Source: Sphyrna mokarran
Lineage: Eukaryota
NCBI GenBank assembly: GCA_024679065.1
Contig: JAGIQG010000002.1
Span: 123,256,001 to 123,320,000 of the forward strand
Direction: 5' to 3'
DNA: 64,000 bases
A program made the translations under genes and the position numbers. A model generated the notes under the pieces. The model had not been told where the DNA came from and searched no databases. It saw nothing but the letters and a program-made list of their open reading frames with translations. Shown piece by piece: positions 1 to 64,000 of the stretch. Within the stretch, counting starts at the first letter, position 1, and each line of letters opens with the position of its first letter.

Positions 1-3000
1 AAATGCTGGAAATCAAGTACCTACATAAGTATCTTTGGTTTCTGTGCTAACTGATTAAGAAAGGATTCAAGTCTATGGAGATACTGCTAAATTAGAACAA
101 TAGGTTTAGCTAACTGTTAATATATTTTGTCATGTTTAACCATTTTAATTGTAAAAGTGATGCCAACTCTCTTTATATTCTGTTCTTAAATAAAGTTTGT
201 TTTGATAAAAGCTTCCTAGTGGGTCTCTTGAATCATGAATGTAATACCTTGCTCACCCTTATGCCAAAATCAAATGCAAAAGTTGGGTCTAGGCTAACTT
301 CATAAAATGTCTTGGAGTTCCTGATATGGTTCTTAACAAACTGGGTGCTCTTTGAGAGATTAAAATCTGTATTCTTTGTTTAGTTTGGGATCATTGGACT
401 CAAAGACAGTGAGTGGTGAGTATATTTGTGTTCTCTTTCAAGTGTTGCACTTGGTTGGTTTAAGTAGGGAGTACCTGTGGTATAACAGCTCTTTCAGTGG
501 CTAAACATTTCCTGGATATGGAAGAAGTCACTCAGGGTGGTTTATAAAAGATGATTAAAGCAAAACTTTTGGAAGTGACAAACAAGCTGCAGTTGATGTT
601 ACCTGATTGGGCAAGGAAACAGAGATAATTGCAGTGATAGTTCAGCATTTAAAATTGCCAGAGAAACAGTAGGAATAATTGGGAATGGCTGCAATTCAAT
701 TACAAATGAAGCAGCTTGAATTAGAGGCAAAAGAAAGGGAAAGAGTAACAAAAGCAAGAGAGAGTGGAAAAGAGAGCAAAAGAATCAAAACAGTTTGAAC
801 GTGAAAAGGAAATGAAATAGACTGAATGGTGATTAAGAGCTGAGGAAAAAAGAATGGGAAAGAATAGCCCTTGCAGACAAAAGGAAAAAAAGTACTGGCA
901 TAACTAAAAAGAAAAAGAGGATTTGAACTTTGGAAAGTGGAACTAAAAAGCGAATGTCTACTTAATGGTGGAGATAAAGTAAATTATGAGTGTAGTGGTG
1001 AGGATAATGAGTCAACCTATCAATCAAAGGCTTAGTGGGAAAGTCTGTTTAAATTTGTGCAAGCATTGTTAATGTTTAATGAGAAAGATGTGGAAGCCTT
1101 TTTCATTTCATTTGAGAAAGCAGCTAAACAAATGAAATGAAATGAGCATAGACCATGTGGATATCATTGATTCAAACAAAATTGATAGGTAAAGCTAATG
1201 AGGTATTAGTTTCACTATCGGACGAAGTATCTAGGGATTATGATAAGTGAAAAAAGCCATCTTAAGTTCATATGAACTAGCGCCAGAAACGTATAGACAA
1301 CAATTAAGGAATCAAAGAAAAGAATCTGGTCAAATATACATAGAATTTAAAAGGATCAAAGTAATTTTGACAGGCGGATAAGTGCATTGAAAATAGACCA
1401 GATATATGTCACCCTTGGGGAGACAGTTACGTTGGAGGAGTTTAAAAATTCACTTCTTTAAGTTGTAAGAACTCATGTGGAAGAGCAGACAGTTAAAACT
1501 GCAAGATTAGCAGCAGAAATAGCAGATGATTATGAATTAGTTCATAAACTGAAATTTGGTTTCCAACATCAGTTTTAGCCTGTGGAGGATAGAAACTGGA
1601 GAAAGAGAAATGCTCAGGTGATAAAAGCAAAGACAATCTTGGGAGACAGTAAAGACATTGCACCTCAGGTTTAATAAGGAAACACATGAGGGTGGAAAGT
1701 TAAAAAGCCTCAGATGTTTTCACTATAATAAAGATACAGAAAAATCACAATTTTGGTGTAAGATAAACATTGCGAAGCATTTTGTGATAAAACAGCCAGT
1801 GGGGTTTGTTAAAGTGGCAAAGGAAACCCCAGTTGAAACTAAAAAGGTGCTATAGAATGTACCAGATCCCTTTAAAGAATTTACTTGTAGAGAAATTATT
1901 TTGTCCAGGAATACAGTATATCTTGGGTTGTATATCTTGTTTATCTTAGTAATGTAGCTGGATGACAAGTAGGAAACAGTGCCTACTGTGGTTGAAAAGC
2001 CAGTGGAAAATCAAACCATTAAGGCATTAAAGGAAACATATCCTGGCATTTTTCCTGATTGTGTGGTAACAATGTCACAAAGTCATTAGTTAAGAAGAGA
2101 ATCAGAGAAAAGATAAAAAAATTGAATTTCTATTATCAGAATCCTTTTTAATCAGATGGTTGAGAAAGGACTAGGATAGGTGGAAGATGAAGTGGATATT
2201 TTTAGTTCAGAAGAATATGGAGATAGAGCAGTTGTATCAGAGAGCATGGAAGAAGAATCTGAATGTATACCGGAATGTTAGTGCCTTAAAAGTTATGTTT
2301 TAATGGGGAAGTGGATACATTTACATATTCAGATGGATAAAAATTAGGCAGAAGTTCATCAAGTTGTTATTACCAATGGGTTATTGAAAGGAGGTATTGC
2401 AATAGCCCATGAGGTATCTACCAATAGGTCACTTGGGAATAAGGAAAATACAAATTAATACTGAAACACTTTTATTGGCCTGGACTTCATAAAGATGTGA
2501 CTAAATTTTGCCAAACATGTCAGACGTCAGGTAATAGCAAACCTCAAGTGGTGATAAGACGAGTACCCTTAATCTCATTCTAGTATTTCCCTCCCTAAAA
2601 TGAAAGTGGGAATCGATATTCATTGACCATAATGGATGTGTTTACTAGATTTCCAGAAGCCATTACACAGTATTACAGCTAAAAAGAATGTGGAGGAGTT
2701 ACTTAATTTTTTCCCCAGATGTGGACTATCCATAGAGATACAAAGTTTTTCAAGAGTAAATGGATAGCTTAGGAATAAAACAATTTAAATTAACTGCACA
2801 CCATCCAGAATTGTAGAGAACAATAGAACACTGGAATTAAACTTTAAAAACAAAGTTGAGGACTTATAGTCAAGATTATCTGGAGGATTGGGATCAAGGA
2901 ATTCCATTTGTATTTTTTTTCCCTCTATCAGGGATGCACCTAAATTTAGTCAATTTGAATTCATTTTTAGTCATAAGAGGATGACTAAAACTAATCAAAG

Positions 3001-5330
3001 AAAAATTAATGAATCAGCATTCTGAGACTGTTATTGGACTATGAGCCCTATTTTACCATTTGAAGTGCTGGGCAGACTTGGAACTGGGAATGTTTCAGAC
3101 CCAACTTTTAAACCCATTCTCAGGGATCCCCCACAGGCACTTTGCCTGAGAAAACAGCAGCGATTCTGAATCATGCTGCAGAAGCCTGTGGGGAGAGCTT
3201 ATTCCATCTGAAACACCGTAGCTCTGATCGGCGCCTCCTGATCTGCTCATGCACAGTAAAAAAAAACTCCTGCCACAACACTCCCTGGCCAGATAATGCT
3301 TCATCCTAGCTCCCATGGATACTGTCCCATCCCCACAACATAACGGATCCCCTTATCTCCCCACTCCCCGAGAATAATCGCAGACCCCTTCCCGCTACCG
3401 ATCATAGAGTGGCAGTGCACTGCCCTTCCCTTCCAGTGATCGCGTGAAGAGTGGCAATGGTGCTCCCCTTCCCCCCGGTCTGAGTCAGAGAGCAATCTGA
3501 CCCACCTCCCCCACAAACCACAGAACCATCTGACCTACCTCCTTTCTCCTTCCCACCAGGAGTCACCTGACTTGCCTCTCTCCTCTCCCCCCCACTCCTA
3601 CCAGAGATATCCAATCTGCATCCCTTCCTCCTTCCCCAAGCCACTTGACACGTCTTCCTTTCCCTCCCACCGGCGAGCCATCCTTGTTTTATTCCCACTT
3701 AAGAGTCATCTGACTCATCTCCCTCCCACCACTCCCCCTCACCCATCGATCTGAGTCGGAGCGCCACTGGAAACTCAGAACTTATCTCAGAAGCTGGAGC
3801 GCCCGAATTGGAGCTTTGCCGAGCATATCTGTTTCGTGCCAAATCCGGATAAGCAAACGCAATGGTAAAGGTGTAAGTGCTGATAAGTTTGGGTGCGCAG
3901 CCTATTAAGTCAATAAAAATGTATGCAAGTGTCTGACTTTACCAAGTTTTCGTGCCCAAAAACAGGTGCAACTTGATGCTAAAATTGAGCCCTATGTGTC
4001 AAACTTTAGGGAAAGATTGAATAAAGTAGATGAATTGGCTAAGCAGCATTTAAAAAGTGGCACAGCATGCAATGAAACACAGTGGATATGAAATCAAAAA
4101 GTTGTAGTTTTGCTGGTGGGGATAAAGTATTAGTATTATTGCCAATAGTAGGTGAACCTTTAAAAGCATGGTTTCGTGGACCTTATCAAATTGAAAGAAA
4201 ATTGAGTGAGGTGAATTATTTCACAAGAACACCAGATAGAAGGAAAACTCAAGGAATGTGTCATGTGAATATGCTTAAACGATATTTTGATGGAGAAAGT
4301 GCAAAGAAAGCTGTTAGTGGCTGCAACTCAGAATGAAAAACCAAATCCAGATGATTCTGAATTTGACATTCCTCAAATCAAATTGGATAATGAGGAAGTT
4401 ATCAGAAATTGAAATAAATTATTGAGTTACCTTCCAGAGAAAAATCTAAATGATCTGAAAGAGATATTAAAACTACACAGAGAGATATGTGGGGATACAC
4501 TAGGAAGTACTAAAATTATTGTGAATGAGATAGTGTGGAAAATGTTGTTCCAATTGAGTAACATCCACGTTGGCTTAATCCTTTCAAGTCGGCACAGATT
4601 TAGAAAGAAAAGCTGATGTTTATTCAGTCTGAGGTGCATAGCCAAAAGTCTTGATTAAACATGTTAAACTGGTGAAGGCAGAGAAGGAGAACCAGTTTCT
4701 GGACAATGATAAGAATAAAGAAAATGAGCAGGTGTGGAAACAGATGCAAGAAAATTGACTGAATTGAAATCTGCTCCTGAGTTGTTGAAATTACTGAATA
4801 TAAATTGCAGGATTGTCAGAAACAGTTTATCATCTATGCGAAGAAAAATGTAGATGAATCAACAGTCGTGTGATCTCAAGATGAAGACTGAGGAGCAGAA
4901 GTATTAGACTATTGCAAATGAAAGAAAAAGACAATGGTGTGAATTAAGACGTTTGCTGAAATTGCACATCATTTGAAATAAATTACTGGGATAATGAAGC
5001 TGTGCAGTTTACACAGACATGGATCCCAATGAAACGGTGCTGTTCATGGTTAAGTGTTAAAAGTAAATTATGGTGATTGTCGCAGCAGCACAACTGTCAC
5101 AGTGATTTCAGCCTTGGACTGAAATTGATTTAATAGGTTACGGAGAGGGGTTGGGGAGTGAGGGAAGATGGTTTGACTGTGTGTGCGGGTAGGAATGGGA
5201 AAGTTTGAACTAAAGGAGTATATAAACATCTTTGGTTTCTATGCTAAATGGTTCTAAGGAAGGGATTTATGTCTATGGAAGATGCTGCTAAATTGGAGCA
5301 ATAGAGGTAGTTAATGTTTACAAGCTCAGC
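1..5330 (+). mobile_element. Degenerate Gmr1-like Gypsy LTR retrotransposon (SCAN-type gag, integrase before RT)
   Basis: 5' LTR ends ...TTAACA at 338, followed by a degenerate tRNA-Pro-like PBS (342-360); gag FNEKDVEAFFISFEKAAKQMK and YELAPETYRQ; integrase HHCC (~2400-2530) and GPYQIERKLSEVNY; RT start ~4422; 5222-5319 repeats LTR sequence 25-118; many stops and frameshifts. Confidence 0.9.
3043..3992. mobile_element. Non-autonomous PIF/Harbinger-like element inserted in the Gypsy integrase
   Basis: Imperfect TIRs GAGCCCTATTTTACCAT / ATGCTAAAATTGAGCCC; 3-bp TSD TAT; removing it restores the integrase frame LLDYVSN. Confidence 0.85.
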
Positions 5331-5398
5331 TAACATATAAAACAAGAGATTAACGCTGCATCTCCCTTCAGGAGGCTAATCACAATAGCCTTCACTCA

Positions 5399-6152
5399 GG
5401 GTTGAATTTTATGCTCTTCTAGCAACCATATTTCACATGGGGAGGAGCACTTAAATGGTGGTGGGTGGGTGGGGCGAGGGGGATGGGTGCCCATCCGACC
5501 ACTTTCCCAAGCTTACTGCTGTATTATTGAGAGGAGGGGTGGAATGTTGTAATAGGCAGCTCACTCACTCACCATATTTAAAGAACTAAATGTCAAGTGT
5601 CAAGCCATTGATTCTGACAGGACACTATCCATGCCATAAAATGTTTAGCATAGGCAGCAGGCTGGGAGCAAGAAATACAATTTTTTTTTATTTTAGGTGC
5701 TTAAAGGGTGGGAAGGAAGGAGTGAGTAAGCCAATCTTCAAGGGCTTTCTTGTGCCAACTGCAGGACAACATACTCCCTTAGTTTAAACTTTCCCATTCC
5801 TACCCGCACTCTCACTTAAACCACTTTCCTTCATTCCCCAACCCCTCTCTGTAACCCACTAAATCACTTCCAGCCCAAGACTGCAGACTTTCCTGCTCCA
5901 AAGAATTCATCTTCTTATTTTGAAGTCCCAACAGTTGCCACTAACACCTTCCAAGCACTGCTGAGGCTGATGGGGCTGGTTGTCAGCTTGAGAAGATGAG
6001 ACTTCCTCCCACTGAGGGTCAGAAGTCCCACATAGCTCTGATTAGTCCACCCTGCAGGATTTCATAATTGTGTGGTGGGAGCATATTGGCATGTGGTTTC
6101 TGCGGTTGCTTGCTGTCCTGCCACCTTCCCCAACTTCCATATTATTCGGCTC
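5399..6152. mobile_element. Old Harbinger-like MITE remnant
   Basis: Begins GGGTTGAATTTTA like other MITE termini in the window; degenerate right end ATATTATTCGGCTC. Confidence 0.45.
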
Positions 6153-6442
6153 ATTGTTTCAGGTGTGCTGCCTTTAAATCGAGACAAAGATTAAAAGTCT
6201 ATGAAAAATGAGATATTAAACCCAGTGGGAATATAACAAACCTTGACATGTACTGGCCATGAAATCCTCACCACATCAACACTGTTCCCTCTACACAGTT
6301 ACTCACAACTTATGCCTTCAAAGAATTCTTGCATGCACCTGGCCACACTGACAAAAAACTTAAACGTACTACACCTTGGTCTGAACTCAATGCACAGGAG
6401 AAAAAAGTTGAGAGATCAAGAATGGTCCATTATAAAACATAC

Positions 6443-6703
6443 CGTCTACAATTAAATGTGAGGACTGTTTCTGGGTGATCATGTTCGCAATCACACAAGT
6501 GTATACCTCACAGCTCGTTGATGGTTTTACAATCAGTGTTCTGTTGTCATTGGACAGTTTGTAAGTTCTATGGCTTTGAAGTGGGTGACCATTATAAAGC
6601 CACCAAATTGCAATTATATCTTCATTTTCCAAAACACATTCAAGATAAACAACATTCTGTTCAAGGATATAGTTTGCAATTATCACTGGCTGTCCCAAAA
6701 GAT
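6443..6703 (-). CDS. Exon 3: C2-set Ig domain
   Basis: Acceptor tttttgtctgttttcag|, donor G|GTATGT; 261 bp, phase 1-1; DLLGQPVI...VYLEC...WWLYNGHPL...LSNDNRTLIV...YTCVIAN, typical of the CD2/CEACAM/HEPACAM second domain. Confidence 0.9.
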
Positions 6704-7792
6704 CTGAAAACAGACAAAAATTACATGACAATAATTGAACAAGGTACGTTCATCTTCAAATAGCATGATGACAAATATAATGCTTAAGATTCAGTTTATA
6801 ACCAAAAAAATAGAAAGTGCAGAAAGAAACTGAAAAAGTTAATACCAGATGCAAAGAATTGTTACAAGAAAGGATCAATGCACAGAATACTATAATATCA
6901 TTATATTAACATACAAGTCATGGAATGGATGCAGTTTTCTGCAATTAACTTGTGCCCATTATTTCCAATGCAGAAACATACAAACATCATGCTACCTGTT
7001 ATTTTAAATAATTGCTGCATGCAGATGATCTGTATGTGGTAGGACACCAGATAGGACAGGGGGCCTGGTTAAAACACATGCCAACACAGTGGTTCTGAAT
7101 GGAGAACTTAGACGAGGACTTTGGCTGCAAAGTATGCCAGTGGGTATACAATGAAATGATTGGTTCCTTGGGCACGTGTGCCAGAAACCCAACCTTTAAG
7201 GCAAGCAGCATGAAAGAATCCAGCAGTAACTTGACACAGTTCATGTAGAGCTGGAGCCCATCCAACTTCCACTACTTAAGACACTTGAGGAGTAACTACG
7301 AGGCACAAAATGATGGTCACTATCTTAATTTCTGTTGCAGGAGCAGAAAATATTGAAAGTCTGCACGCAGCCATGCAAGCTCAAAATGTTGTCACCATAG
7401 CTGTAGCTGCTCACTCACATTCAAATAATCTTGCATTTTTTTTGGCACTCCAGCAACTTTTCCTCCAACACATTATTAGAGTTGCTGAAGTATCTAACTT
7501 AAGAGCAGCAATAATAATAAACAAACAGCTTCCACGAATGCAATTGCTTGTCTGCCTGTCAGTCCAGACTGCTGCAGACCATACCAAAGTACAGCAATGT
7601 GAAGTCAAGCCATCAAGATAACTTATAATCTCCCTCATTGAAAATCAATAGCCTTCCAAAGGAGTATTATGACAGGCAGTAGCACTGGGAATACATACAC
7701 CAACTGAATGTACAAAGGTGAAATTAGCTGAAGTTAGTTTCATTATAATAATGGCTGGATTTAAAAATTTGCTTTGGAAATTATGTCAAAAG

Positions 7793-8110
7793 ATGTGAGG
7801 CTTAGGTAGATTGGCCATGCTAAATTGCCCCTTAATGTCAGGTGGATTAGCAGGGTAAATACATGGGGTTACAGGGATAGAGTCGAGATGGGATTGTTGT
7901 CAGTGCAGGTTTGGTGAGCCGAATGGCCTCCTTCTGTACTGTAGGGATTCCATGATTCGAGAAAGTGCCATAAAGATTTACAAGAATGGTTCCAGGGGTG
8001 AGAAACTTCAGTTAAGAGGATGGATTGGAGAGGCTGTTCCCTTGGAGAGAAGGCAGCTGAAGAGGAGATTTGATAGAGATGTTCAAAATCATGAGTGGGC
8101 TAGAGAAAGC
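7793..8110 (+). mobile_element. 3' half of V-SINE followed by a CR1 3' fragment
   Basis: gatgtgaggcttaggtagattggccatgctaaattgcccc...gggccgaatggcctccttctg-like tail, then CR1 RFTRMVPG / RGDLIEMFKIM. Confidence 0.7.
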
Positions 8111-8114
8111 ACAT

Positions 8115-10430
8115 TAGAATATAAGAAATAGAAGCCAGAAAAGACTACTGGACCCTTCAAGCCCAGTAACCCAGAAGGGATTCTTAACAAGATCCCTGAA
8201 TAATCCTTTTTCATTACATTAAATATAAAATAGCCTTTCCCGGGTAGGTTCCATAATGTACTGCTCTAAAAAGCAATCCCTGATACATTCTTCTTCTACA
8301 CTACCATTGCTGGTTTGGTTTGTCCAGTCATTGTGCAGATGAAAATCTCCAATGATAAATGCAGTTCCCTTCAGACATGTCCTTGATATTTCCCCACTTA
8401 TGTGCTGACTTCTTGAGAGGTCATGTTTTGGACATCTATAGACTACTCCCACTTTTGTCTTCCTTCTCCTGCTATTCGTGATTTCAGCCCAAATCAATTT
8501 TACATTTCCATCCGCTGCCTTTATATCATGGCAAGAAGCCTCACAAGTTAAAAGTCCAACAGGCTTATTTGCTCAGAAAGTTGTGCTATCAAATAAACCT
8601 GTCAAAATTTGACCTAATACTGTGTGACTTATTGCTGTGCCCATCCTAGTCCAATGCCAGCACCTCCACATCATTGATATCATGACTCAGCACTGCTCTG
8701 AAACCTTTCCTGATTAACAACGCAATGCCACATCCTTTCCTCTGTGGCCTGTTTTTTTTTTGGAATGTTGGATACTCCGAAATGTTGAATACATAATTAC
8801 AGGAAGTCATGCAAGCACATTTCTTTAATAGCTAATACATCATACTCATCCATTTTGTTGCAAGTGCTCTGAACATTCAGATAAAGTACATTTCGCTTTG
8901 ATTTTTTATAATAGTTTACAACTCTGGTTTTGCTCTATGTTGCATATTTTTGTTTATGTTTCCTGTCCTGGCCTGTCAAACTATGACAGTCAACTTCCAT
9001 CTAACTATTCTGTGCCATCGTTCCCTCACATACCCCATTTTTTAAACTTCTCATTGTTGTAACCACCCCCCCCTTCCCCACCAACACCATCACCAGCCAC
9101 CAAACCACCCCCACCCCCACTGTCCCCACCAAGTTAGGGTTCTTGTACGAGTCCTTGCTGTAATATAGTGTTCGTATAATCTGTCCCTACCTTAGTTTCC
9201 TATTTACACTCAAATTAACCACTAACCTGATTGATCTTTAACTTCGAGTTCCCAATTTCCAAACAACTGAAACCTCACCCCCACTCTTGAATTTAGAGCA
9301 CTCAAGAACACAAGTTGCAGCATGGTTCAGATGTACAATAGTACAGCCCCCACTTTCCACAGTACTGATGACCAATGTCATACAAATTGATATCTACTTC
9401 TCCCATACCAGTCTTGCAGCTATGCATTCATCTCTCAGATTTTAGGTAATCTCTGCCAATTTGTGCATGGCTCAGGTAATAATCCAAAGATTATAACTTT
9501 TAAGATCCTGTTCTTTAATGCCAAACTCCTCAAACTGCCTATCCACAACCTCCTTCCTCATTCTATCTATGCCGTTGGTGCCTACAGCAACTATGACCAC
9601 TGGATCCTCCCGCTCCTACTGCAAGTTCAGCTCCAGCCCAAAGCAGATGTCCTGAACCTAGCACTGGACAAGCAATACAGCCTTCGACACTCTGAGTCTT
9701 GGCTACAGAGGACAGAATTTATTCTTCTGATTATACTACCCCTAAGTACAACATTTCTCTTCTCTCTGGCCACATGAACGGTACCCTGAACCACAGTGCT
9801 TTGGTCAGTTTGCTCATTCCTCCTCCAGTCCTCTCTCATATTCACACAAGGAACAAAAATCTCATACCTGTTGGAAAAGGGCTGAGGCTCCTGCAGTGCT
9901 GTCCCTTGGATCCCTCTACCTGCCTCACACACAGTCACACCCTCCTGTCCCTGACCACTGGCAAAATTCAAAGTAGTCAGTCTGAGGGGTGTTAACTGCC
10001 TCCTGAAACACAGCACCCAGGTGCATCTCCCCCTCCCTGATGTGTTGCAGCATCTCAAGCTCGAACTCCAGTTCATCAACTCTGAACTACAGTTCCTCAG
10101 GCATCAAATACTACAGATGTGTTCATTACAAAACAGTGTCCACCAGCTCCGACATCGTACAGTTATAACTCATCGACTGGCTTTCCACCCCTATTTTAAT
10201 TAGTATTTAATTGGGTTTTTTAAAAATCAAAATGTTCAACAGGTTTTTATCTGTTTAATCACTAAAATATTTTCCCCTATTACCCTTTAATTTGAAAGCA
10301 ATTTAGAATAAGCAATTCAAATTAGTAGTTACACACCAGCCAATAAAATTACTGTTTTCCTGTGATATCACAATTTATCCCGCACAGGTCCGGCGTTCTC
10401 TGTTCCTCGGTGAATCGCATAGTCTTTATT
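8115..10430 (-). mobile_element. CR1 LINE 5' half (ORF1 and APE endonuclease remnants)
   Basis: ORF 9627-10079 (SNRYEI, NVVLRGSIIRRINSVLCSQDSECRRLYCL: CR1 ORF1 SGNH-esterase-like); ORF 8219-8497 (IWAEI, VGVVYR, IIGDFH, EPTRE). Confidence 0.85.
8530..8675 (+). mobile_element. Penelope-like inverted-terminus fragment nested in CR1
   Basis: Inverted arms aagtccaacaggcttatttg / caaataaacctgtc, then tail cctagtccaatgccagcacctccacatca; the central ribozyme part appears deleted. Confidence 0.55.
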
Positions 10431-10454
10431 GAAGTCTCGCCTCTCACATTAGTA

Positions 10455-11130
10455 AACCATCTGTAACTGCCCTTGAATTGACTAGCTTGCCAGACCTGCT
10501 TCAGAGGACAGCTAAGGGTCAAATGCATTACTGTGGGTCTGGAGTCACATGTCAGCCAGACCAGGTAAAGATGGCCTAATTTCCTTTCCTAACCACCATT
10601 AGTGAGTCAGATTGGCTTTTATGATAATCATTAGTGGGGCTGCTTGATGCCACACATGGTCAAATGCTGCCTTAAGATCATCTCCAGAATTTAGCTCTTT
10701 GCTCTGCATTTGAACCAAGTATTAAAGAAGACAGAAGCAGGGTACTAATAGAACAAAAGCTGACAACTAATCAGCAGATTATTTGTTACCTGTAGCACAG
10801 CTTACTTCATATTAGTCCACTCTCAGGAATCAGGAAAATAACAAATTGCTGGACTGAATGTGTTGTGCTTTTTGTGACGGAATATATCCAGACAATTTTT
10901 CACATTGTTGGGGGATGCCAGTGTTGTGGATATAGAGCAATATCTTGGCCAGAGGCGAAGATACTTCTGGAGCATAAGTCTTCATCACCACAGCAGAGAT
11001 GCTTTTAAAGCCTTTGCTATGTCTAGTGGACTCTATACTTCTTGATATCACATGGAATGATTAAAATTAGCTGTCTGGCACATATGATTATGGAGATTTC
11101 AGGAGGTGGAGATAAATCGTACACTTATGG
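10455..11130. mobile_element. Non-LTR retrotransposon remnants (LINE 3' UTR on plus, RT-linker fragment on minus)
   Basis: ORF 10830-11051 contains MKTYAPEVSSPLAKIL..NTGI, the pre-RT motif of CR1/L2-clade LINEs. Confidence 0.6.
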
Positions 11131-11612
11131 CTGAAAATAGTTGTAAATATTTCAGTCTTTTTTTGCACTTATTGTTTTGTGCTTTCCTTCCTCTGTTCTG
11201 TCCACAATGTATTAAAATGCAGACTCCAAATCAAATTTTAAATTCAATGCCACATTAGTGAATGTAAAAATAAGCTAATTGCCCTTGTTCATTTTTACAA
11301 TGCCTTTCATGTACCATTGCTTATCCAAGCGTTTCTACAAGGCCGTTCCTCTCTGGTGGAAGGCTGCTGATTTTCAGTGAAGTGAATGGCAAATAGCCTT
11401 GGAGGTTAACTTCAGACAGCTCTGGGCGGCACCACATTAGCACAGTTGACAGCAGCCTGCGCTGGCTGACGAACAAGAGGAAGGATCATGCTGGAATGTC
11501 ATGGTGTAAGCACAAATGATTTCATCTTGAAAGTTGATAGGATTGGGCTTCATAGAGAGATCCTTCTGGGATGACAACTCAGCAATGTATTCTGCTAAAG
11601 GACAGTGATGGA

Positions 11613-13064
11613 TGTTGTGAAAATGTAGGAGTCTCTCTGTTAGAGATCCGCAGCAGTCTAAATTTCTAGCAAGACATTGTCACAGACCACAGAAGAAAAG
11701 CTTAATTACTTTTTAGAAAATGGACATCAGGCCTCAGACTGGGAACTACAAGTCCCAGTAGGTTTCAGCAACTCTATGCATGTGCTAGTCCTGAAAAGGC
11801 CACACATGCACAAATCATTCCTTTTAATGGCCTTTAGGTTCTGCACAATGTGCCTGCAGGAAATGGCCACACATGCACAGTTGTGACATATTCTTGTTGT
11901 CAGGGTGGGAACCAGCCCTGTGCACATGCATAGTTTGGTCTTTTCTTCAGGATTTAAAACCAGCTCTGCATCTATACAAGGGGGTAAATGAAGATAAAAG
12001 TAAAACAGCATGGAAGAGATGGTCAGGTGACCCAGAAGGAAATGTCATTATCCAGAGAGACACAGAAAAAGCAACACTGCAAAGAGCAGTCCCAAACTAA
12101 GGAACTGAAAGGTCACAAAAACAGGGAGAGGAGCAGAAGTTCCGAGACTTTCTACTCAAAGGAAAAGAACAGAAATCTGGAAATGGTCCTGTTAAATGAA
12201 GTTCAGAGCAAGGAGCAGAAACTCCACATTAAAAGTCACAGCTGCAAGGTGCAGACCTGGAATAACATTGGGTTGTGAAAAGCCCAAGATCCAAGTAGGC
12301 ACAAAGATTGATCACTCAAAAGTGAATAATTTGAGAGGGATAATTAGAAACCTTCATGGGAAAGATGGAGTTCAGTGATGCAGTTGGTATAGTGTGGCAA
12401 ACATCTGAAAAGAGTTCATGGGAAATCCATAGCATCTACACTGGATGGCATGTCATTTGATATGAGGGTGTGGTGGATTTGACCACAGTTCATCTATTGG
12501 TTTACATGGACTGTATACTTAGAACATTAAGGCATGGTGGCATAGCGGTTAGCACTATTGCCTCACAGTGCCAAGGACCCAGGTTCAATTCCAGCCTTGG
12601 GTGACTGTGTGAAATTTACACACTCTCCCTGTATCTGCATGGATTTCCTCCCGTACTCCAAAGATGTGTGGCTTAGGTTGGTTGGCCATGCTAAACTGCC
12701 TTTAATGGCAGGGGGATTAGCAGCCTAAATAAGTGAGAATTGCGGGGATAGAACTTAGGTGGGATTGTTGTTGGTTCAGGCGCAGAAGGCCGAATGGTCT
12801 CTTTCTGCATTGTGAGGATTTCTATAATTACAGTATTAGATTTTGTAACTTGCATTACCTATGTATAGGTATAGTTGGCGTGAAAGACTATTAAATAGTA
12901 AAATAGTTTTTTTTTGTTTAATAAATATTTTCTTGTTTTGGTGAATGTTTACCGGCAATTACTGTGACTGTTCAGTGGCCATGTATATAAACAAAAAAAA
13001 ATAGGTAGGATCCATCAAGCTGATTCCATCCTGAAATCTGATTTGATCAGCTAGGATCATAACA
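11613..13064 (+). mobile_element. Probable solo LTR with nested SINE
   Basis: TGTTGTGA...TCATAACA termini; AATAAA ~12920; no clear TSD. Confidence 0.55.
12530..12830 (+). mobile_element. HE1/V-SINE-like tRNA-derived SINE
   Basis: A box tggcatagcgg, B box ggttcaattcc, V-domain and CR1-like tail. Confidence 0.85.
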
Positions 13065-14126
13065 ATATTCAGATATTGAGTAGCTGTTTGTATCACATTA
13101 GAAACTGATACGTCAGCCATCAAATGCTGCATTCAGGTTGAGCCCACAAGTGTGTTGATGCAGTTAGCCACCAGTTCCATGCAGGAAGAACGTTCTTTAA
13201 TCTGTATAAAATCCTGAGCCTAGTAGAAGCTGGACTCCTCTGTGCTCCTTGATATTGCCAGAAAACTAGCAACTAGTCTTTTTAATGCACCAAGTATTTC
13301 ATTATGCATACACATCAGCCTTCCTCTGGAGCCTGACCCATCAGTCATCATCCAAGTCCTCTGCAACCTCACCAGCTGAAGAGCTAGCAATTGTTAAGTT
13401 ATACCGCCAAGCAATCCTCTAAATTGCCTGCTCGTGACTGCACGTGTGAAATCAGGTGACAGCATATCTTCATTTTTGTTGCCTTCCTGCTCTTCTACAA
13501 CCATCTGTGAAGATTATCTGAAATGATAAAGGACCATATTGGCTTGCTTTGAGGAGCAGAGGAAGAAGGAAGTACACATACACACATACCAATTCCAGTT
13601 TCTCTGACAGAAGAATGTTTAGGATAAGAAAAAAGTGAGATGTGATGATTCGGTACGGGAGTGATATAACCTCAATGAATTTAACCTGTTTGCAGCCATG
13701 GCCTCAGCTATTTCCTGATGACCAGCAGCACTTATTCCAAATGGTTCAGAATTTGTAAGAATATGCTGCCCACCACCCGCCTTTCCACCAGTTAATTCCT
13801 GTTGTCTGCAGTTGTGTGCTATCGTGTCCTGAAAGACTGGAGAAAGTGTCTCAGAGCATAATGTAAACAATTTAAGTGATGTGGCAGTCTTAGTTGAAAA
13901 GATGGCAGGGCATACAAATTATGAGACACAGGTGTGCAATTTACAACAGTGTGAGGGTGAAGTGAATCATATGAATGTTAGTGTCATGATAGATAGAGAT
14001 TATTAGTAGACAAGGAATGAATTCCTGGTGCATGCATGATTGAAACTCCTTCTTTGGATTAAACATCCTGTCAGCCAACTTCATCCTGGCCTTCTTCAAT
14101 TTAAGGGATCTGTTTTCTCATGTGAG

Positions 14127-17119
14127 CATAGAACATAGAACACTATAGCACAAACAGGCACTTCGGCCCACAAGTTGTGCCGATCATATCTATACTTACT
14201 AGGCTATAGAACTATCTGTAACTCCCAATCCCATTAAATCCCATGTACTCATCCAGAAGTCTCTTAAAAGACCCCAGCGAGTTCGCCTCTACCACCACTG
14301 ACGGCAACCGATTCCATTCACTCACCACCCTCTGAGTGAAAAACTTACCTCTAACATCTCCTCTGTACTTGCCCCCCAGCACCTTAAACCTGTGTCCTCT
14401 CATAGCAACCATTTCAGCCCTGGGAAATAGCCTCCGAGAATCCACCCTATCTATTCCTCTCAACATCTTATAAACCTCTATCAGGTCGCCTCTCAACCTT
14501 AGTCTCTACAGGGAGGAGACCTAGCTCTCTCAACCTATCTTCATAAGGCATGCCCCCCAGTCCAGGCAACATCCTTGTAAATCTCCTCTGCACCCTCTCA
14601 ATAGCTTCCACATCCTTCCTATAGTGAGGCGACCAGAACTGCACACAATACTCCAAGTGGGGTCTGACAAGGGTCTTATAAAGTTGCAGCATTACCTCCC
14701 AATTCCTAAACTCAATTCCTCTATTAATGAAGGCCAGTACACCATATGCCTTCTTGACCACATCCTCCACTTGCGGGGCAGATTTAAGAGACCTATGGAC
14801 CCGGACCCCAAGATCCTTCTGCTCCTCAACACTGCCAAGACTCCTACCCTTGATATTATATTGCTTCATCCCATTGGTCCTGCCAAAATGGACCACCACA
14901 CATTTATCCGCGTTGAAGTCCATCTGCCACTTCTCCGCCCAGTCTTGCATCCTATCTATGTCTCGCTGCAACTTCAGACATCCCTCCAGACTATCCACAA
15001 CACCACCAACCTTCGTATCATCGGCGAACTTACTAACCCATCCCTCCACTTCCTCATCCAGGTCATTTATGAAAATGACAAACAGCAAGAGTCCTAGAAC
15101 AGATCCCTGGAGCACTCCACTGGTGACCGACCTCCATGCAGAAAAAGAGCCATCCACAACCACCCTCTGCCTTCCGCAGGCAAGCCAGTTCTGGATCCAC
15201 AAGGCCAAAGCCCCTTGGATCCCATGCCCTCTCACCTTCTCAAGAAGTCTTGCATGGGGGACCTTATCAAACGCCTTGCTGAAATCCATGTAAACCACGT
15301 CCACTGCTCTTCCTTCGTCAATGTGTTCGAAGAATTCAACTAGGCTCGTAAGGCACGATCTGCCCTTAACAAAGCCGTGTTGACTATTCCTGATCATATT
15401 GAATTTCTCTAAATGCTCATAAATCCTATCTCTCAGAATCCTCTCCATCAACTTACCGACCACTGAGGTCAGACTCACTGGTCGGTAATTGCCTGGGCTA
15501 TCCCTATTCCCCTTCTTGAAAATAGGCACCACATCTGCAATCCTCCAATCTTTCGGAACCTCCCCCATCTCCATCGATGACACAAAGATCATCGCCAGGG
15601 GCTCTGCAATCACTTCCCTCACCTCCCACAATAACCTGGGGTACATCCCATCTGGACCCGGCGACTTATCTACCTTGATGGAATTTAACAGTTCCAACAC
15701 CTCCTCTTTCTTAATGTCCACATACTCAATCTTTTCAGTTTGCTGCATTCCTGTAGTACAACCCCCCAGATCACTCTCCACTGAATACTGAGGCAAAGTA
15801 CTTGTTAAGCACCTCTGCCATTTCTTCTGGTTCCACACAGACTTTTCCTTCTTCACCTTTTATAGGTCCTATCCCTTCTCTTCTCATCCTTTTACTCTTC
15901 ACATATTTATAGAATGCCTTGAGATTCTCCTTAATCCTATCCGCCAAAGCCCTCTCGTGACCCCTTCTGGCTCTTCTAATTTCCTTTTTAAACTGCCTTC
16001 TACAAGTCTTATATGCCTCTAGATCCTTAACATCCTCTAGCTCCCTGAACCTACTGTACAACTTTCTTTTCTTCCTAACTAGGTTCATCACAACCTTTGT
16101 GCACCACGGTTCTCTTGTCCTACCAAAACCTCCTTGTCTCACCTGAACATTGTCGTGCAGAGCTCCAGACAAACATTCCTTGAAAATCAGCCACCTTCCT
16201 TCAGTACTTTTCCCCAAGAACACCTCCTTCCAGTTTACTCTTCCAATTTCCTGCCTAATGATTTCATATTTCCCCCTACTCCAGGTAAACACTTTCCTAT
16301 CCTGCCTGATCCTATCTCTTTCCAATGCTATCGTGAAGGAGATAGAATTATGATCACCATTCCCGAGATGCTCTCCTACCGAGAGATCCGACACCTGTCC
16401 TGTTCATTAGCCAGCACCAGGTCAAGTACAGTCTCTCCTCTCGTAGGCTTATCCACGTGCTGTGTCAGGAAACCCTCCTGAATACACCTAACAAACTCCT
16501 CACCATCTGAACCCCTTACCCTGGGGACATTCCAGTCGATGTTTGGGAAATTAAAGTCTCCCATCACGACAATTTTGTTATTTCTACATCTCTCTAGGAT
16601 CTGTTTCCCTATCTGCACCTCAACATCCCTGTCACTATTGGGCAGCCTATAAAAAACATTTAGCAAAGTTTTCGACCCCTTGCTGTTCCTAACTTCCACC
16701 CACAGAGACTCCGTAGACAGTCCCTCCACGGCATCCTCCTTCTCTACGGCTGTGACACTGTCCCTGATCAACAGTGCCACTCCCCCACCTCTTCTACCTC
16801 CCTCTCTGTCCTACCTGAAGCATCTAAATCCTGGCACCTGAAGTACCCAGTCCTGTCCCTGAGACATCCAAGTCTCTGTAATGGCCACCACATCACATTT
16901 CCAAGCAGCAATCCTGGCCCTCAGCTCATCCACTTTATTCACTACACTCCTGGCATTAAAATAGACACACCTCAGACCTTCAGTCTGGGCGCTTCCCTTC
17001 TCCATCACCTGTCTAACCTCCCCCTCATACTGTCTATAATCCTTCTCTACTTGGGAGCTAACCTCCTTGCTCCCAGTCACCTCATCTCGATTCCCTCTCC
17101 CCAACCTTTCTAGTTTAAA
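14127..17119 (-). mobile_element. Young CR1 LINE, nearly complete ORF2 (APE + RT), 5'-truncated, frameshifted
   Basis: ORFs 16811-17104, 16376-16780, 15771-16394, 14468-15856 (YMDFSKAFDKV, QGSVLG, KFADDTK), 14212-14496; (TTCTATG)n tail. Confidence 0.97.
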
Positions 17120-17727
17120 GTGAAAACATTCTAGTTTAATGTGCTGTGGAAAACTGTATTTACTTTTTTAACCCAACTTGTGCAATGCTTGTGTGCACTG
17201 ATTGTTTGGAAAGTTTTTCAAAATCCTTAATGGCCACTCTCTGTAGCCCTCCAGCAGTAACTCTAAGCTTCGTTCTGTGACGGGGCAATTATCACATCTC
17301 TGGTTTCTTTGGTAGACTTATGGGAAATGTACTATTTTAAAAACTGTTGCATTCTAGACACTTCACCAAGCATCTCACAGCCATCTCCTGCACATCTGAG
17401 AAATGCAGTGAACGTAGTTAAATTTCAAGTATTCAGAAGGTCACTCAAATTGTGGGAAACATATTGGTACTTAAGAGTGCAGATGATTTTCAAAGTCATC
17501 TGATTGCATTCTTGAGGTATTTACAGAACTTCTGAAGAAGTTCGTTAATATGGAGATATAACCTTATTTAATTATAGTAAAATGATGTACGGTGATCAGT
17601 GAGGAAACAGGTTAACAGAGCAAGACAGATAAAGATGCAGGTAGACAAAAGTGTTTATAAATTACAAAAATGGAATGATAGTAAGCTATTTTCCAAATAT
17701 GCTAGGACAGAAATTAGTAACACTTAC

Positions 17728-18075
17728 CATGAACTTGCACAAAATGTTGGATAATATTACTTTGATTCATGTTCCATTTGTATTGTAGAAATAACTGATA
17801 AAGACCAGTGTTGGTCAAATCCAAATTCAACAATTCAATAGATGTGTCTGTTTCATTGTACTTCACTTTGTAGTCATAAAACTTCTGAATTGTTAAATCA
17901 TCGACATCAAAGTTATGTTGTACAAGATCTATGTCTAAAGTACGGGCAGTAAAGGTCCACTCTATTGCTTTTAGGTCTGAAGCCGATTCATTGTACCCAT
18001 GCAATAACAGAGACGATAATCTGGAAACATCATGGTACTTTGATTCTAACACAAGTGCTGAAGTCTGTAAATAAA
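17728..18075 (-). CDS. Exon 2: V-set Ig domain lacking the canonical disulfide
   Basis: Acceptor ctaatgttttctgtag|, donor G|GTAAGT; 348 bp, phase 1-1, no stop; motifs SLLLHG, IEWTF, SIELLNLDLTNTGLYQL, HFVQVH; N-glycosylation sequons NES, NET, NQS. Confidence 0.9.
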
Positions 18076-20159
18076 CTACAGAAAACATTAGATCATTTTG
18101 GTTCAAAAAACATTTCAGTTAGTTGCAGTCAAATATCCTATTCCGTGGATGCAATAAACAGAATAATTAAGGCAGAGTATTTCAGGATTGGACAGAGTAA
18201 CAGAAAAAAAAAGATTGGACTTCAACTTACTTTTAAATAAACCATCTATATGAGTACATGCCCTAAGCTAAGCAGATGGTGTCAGAATTAGATAATGTAT
18301 GTGCAGAAATTCACATGACACATGGGTAATCAACTAGGGTGGAACTTAGCAGTGGCATGTGATTGACATCAGAACCAGAAGCTGCTGCCAGTCCCAGTCC
18401 CACCCAATGGCAACTCACGATATAATTTCCACATATGCTGAACAGGGCTGGACATGTGCTTGTCCAATGAACTTTCAAAAGCTACATTCACAGGCTGCAG
18501 GATAATCCTTGTCAAAAGAATGGCATCAGCAAGAGAAGAATTCAAGCAGTCAGTTAATGCCCTATTTCATATCAGGTGGAGGAAGTAACGTAAAGGAAAG
18601 CTATCCAGATGCCCAAGGGATGGAGTAAACCATTCCCACGAAGGCAGAGGTCAGTGACCCTGGCTTGGGTGACCACTAAGTGGGCATTGTGCTAAATGGG
18701 GCACTGAGGGGTGGCCATCCATTGTTGGGATCAAGTGCAAGAGTTACATCTAGTCTCGGATTGCACATGACTCTCCACATTCCAAGGCTGGAGAGTTGAA
18801 TTAGTAGCCTTCAGTCCAGCAAAGGTTTAGGTATTGAAAGAGTTGGCAACATTCTCAAATCTCTCAGGGATGTTTTGCTCTAGGGACAGTGTGGTATAGC
18901 ATTCAGGGTGAAGGTTTCAATGCTCAATGAAGCTCTGCACTGACTTACAGGAGAATCAGAACCATAACAATCAAGAGCGATCTGTCATTAGTGATGGGGA
19001 TGGGGAGCGGTGGGCAACCTGACGATCCTCACCAGCCATAAGTTGGGAATCTTGGAGCTGGAGGCAAGAGAAATGGCAGATTGTTAGATTGTAGGAAGCA
19101 AGAGAAAGATAAAAGCCCAGTGAGTTGAGGTGCAATGCATTCAGGAAGACTGAGGGTTTGATCCATCAGAACAACTTTATTTATACACTAGCCACTGAGC
19201 AACTTCAGTCCAATTAAAGTCAATCACAATGGTAAGCGTGTGATGAGATGTTAACTTGTGTGATATGATTCATCCCTCAGGTGATCCACTTGCTATGCAA
19301 TAATGCACACCATTTCACAGCACCAGTGATGACATGCTGGTGGCCTTGACCATGTAAGAAGAGTTGTCAGGGAGCAGCAGTGAGGGCACTTCATCCTTGC
19401 AAGGGCAGATAACAGAGGTAGAGAGTGCTGGTGCACTGAACAATCAGAGGACTGCTGGAGATGAGGACCATGTTGAGTCCAAAGGAGACGATGAGTATCT
19501 GGAGTCATCCATATGACAGCAAATGTTAGATGTTGACTGTTATGCACAAAGGAGGTGTGGCAGAGAGCCACGAAAGGCTGCATACGATGCTGCCTATCAT
19601 GGAAGAATCCTTGCAGAGCACGTGCACTACAACTCAGAACTAAGTGCACTGCCTCATTCACTGAGCTCGGTAACTCTCATGGCAAGGCAACTCCAGAAAC
19701 ACAATGATACATTACTGAGGTTGCTCCAGAACCTACAAGTCCCTATGGAAGAAGGCAGAGTCGTCAATGTGCCACCCTTCGTTGTTGAGCAGGGAAGTGA
19801 GAGTTCACCTCAGTATGACAGAATAGGTAGCTGCGATTTCTGTGGACTCTTTTCATGGAACTCTGGACAAGAGCACCAGCTCCTCTGACTCTTTGCCAGT
19901 TGTAGTTCCATTCTAAGAGTCCATGGTGACTGAGGGTTGCCCAGCAATGTCCAGTCAGAACACCATTCCCTCTGCCTTCCTGTCCCCAATCCTGCTCCCA
20001 TCTATTCCCCAAACCACCCTCTCTCTCCCCCCCTCACCTTCTATTTCTCTTTTCTGTTGTTTCACCTCTTTATTTCTTTGTGTCCCTTCCATCTCCTCTT
20101 TCTCTCCCCTTCCTTCCCTCTCTCCTACGTTCCTTCCTTTCCAAATTCCCCACTCTCAC

Positions 20160-20202
20160 CATCACTGATCCAAGTCACGCACACCAACATTTCCCGCCAC
20201 AT
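20160..20202 (-). CDS. Exon 1 (signal peptide) of CD2/SLAM/CEACAM-like Ig-superfamily gene
   Basis: GCAGCC-ATG at 20202 on the edge of the CpG island; encodes MWREMLVCVTWISD; phase-1 donor G|GTGAGA matches the phase-1 acceptor of the V exon. Confidence 0.7.
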
Positions 20203-20600
20203 GGCTGCTCCCCTGAAACTCTCCGCCTTTCCGAAAGCCGCGCGCTGACGAAATTTCCCGCCCAAACCCCCGCACGCTCCAGCCCCAAGGGGGCGTGGCC
20301 GGCGTGGCCCAGTGCAAGGGCGGAGTTATGGGTTACGTGTCGACCCTCTTGCTGTGATTGACCCGGTTGCCCGGGGCTGCCCCTGGTGTGGGCGCGGCGG
20401 TGCACGCGCACGCTCGAGCCGAGCGGCCCTCGCTGCTCTCAGTGCTGTCGCCATGGCGACCAGAGTGAGGCGCGGCCGCGGGTTATGACCGATGGCGATA
20501 AACAAGTGGCTTCAGCTGGGCCTCGACTGGTAAGGGAGGAAATTGATTTCGAGCTTTTCATTCGAAAGTACTACGAATGCTGAAGTAATTGGGGCACTCG
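20170..20600. promoter_or_regulatory. CpG-island promoter, probably bidirectional
   Basis: Only CpG-dense non-repeat stretch in the window; E2F-type TTTCCCGC (20254), GC boxes GGGGCGTGGC (20290) and GGGCGGAG (20318), NRF1-like TGCACGCGCA (20401), palindrome GTCGCCATGGCGAC (20447-20460); outward-facing donors on both strands (20159 minus, 20530 plus). Confidence 0.8.
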
Positions 20601-20779
20601 AGACTGTGACTGATGGATTTTCTTTCTGAGGTGAGATTGTGGAGTTGACACTTAAACCAGTCACCATCAAATCAAGATGCAGGGTGAAATGACCCACTCC
20701 TATCTCCTTTTTCAGGAAACGAAATCAAATTTATCAATGTATCAGAATGGTTCATTTTGTAGTATAAAAGATTATCACA

Positions 20780-21235
20780 AAATCTTACTAGAAACATAGT
20801 ATGCCAAATGGATACCTATCTGCTCATGTGCTTTGGCCCATGCATGTACATGCAGAAATCCAATGACATGGACACGTGTTTATCCAATACAACACCAACT
20901 CATTGTATCAATTGACATGTTATTCAGGATTCCATATTCAGTTTAACAATTTTAAACTGACCTTTCATTTTGACTTTTTAATATCCCATATATTTTTGTC
21001 TCAATGCAAAAACACTCATTCCCCCTCATCTTGGTCATCTAACATATAACCAACTCCAGCTACAGTATAATCTGACAGATATGTCCTTTCTCTTAGTTCT
21101 AATAAAGAGCCAAATGACATATAACATTAACTCTCTTTCTCACCCTACAGAAGTGGTCAGACTTGCTGAGATTTTGATCCATTCTCTGTTTCAGATTCCA
21201 GCATTTGCAGACAGTATTTTACTCATTTTGTTTTC
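20780..21235 (+). mobile_element. Degenerate Penelope-like 3' end
   Basis: Tail ttaactctctttctc...acagaagtggtcagacttgctgag...tcagattccagcatttgcag, same family as 42850-43155. Confidence 0.55.
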
Positions 21236-21253
21236 TAACCTGATTATTGCAAT

Positions 21254-21985
21254 ATAGAACATAGGACATTACAGCGCAGAACAGGCCCTTCGGCCTTCGA
21301 TGTTGCGCTGACCAATTAAGAAAAAGCAATGACCCTCTAACCTAAACCATTCCCTTTTCGTCCATAAAATTATCTACTAATCTCTTAAATGCCACCAAAC
21401 TTGGCGCATCTACAACTGCAGCAGGCAGGGCATTCCATACCCTTAACACTCTCTGGGTAAAGAACCTACCTCTGACATCCATCCTATAACTACCACCCCT
21501 TAATTTAAAGCTATGTCCCCTCATGCTAGCTTTCTCCATCCTAGGAAAAAGGCTATCACTGTCCACCCTATCTAAACGTCTAATCATCTTATATGTTTCA
21601 ATAAGGTCTCCTCTTAGCCGCCTCCTTTCTAACGAAAACAACCTCAAATCCCTCAGCCTCTCCTCATAAGACATGCCCTCCATACCAGGCAACATCCTGG
21701 TAAACCTCCTCTGTACCCTCTCCAATGCCTCCACATCTTTATTATAATGTGGGGACCAGAACTGCATACAATACTCCAAGTGCGGCCGCACTAGAGTTTT
21801 GTACAGTTGCAACATGACGTTGCGGCTCCGAAATTCAATCCACCTACCAATAAAAGCTAAGACTCCGTATGCCTTCTTAACAACCTTATCGACTTGATTG
21901 CCAACTTTTAGGGATCTATGCACATATACACCAAGATCCCTCTGTTCTTCAACACTATTAAGAATCCTACCATTAGCCCTATACT
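21254..21985 (-). mobile_element. CR1 LINE 3' fragment
   Basis: ORF 21342-21923 (LYKTLVRPHLEYC...RGDLIETYK) plus 3' tail. Confidence 0.95.
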
Positions 21986-22049
21986 CTGTACTCTACATAT
22001 GTTCTTAGCAGAGGCCCACACTCTGCCTCCATGCCATCACCATCCCCTC

Positions 22050-22265
22050 GCCAACTCCAGCACACACTGAGGGAGAATTTAGCATAGTCAACGCAAACAA
22101 CATAGTCTTTCGGACTGTGGGAGGAAACCGGAGCATCCAGAGGAAACCAGCGCTGACGTGGGGAGAATATACAGATTCCACACAGATAGTAATCCAAGCC
22201 AGAAATCGAACCTAGGTCCCTGGTATTGTGAGACAGCGGTACTAGCCACTATGTAACCATGCCGT
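22050..22265 (-). mobile_element. V-SINE-like SINE
   Basis: Minus strand ggcatggttacatagtggctag...ggttcgatttct...gtgtggaatctgtatattctcccc. Confidence 0.8.
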
Positions 22266-22319
22266 TCATCAAACCTCATGACAGCAATTACATAATTGCT
22301 CTCATAACCACATCCGCTC

Positions 22320-25140
22320 TCACGCACAGCTCACACAAGGCGCAACAACATAAAAAACTGCAAAAAAAATCACTGCTTCAGTACTGCTTTCAGCCTTTAT
22401 GAAAACAAGGCTATAATTGATTAATTCACACCCACAATGCCAAGCACAGGAACAAAAAAGTACAAGTACACAAATCACTGCTTCAAAGACTGTAGCTGAT
22501 GAATTCAAATGCAAATCCACAATGCAAGCTGCAAAATACAAATTACTGCTTAACTGCTTTAGTACGTTTTAACTTAGGAAAACAAGCCTGTAACTGATAC
22601 ATTGAAATCCAAGCCTACCTGATGTCAGCATAATGATAGTGATGATGCATATTGCAAACTGTCTTGAGGTGAGCAAACAAGGAACTGGCCAAAGTGCAAT
22701 AAGATGGAAAAATTACCCAGTGATATGATTGCAGCATAGTATAGGACAGTGTAGGATAGAATGAGCTAGACAATATTCCAATCAAGTGGAGTCCCATGAA
22801 TTCAAGGCCAATATCAGTGGGCGCAACATCGAAGGCCGGAGGGCCTGTTCTGTGCTGTAATGTTCTATGTTCTAGTCTGGTAGGATTCCATTCTTTGTCC
22901 AAAAGAGACAATATTGAGAACAATGGGGAATGATGGTTACACACCATATTTGTTACATAACAATCATGTTATCAGACAAGGAAATAGTAATCCCCTTTGA
23001 AAAATAGAACATAAACAAGAGAAAATAGAAGAGGGGCATATTTTTAAAATTTTCTTGCTACATCATTTTTTACAAATTTATGACAATTTAAATAACTTTT
23101 GTCTTGCATTCACAAAATCAGGAATAACATTATTGTAGGTAAAATATTGTAAAGATGCATTTTTAATCATTAATATTGCTGAACTTATCAAATGTTCCTG
23201 GCTCATTAACCTTCAGAGATAATTTTTAACTCTTTTCAATACAAAGAAAGAACATTCACTCGAAGCATTTCTGACCAGCATTTTCAAAATGGTTTCTAAG
23301 TTTAGAAAGTTTGCATGGAAACCATCACATTCAAGTGTGTGGCAATCAACTGTGGATGTCAAAATACAAGAGCTCAACATTAGCAATGAATTGAATTGTT
23401 TCACTTCATCTTCAAAATGATTTATGTCTATGTCCTCCAGAACGAATTCAGCTACTTTCTCATTGTAGCGGCTTTTAGCAATCTCATTCGAATCTGTTGA
23501 AAAATACAGAACATTTTTAAATTGTTTTCTTCAGAGATTAATCCCTACTCTGCAATCACACCATCATTGTGTAAAAATAACTGACAGTTTGAACAGTGAT
23601 CTTCTCTTTCCCTTTTAAAATGATTTATTTGTCCCTGGTTTCATCAAAAAATAACTTCCTGCATCTTGTATGCTTCTCATCATCAGGGGCACCTATATTC
23701 CTTGTTAATTTTAACACCTCTGCACCCATTTAAGATATAGTCATCTTGAACTTACATAACAAAACTTCTAATTGAGGTTAACAATTGAACAATTCAGTAA
23801 AGTTGTAAAAATATTTTGCAATATCTTGCTGTCAGCATTGATTCTTTAATGTAAACATTCCACAAGACCGTAAAAACTGCAATATTATACCTGTCAAACA
23901 TCTCTGCTAAGTATTTTCTTTCAGCTTTCACACGTGGTTTCTCTAAATTTGATAAGGTTATGTCTGATTAGCATTCCTTTATATTTGACAAAGTTAAGTT
24001 TCAAAGCCAAAATAGTATCTACATGACTGGACCACCTGGTGTCACAAATTCTTTTGACAATCAAATGTTTTCCATGTGCCTGCTCCAAACATGGCTGTAG
24101 CATATTCCACCAATACATGGAATCTGGAAAAAAAGGCATACAAGTTTTCAATAGTCAAAAAAAATAAGGCTGCCTCACATAATTAAGCTGCTGCATTGCA
24201 GATTAAATTCAAGGAATAATTGGAACATGGAATGAGTAATGCGCAGAGACTTGCATTGTTCAATCTTGCTTGTAGATCTGAGTATTTTCCTGCTATATTT
24301 GTGGCATTATCAAAGTTCTGCTGATGACAAATTTTTATGTCCAAGACTTAATTTACAATGATTTCCAAAACAGTTGTTTCCAGGCACTCAGAAATGTGGG
24401 ATTGTAACTAAATGAATTGCTCTACAACTTCACCTTTGCTGGTCACATACCTTAAAATGAATATTAATTGGTACACATGAATCACATTTAGTGTTGATCA
24501 ACTATTATGGAATAGTATTTGGCCTCTTTTACTTGAGTAATGAACTGGTTTCTGAGCCACTGCTATTACAATGATGAAATCATTGTAGATTCTGTGCATT
24601 TAAAAAGTTAGTCCTCCCTGAGCCACAATATTGGTAGCTTTTCAAATGCTCTTTGAGAAGCTCATCAAATTCAAGGCAGGCTTAAAAATTACCTCTTCAA
24701 CTTGGCACAGATGACTCATCATACCCTCTGAAAAAAAGATCCAAGGAAGACAGAATTTGACTGGGAACAACATACCTCAGCACTTTCCTCCAGTAAGAGC
24801 ACTCCATTTCACTATCCCTGGTCAGAAATTGGCTTTTTTTTATACTTAAGTTGCCCATTCACCCTGTTCCATCCTAGGAAGCAGGTGATGAGTTACCCTG
24901 TTTCTCTACTCAACAACTGACAGCCAGCACCTCCCCTCTTCACCTGGCCCTGGTAAGCTCACACTTCTCCAAAGTAAGTACCCAACTTTGCTGTTGGCTC
25001 AGGCTGCCTGTCTGACTTTCTGAATTTCTCAACCCTGGTTAAAGAACCTGGGTTGCTACTATTTCAAGAAATATTGATAGAGATCCTCATTACTGCTGCC
25101 CTCTCTTCCTAAGTCACCAAACTCTCACTGATCTTCCTGC
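22320..25140 (-). mobile_element. Degenerate hAT DNA transposon (ZMYM1-like transposase)
   Basis: ICDTRWSS (ORF 23921-24151), DNATNIAGKYSDLQARL (~24270-24315), C-terminal NASSECSFFVLKRVKNYL; subterminal repeats 22330-22620. Confidence 0.85.
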
Positions 25141-25879
25141 TGTCAGGGTTTTCCATCAATTAGAGCCCAAAGATATTTTGCATTTATTGCTAAAAGGCTA
25201 AAAATGAGCTTATCAGCAAATTCAGACATCTCAGGCTCCGTTGCCCCAAAGCCAGCAACCATCATGTTCTCCCATTCCCAATGATCTCTTTTCCTATGCC
25301 GAAGCATAATGTATTCCATTGTAAGTCTATCCCTGTCTCTTAGTTTATGGATTCCATGTATCTCACACAGCACACCTGGTCAGCAAGTTGCTCAAAATAT
25401 TTAACTGACAGGCATTTTATTTGCACTTTTATAGTATTTTATAAGAACTGACAGGGACAATCTGAATTGTGACTGGACACTACTGCTTCAACTCACTTTA
25501 ATGATTTCTGTTGTCTCACAATTTATATGCACTGTAAATATCTCTTGCTAATAGTCAATATTCTGAAAAATTCAGTCCAGATAGGAAAGAAAATTGCTGC
25601 AATATTGTACTAAACTCACTAATTCTTGCAGTTTAGAGAAGGGACCTTAAAACAAAGACCATTGAGAGTTTGGTGACTTAGGAGAGAGCAACAGAAATGA
25701 GGGGCTCAAACAATATTTCCTAAAATAGCAGCAATCTAAGTTCCTTAATCACAGCTGAGGTCAGAGAGCTAGGCAGGCAGCCTGAACCAACAGCAAGGTT
25801 GGACACTTTGGAGGCTGTGAACTCGCTAGGGCCAGGTGAAGAGGACAGGCGCTGTCACATTCACATCATAATATAAGGG

Positions 25880-26570
25880 CTGGCAAATGAAGTTTAACCC
25901 TGGGAGGACTAACAAAGTAAAGGCGAACACAACGAACATTATTCATTTAGGAAGTACTAATGACCAGAGTGATCTTGGGGGACATATCCAAAGATCCCTG
26001 AAGGTAGTAAGACAGATAGATAAGATGGTTAAGAAGGAATATGGAATACTTGCCTTTGTTCGCTGAAAGGGCAGGGAAGTAATGATGGAGCTATATAAAA
26101 CACTCATTAGGGCACAGCTGGAGTACTGGTCTGTCACCACACTACAGGAAGGATTGCACAGGAAAGGATAAAGAGATTCATCAGGATATTGCCGGGCTGG
26201 AACATTTTGGTTATGAAGAGAAGCTAGAAGCTGGTTAGGCTTCCTTAGAGCAGAGAAAGCTGAGTGGGGTGGGGGGGTGGGGGGGGGGGGGGGGGGCTGA
26301 TTGACGATAACCAAGGGGCATTGATTAAGGTAAGAGGTAGGAGATTTAGAGAGGATTTGAGAGTAATTGAAATCTGGAACTCTGCCTGGAAGGGTGGTAA
26401 AGGTAGCAACCCTTACAACATTTAAGAAACATTTAGATGAACACTTGAAATTTCACAGCATACAAGGCTGCAGACCAAGTGTTGGAAAATGGGATTAGAA
26501 TAGATAGGTGGTTGATGGTTGGTGCAGAAATGGGCCAAAGTGCCTCTTTCTGTGTTGTAAAGCTCTATAA
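25880..26570 (+). mobile_element. CR1 3' fragment with internal poly-G run
   Basis: WQMKFNP, LYKTLIRAQLEYW motifs, CR1 tail; G-run ~26265-26297. Confidence 0.85.
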
Positions 26571-26907
26571 CTGCTCAGTTGAAGGAAGATCTATAAATTG
26601 AAAAAACGTAGTCAAAAGAAGTGCAGTGCCAATTAATGGCCATAGAAATCACCTTGTGAAAGCAAATCAGATAATTTAGCACTTGTTTTCACTAAAGGAG
26701 AAGATTTCATTATGTTTTCTGTGGATGAGATAGAAAAGGATAAAAATGGACAATAAAATAAACATTTAAAAAAAGCTACTTAAAAGATTGGTAGAATTTG
26801 AATTAAAATAAAACATTTTATCAGGATAGGAAACATGCTTAGTTTCTGAAGGAAGTAAATAAAGAAAGAATTAGTAGAATCTCTGGCTACAGTTTTCCAA
26901 TTCTCTT

Positions 26908-29900
26908 CAAATTTTTATGCCTCCATCCAAGTTGGAACAAAGGCAACAATACGATTGGCAAACAGAAACTGATTCCAAGATTCCTTTTCTGTTCTCATTT
27001 CCAGCTACTTTGACAGCACAGGATAAGAGCTGCACATCAGATGGAGGTGAGAACTTCCAACCAAATTGGCATTCGAGGACTACTGGCTTCAAGGAAGAAG
27101 CTGATCCTAAAACAGATGTTGATCCTCTGCTGAAGATGCACTGCTATAGATGCAGAAACAAAGCCAAGCTTTTCAGGAAAAGGTGTTCTGAACCTTCCTG
27201 CAACTGCAAGGCGATCATGAGGAGTCCAGAAGCCTTCTTAAAAAAGTGATGGTACCAGCAATGCATTGCAACCCAGGTCAAAACTGCAAGGGTGGCAGCC
27301 ACAATAGAAAGTCTGGGGCAAGAGGCCCAAGTAATGTCGAGTGACATTCAAAGGGTGAAGCAGTGCTGAAGTATACCAAGTGGTAAGGAGACAAAGGTGT
27401 AGGGTAGAGGGTGGGCTGGCAAGTGTGGAGGGCAAGGGATAGGAGTGTTAGGGACCAGATTAGAAATTTCAGGGTGTATTATGAAGTTGCATAGACCCCA
27501 ACCTTTTTGATTTTGGCAGTATAATGAGCATTAAGTATTTCGCTCCAGGTATGGTTAGATTAGCACACTAGGAAGTTCTTATTGAAACAAACTTTATTTA
27601 AGAATACAATTACAATGTAACAAAAAGAAGTAGCATAACTTTACCAATTAAAATACTCAAAAATGATAAAGCATAATTTTCAACAACTATCCAGCCCTAT
27701 AGTTCCAATTTAAGCATTATCCTCATACTTCAGAACCAATCAGCACAAAAAAACAAATATGCTTATGTGGATGCTAGATTTCCAGTCTTTTAACCCCTCT
27801 GGATAGATATAGAATGACACCTGCCTTGTGATCGCATACAGCAGTTTTCAAAGAAACATCTACCTTCAAACAACAGATCTTCACAGAAAGCGGCATAGTT
27901 TTTGGCAGATCTCAGTCTCCAGACTTGAAAGAGAAAGATCTACTTCTGTCTTCAGCTTCCAAGCAGCATTGACATGATTCGCTATGTGAGCCTAGTCCTG
28001 CCTAGTCATATGACCTTACCTGCCAATCGATCCAATGAAGCTCCACTCTGAAAAATTCCAGAGGAAAACACTAAAATAACAACATTGCATTATCCCAGAT
28101 TAAAACAAACATTTTAGCAATTACGATCAATTATACTGCCAGATGCAGACAAAATGACACCCATTATAAACTGCTAAAACAGATTCTGCACAAGAAACAT
28201 GACCCAAATATATTCCTTAAAGTCACAGTATCATCAAAGGAGACAAATCTGGAAAGCAAGGCATGAGGAACAAAGGATTTGGGGACAAGGCTGGAGAGCA
28301 ATGGGTGAGGGAAACACAAGTCTTTAGAGGAAATAAGGGGAGTGTGAAACCCATGAAACATCTGAAGGTAAGAAGAATGATCAGGATGAGCTGCTGGATA
28401 TAGACGAATCTGGAGGCAGTGAGTGCTTTCCTGATCTTCTGGCCTGTAGCACTCTGGCCACCACCTGTCCAGTGTCCCATGAGTCCTCCTTTGGTGCCTC
28501 CTTGTCATCTTCCTGATCCATCTCCTTGGAGACCCTGTGTTCAGCTCCTTCACCATTTCATCCCAGAGCTGTTCCAAATTGTGAAGCACAGAACAAGTGA
28601 GCATGATCTTTGGGACCATCTCTGTGCTATATTGCAGAACCCTGTCAGACCAGTCCAGACACCTGAACTACATTTTGAGAAGTCCTGTGCACTGCAATAA
28701 CATTCCTGATGGCAGAGTGTGTGTTCATTACAACAGTTCTCCACCTAGGCCTGGGGCCTCCACACAGGTGTCACTAGCCATGACCTCAGCAGCTAAACTT
28801 TGTTAGTGGTACTTTGGAGTTTATCAGAATGTAAGCGTTGTGGACGCTCCCAGGATAATGTGCATAGATTTGCATGATATTCAACTGGTGATCGCACACC
28901 AGCTGGATATTTAGGGAGTGGAAATCCCTTCCTGTTGATGTGGGGCACAATATGATGAAACAGTATTCATAAGATGACGTGCCATCAATCATCCGCTGAA
29001 CCTGGGGCAATCCGGTGATTTGAATTATGCAACACAGGCATCCTGATGGGCCTGGTCCAGGTTGAAGCAAATGTAATGTGATACCCGGGTATTCAGGACA
29101 TCCAGGTCCTGGATGACTGAAATGGAGCATCACCTTTGTATCTCAGTGATGAGGCTGTTTCTGTTATATGCGCTACGTGGCAGCATTTGTTCAGCTGCTA
29201 CTGGGGCACCTGGTTCTTATGTGCACTATCTTTTCTGATTCCCCTCATCAAGTGTGGCACTGTGAATGAAGGGTCCCTTCAAATCTTACTCATGTAGGAT
29301 TTGAAGGGAGAGGGGCCCTCGGTCAGTGGCATTTGCTATGTGTGAAGGGAGTAAGGACAGAATTGGGGGTTTCTGCATGAGGACAGGACTGTGCCAGACT
29401 GAGAATGGTTATCAGATATAAGTATGCAGGAGCCCAGATGTCTTTGGTGCATAGTTTTCATGGAGCCATAAGGTCAGAGCTGAGATAGGACGCAAAGAGA
29501 AAACAACACTTTTGACATTCAGTTGCCTGAAATTGTCGTAGGTGGAGTTAGCTACAACACTTCAAAGAGTAAATGGAAACAGTCAGACAAGGTTTCCCCA
29601 TCCAAGATGGATTCCCCTAAGGTCATTCTCTTCCCTCCAACTTAACCCCATTTGCTCTGTTGAGATGGACATGCCTCCCAAACAAGACCAGAAAATGACC
29701 ATTTACTTCCTAACACCCCCTTGGATGCCTTTCCGCCCTGCTTTCCTGAAGCAACACCTTGTGACTTTTAGCAGTGTGATTTTAGAAGGTGAATGAATGT
29801 CACTTGGCTGCTGCATCTAAATTCAGTCTCGCTAATGGGATTGAAATGAAGGCATTTGCATAATTATTGGTTGTGGCCTTTATGGCAGGAACCTGATCGG

Positions 29901-30002
29901 GGCCACTGGGACAGACCGGGTGAATGCTGACAAGCTTCGTGCCTGTTGGGAATCCCAATTTTTGACTGATGTCCCATTCAGCAGGGCATTGGGATTCTAG
30001 CC
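26908..30002 (-). mobile_element. Degenerate PIF/Harbinger transposon (HARBI1-like transposase remnant ~28400-29130)
   Basis: GLPQVQRMIDGT...FHSLNIQLVCDHQLNIMQIYAHYPGSVHNAYIL and KIMLTCSVLHNL (DDE_Tnp_4 motifs); outer boundaries approximate. Confidence 0.8.
27446..28227 (-). mobile_element. Solo LTR related to the Gmr1-like element at 1-338
   Basis: 27446-27607 is the reverse complement of LTR 181-338 (shared cactaggaag, aaacaaactttatttaagaa, tttgattttggca); TG...CA ends. Confidence 0.8.
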
Positions 30003-30859
30003 TGCTGTCTGACTAGGTCAGTAAATCCACCCACCTCCTCTTCCCCCAAAGCTTTTCACATGAATGCACTCTGCGGTTGAGTAGTCCAATAACCTTTAGG
30101 CCATTGCAGCTTAGGTAATTTTCTCAAATAACACATTCAGCTCTTCCTCACTGAATTTAGGCACTAAGTGAACATTCCTTCAAATCAAAACGAATTCTGA
30201 ACCATCTTCAATAGGGTTATACTTGTTGAATTTAGGAGCATGAGTAGGCCATTCGGCCATACAAACCAGCTCCACTATTTGACAAGACTATTGCTGATCT
30301 CATTGTTGTCTCAGTTTCACATTTCTGTTTACAACCCCTACTCACTACAACGACTTGGCTCCTTTCTCTGTCAAATATCATCTAACTCAACCTTCAATTC
30401 ATTCAGTGGCCTTGTCTCCAGAGTGCAAATCTCATTGAGAGATCTAATGGCCATAACAGGATTTGTAAAATCCTGGCCATAGAAAAGTTACAGTGCAAAA
30501 AGAGGGCATTCAGTCCATTGTGCCCATCATGACACTGCTTGGCCATGTCCATCACTACCCAGGCCTATATTCACCTCAGCAGCCCCAGCTTTGTCACAAT
30601 TGGCTGTCATTTTTGAAAACCATAGTGATTCACACTGCCATGATATCACACTGACTGGCTAGCAGGATAAGGTGCGGGTAGACATTACAGCATCACCAGC
30701 AAATATATGTTAATCTATATGTAATACATCATTGTGGGAGGAGATGCGGAAAGATCTCAAACTGAGACCTTGCTGGTGCAAAGCTCGTTATGGCCCTCTC
30801 AGAATTTAACAGCCATTACATTTGTAAATGGACCTGCTAAATCTCACCCACAGAAAAGT

Positions 30860-31170
30860 TCTAATATAGAAAGAGACCATTCAGCCTACCATGTCTACGC
30901 TGACCAATAAAGAGAGAAAATAAATCATGGCTCATTTTAATCCCACATTCCAGCCCCCATTCTGTAGTTTTGTAAGATACAACACTTCATTTAATTTTTA
31001 AATGAGTTGAGTGTTTCAGCCTATACCACCAATTAAGGCAGTGAATTCCTTTACCCTTTGGGTAAAAAAAGATTTCCTCATGTCCCTCTATCATTCAGTT
31101 TAAGTGTACATCCCTGGTAATTGATACCCCAATTTGGGGAAACAAATATTTCCTGTCTACCCTATATATC
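30860..31170 (-). mobile_element. CR1 3' tail fragment
   Basis: IYRVDRKYLFP / TRDVHL motifs and tail. Confidence 0.65.
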
Positions 31171-31179
31171 CCGCATAAT

Positions 31180-31800
31180 TCTAGGGTAGGTAGAAAGTCG
31201 ATGGGCGTTATGCTGTTGAAAGAGGGAAAGGAGAGGTAGAACAGGATAACTAAAATAAGATTGAACGAAAGGCAAAGGGAGTGATAATAGTTGCAATGAC
31301 AAAGCATTATTCCAGAATGAGTGTTAATGACAGAATAGAGTATCTCTGTTTGAAAGCAAAATCATGAAAGTGAGATAGAGACCTACACCTGAGGGTAAAA
31401 ATCAACGTGGATGACAGAATTTATGGTCTGAAGTTATTGAACTCAATTAGCAAGATTCTCTGGCCTCCCTGTAGACTGTTTCTTGGCATCAAGAGGTGCC
31501 GCACTGTTGGCTAGCAGCAGGATCTTCTGATCCTGGTGCTATCAATGGGATTTCCCATTTATTTCACCCACCCTTCGCTGCCAGGAAACCTGCGGAAATG
31601 GTGCACCATGGGCAGGACCTGAAGTTTTGCCAGTGTGAAGAGCTGGAAGATTTTGCCAGATGTTAAATCCAGAAGGTTGTAAAGTATCTAATTGCAAAGG
31701 AGGTGCTGTTCTTGAAGCTTGCATTGAGCTTCATTGCAGGAGGCCAAGACCAGAAATGTAAAAGTGAGAGCATGGTGATGAATTAAAGTGACAAGCAAGT
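31180..31800 (-). mobile_element. Penelope-like remnant with nested ~210-bp MITE (31447-31660)
   Basis: aggtgctgttcttgaagcttgcattgagcttca resembles a Penelope ORF 3' end; MITE ends gcaagattctctggc / gaagattttgcc. Confidence 0.5.
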
Positions 31801-31984
31801 TCTTGTTGTCCTTCACTCTTTCAGCTTTAATTCCAACAATGTTATCAAACCTGCTGACAAAGGCAGTAGTGTTACTTGTGGCATACTAACTCCTCCTTTG
31901 CAGAGGCTGAGTGCTAACTTTCAGAACCTGTTCTAATCTTTATTTATTTACTGTAACTGTTAACATACTCTTTGCATTCTGTTC

Positions 31985-32283
31985 CACAGTGATGCAGTGG
32001 TTAATACTGCTTCCTCACAGCGCCAGGGATCCAGATTCGATTCCTATCTTGGTTCACTATGCGGAATCTGCATGTTCTTCCTATGCATGTGTGGATTTCC
32101 TCCATGTGCTCCAGTTTCCTCCCACTGTCTGAAAGACGTGCTGATTAGGTGCATTGGCTGTGCTAAATTCTCCCTCAATGTACCTGAACAGGTGCCAATT
32201 AGGGGATTTTCACAATAACTTCATTGCAGTGTTAATGTAAGCTTACTCATGGCATATATAAATAAACTTTAGAAAACTTTAAA
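31985..32283 (+). mobile_element. V-SINE-like SINE
   Basis: tRNA head (gatgcagtggttaatactgc...gattcgattcc), V-domain, tail ataaataaacttt. Confidence 0.85.
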
Positions 32284-32339
32284 CTCATGACATCTTTATT
32301 ATTTGGGAGACCTTGAATTATATTCTATAAATAATAGGG

Positions 32340-33090
32340 GCAAGGAATTAAATCTGGGACTATATGGTAAATTAAAGAGCGAGACAAACAAAAGAAGAGT
32401 GTTATTCCTGGAAATGTAAAACGGACCCTAACGGGAAAGCATTGAGAATGCAAATCTAACTGTAAATCAAGAGATGAAATGAAATTATGAAAAGAATAAA
32501 AGGATAAAACTAAAAGCTCTGTATTTTATAATATACATAACATCCAAAACAAAATAGATGAATTGAGAAATGTGCATCGATAATTGTAGGAGGTGTAGAT
32601 ATACCTATAGACTGGAAAAGTGAGATGGGCAAAACTGGGGAGGTCAGAGAATGTTTCTGGGATAGTTTCTTAGAGCAGCATGCTCTCCAGCCAACCAGAG
32701 AACAAATTATACTCAACCTGGTATTGTGCAGTAATTGAGAAGTAATTAATGATCTCACAGTGAAGACAGCCCTAGGTAATAGTGACTGTGATATGATTGA
32801 ATTTTACATCCAGTTTGAAGGAGAAAAGAGAGGGTCAAATATTAAACTTGAATAGAGGCAATTATGAGGACATGAAAGCAGAATTGTCTAAAGTGAATTG
32901 GCAAATTAGGTTAAAATATAGGTAAATAGAGATGCAAACATTTGGTGATATTTCAAAATGCACAGAATAAATACACTCCACTGAATAAAAATACATTTAA
33001 GGGGTGGACTCACCCTCTATGGTTAAATAGAAAGGTCAAAGATAGCAACAAACTTGAAGAAAAAATATATAATTGTGCAAAGATAGATTG
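32340..33090 (+). mobile_element. Old CR1 ORF2 5' remnant
   Basis: ECFWDSFLEQHALQPTREQIILNLVLC, LGNSD motifs. Confidence 0.75.
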
Positions 33091-34936
33091 CAAAGATAGA
33101 CCTTCGCTATGCTCTGTACATGGAAAGAACATGGTTCCTGAGATAAGGAGACCAAAACTGCGCAAAATGAGGGCGATACTCTGGGTTTGATAGTCAAGGG
33201 TAGGATTCATGATAGCTCATTGAATTAGGTGTGAAGGCCAAATTGGGATTCTTGCCAGGCATCAAACTTGTTGCAAGTCTCCTAGCCCACTGTGCCAGGT
33301 GAGATCATGTTCTTAGCCAGAGAGAATGTGAAGAAATAAGTACCTTTAACTTTCTTCCGGGATGTAAAGGGTGGGTCCTTAAAAGGATCTTGGGGAGAGG
33401 AGTGGGGTGGTTTATTCTGGTGGAAAGGGATTGCCCTGGGTTCCTGTCCCATAGGATGGGGGTTGTATGACTGGAATTCTCCATTTTGCTGGAAAGAAAA
33501 GTTGCAAATCACTCTTAAAATGATAATTTCGTTTCATAATCACTTTATTGGTAATTTTGTAGATTGCTGTTTGTTTTATGTAAGAGCTTTGAAGTCCCCA
33601 GTTCACATAGTAATCCATGTTCTCTGAACATCTGGAACCCTTCAAAGTTATAACAGCATTCCATTCAAAAGTTGGGATTGCCCTTGGTCTGAGCTGTTTG
33701 ATCTGTCTTGATTGACAGGAGGTTGTAATTTCACTTAATCTATTAGGGTCTGTTTATATCATCACCTTTTGCTCTATTTAGTTAAAGGAAATCAAACAGA
33801 GATTAGATAATAAAGGGAAAATACTGCAGGATGCTGGAATCTGAAACAAAAACAGAAAATGCTGGAAAATCTCAGCAGCTCTGACACTGAGCTTATGGAT
33901 AGTCCATTAGGTGCTAAAAGCATTTTTGACTGTCAGCTCCAAGGCAGATCAAAGACTTAGTTGTTGAAACAATCAGTTCATTCTCCCTGCCTAGAAAGCA
34001 GAAATGTTTTCTAATACAGTTTCTTTCTAAAACAGTTGTTCTTGCCTGCAAAGCTTCTAGCAAAACCAGAAAGCATTTTGTGATCACTTTTTTTTCTCTC
34101 ATTGGTGGTTCTTTCATCTCTGCTAAACTTCTAAGAAAGGCACGTATCTTTTAATGACATTAATCTTAAGACAATGGCTTCACTTCAGCATTTTAAGATC
34201 AAGCCACAATGCCTTAACAGATGTAACATTTCTACCTTATAGATACCCACCACAGGTCAGATAAGAAGCCACAAGTGTCCCTCAGTCGGGTTGGCTGCAT
34301 ATTGCCAATGGAAACAAACCTGGACTGTCAAGTCAATATTCTGGTTGGACGTGGCGGGTGATGGTGTGCAATTGTGGATTCCCATTCATTTTTGAATTCA
34401 CAAGTCCCGCTACATGGAATGTGGCTACTTGACAGGAAGAGGATGGTATGATATTCAATGCTTCTTTGTCTCTGAGAGTCCCTGTGCCCTCTCACGTTCC
34501 GGGAAGTCATGAATCTCCTCTCACTTGTCCATCATCATTGATAATTCAATTACCTCAACAGCTTAAATCTCCACGTAAGTGTCAGTGAAGGGGCAATCAT
34601 AGGCAAGGCAGTAGCTGCTTACAATTCAGGAATCTACAGCGAGAAGGTAGATCTAAAGGATCAGGAATGGAGGAGATGCTTCAAAGAGTATGCTGACTGG
34701 ATGGATCACTGCCATTTGATCACATGATTTTATGTTTCACTTGGATCTCAAGCACTTGGCAGCCAGAACATTGGGTTTTGCAATAAACATAGGATTCCTG
34801 ACTGCACACATTTGGTATTGAGAGCTCTCTTGCATTGGCCAGCTATATTCAGCAATAGGAAAAGTTTTCACTCTTTGGATGTTCAGATGATGTGTAATAA
34901 TACCTGACAAATCCTGCAGGTCTATGTGAGACTTAA

Positions 34937-35268
34937 TCATAGAATCCTACATTGCAGAAAGAGGCTCTTTGGCCCATCGAGTCTTCACCAAATACAATCC
35001 TACCCAGGCCCTACCCCCATATCCCTTCATATTTTACCTACTAATCCCTCTAATCTACATATCTCAGGACACTAATTATTTTAGCATAGCCAATCAACCT
35101 AACCTGCACATTTTTGCTGTGTAGGAGGAAACTGGAATACCCAGAAGAAACCCACGCAGACACAAGGAGAATATGCAAACTCCACACAGACAATGACCTG
35201 AGCAGGAATCAAACCCAGGTTCCTGGAGCTGTGAAGCAGCAGTGCTAACCACTGTGCTGTCGGACCAC
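34937..35268 (-). mobile_element. V-SINE-like SINE
   Basis: Minus acagcacagtggttagcactgctgcttcacagc...gggtttgattcc...gtgtggagtttgcatattctcc. Confidence 0.9.
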
Positions 35269-36149
35269 CCTACCATGAACTTTCCAACGAACTTTAATGC
35301 TGCCCAAATTCTTAACCAAAATATTTGAAGTATCTCATAGATTGCAAGACTGACTCACTGAATATCCCCAGAAGATCAGGTTGATGACACCAGTTCACCA
35401 TTTGCAAAGTCACATTGAGGAAAGGTACAGTGTTGCCAAGGTCCCCACAAGGGCCACTATTGACTAGGCTTCCTAAAGATGAGATTTAGATGTTTGTACC
35501 ATCCAAGCATTCCAATATTCTCCACAGAATGTATCCCCGATCAGTGTTGTCTGCTGTGCCCTGCATAGACTCACAAAATAGACGAAGGTGTTTTGGCAGA
35601 GGGAGACATGGAGGACCAAAAAGTATTGACCCATAACAAGATAACCACTTCAATAAGCTCTCAAGATCCTTGTTCTTCTTCCAGTGGCTGCTGTGGACTT
35701 GCAAAATAACCTTCCATTATTTTCATTTGAATTTGATCCCACCTTCTACAGTGGCTCCAAACTTCAGAATATTGCTTCTTGAAGAAACAGAGTGATTCAT
35801 AGTATAGCTGCCAGTTACTTCCATAATTAAATTGCCCCCTAGATCTCACCCTATCTGAGTAGACAAGACTTGAGAGCATCCATCCATCATATGCACCACT
35901 GAAAAAAACAGGAAGTAGGAAAATGCCTGACAGTTGGTTGTTTAATGACCTTAATGAAGAATCTATTGCCAACCTGTCAGCCACTGATTTACCCATTGTC
36001 TGTCTCTGCTGAAATTGATTAGCAGTGAGAATATGCAAGGAGCTGATTCTTGCATATATCCATTTGCATCCAATCTTATCTTGATGGGACCAGTAAAAAT
36101 CTGGCTATTACCTTTGCTTCCTCACAAATCTATTACCTGGTAATAATCT

Positions 36150-36725
36150 CCAATCTCTTTCCTGGCCATTGATTGAGATTTTTTGGAACTTTGGTGTCAT
36201 ATTGGACTGAGACATGCTACTGACCACATTTGCTCCATTAGCAAGAGCACATACACCCACCCTGGTACCATCATCTAACTCTATCCCTACCTCAGCTCAC
36301 CCAATGCTGAAACGTTATCCATGACTTTATTACATATAAACATGACTATTCTAACACAGTCATTATTGGCCTTCTATCTTACACTGTTTGTAATTGTGAG
36401 ATTGTCCAAAACTTTGCTACCCATACCCTAGCATGCACCAAGTCCTGTTCACCCATCATCACTGTGCTCAGTAACTGATATTAGTTCCCAGTCAATTAAG
36501 ATTGGAGTGTTAATATTCTCAGCTTTGTTTTAAAATACATGCATGGCCATGCCCCTTCATATTTCAGGATGCTTCTTAAGCATCTTTGATGTTAATTGCT
36601 TTACCATTGCCAATGGTATTTTCAGCTCCAAAGGTCCAAAGCTCTGAATTTACCTCCGTAAACCTTTCCACCTTTCTCTCCTCTAAGGTGCTCAGTAAAA
36701 TCTATCTCTTTTGATTAAGATTTAG
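36150..36725 (+). mobile_element. L2 LINE 3' remnant
   Basis: PYLSSPNAETLSMT..DYSN and SPIITVLSN*Y*FPV, degenerate L2 C-terminal motifs; tail continues ~38950. Confidence 0.7.
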
Positions 36726-36749
36726 TTTTCCACTCTAATTCATAATGTG

Positions 36750-38405
36750 AAACAAATAAATGGCTCAGAAACTGAATTTGTACTTTGCTTCTATCTTTGC
36801 AAAGAAATCCATAGATAACGTACCAAATGATGAAAGAAACACAAGTTTTAATGAGGAGCTGAAGGAAATCAGTATTAATAGAGAAATGGTTTTGGGGAAA
36901 TTAATGTAATTGAAGGAGAATAAATCTTCAGGGCCTTCATCTCAGAGTATTTAAGGAAGTGGGTCTAGAAATAGGAAAAGTATTGGTGGTCATTTTCCAA
37001 GCTTTTTTGGACTCGGCAGTGGATGAATTTCCCAATGTACAGATTGGAGGGTAGCTAATGTAAACCCTCAATTCAAAAAGGATGATAGAGAGAAAACATG
37101 CTTATTGGTCTATAATTCCCTAATGTTGGCAGTAGACAAGTTGCAAGACTTCATTATCAAGAATTTTTTTAGCACAGCATTTGGAAAGCAATTATATAAT
37201 CAGACAAAATCAGCATGGATTTTTGAAAGGGAAATCATGCTTAACAAATCTATTGGAATTCTTTGGGGAAGTAACTACTAAAGTTGACCAGGAAGAGCTG
37301 GTGGATGTGGCTTATTTAGACTTTCAGAAGGTCTTCTAGAAAATCTCACATAGCAGATTACTATGTAAAGTTAAAGTGCATAGGATTGTCGGGTAGTGTC
37401 TTGAAATGGATCGAAAACTGGTTAGCAGACAGGTAGCAAAGAGTTGGAATAATGGATCTTTATTCGATTGGCAGTCAGTGACTATTGAGGTACCATAGGG
37501 ATTTGTGTTAGGACCCCAACTGTTCGCATTATATATTAATGATTTAGAAGAGGGAACTGAATTTGCAGATGATACAAAGTTGGGTGAAAGGGCGAGCTGT
37601 GAGGAGAATGCTGAGATGCTTCAGTGTGATTTGGACAGGCTGAGTGGGTGGGCATATGTATGGCAGATGCAGCATTATGTGGACAAATTATCCATTTTGG
37701 TAGCAAAAATTGGTACAAATTATTATTTGAATGGGTGTAAATTGAGAGAGGCGGATACTCAATGAAATCTTGGTGTCCATGAGTTTCAGTTGTCGAAAGT
37801 AAGTGCGCGAGTACAGTAGGCAGTAAAGAAGGCAAATGCTGTGTTGGCCTTCATAGCAAGAAGATTTGTATGTAGGAGTAGGGATGTTTTACTGAAATTG
37901 TATATGACATTGGTGAGGCCACACCTGGAGTAGTGTGTGCCATTTTGGTGTCCTTTTCTGAAGAAGGAGGTCTTTCTATAGAGGGAGTACAGCAAATGTT
38001 TACCTGGGATGGTCTGTGAAGAGACTCTAAGTCATAGAGTTTAGAAGAGTGAGAGAAGATTTCTTAGATAGAAACTTATAAAATTCTAACAGGATTAGAC
38101 AGCATAGATTCAGAAAGAACGTTCCTCGTGGTGAGGGGAGTCCAGAACTACAGGTCATAGTTTGAAGATTACGATAAACCTTTTAGAACTGAGGTGAGAA
38201 GAGAGTGGTGAAAGTGCAGAATTCTCTCCCATAGAAAGTAGCTGAAGCCAAAATATTGTATGATTCCAAGAAGGAATTAGATACAGCTTTTGAGAAGGTG
38301 GGATCAGGATATTGAAATTGGAATAGGAGCAAGCTCAAAAGGCCAAATGGCCTACTCCCACTTCTATTTCAATGTATGTTTCTATGTATGTTTATCTGCT
38401 TATGT
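36750..38405 (+). mobile_element. Old CR1 RT/3' region
   Basis: QHGFLKGKSCLTNLLEFF, YLDFQK, FADDTKLG, LVRPHLE; (TATGTT)-like tail. Confidence 0.92.
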
Positions 38406-38409
38406 ATCT

Positions 38410-38940
38410 TGCCTGGATGAGTGCCACTCCAACAACACTAAAGAAGCTTGACACCAACCAGATTGCTATCTGATTGCTACCTATCTGATTGCTACCTATT
38501 TTAGGCCATCTGATTGCTACCTATTTTACAAACATTCAATCGCTCTACCACCGACGAACATTGGCAGCCATCTGTATTATCCACATGATGTACTGTAGGA
38601 ACTCACTAAGGTACAATAGGAAGCACTTTCTAACCCACAACCATTACCGTTTAGAAGGACAAGAGCAGCAAATACCTGCAAACACCACCACCTGGAGGTT
38701 TCCCTCCAAGTCATTCACCATCCTGACTTGGAAAGTTATTACTGTTCCTTCACGGTTGCTGGGTTAAAATGCTGGAATTCCCTTCCTAATGGCACTGTGG
38801 GTATACCTACACATCAGGGACTGCAGTAGTTCAAAAAGGCAGCACACCACCATTTTCTGAAGGGTGACTAGGGATTGATAATAAATGCTGGTCTAGCCAA
38901 CAATGCCCACATCCCATAAGTGAACAAATAAAAAACAAAC
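38410..38940 (+). mobile_element. Non-LTR retrotransposon 3' end (same family as 10630-11130)
   Basis: AWMSATPTTLKKLDT, IQSLYHRRTLAA, WNSLPN motifs; AATAAA and tail. Confidence 0.75.
38460..38527 (+). repeat. Short tandem expansion of CTGATTGCTACCTAT (~4 copies)
   Basis: Directly visible repeat inside the LINE fragment. Confidence 0.85.
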
Positions 38941-39284
38941 TGCTTGATAACACTTGTGAAGCATGTTGGTACATTTTATTATGTCACAGGTGCTGTTTCT
39001 ATGCAATCCTTCTCTATCATGGTATTGCATTTCTCTCCCTGTTAGTTCTAATGCTACTACTAGAACCCTTACTTGTTACTGTAATCCTATCCTATTTTTA
39101 TTACTGTAAGTTTTCCTATATGTGTTAATGTGATGCTTTATTTATTACTGTACTATTTTGTATTGCTATAACTCTATCCTCACTACTGATTTTATAGACC
39201 ACCATCTTTTATAGACCACTCTGCAATAAATATTCTCTGCAAACCAATCCAGGAATATTTGGGACCAGAGGGATAATTCTGAGT

Positions 39285-39510
39285 TTTATTCATAGTCACA
39301 GATGACCACAAGCTGCTCTCCGTTTGAAAGGGAGAGATGACTAGTGATGATTTAACCTGAGGATCACTACTCCTCAGACGAGGGGCAAGGTTTAGAAAGT
39401 GGGATGTTTATGAGTAACCTCAGCCAGTAACAGGAATTGAACCTATGCTGTTAGCATCACTCTGTATCACAAACCAGCCGTCAGCCAACTGATGTAAACT
39501 GAACCCCAAT
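39285..39510 (-). mobile_element. tRNA-derived SINE of a second family
   Basis: Minus head catcagttggctgacggctggtttgtga...ggttcaattcc; body differs from the V-SINEs. Confidence 0.65.
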
Positions 39511-40082
39511 TTCTGGCATTCAACTCTGCGTGATGGGAGTGCATATCAGGAACATGTGTACACAGGACATTGCCTGGGTTGATTTTGTTTCATTGTGATT
39601 TGGGTATTTACACCCCAGTGCACCCTGTCTCGTGAACAGAGACCTCTAACATTACTTCCTTTATCACTGGAACTTTGCAAGAATCCATTTCTGCTATTCC
39701 TGACTTTGATGATATTAGGACCCTGAAGCCGATTTAACACAAGCTCAACTTAATGGTAAAAATATCTGCAAAACATCATAGGAATAGCCCAGAAATATCA
39801 GTGAAGCATATTTAAAAGATAGGAACTGTAGCTAATTGGATCACAGGATCTTTGTATTTCTGGAATTCTTTCTTATGTAAACAGCTTCAAAAATCTTTAA
39901 CTGTTTCTATGAGGTGTCATCCTTTTGCTTCAGTCTGTGGCATGCTTACCTCTATGCAAGAGGGTGTAGAGTTCAAACCTCATACCTGGGAGTGGATAAA
40001 GGACTACCAAAAAGTCATTGCAGTAAGGAGGCAGGAAATTCAGATAATCTGGATTTGGTATCTCATATATTCTGTAGATAGA

Positions 40083-40270
40083 TGTTAAATATCTAGTACT
40101 TACAGGTTAAGATTAACAGGTGCTGGGTAGTGATGAGTTGATTATGCTCAGACATGTATATAAAGAAGAATCAGCCAGCACTGAGAGTGTGTGTGTGCTA
40201 GAGTGGAAAAGTAATTACTTCAATAATCTCTACCAAAAGCATCCTAGTCTCAAAATGTATTTTTCACAAC
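40083..40270 (+). mobile_element. Possible short solo LTR
   Basis: TGTT...CACAAC ends, TATATAAAG and AATAA inside. Confidence 0.4.
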
Positions 40271-40529
40271 GAGACTTTGGTATTTATCTAACATGAGACA
40301 GTTTCAGGAAACGAGACAGGAGTTCCAGATAATCCTTGAGAGGAATGATTGGAACTTCAAACAATCTATAGAAGCAAGAGCTAGGAGTCTCAGACAGTCT
40401 TAGAGAGGGAGATAGGAACTTTGGACAGCCATAATAACGTCTGCTCCAATGGGATAATCTAATGATTCAGCAGTGACCTGCTTATCCCCTCAAAACTTAC
40501 ATTGAGGCCACAATCCTTTTATCACCCTG

Positions 40530-41386
40530 CAAATTGGGGCTGTTTTCCTTAGAAAGACATAGACTTAGAGGAGATCTAATAGAGGTGTACAAGATTATGA
40601 GGGGTATAGATAGACTAAACAGGGTTAAGTTTTTTCCGAGGATGGACTCAAATAGCACGAGGGGTCATGGGCTTAGGGTGAGGGGGATAAGGCATAATTT
40701 GGATGCTAGAGGGAGTTTTTTTCACACAGAGGGTGGTGGGGGTATGCAACACGCTGCCAAGTAAGGTGGTGGAGGCAGGCACACTGGAGTTATTTAAGAG
40801 ATACTTAGATGGGCACATGAACAGAATGAGAATGGAGGGATATAGAAAACTGATTTAAAATAGGCATCATGAGCCTTGGGAGTTCCCTGGGAAGTGTGTA
40901 AATTGTCGATGACATTGATGTATTTGTTTTATCCTACAGATATTTCGGTCCGCCTTATCTAACAAGGGGCATACACGTGATGGGTCGTGAGAGGGCTGCT
41001 GTTGGATTTTGAGAGTATCCTTGTGCTTCACGTTGTTAGTGTACGCTTGACCTGGACCAGTTGATGGGCAACATGACAGCTCAGTGACTATTGCTGTGCA
41101 GATACATGGATTTGGGCCTGTGTCTGTGGGAGTTTGCGCATTCTCCCCATGCTTGCGTGGGTTTTCTCCGGGTGCTCCAGTTTCTTCCCACATCCCAAAG
41201 ATGTGCTCTTAGGCTGATTGGCAGAACAAATTCTACATAAATTGTCTCAAATTTGGTTCTAATGCATAGATCTATAAACATAGACAGGGATGACAGGGGT
41301 CATGGGTAGAAATGGGAATATCGAGGTGGTGGCATGGGCTCGATGGGCTGAAGGGCCTGTTTCCCAGGCTGTTTTGTTCTTTGTTC
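40530..41386 (+). mobile_element. CR1 3' fragment with extended SINE-containing 3' UTR (copy A)
   Basis: ORF2 C-terminus 40534-40858, unique UTR, V-domain, GTTCTTT tail. Confidence 0.92.
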
Positions 41387-42849
41387 ATCCATCCTTTCTT
41401 GTATTCTATTTAATCCCCTTCAGCATTCATTCCATTTTATTGAATTGAACATTTAACTCAACTACCAAGCTGTATAATTTGCCAGTTATTTAATTTTGCA
41501 ACTTGCTGCATGCAACATTGTTCCATACATTAACAAGTACCAAGAAATAGGGCATGTAATAAAAACCATAGTACTACATAGAACAATATTGTGAAATACT
41601 GGACGTAACAAATGTAAGAAATCACACATACGTCATCAAGTACCAGACTTAACAAATGCTGTAATGTACAAAATGTAATAAATGCTATAACGAACAAATC
41701 TTAGGGGCTGTAATGTACCCCAAATAACAAGGACTGTAATGTACTGCAAATAATCTATTGAAAGTCCAACAGTATATATTAGATAACTCTCTTCACCGCG
41801 CAGGCATTGAGACATTTATAAAAGGTGATCTATTAAATAAAGTTTTGGGCACTTTTAAGACCATTTGAATTACTTTCAAACAATTTCAAGTTGAAACAGA
41901 TGTAGATGAAAATAAGTATGTACCATTGGCTTGACTGATTGAGATTTGAGCAGTCAACGAATAGTGTTGGTGCACGGTGACTGGGTGAATCCACCCAGTT
42001 TCGTTTTAAATAGGGCTGTAGACTATCTATTTCAACAAACTCTCTGGCCGGAATTTTGCCGGCCCACCCACTGAGGGAATTGGAGCAGGTGAGTGGTGGA
42101 TCATGGGAAGCTCTGTTGACCTCAGGTGGGATATTACAGTTTTGGACAAGCCATATAATTCCACCCTCTATGTGAGACAGCAAGGTGGAGACCAGTACCA
42201 ACACTTGGCAGCTTACTCCCTTCCGAGGCTGTATGTGCATTAAATCTTTGGCAGATAAACAGCCTAAGAGAGTTTGACTATTTACAAATAGAGAGAGATC
42301 TACAAATATATAACGATCGGTTTTCAGTCTCTGAAGGTTCTATTGTTTGATTGAATGGTGAGTTCTGTATCTGCATGGAGCTTTGTGTAACTACTTAAGA
42401 TTCCAGTGGTGTGTTTAGGACAGCATAATTGCCAATATCGCCCTGGTGCTCTGATGGGTTACTAATGCTGTGTTGCTTTTACTTGGTGGAATGGACTGGC
42501 CCTGTTGCCTATACCTAGCATACTTATTTACCTCAGATTTGCAGCTTTGCCTGATGTGCTCACACTGCTGTGGCATATGCAGTGCCTCTGGTTTTTGTTC
42601 TATCTGTACTGTCTTTGCATTTGAAAGCCCAACGTGTTATTTGTCTTTGATCACGGGTTGAAGCTGCCCAATGTACCTGATTCACTATGCCACATTTAAT
42701 TTAAATAAATGCCTTTGAAAGCTGGTTTATAAGTTGCTCTTAATCATAACGAAAAGATAAACATTATTGGTTGGTTTTGATTACATCAATGTCTTAAATA
42801 TAAGCTCAATGTGAGAAACAATCATGGCCTTGGAATAACTTTTAGTTCA

Positions 42850-43155
42850 AAAGCAAAGTACTTCAAATGTTTGAAATCTGAAACAAACATAAAATGCTGG
42901 AAAAATACTATGGAAGCTGGAATCTGAAACAAAAAGAGAACATGCTGGAAAATCTCAGCGGATCCACAGCATCTGTGGAAAGAGAGCCAACATTTCAAGT
43001 CTGGATGACCCTTCATCAGAGCCAGAAATTACTGGAAATACTCAGCAAGTCACAACTATGGAAAAATAAATAGGGCTAACAGATTCACTAATAGCTCACT
43101 GACCTGAAATATTAACTGTCTCCAAAGATGCTACATGATCTGAGTATTTCCAGCA
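42850..43155. mobile_element. Cluster of Penelope-like terminal fragments
   Basis: Repeated gctggaatctgaaacaaaaa..gctggaaaatctcagc motifs in both orientations; another copy at 33815-33885. Confidence 0.7.
42985..43023 (-). ncRNA. Minimal type-I hammerhead ribozyme (Penelope-type)
   Basis: Minus strand GGCT-CTGATGA-A-GGGTC-ATCCA-GACTT-GAAA-T-GTT-GGCT. Confidence 0.65.
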
Positions 43156-44574
43156 ATGAGTTCTGGTGTTACCAAAAGTCTATTTGAATGCAGATGTGTT
43201 CCAGTTTATTTAAAACAAATTATCATCTCTGCTAAAATAACAGACAGAGAAATGTTGCACAAACTGATTAAGTGTTTGTCCAATGGTATAATCACCAGTC
43301 CCAAATTAAAATGAGTAAACTATTCAGATTTGCAAGGTAAAAGGATATGCTCATATAGTACTAAATCTTGCTTAATATTCACAGGAAGAGCAAACACATC
43401 AGGGAAGGTGATCTGCATGGTGAAAAAGCTCAATGATTGAAATATTTTGTAGGGAGATTGTTTCTAAGCTGAACAAAGGTGCTGTAAATTTCATTAACTT
43501 GTTAAACAGATTGACAACTCCTTAGTGATCGCTCTTTTATGGTAGATTGGATGGACTGGTTTCCAATTTCCATCGGTCAATGTGTCAAAAGCTGGATAGG
43601 ATAAATTGAAGATTTTCATTAACGGAATAAAGAGATTACAATTTCCTGACCAGAAACAATGAGGAAAACAGAAATCATGACAGATTTTAAAGGTAAGTAG
43701 ATAAACGTCTACAAAAGAAAATGGTATGGTGGGACAAGGGCAGGAAACAGAACCGCGTGAATACTGTAGAAAACTAGCAAATGCACAGGGGCCAAATGGT
43801 CTTTTCTGTGCTGCAAAATTAAAGGCATCTGAGGAACCTTGGTAATATACATATGTCATAGCTCACACATTGCTTTGTGGATCTGTATCTCCTGGGGTGA
43901 TGCCTGCATAATCCAGGTCCAAGTCTATCTTTATTCTGAAATATCCCTCTAAGTAATAATTTAGTGTTGCTTTGTCATCCCTCTTTAGTAATCTAATATT
44001 TGAATCACTCAGGTTGTGGAGTCTAAGCTCTTTGTATGATGAATAAATTTGATTCACGTAAAGAATGTGCACAGGTAAGTCTTTCATTTGTGACTTGGAT
44101 TCTTCCCTCTTGGCTTCAAAAAACCCACAGGATGAACTGACAAGATGATGCTAGCTCAACAGGCAATGATTTAATTGGTGGATTTTGTGCTGTTAAATTG
44201 GTGAAACCCTAACAGTATCCCAGTGCAAACTGAAGGGTATTAACTAACTCTTGGTTCCACAACTTGTGTTTCAGTCCTCAGGATTTGTGCCCCAATGGAG
44301 ATGTAGGCCGGGATTTTACAGCCTCGCTTGAGTGAGGCTCATAAAATCCCACCCGAGGCCAACAGAGAAGTCTGTTCTGTGAGCCTTCAAGGCGATAAAG
44401 TTCCAGTCATAGTTTGCACCACATCAGGCAAACAGGAACTCTACAGGTATAGATTTTTGATCAGTTGGTTCAAAACTCTAGAAGACAGCAATGATCACAA
44501 GTGAAATAAAAGAGAATTTTCTTTGGAGTAGGGATTACTGAAAGCACAAATTGGCCAGGTTTCTTATTTCTGAT

Positions 44575-46660
44575 TATTATAAGACATGGAAGCAGAAATA
44601 GGCCATATTGCAAAAATTTGTTCTGCCATTAAATGAGATCATAAGTGATCTGATATGATAATTCTCAACTCCACCTTCCTGCCTTAACTCCATAAACTTT
44701 GATTCCCTTACTAATTAAAAATCTGTCTATCTCAACTTTTAATATACTTAACAATCCAGCCTCTATAATCTTCTGCAGTAAAGAACCTGACAGATATACT
44801 ACCCTCTGAGAGAAGAAATTCCTCCTCATTTCTGTCTTAAATTAGTAACTCTTTACTTTGGGATATGCCCTCTGGTTCTACACTTGCCCATAAGGGGAAA
44901 CAACCATTCAGCATAAACCCCATCAAGTCCCCCTGTGAATGCTAAATGTCTCATCAGGCCACCTATCATTCTTCTAAACTCTGAGTACAGGCCCAACCTA
45001 CTCAACCTCTTAAGAAAATCCCTCTACCCAGGATCAACCTAGTGCACCTTCTCTGGACTGCCTCCAATGCCCGTATATCTTTCCTGAGATAAGGAGACCA
45101 AAACTGTTTGGTATAGTCCAGGAGATCAACAATAAATCTCTCCACGGGCCTCATTCAATATGAGGTCCCCTAAGAGGCAAATGGAGCCTGCCCAATAGAG
45201 AAGGAGCAGCAGGAGGTTTAAAACCAGGCAGTCGATGGACTCGGGTCTGATTTGCACTCTGTAGCCATTGAATGGTACTCAGATATTGCTGTCAGTAAAA
45301 GGGTAATTGGTGATGGAAAATTGACCTTAATAAGATGATGAAGATGAGTATGAGAAGCCTATTTCATACTCATTTAGGACACTCTTGGACACTGATTGGA
45401 GATACTCCCGGATTGAGAAAGAGCAATTGGCAGTTGTTTGGCATTAAAAGGTTCCATCAATATGTCTACGGTAAGTGCTTTCTGATAGTGACTGATCATA
45501 AACCATTGCTGGACTTTTTAAAGAAGAGAAGGCAACAGTCTTGGGCCTTGATACTGGCGGTTTATGAATACTTCCTAAAGCAGCATCCCAGGACCTGGAT
45601 AGCTAATGCCAATGCACTGAGTTATCTGCTGTTGTTCAGACTTCATCACTGGCTGTGGAAGAGGTTGTTAATACCCTCATTTTGTTGGACACCTTGTGAG
45701 TTATCTGCGAGGCAATCAAGGACTGAATGCAAAAGGACCTAGTCCTGTCTAAATGAAAGTACATAACACTATGTGGGGAATTCAGAGGGCAACCCTCAGA
45801 TGAAATAAAACATTACTGGAGGAAGAAAGACTAGCTTAATGTTGAGGATGGCATCATTCTTTGGGGTTTCCGTGCAGTTGCCCCTCATCCAGTGCGGCAT
45901 CCGATACTTACGGAATTACACCATAGTCACTCTGGGATTTCAAAGATGAAAATACTAGCTAGGAGCTACAAGTGTTGGCCCAGCTTTGACACAGATATTA
46001 CCAACATGGTTAGACAGTTTTGAGTCACATGAAGAGAATAAGAAACTCTCCCCTCAGCCTCCCTACATCCATGGGAGTGGCCTGATAGGCTGTGGGTATG
46101 AGTGCATATGGACTTCACTGGGTAATGTGGAGCTCTGGTATGGTCAGCACGCATTCCTGATGATTGGAGATACATTGTATGAACTTAACCACTTTCCTGT
46201 CAGGTGAATGAAGGCCTGTCCAATAGGGATGGGGAGGTTTAAAACTTGCTGGCTCCACTTAGGCCGGCAGTGATTTGCATTCTGTAACCATTAAACAGAG
46301 CTCAGATATCAGTGAAAATAAAAGGTAATTAGTGACAGAGGACAGGCCTTGGCAAGATTATTACACTTGTGGTTTGTTTAAAGTTAGCAATTTTCATACT
46401 CAATTCCCTTTGCAATAAAGGCCAACATTCTATTTGCCTTCCCTATTACCTGCTGAACTTGCACGCTTGCTCTTTGATATTTTTGCATAGGACCCTGAAT
46501 CCTTGTGCTGCAGCTTTCTGCAGGCTTCCTTCATTTTAATAATATTCAGCTGCTTTATTCTTCCTCGTAAAGTGCATAACTTCACATTTTCCTACATTTT
46601 ATTCCATCTACTAAATTTTTGTCTCCTCACCTAACTTGTCTCTATCCCTTTGTAGATCAT
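44575..46660 (-). mobile_element. CR1 3' fragment interrupted by a Gypsy remnant
   Basis: CR1 tail/3' ORF at 44575-45125 resumes at 46366-46660. Confidence 0.8.
45130..46365 (+). mobile_element. Internally deleted Gypsy element with both LTRs
   Basis: Direct repeats ~45175-45340 and ~46205-46365; RNase H FGIKRFHQYVYGKCFLIVTDHKPLL; integrase ELHHSHSGISKMKILARSY. Confidence 0.8.
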
Positions 46661-46837
46661 TGATGGGCAATCTAAGCCAGAGAGTAGGATGGGTAAACGG
46701 CCCTCCTTCATCTTTGTGGGACACAAGATTGAAATTGGCTATGTTCATTAATTAAGATCTTTAAAAAAGGTTGAATACATTTTATACATGCCAAATGTTT
46801 CATAACAAGTTATAGAAAATGTTTAATCATTCATATT

Positions 46838-47192
46838 TGCATGGTGGCATTGCTGCTGCACAGCGCCTCACAGCGCGAGGGACCGGGTTCAATTCCAGCC
46901 TTTATGACGTCTGTGTGGAGTTTGCATGTTCTCTGTGTGTCTGCGTGGGCTGGGGAGGGGGGGTTTCCTCCTTATGCTCCAGTTTCTTTCCACAGTTCCA
47001 AGATGTGCAAGTTAGGTGGTTGGCCATGGTAAATTGCCTCTTATTATCCAAAGATTGTAGGCTAGAGAATTAGCAGGGCTAATACGTGGTGTTATGGGGA
47101 TAGAGTCTGGGTTAGATGCTTTGTCAGAGTCCATACAGATTTGATGGGCTGAATGGCCTTCTTCTACACTGTAGAGATTCTATGGTTCTATA
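46838..47192 (+). mobile_element. V-SINE-like SINE
   Basis: tRNA head with ggttcaattcc, V-domain tctgtgtggagtttgcatgttctc, CR1-like tail. Confidence 0.9.
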
Positions 47193-47459
47193 TTAGTGGA
47201 ACTGTCTTCAACCTTAAGTGGTAAAACAAAATAAGTATTGGATGCAGAGGGAGTAGACAGCTCTCACAGTTAATGTTGTGTGCACTCAGCATATATCTTA
47301 TTTCTTGTGCCCTTGCTTTATGTGGGTATCTCCTCAGTCATACTGAGAGCAAAAAGCCATGTGGATGAAAATCATCGGAATGTAGCAACCTCGTGCATGG
47401 ACAACAGTCAACAAAATGTCTGGTGGGCCACATTTTGAACTCTAGTAGACCACATTGGC

Positions 47460-50400
47460 AATTGAATATTCTGGGGTATAAGTGTTTTAGGCATGATAGA
47501 GGTGGTTTGAGGAGAGGAGGGGGAGTGGCGTTATTAGTTAAGGATCACATCATAGCAGTGCAGAAGGAGGGTGGTATGGCTGAGTTAGGAATTGAGTGGC
47601 TATGGGTGGAGTTGAGGAATAGGAAGGGAGAGGTTACTATGTTGGGTGTGTACTACAGACCGCCCAACAGTCCGTGGGCCGTGGAAGAAGGGATATGTAA
47701 GGAAATTTTAGATAAGTGTAGGAAGAATAGGGTAGTTGTAATGGGAGATTTCAATTTCCCTGGGGTAGATTGGAAGGTGCCCAGAGCGGAAGGTGCGGAC
47801 GGGGAGGAATTTGTACAGTGGTTTTAGAAGGGTCCTTGGAGCAGTATGTGGATAGCCCGACTAGAGAGGGGGCTATACTGGATCTGGTTCTGGGGAATGA
47901 GCCAGGGCACGTGGTTGACGTTGTAGTAGGAGAGCATGTGTCTAATAGTGACCACAACTCTGTCTGCTTTAGGGTATTAATGGAAAAAGATGAAGCCTGC
48001 CCTAAAGGGAGGGTGTTAAACTGGGGGAGAGCTAGATATAGCCAGATTAGGCAGAATCTTAGGCATACTGACTGGGATAAGCTGTTCGAGGGTAGGTCGA
48101 CACTGCACATGTGGGAGTCTTTCAAGGGAAAACTAAAATTTTTGCAGGAAAGACACGTGCCGGTAAGGAGGAAGGATGGGAAAGGTAGGATTAGAGAACT
48201 GTGGGTTACTAGGGATGTTGAGGACTTGGTCAGGAAGAAGCGGGAGGCATACGTTAGATCCAGGGAACTGGGGACAGAGGCAGAGCTGGAAAAATATAGA
48301 GAGTGTAGACAGGATCTTAAAAGGGGTGTCAGAAAGGCAAAAAGGGGCCACGAAATGGCTTTGGCAGGTAGGATTAAGGAAAATCCTAAGGCATTTTACT
48401 CCTATGTAAGGAGCAAAAGGATGGTTAGAGGGAAGATTGGACCTCTCAGGGACAGAGAAGGGGTACTATGCTTAGAGCCTGAGGGAATGGGGGAGACCTT
48501 AATGAATACTTTGCATCGGTATTCACGCGGAAGAGGGGCCTGATGTCTGATGCCGGTTTTGAGGAATTTGAGGACCCGTTAAAGGAAATAATAATTATGA
48601 GGGACGAAGAGTTGGGGCTTTTAGGTAGCATAAAGACTTATAAAGCTCCAGGGCCTGATGGTATTTATCCCAGGCTGCTAAGGGAGGTGAGAGATGACCT
48701 TGCTGGGCCTCTGACGCAAATCTTTGTCTCTTCTTTGGACACAGGGGAGGTCCCAGAGGACTGGAGGATTGCAAATGTAGTACTGTTGTTTAAAAAGGGT
48801 CAGAGGGATAACCCAGGGAACTATAGGCCGGTGAGCTTGACTTCAGTTATAGGTAAGCTAATGGAGAGGATTCTCAGGGACAGGATGTATAAGCATCTGG
48901 AGCTCTGTGATCTGATCAGGGATACGCAGCATGGCTTCGTTAAGGGGAGGTCGTGCCTTACGAATCTAGTGGAATTTTTTGAAGAGGTGACAAAAACGTT
49001 TGATGAAGGACAAGCCATTGATGTCGTCTACATGGATCTCAGTAAGCGTTTGACAAGGTTCCTCATGGTAGGCTGATAGAAAAGGTGAAGGCGCATGGTA
49101 TACAGGGCCAGGTATGTAGATGGGTTGAGAACTGGCTTGAGAGGAGGAGACAGCGGGTAGTAGTGGAAGGCTCTTTTTCCAACTGGAGGTCTGTCACTAG
49201 TGGTGTGCCACAGGGCTCTGTACTAGGACCCTTTCTATTTGTGGTGTATATAAATGACTTGGAAGAGGGGGTAGGTAGTGTGATCAGCAAATTTGCTGAT
49301 GACACTAAGATGATTGGATTGGCGGGTACTGAGGAGCAGTGCCTGGCAATACAACATGACATAGATAGGCTGGGAGATTGGGCAGATAGATGGCAAATGG
49401 AATTTAATCCGGATAAATGCGAGGTGATGCATTTTGGCCGGAATAATGTAGAGGGGAGGTATAGGATAAAAGATAAAACTATCCGGAGTATAGAGACGCA
49501 GAGAGACCTGGGGGTGCAGGTTCACAAGTCTCTGAAGGTGTCAGTACAGGTGGAGAATGTGATAAAGACAGCGTATGGTATGTTAGCCTTCATAGGAAGG
49601 GGTATAGAATACAAGAGTAGGAGTCTAATGTTGCAGGTGTATAGAACGTTGGTTAGGCCTCATCTGGAGTACTGCGTCCAGTTCTGGTCGCCATACTACA
49701 GGAAGGATGTCGAGGCCCTGGAGAGAGTGCAGAGGAGAATTACCAGGATGCTGCATGGTATGGAAGGGCTGTCTTACGAGGAAAGATTGAAAACACTGGG
49801 GTTGTTTTCCCTTGAAAGACATCGGCTGAGAGGGGATCTTTTAGAGGTATATAAGATTATGAGGGGTATAGATAGAGTAAATAGTGGTAAGCTTTTTCCA
49901 CCATTAGAAATGGATAGAACGAGGGGTCACGGGCTCAGGGTGAGCGGGACTATGTATAAGACAAATATTAGAGGCCAGTTTTTCACACAAAGGGTAGTGG
50001 GGGTGTGGAATGCACTGCCGAGTAAGGTGGTGGGAGCAGGCACGCTAGGGTTGTTTAAGGTCTCTTGGACAGCCACATGAGCGGTCTGCAGATAGAGGGA
50101 TATAGCAGGACTGTTTGAATATCGGGAGGACCAAATAGTAGTAGACTATCTTTTAGTTTCGTCTCGGGAATGTCTTAGTTTTTTTTTAGCATGTTTAATT
50201 AAGTCTTATTTGTTTCCGCAGGCAATTCGGTCCACCTTGTTGACCAACAAGGGGCATGCAGGCGGCATGTCGTGCGAGAGCTGCTCTTGGAGGTTGCTTC
50301 AGGAGTTGCCTAGTGCTTCACGTCATCAGTGTATGCTTAAACTGGACCATCTGATGGGCAACATGACAGCTCAGAGACTATCGCTGTTGCTGTGCTGATA

Positions 50401-50682
50401 GATGGATTTGGGCCTGTGTCTGCAGGAGTTTGCGCGTTCTCCCCGTGGTTGCGTGGGTTTCCTCCGGGTGCTCCGGTTTCCTCCCACATCCCAAAAATGT
50501 GCTCTTAGGCTGATTGGGTAACAAATTGTCCCTATGTTGGTCCCTATATGGGAATCTTCAACAATAGGCATAGCCTAAAGTCAAGGATATGTCATTAAGA
50601 TGTTAGGACGGCGGCGTGGGCTCGTTGGGTCGAAGGGCCTGTTTCCCATGCTGTGTTGCTCTTTGTTCTTTGTTCTTTGTTT
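47460..50682 (+). mobile_element. Young CR1 LINE, most of ORF2 plus extended SINE-containing 3' UTR (copy B)
   Basis: ORFs 47393-47827, 47770-48543, 48543-49076, 49085-50080; TSD ATTGGC at 47454-47459 and 50683-50688; (CTTTGTT)n tail. Confidence 0.97.
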
Positions 50683-50728
50683 ATTGGCCCCTAGGCCACA
50701 AGTAGCCCATGATTGCTGTAGACTGTTT

Positions 50729-52073
50729 GGGTTCAATTTTACTATTGAAACATAGTAAAGTTGGGCATGAGGTCATTAACGCAATCCACACCCGCTTCTG
50801 CGCAGATTGCCATTTTACTACAGCCGGAAAATGGCTGCAATCGAATCACGGGTGCAACGGTGATTTAAATGCATTTGTATGCATTTAAATTGAATTAATT
50901 AACTGCCCACCCAACTTTATCAGTATTTCCCCCTTTACCATCGCATTTGTGCATCCAGATTTGGCGCGAAATAGACCTGCTCGGCAAAGGTCTATTTCGG
51001 GCGTTCCACCTGCTGAAAGAGGTAAGTTCAAAACTTTCAACGGCACTCTGACTCAGATCAGTGGTGGGAGGAGGGAGGTGGTTCAGATCATTCTCTGGTC
51101 AGGGTTGGGGGGGGGGACGTGAGGAGGAGGAGGCGAGTCAGATGTATCTCTCTTGGTTGGGGGAGATCCGATCATTGTCTGGTGGGGTAGGGGAGGCCCG
51201 AACTTTCTTTTGGTGTCGGGTCTGATCATTTATCATTCCTGTTATAAATGCTACTTAGATTACATTTCACTTGTCATGAATGTTATTTTTTTTCCCCCGA
51301 CACTAGCAAATTTAGAAGAAGTAGAAATTATCTTATTACCATTTCCCAAGTTATCTTCTAAACTTGAAAATGCAGTTCTTAGAATTTACTGCAAGTTGGC
51401 CGTTGCTAAACACAATGTCAAAAGTTGTTGAATTGAGTTATTTGTGCATGCATCTATATGTTTCATTACACAACTTCAGTAAATACCTACTTATGTACCT
51501 AAGGTGGATTTTGTAAGTACAGGCAGCAGGGAGAAGGGATTCCGCAGCTATAATAGTGCACATGCATTTAATTAGTGAAACTGTCAAAGTACTCGACTAT
51601 GAGTATGTGAAATATACCAGGAGGGAGGCCAGATGGATTTCTGGTGGCAGTGGGGCGGGGGAGAGACAGGCAGGCCTGCTGCCATTCTGTGGGCGATCAA
51701 TGTTGGGGGGGAAAGTGGGCAGAGGGTCACAGTTGGTCTGGGTAGTAGAGGGGTTGGTGGATAAGGGGGACAGTTATCTTGTAGGGATGGAGGTGATGTC
51801 TGTAGGGGCCATTGCTCCCAGGTCGCTTTATCCACTTTTTGCAGCCCGGGAGCGATGTGACAGCAGCGCAGTTTTCAAATATTTTCCTCACTGCGCATAG
51901 GCAGTGCAGAACTCTGATTGTTTTGGGCGTGCTAAGTCCCACCCACAGTGCAATTCAAACCCGTGATTTTTTTTCAGGCTAAGAGTGTATGGCGGCACCT
52001 GAAGAAGATTTCCAAGTCGGATCTGAATTGTGCCCAGATTCAGCACTTAGAATGAAAATGGTAAAATCGGCCC
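50729..52073. mobile_element. Non-autonomous Harbinger-like element, same family as 3043-3992, opposite orientation
   Basis: TIRs GGGTTCAATTTTACTATT / AATGGTAAAATCGGCCC; TSD TTT; 50900-51030 is the reverse complement of ~3780-3910. Confidence 0.85.
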
Positions 52074-52074
52074 T

Positions 52075-54890
52075 TTGTGTCATCCTCATCACTTGCCTGC
52101 CCATTTACTTTTGTCTCATCCATAAGCTTGGCAATAATATATTCACTTCCTTCATCCAAGTCATTGATATTGTAAAAAAATTGTAATCCTAGTGCTAATC
52201 CCTGTGACACTTCACGAGTTGTAATCTCTCTGTCTTTTATCAATTAACCAATCCTCTAACACCATGGACTCCTACTAAGTACAAAAGAACAAAACAGCAT
52301 GGGAAACAGGTCCTTCACCCCAACGAGCCTGCGCCGCCACCCCGATGTTCCCACCTCTACCCGCGATCCCTGTCCATGTTTATAGATCTATGGATTAAAA
52401 ACCAAATTTGAGACAAGTTAGGGAGAATTTTTTTTGCCAATTAGCCTAAGAGCACATCTTTGGGATGTGGGAGGAAACCGGAACACCCGGAGAAAACCCA
52501 CGCAAGCACGGGGAGAATGCGCAAACTCCCACAGACGCAGGCCCTAATCCATGTATCTGCACAGCACAGCGATAGTCACTGAGCTGTTGTGTTGCCCATC
52601 AAATGGTCCAGGTCAAGCGTACACTAACAACGTGAAGCACGAGGATACTCTCGAAAAAAAAATCCAAGAGCAGCCCTCTCACGACCCATCGCGTGTATGC
52701 CCCTTGTTAGACAAGGTGGACCAAAGCACCTGTAGGATAAAAACAAGCACATCAATATCATCATCTATTTACACACTTCCCAGGGACTCCCAAGGCTCAT
52801 GATCCCTATTTTAAATCAGTTTTCTACATTCCTCCATTCCCATTCTGTTCATGTGCCCATCTAAGTATTTCTTAAATAACTCCAGAGTACCTGCCTCCAC
52901 CACTTTACTTGGCAGCGCATTCCATACCCCCAACACCCTCTGTGTGAAAAAACTCCCTCTAGCATCCAAATTATACCTTACCCCCCTCACGCTGAGCCTG
53001 TGACCCCTCGTGCTATTCGAGTCCATCCTAGGAAAAAGCTTAACCCTGTTTATCTATACCCCTTGTAATCTTGTACACCTCTATTAGATCTCCTCTAAGT
53101 CTACGTCTTTCTAAGGAAAACGGTCCCAATTTGCCTAACCTCTCCTCATAACTCAGACCTTCCATACCAGGCAGAATCCTGGTAAATCTCCTCTGCACTC
53201 TCTCCAGAGTCTCCATGTCCTTCCGGTAGTACGGCGACTAGAACTAGACACAGTATTCCAAATGAGGTCTAACCAACTAACCAACATTGTAAGAATTTCA
53301 ACATTAAAGGCCAGCTCTTGTACTCTATACCCCTTCCTATAAAGACTAGCATACCATATGCTTTCTTCACAACCTTCTCCACTTGCTCTGCCACCTTCAG
53401 AGATTTGTTCACCTGCACCCCAGGTCCCTCTGCATTTCTATACTCTTAATAGGTCTACCCTTTATCATATACCTCCCCCCTACATTCTTTCTCCTGAAAT
53501 GCATCACCTCACATTTATCAGAATTGAATTCCATCTGCCATCTGTCTGCCCAAGCTACCAGCCTATCTATGTCCTGCTGCATTGCCTGACAATGCTCCTC
53601 ACTATCCGCAAGTTCAGCCATCTTTGTATCTTCTGCAAACTTGCTGATCACTCCACTTACTCCCTCTTCCAAGTCATTTATATATATTACAAATAGAAGA
53701 GGTCCCAGTACCGAGCCTTGCGGCACACCACTAGTGACCAGCCTCCAGCTAGAAAAACACCGTTCCACTATTACTGTCTGTCTCCTATTACCAAGCCAGT
53801 TACTTATCCATCTAGCTACAGACTATTGTGCAGTATTTTATGGAATGCCTTTTTGGAAATCCAACACCTACTGGTTCTCTTTTGTCTATCTTACTCATTA
53901 CCACTTCAATTCTAATAAAATTATCCGGCATAATATTCCTTTCATGAAGCCATGCAGACTTCGATTATATTGTGTATTTCTAAATGCTTTATTGGAATGT
54001 CATTTATAATGGACTCAATCATTTTCCCAATAGTATATGTTAACATAACCAATCCATAGTTACCTAATTTTTGTGTCCCTCCCTTTTTTGAATAATAGTA
54101 TTACATTGGCAGTTTTGCAATTCTTTGGAACCTTTCCAGAATTTAAGAATCCTTGAAAGATTACTATCTATGCACTACCACTGCATTCACCATCTCTAAA
54201 GTTACTTATTTTAATATCCTGGGATACAATCCATCAGGTGTAGAGGATTTATCCACCTTTAGCACCATTTGTTTTTTTGACATTTTTCTTTAATGAAAGC
54301 TATTGTATTTATTTTCTAACCCCCCTCCCTTGTGTCCTTTGATTATTTAGTATTTTTGGAAAGTTATTAGTGTCTTTCACTGTGAAGACTGATGTACTTG
54401 TTTAACTCCTCTGCCATTTTCTGGTTCCCATTATTATTTCTCCAGTCTCATTCTCTAAGGGGCCTATATTCATTTTGGCCTTTTTTTTAATACATTTAGA
54501 GAAGCTCTTGATGTCCATTTTTAATTTGCTTGCTAGTTTAACTTCATAGGTTATCTTCTCCCTCTTTGTTTATCTTTTGGTCATCTTTTGTTGGTTTTAA
54601 AACTTTCCCGATCCTCTGGCTTACCATTAATGTGCAATACATTTTTTTTCAGTTTAATGCTATTCTTAACTTCCTTGGTTTACCATAGTTGATTTATCCT
54701 TCTTCACTGGGATATATCTTTGTTGTGAGTCATGAACTATTTTCATAAAAGCCACTTTTGCTGATCAGCTATCTTTTCTGCTAAACTTCTTTCCCAGTCC
54801 ATTCCAGCCAACGCTGCCCTTGTTTAAGTTTAGCACAGTTGTTTCTGACCCAGGTTTCTTACTGTCAAACTGAATGCTATATTCTGTGCC
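52075..54890 (-). mobile_element. Older CR1 remnant hosting copy C
   Basis: ORF 52040-52243 (YNINDLDEG...MDETKV) continues at 53820-54890. Confidence 0.8.
52281..53815 (-). mobile_element. CR1 3' fragment with extended SINE-containing 3' UTR (copy C)
   Basis: ORFs 53409-53768 and 52811-53026; UTR close to copy A. Confidence 0.93.
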
Positions 54891-55499
54891 GGCATAGATC
54901 AGCTATGATTGTATTGAATGGTGGGGCAGGCTTGAAAAGCCTGGTGGCCTCCTGCTGCTGTTTTTTGTGTTCTTATATACAGTATTGCTACTGTGCTTTG
55001 TGAGGGAGAGAGGTATGGACTACTCTCACCAGTGCCTTCTTCCTCTTGTTATATCTTACTTCCACCCATATGAATTCCACATCAGTGGTTGTCAGCCTGT
55101 GGCCCGGGGTCATATGCAGCACACAAGACATTTGGTTGACTGTTGCTGATGCACAGAATTGTCATACTCTGCTGATTTCCATTTGTGTAGCTTTGTTCCT
55201 ATTGAAGGGATACATAGAGCAAGGGCACCATGAAAGCCATGTGCTCCCTCTATATCCAGTCAAGCATAAATTTTTATTTTGTTTTTCCACTTAAACTTGA
55301 TGACAATTCTATTAACATATAAATTATTGAGATTTTTCTACAACTTGTTCTAAAATATTTGGTGTGTATTAAATGTATTTAACCTTATTGAAGAGTTGTA
55401 TTCTGAAGATTCCCAATTTCAATCTCATGAGATGATGGAGGGCCACTCCTGCAACCCACTCTCTGGCCTAGGCTGCCGATCACTTCTATATCTTCTGAT

Positions 55500-56160
55500 C
55501 CAAGCTGGTTTCTTGCAATCATACTTATTCCATCTCATACTAACAAAGCTACCTCACCATTCTTTCCTTCCTGCCAGTCCTTACGAAAAGTCACATACCC
55601 TTGAATTTTAAGTTCCCAGGTTTGATCACCTTGTAATCATGTCCGTATAATGGCTACAAGATCATAGTTACCTTAATTTGTGCTGTTAATGCATTTATTT
55701 TGTGCTGAATACCTACTACATGTATTTAAGTAAATAGCCATTAATTTTGCCTTGTTATCCTCTTTCCTTTTTTTGACCCTATTTGCAGCTGTTTTTATAT
55801 TCGTACGCTCTGTCCCTTCCTGTCACACTCTGGATATCATTACCTAAATATCTATCTTGTAATGCTGCAATAATCTTTTGCTTTGTAAGCTACATACCCC
55901 CCTTACAGAACACTCTCTGTGCTTTAGTTATCCTCTCCTGTCCCTGACCACTTTCCAAACCAGAAGATTCTATCCGAAGTGATGTGACTGCATCCTGAAA
56001 CCCAAGTGTCCAGATAACTCTCTCCCTTTCTGATGAGTTGCAGTATCTTCAGCTTAGTCTTCAGCATAATGACTCTGAGCTGAACATCCTCCAGCTGCAG
56101 ACACTTCTTGCCCTGGATAAGATAAGTGTCCATGAGCTTCCACATGTTGGAGCTTGGAAT
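55500..56160 (-). mobile_element. CR1 5' remnant (ORF1/ORF2 start)
   Basis: MWKLMDT...KKCLQLEDVQLRV, CR1 ORF1 zinc-finger/coiled-coil region. Confidence 0.65.
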
Positions 56161-56542
56161 AATTCATGGATAACCCCTCCTAAGTAGAGCTGACATGATA
56201 AGATGGATTCAATGCCCATGAATTCTCAATCCATGGGAAGAAATGTGCTGTCATTTATATTGTATTTTACCTCTCAACGGTTTACGGAGCTTAAGATTTA
56301 ATTTTTCGTCTTGATAACCCAGAAAGTTTTCGAAATCTAGACCATGTCATCACTGTAAATAGAAAGCAAAATTCATTAATTAATGTGTTTGATGAGGCAG
56401 CAAATCATTAGCACCTGGCCTGATTAGATTGTTGTGTTTTAAGGCTGATTTCATGATTGATATGGCAAAGACCTGGTTTCTTAAAGAGATGTCACTATTG
56501 GAGAATTTGCCAGTGTTATAGTTAAACTCTAAATCTTACGTA

Positions 56543-56775
56543 GGGTGGAATTCTCCAAACTTGCTCTTGGTTGGGATCCTTCAGTCCCATTGCAGTGAAT
56601 GGAGATTTGCCTGAGTGCCAAATTCTCTTTCTTGCTGCAGAGGTAGCATGATGTGCGCAACTGGAGAATTCTAGCCATAGGGCAGGATTCTCCAGCTACG
56701 CTCGTCCTAAGACTGGAAAATCCCACCTTTTGCATGGTCCATGTCCCCTGGCAAGCAGGATGGTAAATTCTGCCC
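56543..56775. mobile_element. Short Harbinger-like MITE
   Basis: TIRs GGGTGGAATT / AATTCTGCCC; 3-bp TSD GTA on both sides. Confidence 0.8.
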
Positions 56776-59339
56776 GTAATCTCTAAATGTTCTAACCTAA
56801 GGTTCAAATAGAAAAAATAAATCAGTGGACCAAAAATTGTAATGGAGAAGGATGCGTATTGTCTATTTATCAACAATCAGTTTGATTATCCATTACCCTG
56901 TTGTTTTCACTTTCAGTTATCTGCCAGGAAAGGTTGAAAGATGATAGAATATTGGCCTGGATTTTACCCTTGGGCGGCGGTGGGGGCATAGGGGGTCCCA
57001 AAGCCCATGCGGAAAAAGCGGATATAAAACCCATTCCCAACCAAGATCGCATTGTTCACACAACATTACACTGGCTAGGCAACTGAGGTTCATCTAGAAT
57101 GAAACGTGACTTCATGGCTGGTTGACTTCTCAATGTATGGGGTTGGGATTATGTTGGCGCTCAGTTCAATAGGAACCTGGCAGGGCCTTTAAAAATCAGC
57201 TCTCTGAAGGCTATCAGGAGTTGTTGGAGGAGGTTACAGGAGCTGTCTGAAACCATTAAAATGACTAGCCTGTCATCCAGCAATGGTCTCAGTTTCTGGT
57301 GGCCATGAGAGGCGGGAGGGTAAGTCAAGTGGGTACTTTGCCCCATTTCTCAGATGAGTGCCAGGCAGCAAATCATAATGCCCAGTGGCAAAAAGAGAAT
57401 CATAGAATCCTTACAACACAGAAGGAGGCTATTCGGCCCACTGAGCCAGCACCAACAACAATCCAACCCAGGCCTTATCTCATAACCATATGTATTTACG
57501 TTGCTAATCTCCTAACACTAAGGGTCAATTTAGCATGGCCAATCAACCTAACCTGCACATCTTTAGAGAGGGCCACCCCACTTGACCAAAAAGGCTTGGG
57601 GAGAGATCATCATCCAAGTCATTGGACACAAAGTGTTGCGTTGCTGAGGCTTTGTTGCCACAAGAAGTTCAGTGATCTTCTGCAGTCAGCAAGAGTACAT
57701 GCAGAGGTGGCATGGATCTATATGGAGAAGTATATTCAGGTGTGTTTTCTGCCAAAGCTGAGTTGGCCTCAGTGCAGGGTGAGTTGTGTCACTGTGACTA
57801 ACTGGGCATGGGGCAAGCTGCAATGCATTTTCAATGAGATGGAGCAACAATGAGTTTTTCTATTTATCCATTGTATCTTTCATTGGATTGCCCTACCAAT
57901 GGGATAGAGGAAATGTTGGATTGAGGTGTCTGGAATATTCAATGAATTATATCATTCTGCAACTTTGGTTTCATCTAGCAGTCACATGACTAATCTATGG
58001 GAGCACTCTCCCAATTTTATCACAAGTCCATGTTAACGAGGAGGATTTTGAAAGGTTTTCTGGAGCAGGATGTGTTTTTATCATGCCTCGGTTGATCCAT
58101 TTTTACTATTCAAAGAGATTTGGTATGAAAACTACATTGCTATGTGTTAGGTATCTTCTGTAGGCCTGATGGACAGCAATTTTCATTTGAATCCTGAAGG
58201 AGTATTTCAGGACTTAACTCTATTTCTGACTGTATATCATGGAATCATATAAGACTAGGGAAAATTGATAATAGGACATACTTGAAAGATTTTGTATCTG
58301 AATTATGCGTAGCATTCAGAATAAAATTAATGCGTTAACTGTGCAAAAAGAGACAAAGGAGTATGATTTGGTGGCAATTACTGAAAAATGGTTACAAGGA
58401 GACCAGGTCTGGGAGTTGAATATCTAAGGATACTTGGTCTTTCAGAAGGATAGATAGGAAAGAAAAGCAGTTGGGTAGCTTTGATAGTAAAAGAAGTGGG
58501 AAATGATATTGGCACTGGAAGTGGACAGAAATAAGTCCCTGGTGGGAGTAATCTATAGTTTCCTAATAGTAGTTCCACAGTAAGACAGTATAAACCAATA
58601 AATAATCAGGGCTTGTAGGAAAGGTATGACAATAATCATGGTTAATTTAATACATATTTGAATGAGATTAATCAAATTGGTAAGGGTGGCTTTGAAAGAC
58701 AGTTCATAGCGTATTCGAGATTGTTTCTTGGAACAATATGTTCTTCAACCACTCAAGGAGCAAGCTGTTCTGGATTTGGTTATTGTATAATCAGATGGGA
58801 TTAATTAATAATCTTGTCATAAATACTTTAGGAAGCATGATTATAGAATCCCACAGTACAGAAGGAGGTCATTTGGCTCATCAAGTCTGTACTCATCACA
58901 ATCTCACTCAGGCCCTATTTCCATAATCCTCAATGACATGGGGAAAAATTATTTCCACCAGCCATTGGCCTTCTTCCCACCCCTCACACACAGTCATCCT
59001 CCCCACCCCTTGCACACACTCTCTCTTCCCTCTACCTCACTCCCTCACACTTGCTTCCCGTTCCCCCCACCCCGCTTACTAATGGTGAAATGGGAAATTT
59101 TGAGGTGCAGGAGCTCTAAGAAAATGTGGTGGCCAAATCATTTCTCATTGTTCTATTACATCATTTTCCTCTGTATTTATCATTAAAATCTCCAAAGAAT
59201 AGTAAAATTATGTTTTTAAGGTGAAAAATGTTGGACCAATTGGTATTTTATTCCAAACCATGTATCACTGCTCTTTAGCATAGCTAGAAATTCATTATGC
59301 AACAGTTTAAATATGTAATTAAAGCTTATTAAAAATGAA

Positions 59340-59796
59340 TTATAGAACTTACACAGGTAGACCAAATGGATGTCTGTTGGGGGAGGAGTGGAGTAGGGAG
59401 GGTCTGCTGCTACTCTGCAGGCAGTCAGTGGTGGGGAAAGGGGGCAGAGGGTCACAATCAGTGGTGGGGAAAGGGGAGGGATGGATAAGGGGGAACAATT
59501 ATGTTGTGGGGGTGGGACAATGTCTATGGTGGCCATCACTCCCACTTTTTGCTCCCAGGCAATTTTATCTGCTTCTTGCAGCCTGGGAGTGACATGACTG
59601 GAGCGCGTTTTTCAAATTTTTTCTCACTGCACATGCAGCAGTGCTTCAGGCGCAATAAGACCCAACCACAGCACGATTCAGACTCAATTTTTTTTTCAGG
59701 TTAACTGCATATAGGGGTCCCTAGGAACAGTTTTCCAAGTCAGTTCTGCATTGTGTCTAGATTCAGTACTTAGAATCAAATGGTAAAATCAGGCCC
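59340..59796. mobile_element. Partial third copy of the Harbinger-like family of 50729-52073
   Basis: Aligns by eye to 51620-52073; ends AATGGTAAAATCAGGCCC. Confidence 0.8.
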
Positions 59797-60020
59797 GTTG
59801 TCTACACTTCCTGCTGCCTCAGCAAAGCAGCCAGTATAATCAAAGACTCCACACAACCCAGACATACTCTCTTTCATCTTCTTCCATTGGAATAAAGATA
59901 CAAAAGTCTGAGATCACTGAGCAACCAACTCAAAAACAGCTTCATCCTTTTCAATGGACCTACCTTAGATTGATCTTTGTCTATACCCAGCTATGACTGT
60001 AACACTATATTCTGCACTCA
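59797..60020 (+). mobile_element. Rex1/Babar LINE 3' end
   Basis: CLSKAASIIKDSTQPRHTLFHLLPLE*RYKSLRSLSNQLKNSF. Confidence 0.75.
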
Positions 60021-60938
60021 CTACAAATCCCCAGAGCCTGATGGCCTACATCCTATTGTCTTAAACAAAGCAGAGATAGTGGAGGCATTGATTATAAAAT
60101 GTAAATGTAACACCCCGTTCAAAAAAAGAGAAATTTAGAAAGTGGGAAACTCTAGACCAGTTAGTTTAACATCTGTCATTGGGAGTTTGTTGGATTTATT
60201 ATTAAGGAAGTAGTAACGGGACTCCTGGAAAGTCTAAACGCATCAGCATCAGCATGGTTTTATGAAGGGTAGATCACGTTTGACTAATTTGCTAGAGATC
60301 TTTGAGGATGTAACAAGCAAAGTGGGTAATGGATGTCCAATAGATGGACTTCCAGAAGGCATTTGATAAGGTGCCCCACAGAGGATAAAATTCATAGGGG
60401 TTGGGAGTAATATAACATGGATAAGTGTGAGGTTACCTATTTTGGGCGAAGGAATTAAATGGCAAGTTAATTATCTAAATGGAGAGAAACTTCAAAATAA
60501 TTTGATGCAAATGATCTGACGGTTCTCATGCACGAATCGCAGAAAATTAGCATGTAAGGAGAGCGAACAGAATTTTGGCATCCATTGCTAATAGAATGGA
60601 GTATAAAAGTAGGGAGTTACTGTTGCCACTATATAGGGCATTCAGGACACTGCATCAAGAGTACAATGCACATTTCTGATCTCTTTACTTGAGGAAGGAT
60701 GTAAATGCATTAGAGGTGGTTCAAAGAAAGTTCACTGGATTGATTTCAGGGATGAAGAACATGTCTTGTGAAGAGAGATTGAACAGTTTAGACCGATATA
60801 TGCTGGAGTTTAGAAGTATAGGAGGAGATCTGATTAAGGTATATAAGATGCTAAAAGGGATTGACAAGGTAGATGTAGAGCGATGTTTTCCATTGTTGGA
60901 CATTTTAGATTAAGAGGCCATAGTTTTAGGCTAAGAAG

Positions 60939-63900
60939 CAGGGGCAGACTTACATTTTTAGGGGCCATACAGTCTTTCTCTTTGCAGGGCCCTCCATGAC
61001 ATCACATTCCATCTCTTTGTGACATGGTATCCCATTCACCAGTGACATCAAGTCCCAGCTGAAATTACATCAAACCCTATCCCAAATGCACTCAAACCTG
61101 ATCCCCAATAATGTCAATGCCCTCCTGACCCCACCCACCCTCAGCTCACACAATAGAAGTTGCAAAAAGACAGAAAAATACACAAATTACTGATTAACGG
61201 CTTTAGTGGTTTTTAATTTATGAAAACAAACCTACTTTTGATGAATTGAGACCACAACGATAATTGATTAATTGAAATACACAATCCATACCACAAAAAC
61301 ACCAAAAAACACAAATCACTGCTTAGCTGCTTAGTGCTTTTGAACACTTATATGAGAATAAGATTGTATTTGATTAATTGAAATCCACAATACAAGCTAC
61401 AAAAACCCCAAAATGCACAAATCATTGCTTTAGTGTTTTTAACTTATTGAAACAAGTCTATAATGGATGAATTGAGATCCATAATGCAAGTTAAAAATCC
61501 CCAAAAAGTACACATATCTCTGCTTAATTACTTCAGTGCTTTTTCACTTATAAAAACAATTGACAAATTGAAATCCAGGCCTGCCTGCTGTCAGCATGAT
61601 GGTAGAGATGGTCAATATTGTGATGTGTGTGCCTTGAAGTGAGCAAATATGGAACTGGCTGATGAGCAATGGGATAGAGAAATCAGCCAATGATATGACC
61701 TTAGCATGGCGTAGCCAAGAGCAAGATAGAATGGGTCAGAAAATGTCCAATGCTGGAAAAAATACTCTGGTGAAGTGGAGTGCCCAGTCCAAGTCTCATA
61801 TCAGTGGCTTTGCTGGCAACTATCTGGCAGGATTCTGTTACTTGTCCAGAAGACACTTTTTAAAAGCTAGTATTATGAGTCTTTGAGAGGGATGGTGGTT
61901 AATCACCAGTTATAACTGTCTACATATGACCACCAACATTATATCAGACCAATAAATGTTCTCTTCTGAAGAACAGAAATTAGACTGGAGAACATGACTT
62001 ACAAAAACAAGTCTGCAATTGATGAATTGAAATCCAAGCCTAACTGTTGTCAGCATGATGGGTAGGTTAGTGTTACGGTCTGTGGTTTCTTGAGATGTGA
62101 TATGGAGATGCTGGCATTGGACTGGGGTAAGCTTCTTGAGATGAGCAAACATAAAACTAGCCAATGAGCAATGAGAGAGAAATGAAGAACATGGTACAAA
62201 GACAAATTTTTGAAATTTTCTTGTTTTGTCAGTTGTTTGTAATCCATGGCAATTTAGATAGATTTTTCCTTCACTTTTTCTTCACAAAATTAGGAATAAC
62301 ATTATGGTAGGTAACATTATGTGAAAATGCATTTTCAGTCATCAGTATTGCTGAACTTATCAGATGTTCCTGACTCATTGTATTTCACAGATAATTTTTC
62401 ACTCTCTTCAGTACACAGAATGTCCATTGGAAGCATTTTAAAAAACATTTTCAGAATGGTTTCCATATTTGAATGCAAACCATCAGGTAGTAGACTGTAC
62501 AAACCAGCTGCTGATATATATTGAAATGAATTAATTGTTTCACGTTATCTTAAAAGATTTGTGTTTGTATCCTCCTAATAAAATTCATTTTATCTCTTAC
62601 TGCAGTGGTTCTCAGCATTCACAGCCAAAACTGCCAAAATATGCAAAATAATTCACCAGTTTTCTTCAGAAATTCACTTCTGTAATTGCACCATTATTGT
62701 GTCACAAATAACATTGACAGTCTCAATGATGATCTTCTCTTTCACTTTTAAAATAATTTGTATGTCTTTAGTTTCTTCAAAAAAAAACTTTCTCTGTCTT
62801 CTCATCATCAGGGGAACCTGTATTCTTTGTTAATGTTATGCTTTGCTTCTGCTAAGATATAGTCACTTTGAACTCCCATGACAAAATTTCTAATTGAGGC
62901 TAACAATTATGACGTATTCAGTAAATGTTATATTAACATTTTCCAGCAATTTGCTGTTGCCATTAATTATTTGAAGTAAATGGTTCCACAAAGTAAAACT
63001 GCAATATCATACTTTTCAAATACTAAGGAATTTGCAGCAGCTTTCACACATAGTTTCTCTGAATTTGATGTGGCTAAGATTGATAAGCATTCCTTTATAT
63101 CGATGAAGTCCGGTTTCCAAGCCAAAACAGTATCTGCACAAGCGGATCACCTGGTGTCACAAATTATTTTGAACGTCAAATGTTTTCCATGTGCCTACTT
63201 CAAATATGATTACAGTATATTTCACCAATGTGTGAAAACTAAATAAAAGGCATATAATTTTTGAACAAAATCAGAAAAATGTACAGCTGGCTCACATGAT
63301 TCAGCTGCTACAATGAAGATTAAATTCAAGGTTCTCTTACTCAGGTCAGGGAATAAATTGCATACATAACAGTAGACTTCCTTAGAGGTTTCTGAGAAAA
63401 TCAACCAATTTTTCCTTTCTGTTATGCCATTTCTCTTCACCCTCAGAAAATAGGATTCATGAAGACTTCTAAACTGATTTCAGCTTTGAACCTCAAACTC
63501 TTTCCTCAAATTTTCAATATTATCAATGTTCCCTGATCAATACATTATAAAATATTCAATCGTACCCAGTAGAACAGATTTTGGCCATGAGGCAATATCT
63601 TCAGGTAGGCTTCTTCCTTCACCTCAACTGGAGAAGAATGAGCTTGAGCAGTATCTTTTGTTCCATTCACATTTCAGAGTCCAGTTCTTCAAGTTTTTCA
63701 GACAATGTATTGTCCCTAGAAATCGGCACATCAAAGCATCTTACACGTCACCAAAACGTTTGATGGATGTTGGGCAAGAGTTTTCAGCCCTGCTGCACGA
63801 TTGGAGTAGCGTAGCAGGGTGGGAAATATGAGCGAGAGGTGAAAAATAGGACTCATTCCCAATTTCTCGCCCCTTCTGATATTGACGGTGCTGCTCTGCT

Positions 63901-63960
63901 GGTATAATCAGCATCATGTCCAGGAAAGGCACAGAATGCTAGAGGCACTATTACACATGC
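60939..63960 (-). mobile_element. Second degenerate hAT transposon, related to 22320-25140
   Basis: Terminal CAGGGGCAGACT; subterminal repeats 61180-61580; ICDTR motif ~63150; TTF-type zinc finger RKNWLIFSETSKEVYCYVCNLF (63222-63440) joined by an internal deletion. Confidence 0.85.
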
Positions 63961-64000
63961 ATTCTGATCTCTCAGTACACTTTGCCCACAAGGTACCCTG

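Follow-up and report, generated by a model that had tools for sequence, protein, structure and literature searches.

We find that a clade of CR1 LINEs carries, in its 3′ UTR, the relic of a V-SINE tRNA-derived head together with a V domain; three of its members (copies A, B, and C) lie in the window, the 64-kb stretch of DNA analyzed here. With a probability of roughly 0.7, we propose that this clade copies the head relic and the V domain as one unit, which was likely captured once and has likely been kept as a cis-acting RNA element. The elements have a CR1-type ORF2 (apurinic endonuclease and reverse transcriptase) and end 3′ in a stem-loop and a short tandem repeat. They are often truncated at the 5′ end and have short or no target duplications, and their placement in CR1 rests on Pfam, these 3′-end traits, and a tree of the families of this genome. 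The V core is 86–92% identical to the consensus of the free type-1 V-SINE of the same genome.

The first-pass annotation had described three CR1 copies in the window, and all three are found at about the places it gave: copies A and C as listed in Table 1, and copy B at 47456–50682 (+). As it reported, each continues beyond the ORF2 stop into a homologous UTR (564 nt in copy B, 50119–50682, if measured from the family-frame stop), copy B is the diverged member, with 72–75% identity to copies A and C versus 88% between A and C, and tails are short in the CR1s near 14127 and 21254. The A-box-like word that it read in the shared UTR is present in copies A and C but differs by one letter in copy B. 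The V core it recognized in copy B is real, with 50425–50488 matching 58 of 64 letters of the frog V-SINE Racla when compared by eye with the supplement of PMC5804259; the text of that paper lists Racla's species among the carriers of V domains. The hexamer ATTGGC does stand at both ends of copy B, but its last four letters are the element's own sequence. Because TGGC is also element sequence there, the hexamers form a target duplication that involves microhomology and is weaker than it appears. As an element, copy B is dead, 5′-truncated within the endonuclease domain and with its ORF2 split over several frames; Pfam RVT_1 matches it above the cut-off (E 3e-19 and 2e-8), and the Exo_endo_phos matches in its truncated piece fall just under the cut-off. 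A tRNA gene search of the 64-kb window called none. Free, old V-SINE copies are also present in the window at 35000–35270 (−), 46850–47190 (+), 12530–12830 (+), 31995–32250 (+), and 22060–22250 (−).

Table 1. Anatomy of copy B and coordinates of copies A and C, in positions of the window.
Feature	Position	Strand	Remark
5′ target-site duplication ATTGGC	47454..47459	.	last 4 nt also match element
Copy B CR1 ORF2 remnant (endonuclease + reverse transcriptase)	47456..50118	+	5′-truncated, frameshifted; family-frame stop 50116–50118
Spacer 1	50119..50221	+	ends in branch-point-like word, pyrimidine tract, CAG/G (3′ splice-site-like)
Hairpin block, 134 nt	50222..50355	+	predicted closing stem, small side hairpin, long imperfect rod
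V-SINE tRNA-derived head relic	50356..50415	+	A box 3 mismatches, B box lost by 18-nt deletion
V-domain core	50416..50488	+	
Final SINE-derived stretch 3′ of V core	50489..50534	+	
Spacer 2	50535..50609	+	in most subfamily pairs, aligns no better than shuffled sequence
CR1 terminal stem-loop + (TTCTTTG)n-type repeat	50610..50682	+	nearest to SINE-free sister LINE
3′ target-site duplication ATTGGC	50683..50688	.	
Copy A, 5′-truncated	40529..41386	+	subfamily C member, 93% to C consensus
Copy C, 5′-truncated	52281..53814	−	subfamily C member, 97% to C consensus

Counting copies with the same ORF2–UTR–SINE junction, a check proposed with the annotation, gave at least 33,316 that have one junction (exact occurrences, in the 2.77-Gb genome, whose CR1 and V-SINE content points to a shark or ray, of a 21-letter word across the B-box deletion; reversed control, 0). 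Searches with the B and C UTRs returned 4,073 and 5,491 first-look candidates, with 97–100% identity for the 40 scored for B and about 95% for the best for C. In an unselected sample of 24 stretches of 50 kb (1.2 Mb), a hairpin-block profile found 18 copies (15 C-type, 3 of subfamily D, and 0 B-type), and the C and D clusters take 13 of 140 CR1 3′ ends. The flanks of loci yielded an older subfamily, E. Median identity to the consensus is 0.998 for D, 0.991 for B, 0.979 for C, 0.93 for E, and 0.94 for a SINE-free sister family, S, all biased young because they were taken from best matches. Unselected C copies are 90–98% identical to their consensus, and free SINEs from unselected sequence have medians of 0.848 (n = 32) and 0.845 (n = 15). 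Subfamily D has probably been active very recently. Its 24 best matches (L261–L285) have a median of 99.8% to the consensus, and its spacer 2 is AT-rich.

In a tree of about 330 nt of ORF2, calculated without clusters F1 and F7 (duplicates of C and D), the five chimeric rows fall on one side of a branch at 84/90, and S joins at 95/100; ORF2 support for the chimeric clade is below 95, and the clade is not rejected (p-AU 0.41). The tree of the SINE part, built as foreseen in the annotation from subfamily consensuses and including free SINEs, places the chimeric sequences on one branch at 100/100 among 25 free copies. Both trees give the inner order E,(C,(B,D)), and all five subfamilies have letters in common that both free consensuses lack. 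We regard the structural history as very probable.

The chimera is mobilized with the LINE as a single unit and was carried through subfamily diversification, as the first-pass annotation had supposed. All 30 of the best B-type and all 30 of the best C-type UTR matches extend upstream into ORF2, and in the 1.2 Mb of unselected genome, V follows 54–60 nt after the hairpin block in 18 of 18 blocks. Attachment was counted with exact patterns instead of a SINE-only query because such a query favors matches covering its first bases. The head is attached to the upstream hairpin block in 27,637 exact matches, compared with 154 for an unattached pattern that catches about one third of foreign upstream contexts; among the 100 listed of these 154, 74 are a one-letter slip and still attached to the block. 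The SINE part does not move alone and, borne by the LINE, is not a separate short mobile unit starting at the head, as a V-SINE is. Duplications around the whole unit, a check set beforehand, are in excess over mismatched pairs, measuring at least 5 nt in 14 of 89 copies (2.7% of mismatched pairs) and at least 4 nt in 29 of 89 (11.4%). This excess appears in the junction-bound search only, a loose search giving none (8/71 versus 18/206 controls), and the majority of copies (60/89) have duplications of 3 nt or less. The 5′ ends of copies are scattered. Among 30 B-type copies found with a SINE-part query, 7 have their 5′ truncation within the same 50 T-rich nucleotides that lead up to the hairpin block (equivalent to 50180–50230), a clustering that may reflect a reverse-transcription pause or microhomology.

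Data from other organisms touch the same region. Words of the stretch occur in 19 sequencing runs; the comparison uses the 4 that were aligned to 49600–50455 at 80% and leaves aside the other 15, whose word shares are small. Organisms A, D, G, and I have coverage of the hairpin block and the head, with the cross-species data spanning ORF2, block, and head. Apart from organism A, no contig in the 4 aligned runs reaches from ORF2 into the block. In organism G, one contig joins block and head, and a loose end in that organism seems to resemble the free A box more closely.

Spacer 1 differs in length among subfamilies (103 nt in B, 81 in C, 19 in D, and 166 in E) and ends in all five with a branch-like word, 11–12 pyrimidines of 15, and CAG/G. 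The motif is retained in D, where the spacer is cut to 19 nt, in keeping with selection. Conservation starts at the AG of the motif, and a B copy has 168 YAG sites, just 2 of them with 12 or more pyrimidines. Along with the presence of the motif in all five subfamilies, these last two features speak for a reading in which the acceptor motif is the working part, giving a spliced, non-mobile RNA (for example, ORF1 joined to the 3′ module) that would keep V as its exon or export signal. We consider this reading rather unlikely. No spliced genomic junction recurs among 57 and 68 non-standard upstream contexts, compared with 16,851 standard copies, in two pattern searches that each covered part of the possible upstream contexts. 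No GT..AG joint was found in the read contigs examined, which are of a kind that cannot show absence and in which the RNA label of runs X4 and X16 is a guess. No splice donor is conserved in all subfamilies within the 2.2–3.9 kb examined, a range outside which the 5′ ends of the elements lie.

Selection probably acts on the V core, to judge from its rate of change. Taking the 90 third positions of consensus sequences, with the codon phase verified, as the neutral yardstick, B and C agree at 55/90 third positions and 153/180 first and second positions, and at 106/133 positions of the block, 55/59 of the head, 69/73 of the V core, and 43/45 of the tail (V core versus ORF2 third positions, p 2.7e-7). 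Over six subfamily pairs, V core identity is 0.90–0.97 versus 0.59–0.69 at ORF2 third positions, except B–D at 0.86. Unlike the V core, the spacers are at the shuffled level in B versus C, and spacer 2 identity is 0.53–0.70 over the six pairs versus 0.54 when shuffled. The fold stability of the V core is ordinary (z +0.7).

The hairpin block (123–134 nt) is kept in all subfamilies. B, C, and D have a common rod as its predicted fold (z −4.46, −3.70, and −4.86), even though the D block is 66–78% identical to those of B and C and has no side hairpin. The E consensus blocks fold weakly (z −0.98 and −0.56), and those of the window copies give z −1.85, −3.94, and, for copy A, +1.30. Paired changes on both sides of the fold amount to two pairs, and in pairs with D, the block is no better conserved than third positions (B–D 96/123 versus 77/90; C–D 81/122 versus 56/90). 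An Rfam search returned no family for the block, its 2 matches lying at E 3–4 and far below gathering scores. This fall of block identity in D, the sharp borders of the conserved stretch, and the abundance of free V-SINEs (at least 175 in 1.2 Mb) would suit a module that was captured once but is a passenger, recently swapped among subfamilies or converted by free SINEs. Each swap, however, would need two breaks, given that the two spacers differ and that conservation extends to the tail; moreover, the module and ORF2 trees stand in the same order, and the letters common to the five subfamilies are missing from both free consensuses. We therefore hold such exchange to be distinctly improbable and keep to a module that was captured, inherited, and retained for its effect on the RNA.

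The SINE piece lies inside the LINE's own 3′ UTR, between the ORF2 stop and the terminal stem-loop. Families S and E can be aligned as far as the ORF2 stop and then anew from the terminal stem-loop onward, two points that are about 12 nt apart in S; the insert therefore sits within the LINE's UTR and not at its end. The annotation's description of the V-SINE as the 3′ end of the LINE was not borne out, since the sequence ceases to resemble the free SINE about 46 nt past the V core, and the sister LINE has the same kind of terminal stem-loop and repeat. The E1 tail matches S at 55/60 positions, the free type-1 SINE at 42/60, and four other CR1 families at 43–48/60; the B tail matches S at 50/60. 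There are 254 V matches in the 1.2 Mb, and the 175 with a B box comprise 102 with a type-1 tail, 54 with a type-2 tail, 19 with none, and 0 with an S-type tail, in a count whose head pattern called 19 chimeras, 2 of them false. Free V-SINEs in this genome thus come with two kinds of tail, one CR1-like and one ending A-rich (102 and 54 of 175). We take the type-1 SINE to be probably HE1, a name that follows the table of PMC3747384. We considered and rejected 3′ read-through capture, in which the SINE head would be preceded by the decayed remains of the original CR1 tail; the sister alignment puts the insert before the tail. Replacement of the LINE 3′ end by a whole SINE, tail included, could draw on the derivation of SINE tails from LINE tails (as tabulated in PMC3747384) and on a conceivable extinct SINE with an S-type tail, but it is very unlikely given a tail nearer to the sister LINE than to the free SINE, the lack of S-type tails in 175 free SINEs, and the early end of SINE similarity.

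The direction of capture runs from SINE to LINE, since the older E keeps a full head and the younger subfamilies have a common B-box deletion. Alignment of the relic extends to the very first base of the free SINE. In E, the head is full length and collinear with that of the free SINE, and its A and B boxes carry 2 and 3 mismatches, respectively, versus 0 and 0 in free SINEs; B, C, and D have a common 18-nt deletion removing the B box, which the free consensuses do not have. The intact boxes of a V-SINE are absent from the chimeras, the A box having 2–3 mismatches and the B box being deleted (B, C, and D) or carrying 3 mismatches (E), as scored against a box consensus. Of the two directions named in the annotation, acquisition of the SINE by the LINE agrees with the tRNA-head relic, the stepwise decay, and the sister without an insert, all of which contradict the LINE as donor of the SINE body. 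A LINE UTR as the source of the V domain (LINE pieces can supply SINE bodies, according to PMC5786205) or independent SINE insertions behind several LINE copies have a negligible chance of being right, the former in view of the same three observations and the occurrence of V in a frog, the latter in view of an identical junction in 33,316 copies.

Under the reading we prefer, capture and retention of a cis-acting element, a template switch or recombination would have brought in the acceptor-like motif, the hairpin block, and the front half of the SINE. The promoter decayed stepwise, with a presumed loss of polymerase III initiation, and the five subfamilies inherit the module. With the promoter gone, the acceptor motif, the hairpin, and the V core likely work on the RNA made by polymerase II, in last-exon definition, stability, or export, whereby more RNAs would reach reverse transcription. 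Because the promoter is destroyed yet the core is almost unchanged, the V core likely helps the RNA that carries it; that a role in processing or stability is the reason for its retention has, on sequence grounds, about even odds. More tentatively, the LINE may have domesticated the conserved domain of the SINE, such that the V core, promoter-less head, rod, and a working 3′ splice site would form a needed RNA-processing module and the LINE would now be the main spreader of new V domains in the genome. If true, the V domain works for its carrier RNA, independent of polymerase III.

Conservation of SINE central domains is called a major enigma in PMC5804259, where one explanation is rejected on the ground that LINEs had not been found to contain such domains. 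The V domain described here lies in a coding LINE and evolves much more slowly than the third positions of its codons; a natural control is present in the sister LINE without a V domain and in subfamilies that have decayed to different degrees. Because a LINE fits a retrotransposition reporter, the role of the V domain is directly testable. Repeat annotation would count tens of thousands of these LINE tails as SINEs.

Four known systems resemble this one in part. The table of PMC3747384 pairs HE1, the V-SINE of sharks and rays, with HER1, a CR1-type LINE. There too, a CR1-type LINE and a tRNA-headed V-SINE with similar stem-loop tails share a genome, but only the tail is in common and the SINE is free, whereas here the head relic and V lie within the LINE and the SINE part is not self-mobile. 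In MER6/MER6A, a Tc1/Mariner MITE with a headless V-SINE (PMC6887750), V was likewise captured, its promoter lost, and the host element spreads V; that element is a non-autonomous DNA transposon with no RNA intermediate, whereas the LINE described here is a retrotransposon with coding ORFs that has split into several subfamilies and shows a rate contrast. Other LINEs have SINE-like sequence in a UTR, possibly via recombination with a SINE, but theirs is a 5′ UTR with RTE-derived or head sequence; the paper that describes them reports that nothing resembling conserved SINE bodies had been found, and it names no V domain in a LINE. Chimeric Alu/LINE-1 insertions also hold a SINE and a LINE within one pair of target duplications; those in PMC13174262 are described as single insertions, none being reported to found a family, whereas here the chimera is an active master element. 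Searches of the literature turned up no account of a LINE with a V domain; an unannotated consensus may exist in Repbase or Dfam.

Three further observations concern individual loci. L115, L117, and L118 have an ORF1 frame about 3.5–4 kb upstream of the 3′ end. To us this frame looks esterase-like, and it reads D-G-E-Q-L where the catalytic motif has histidine. Young chimeric copies (L005, L058, L087, and L250) often lie inside other repeats, namely free SINEs and an E-type copy. The flanks of L112, L114, L123, L124, and L126 contain another recurring repeat of about 550–840 nt at 93–97% identity.
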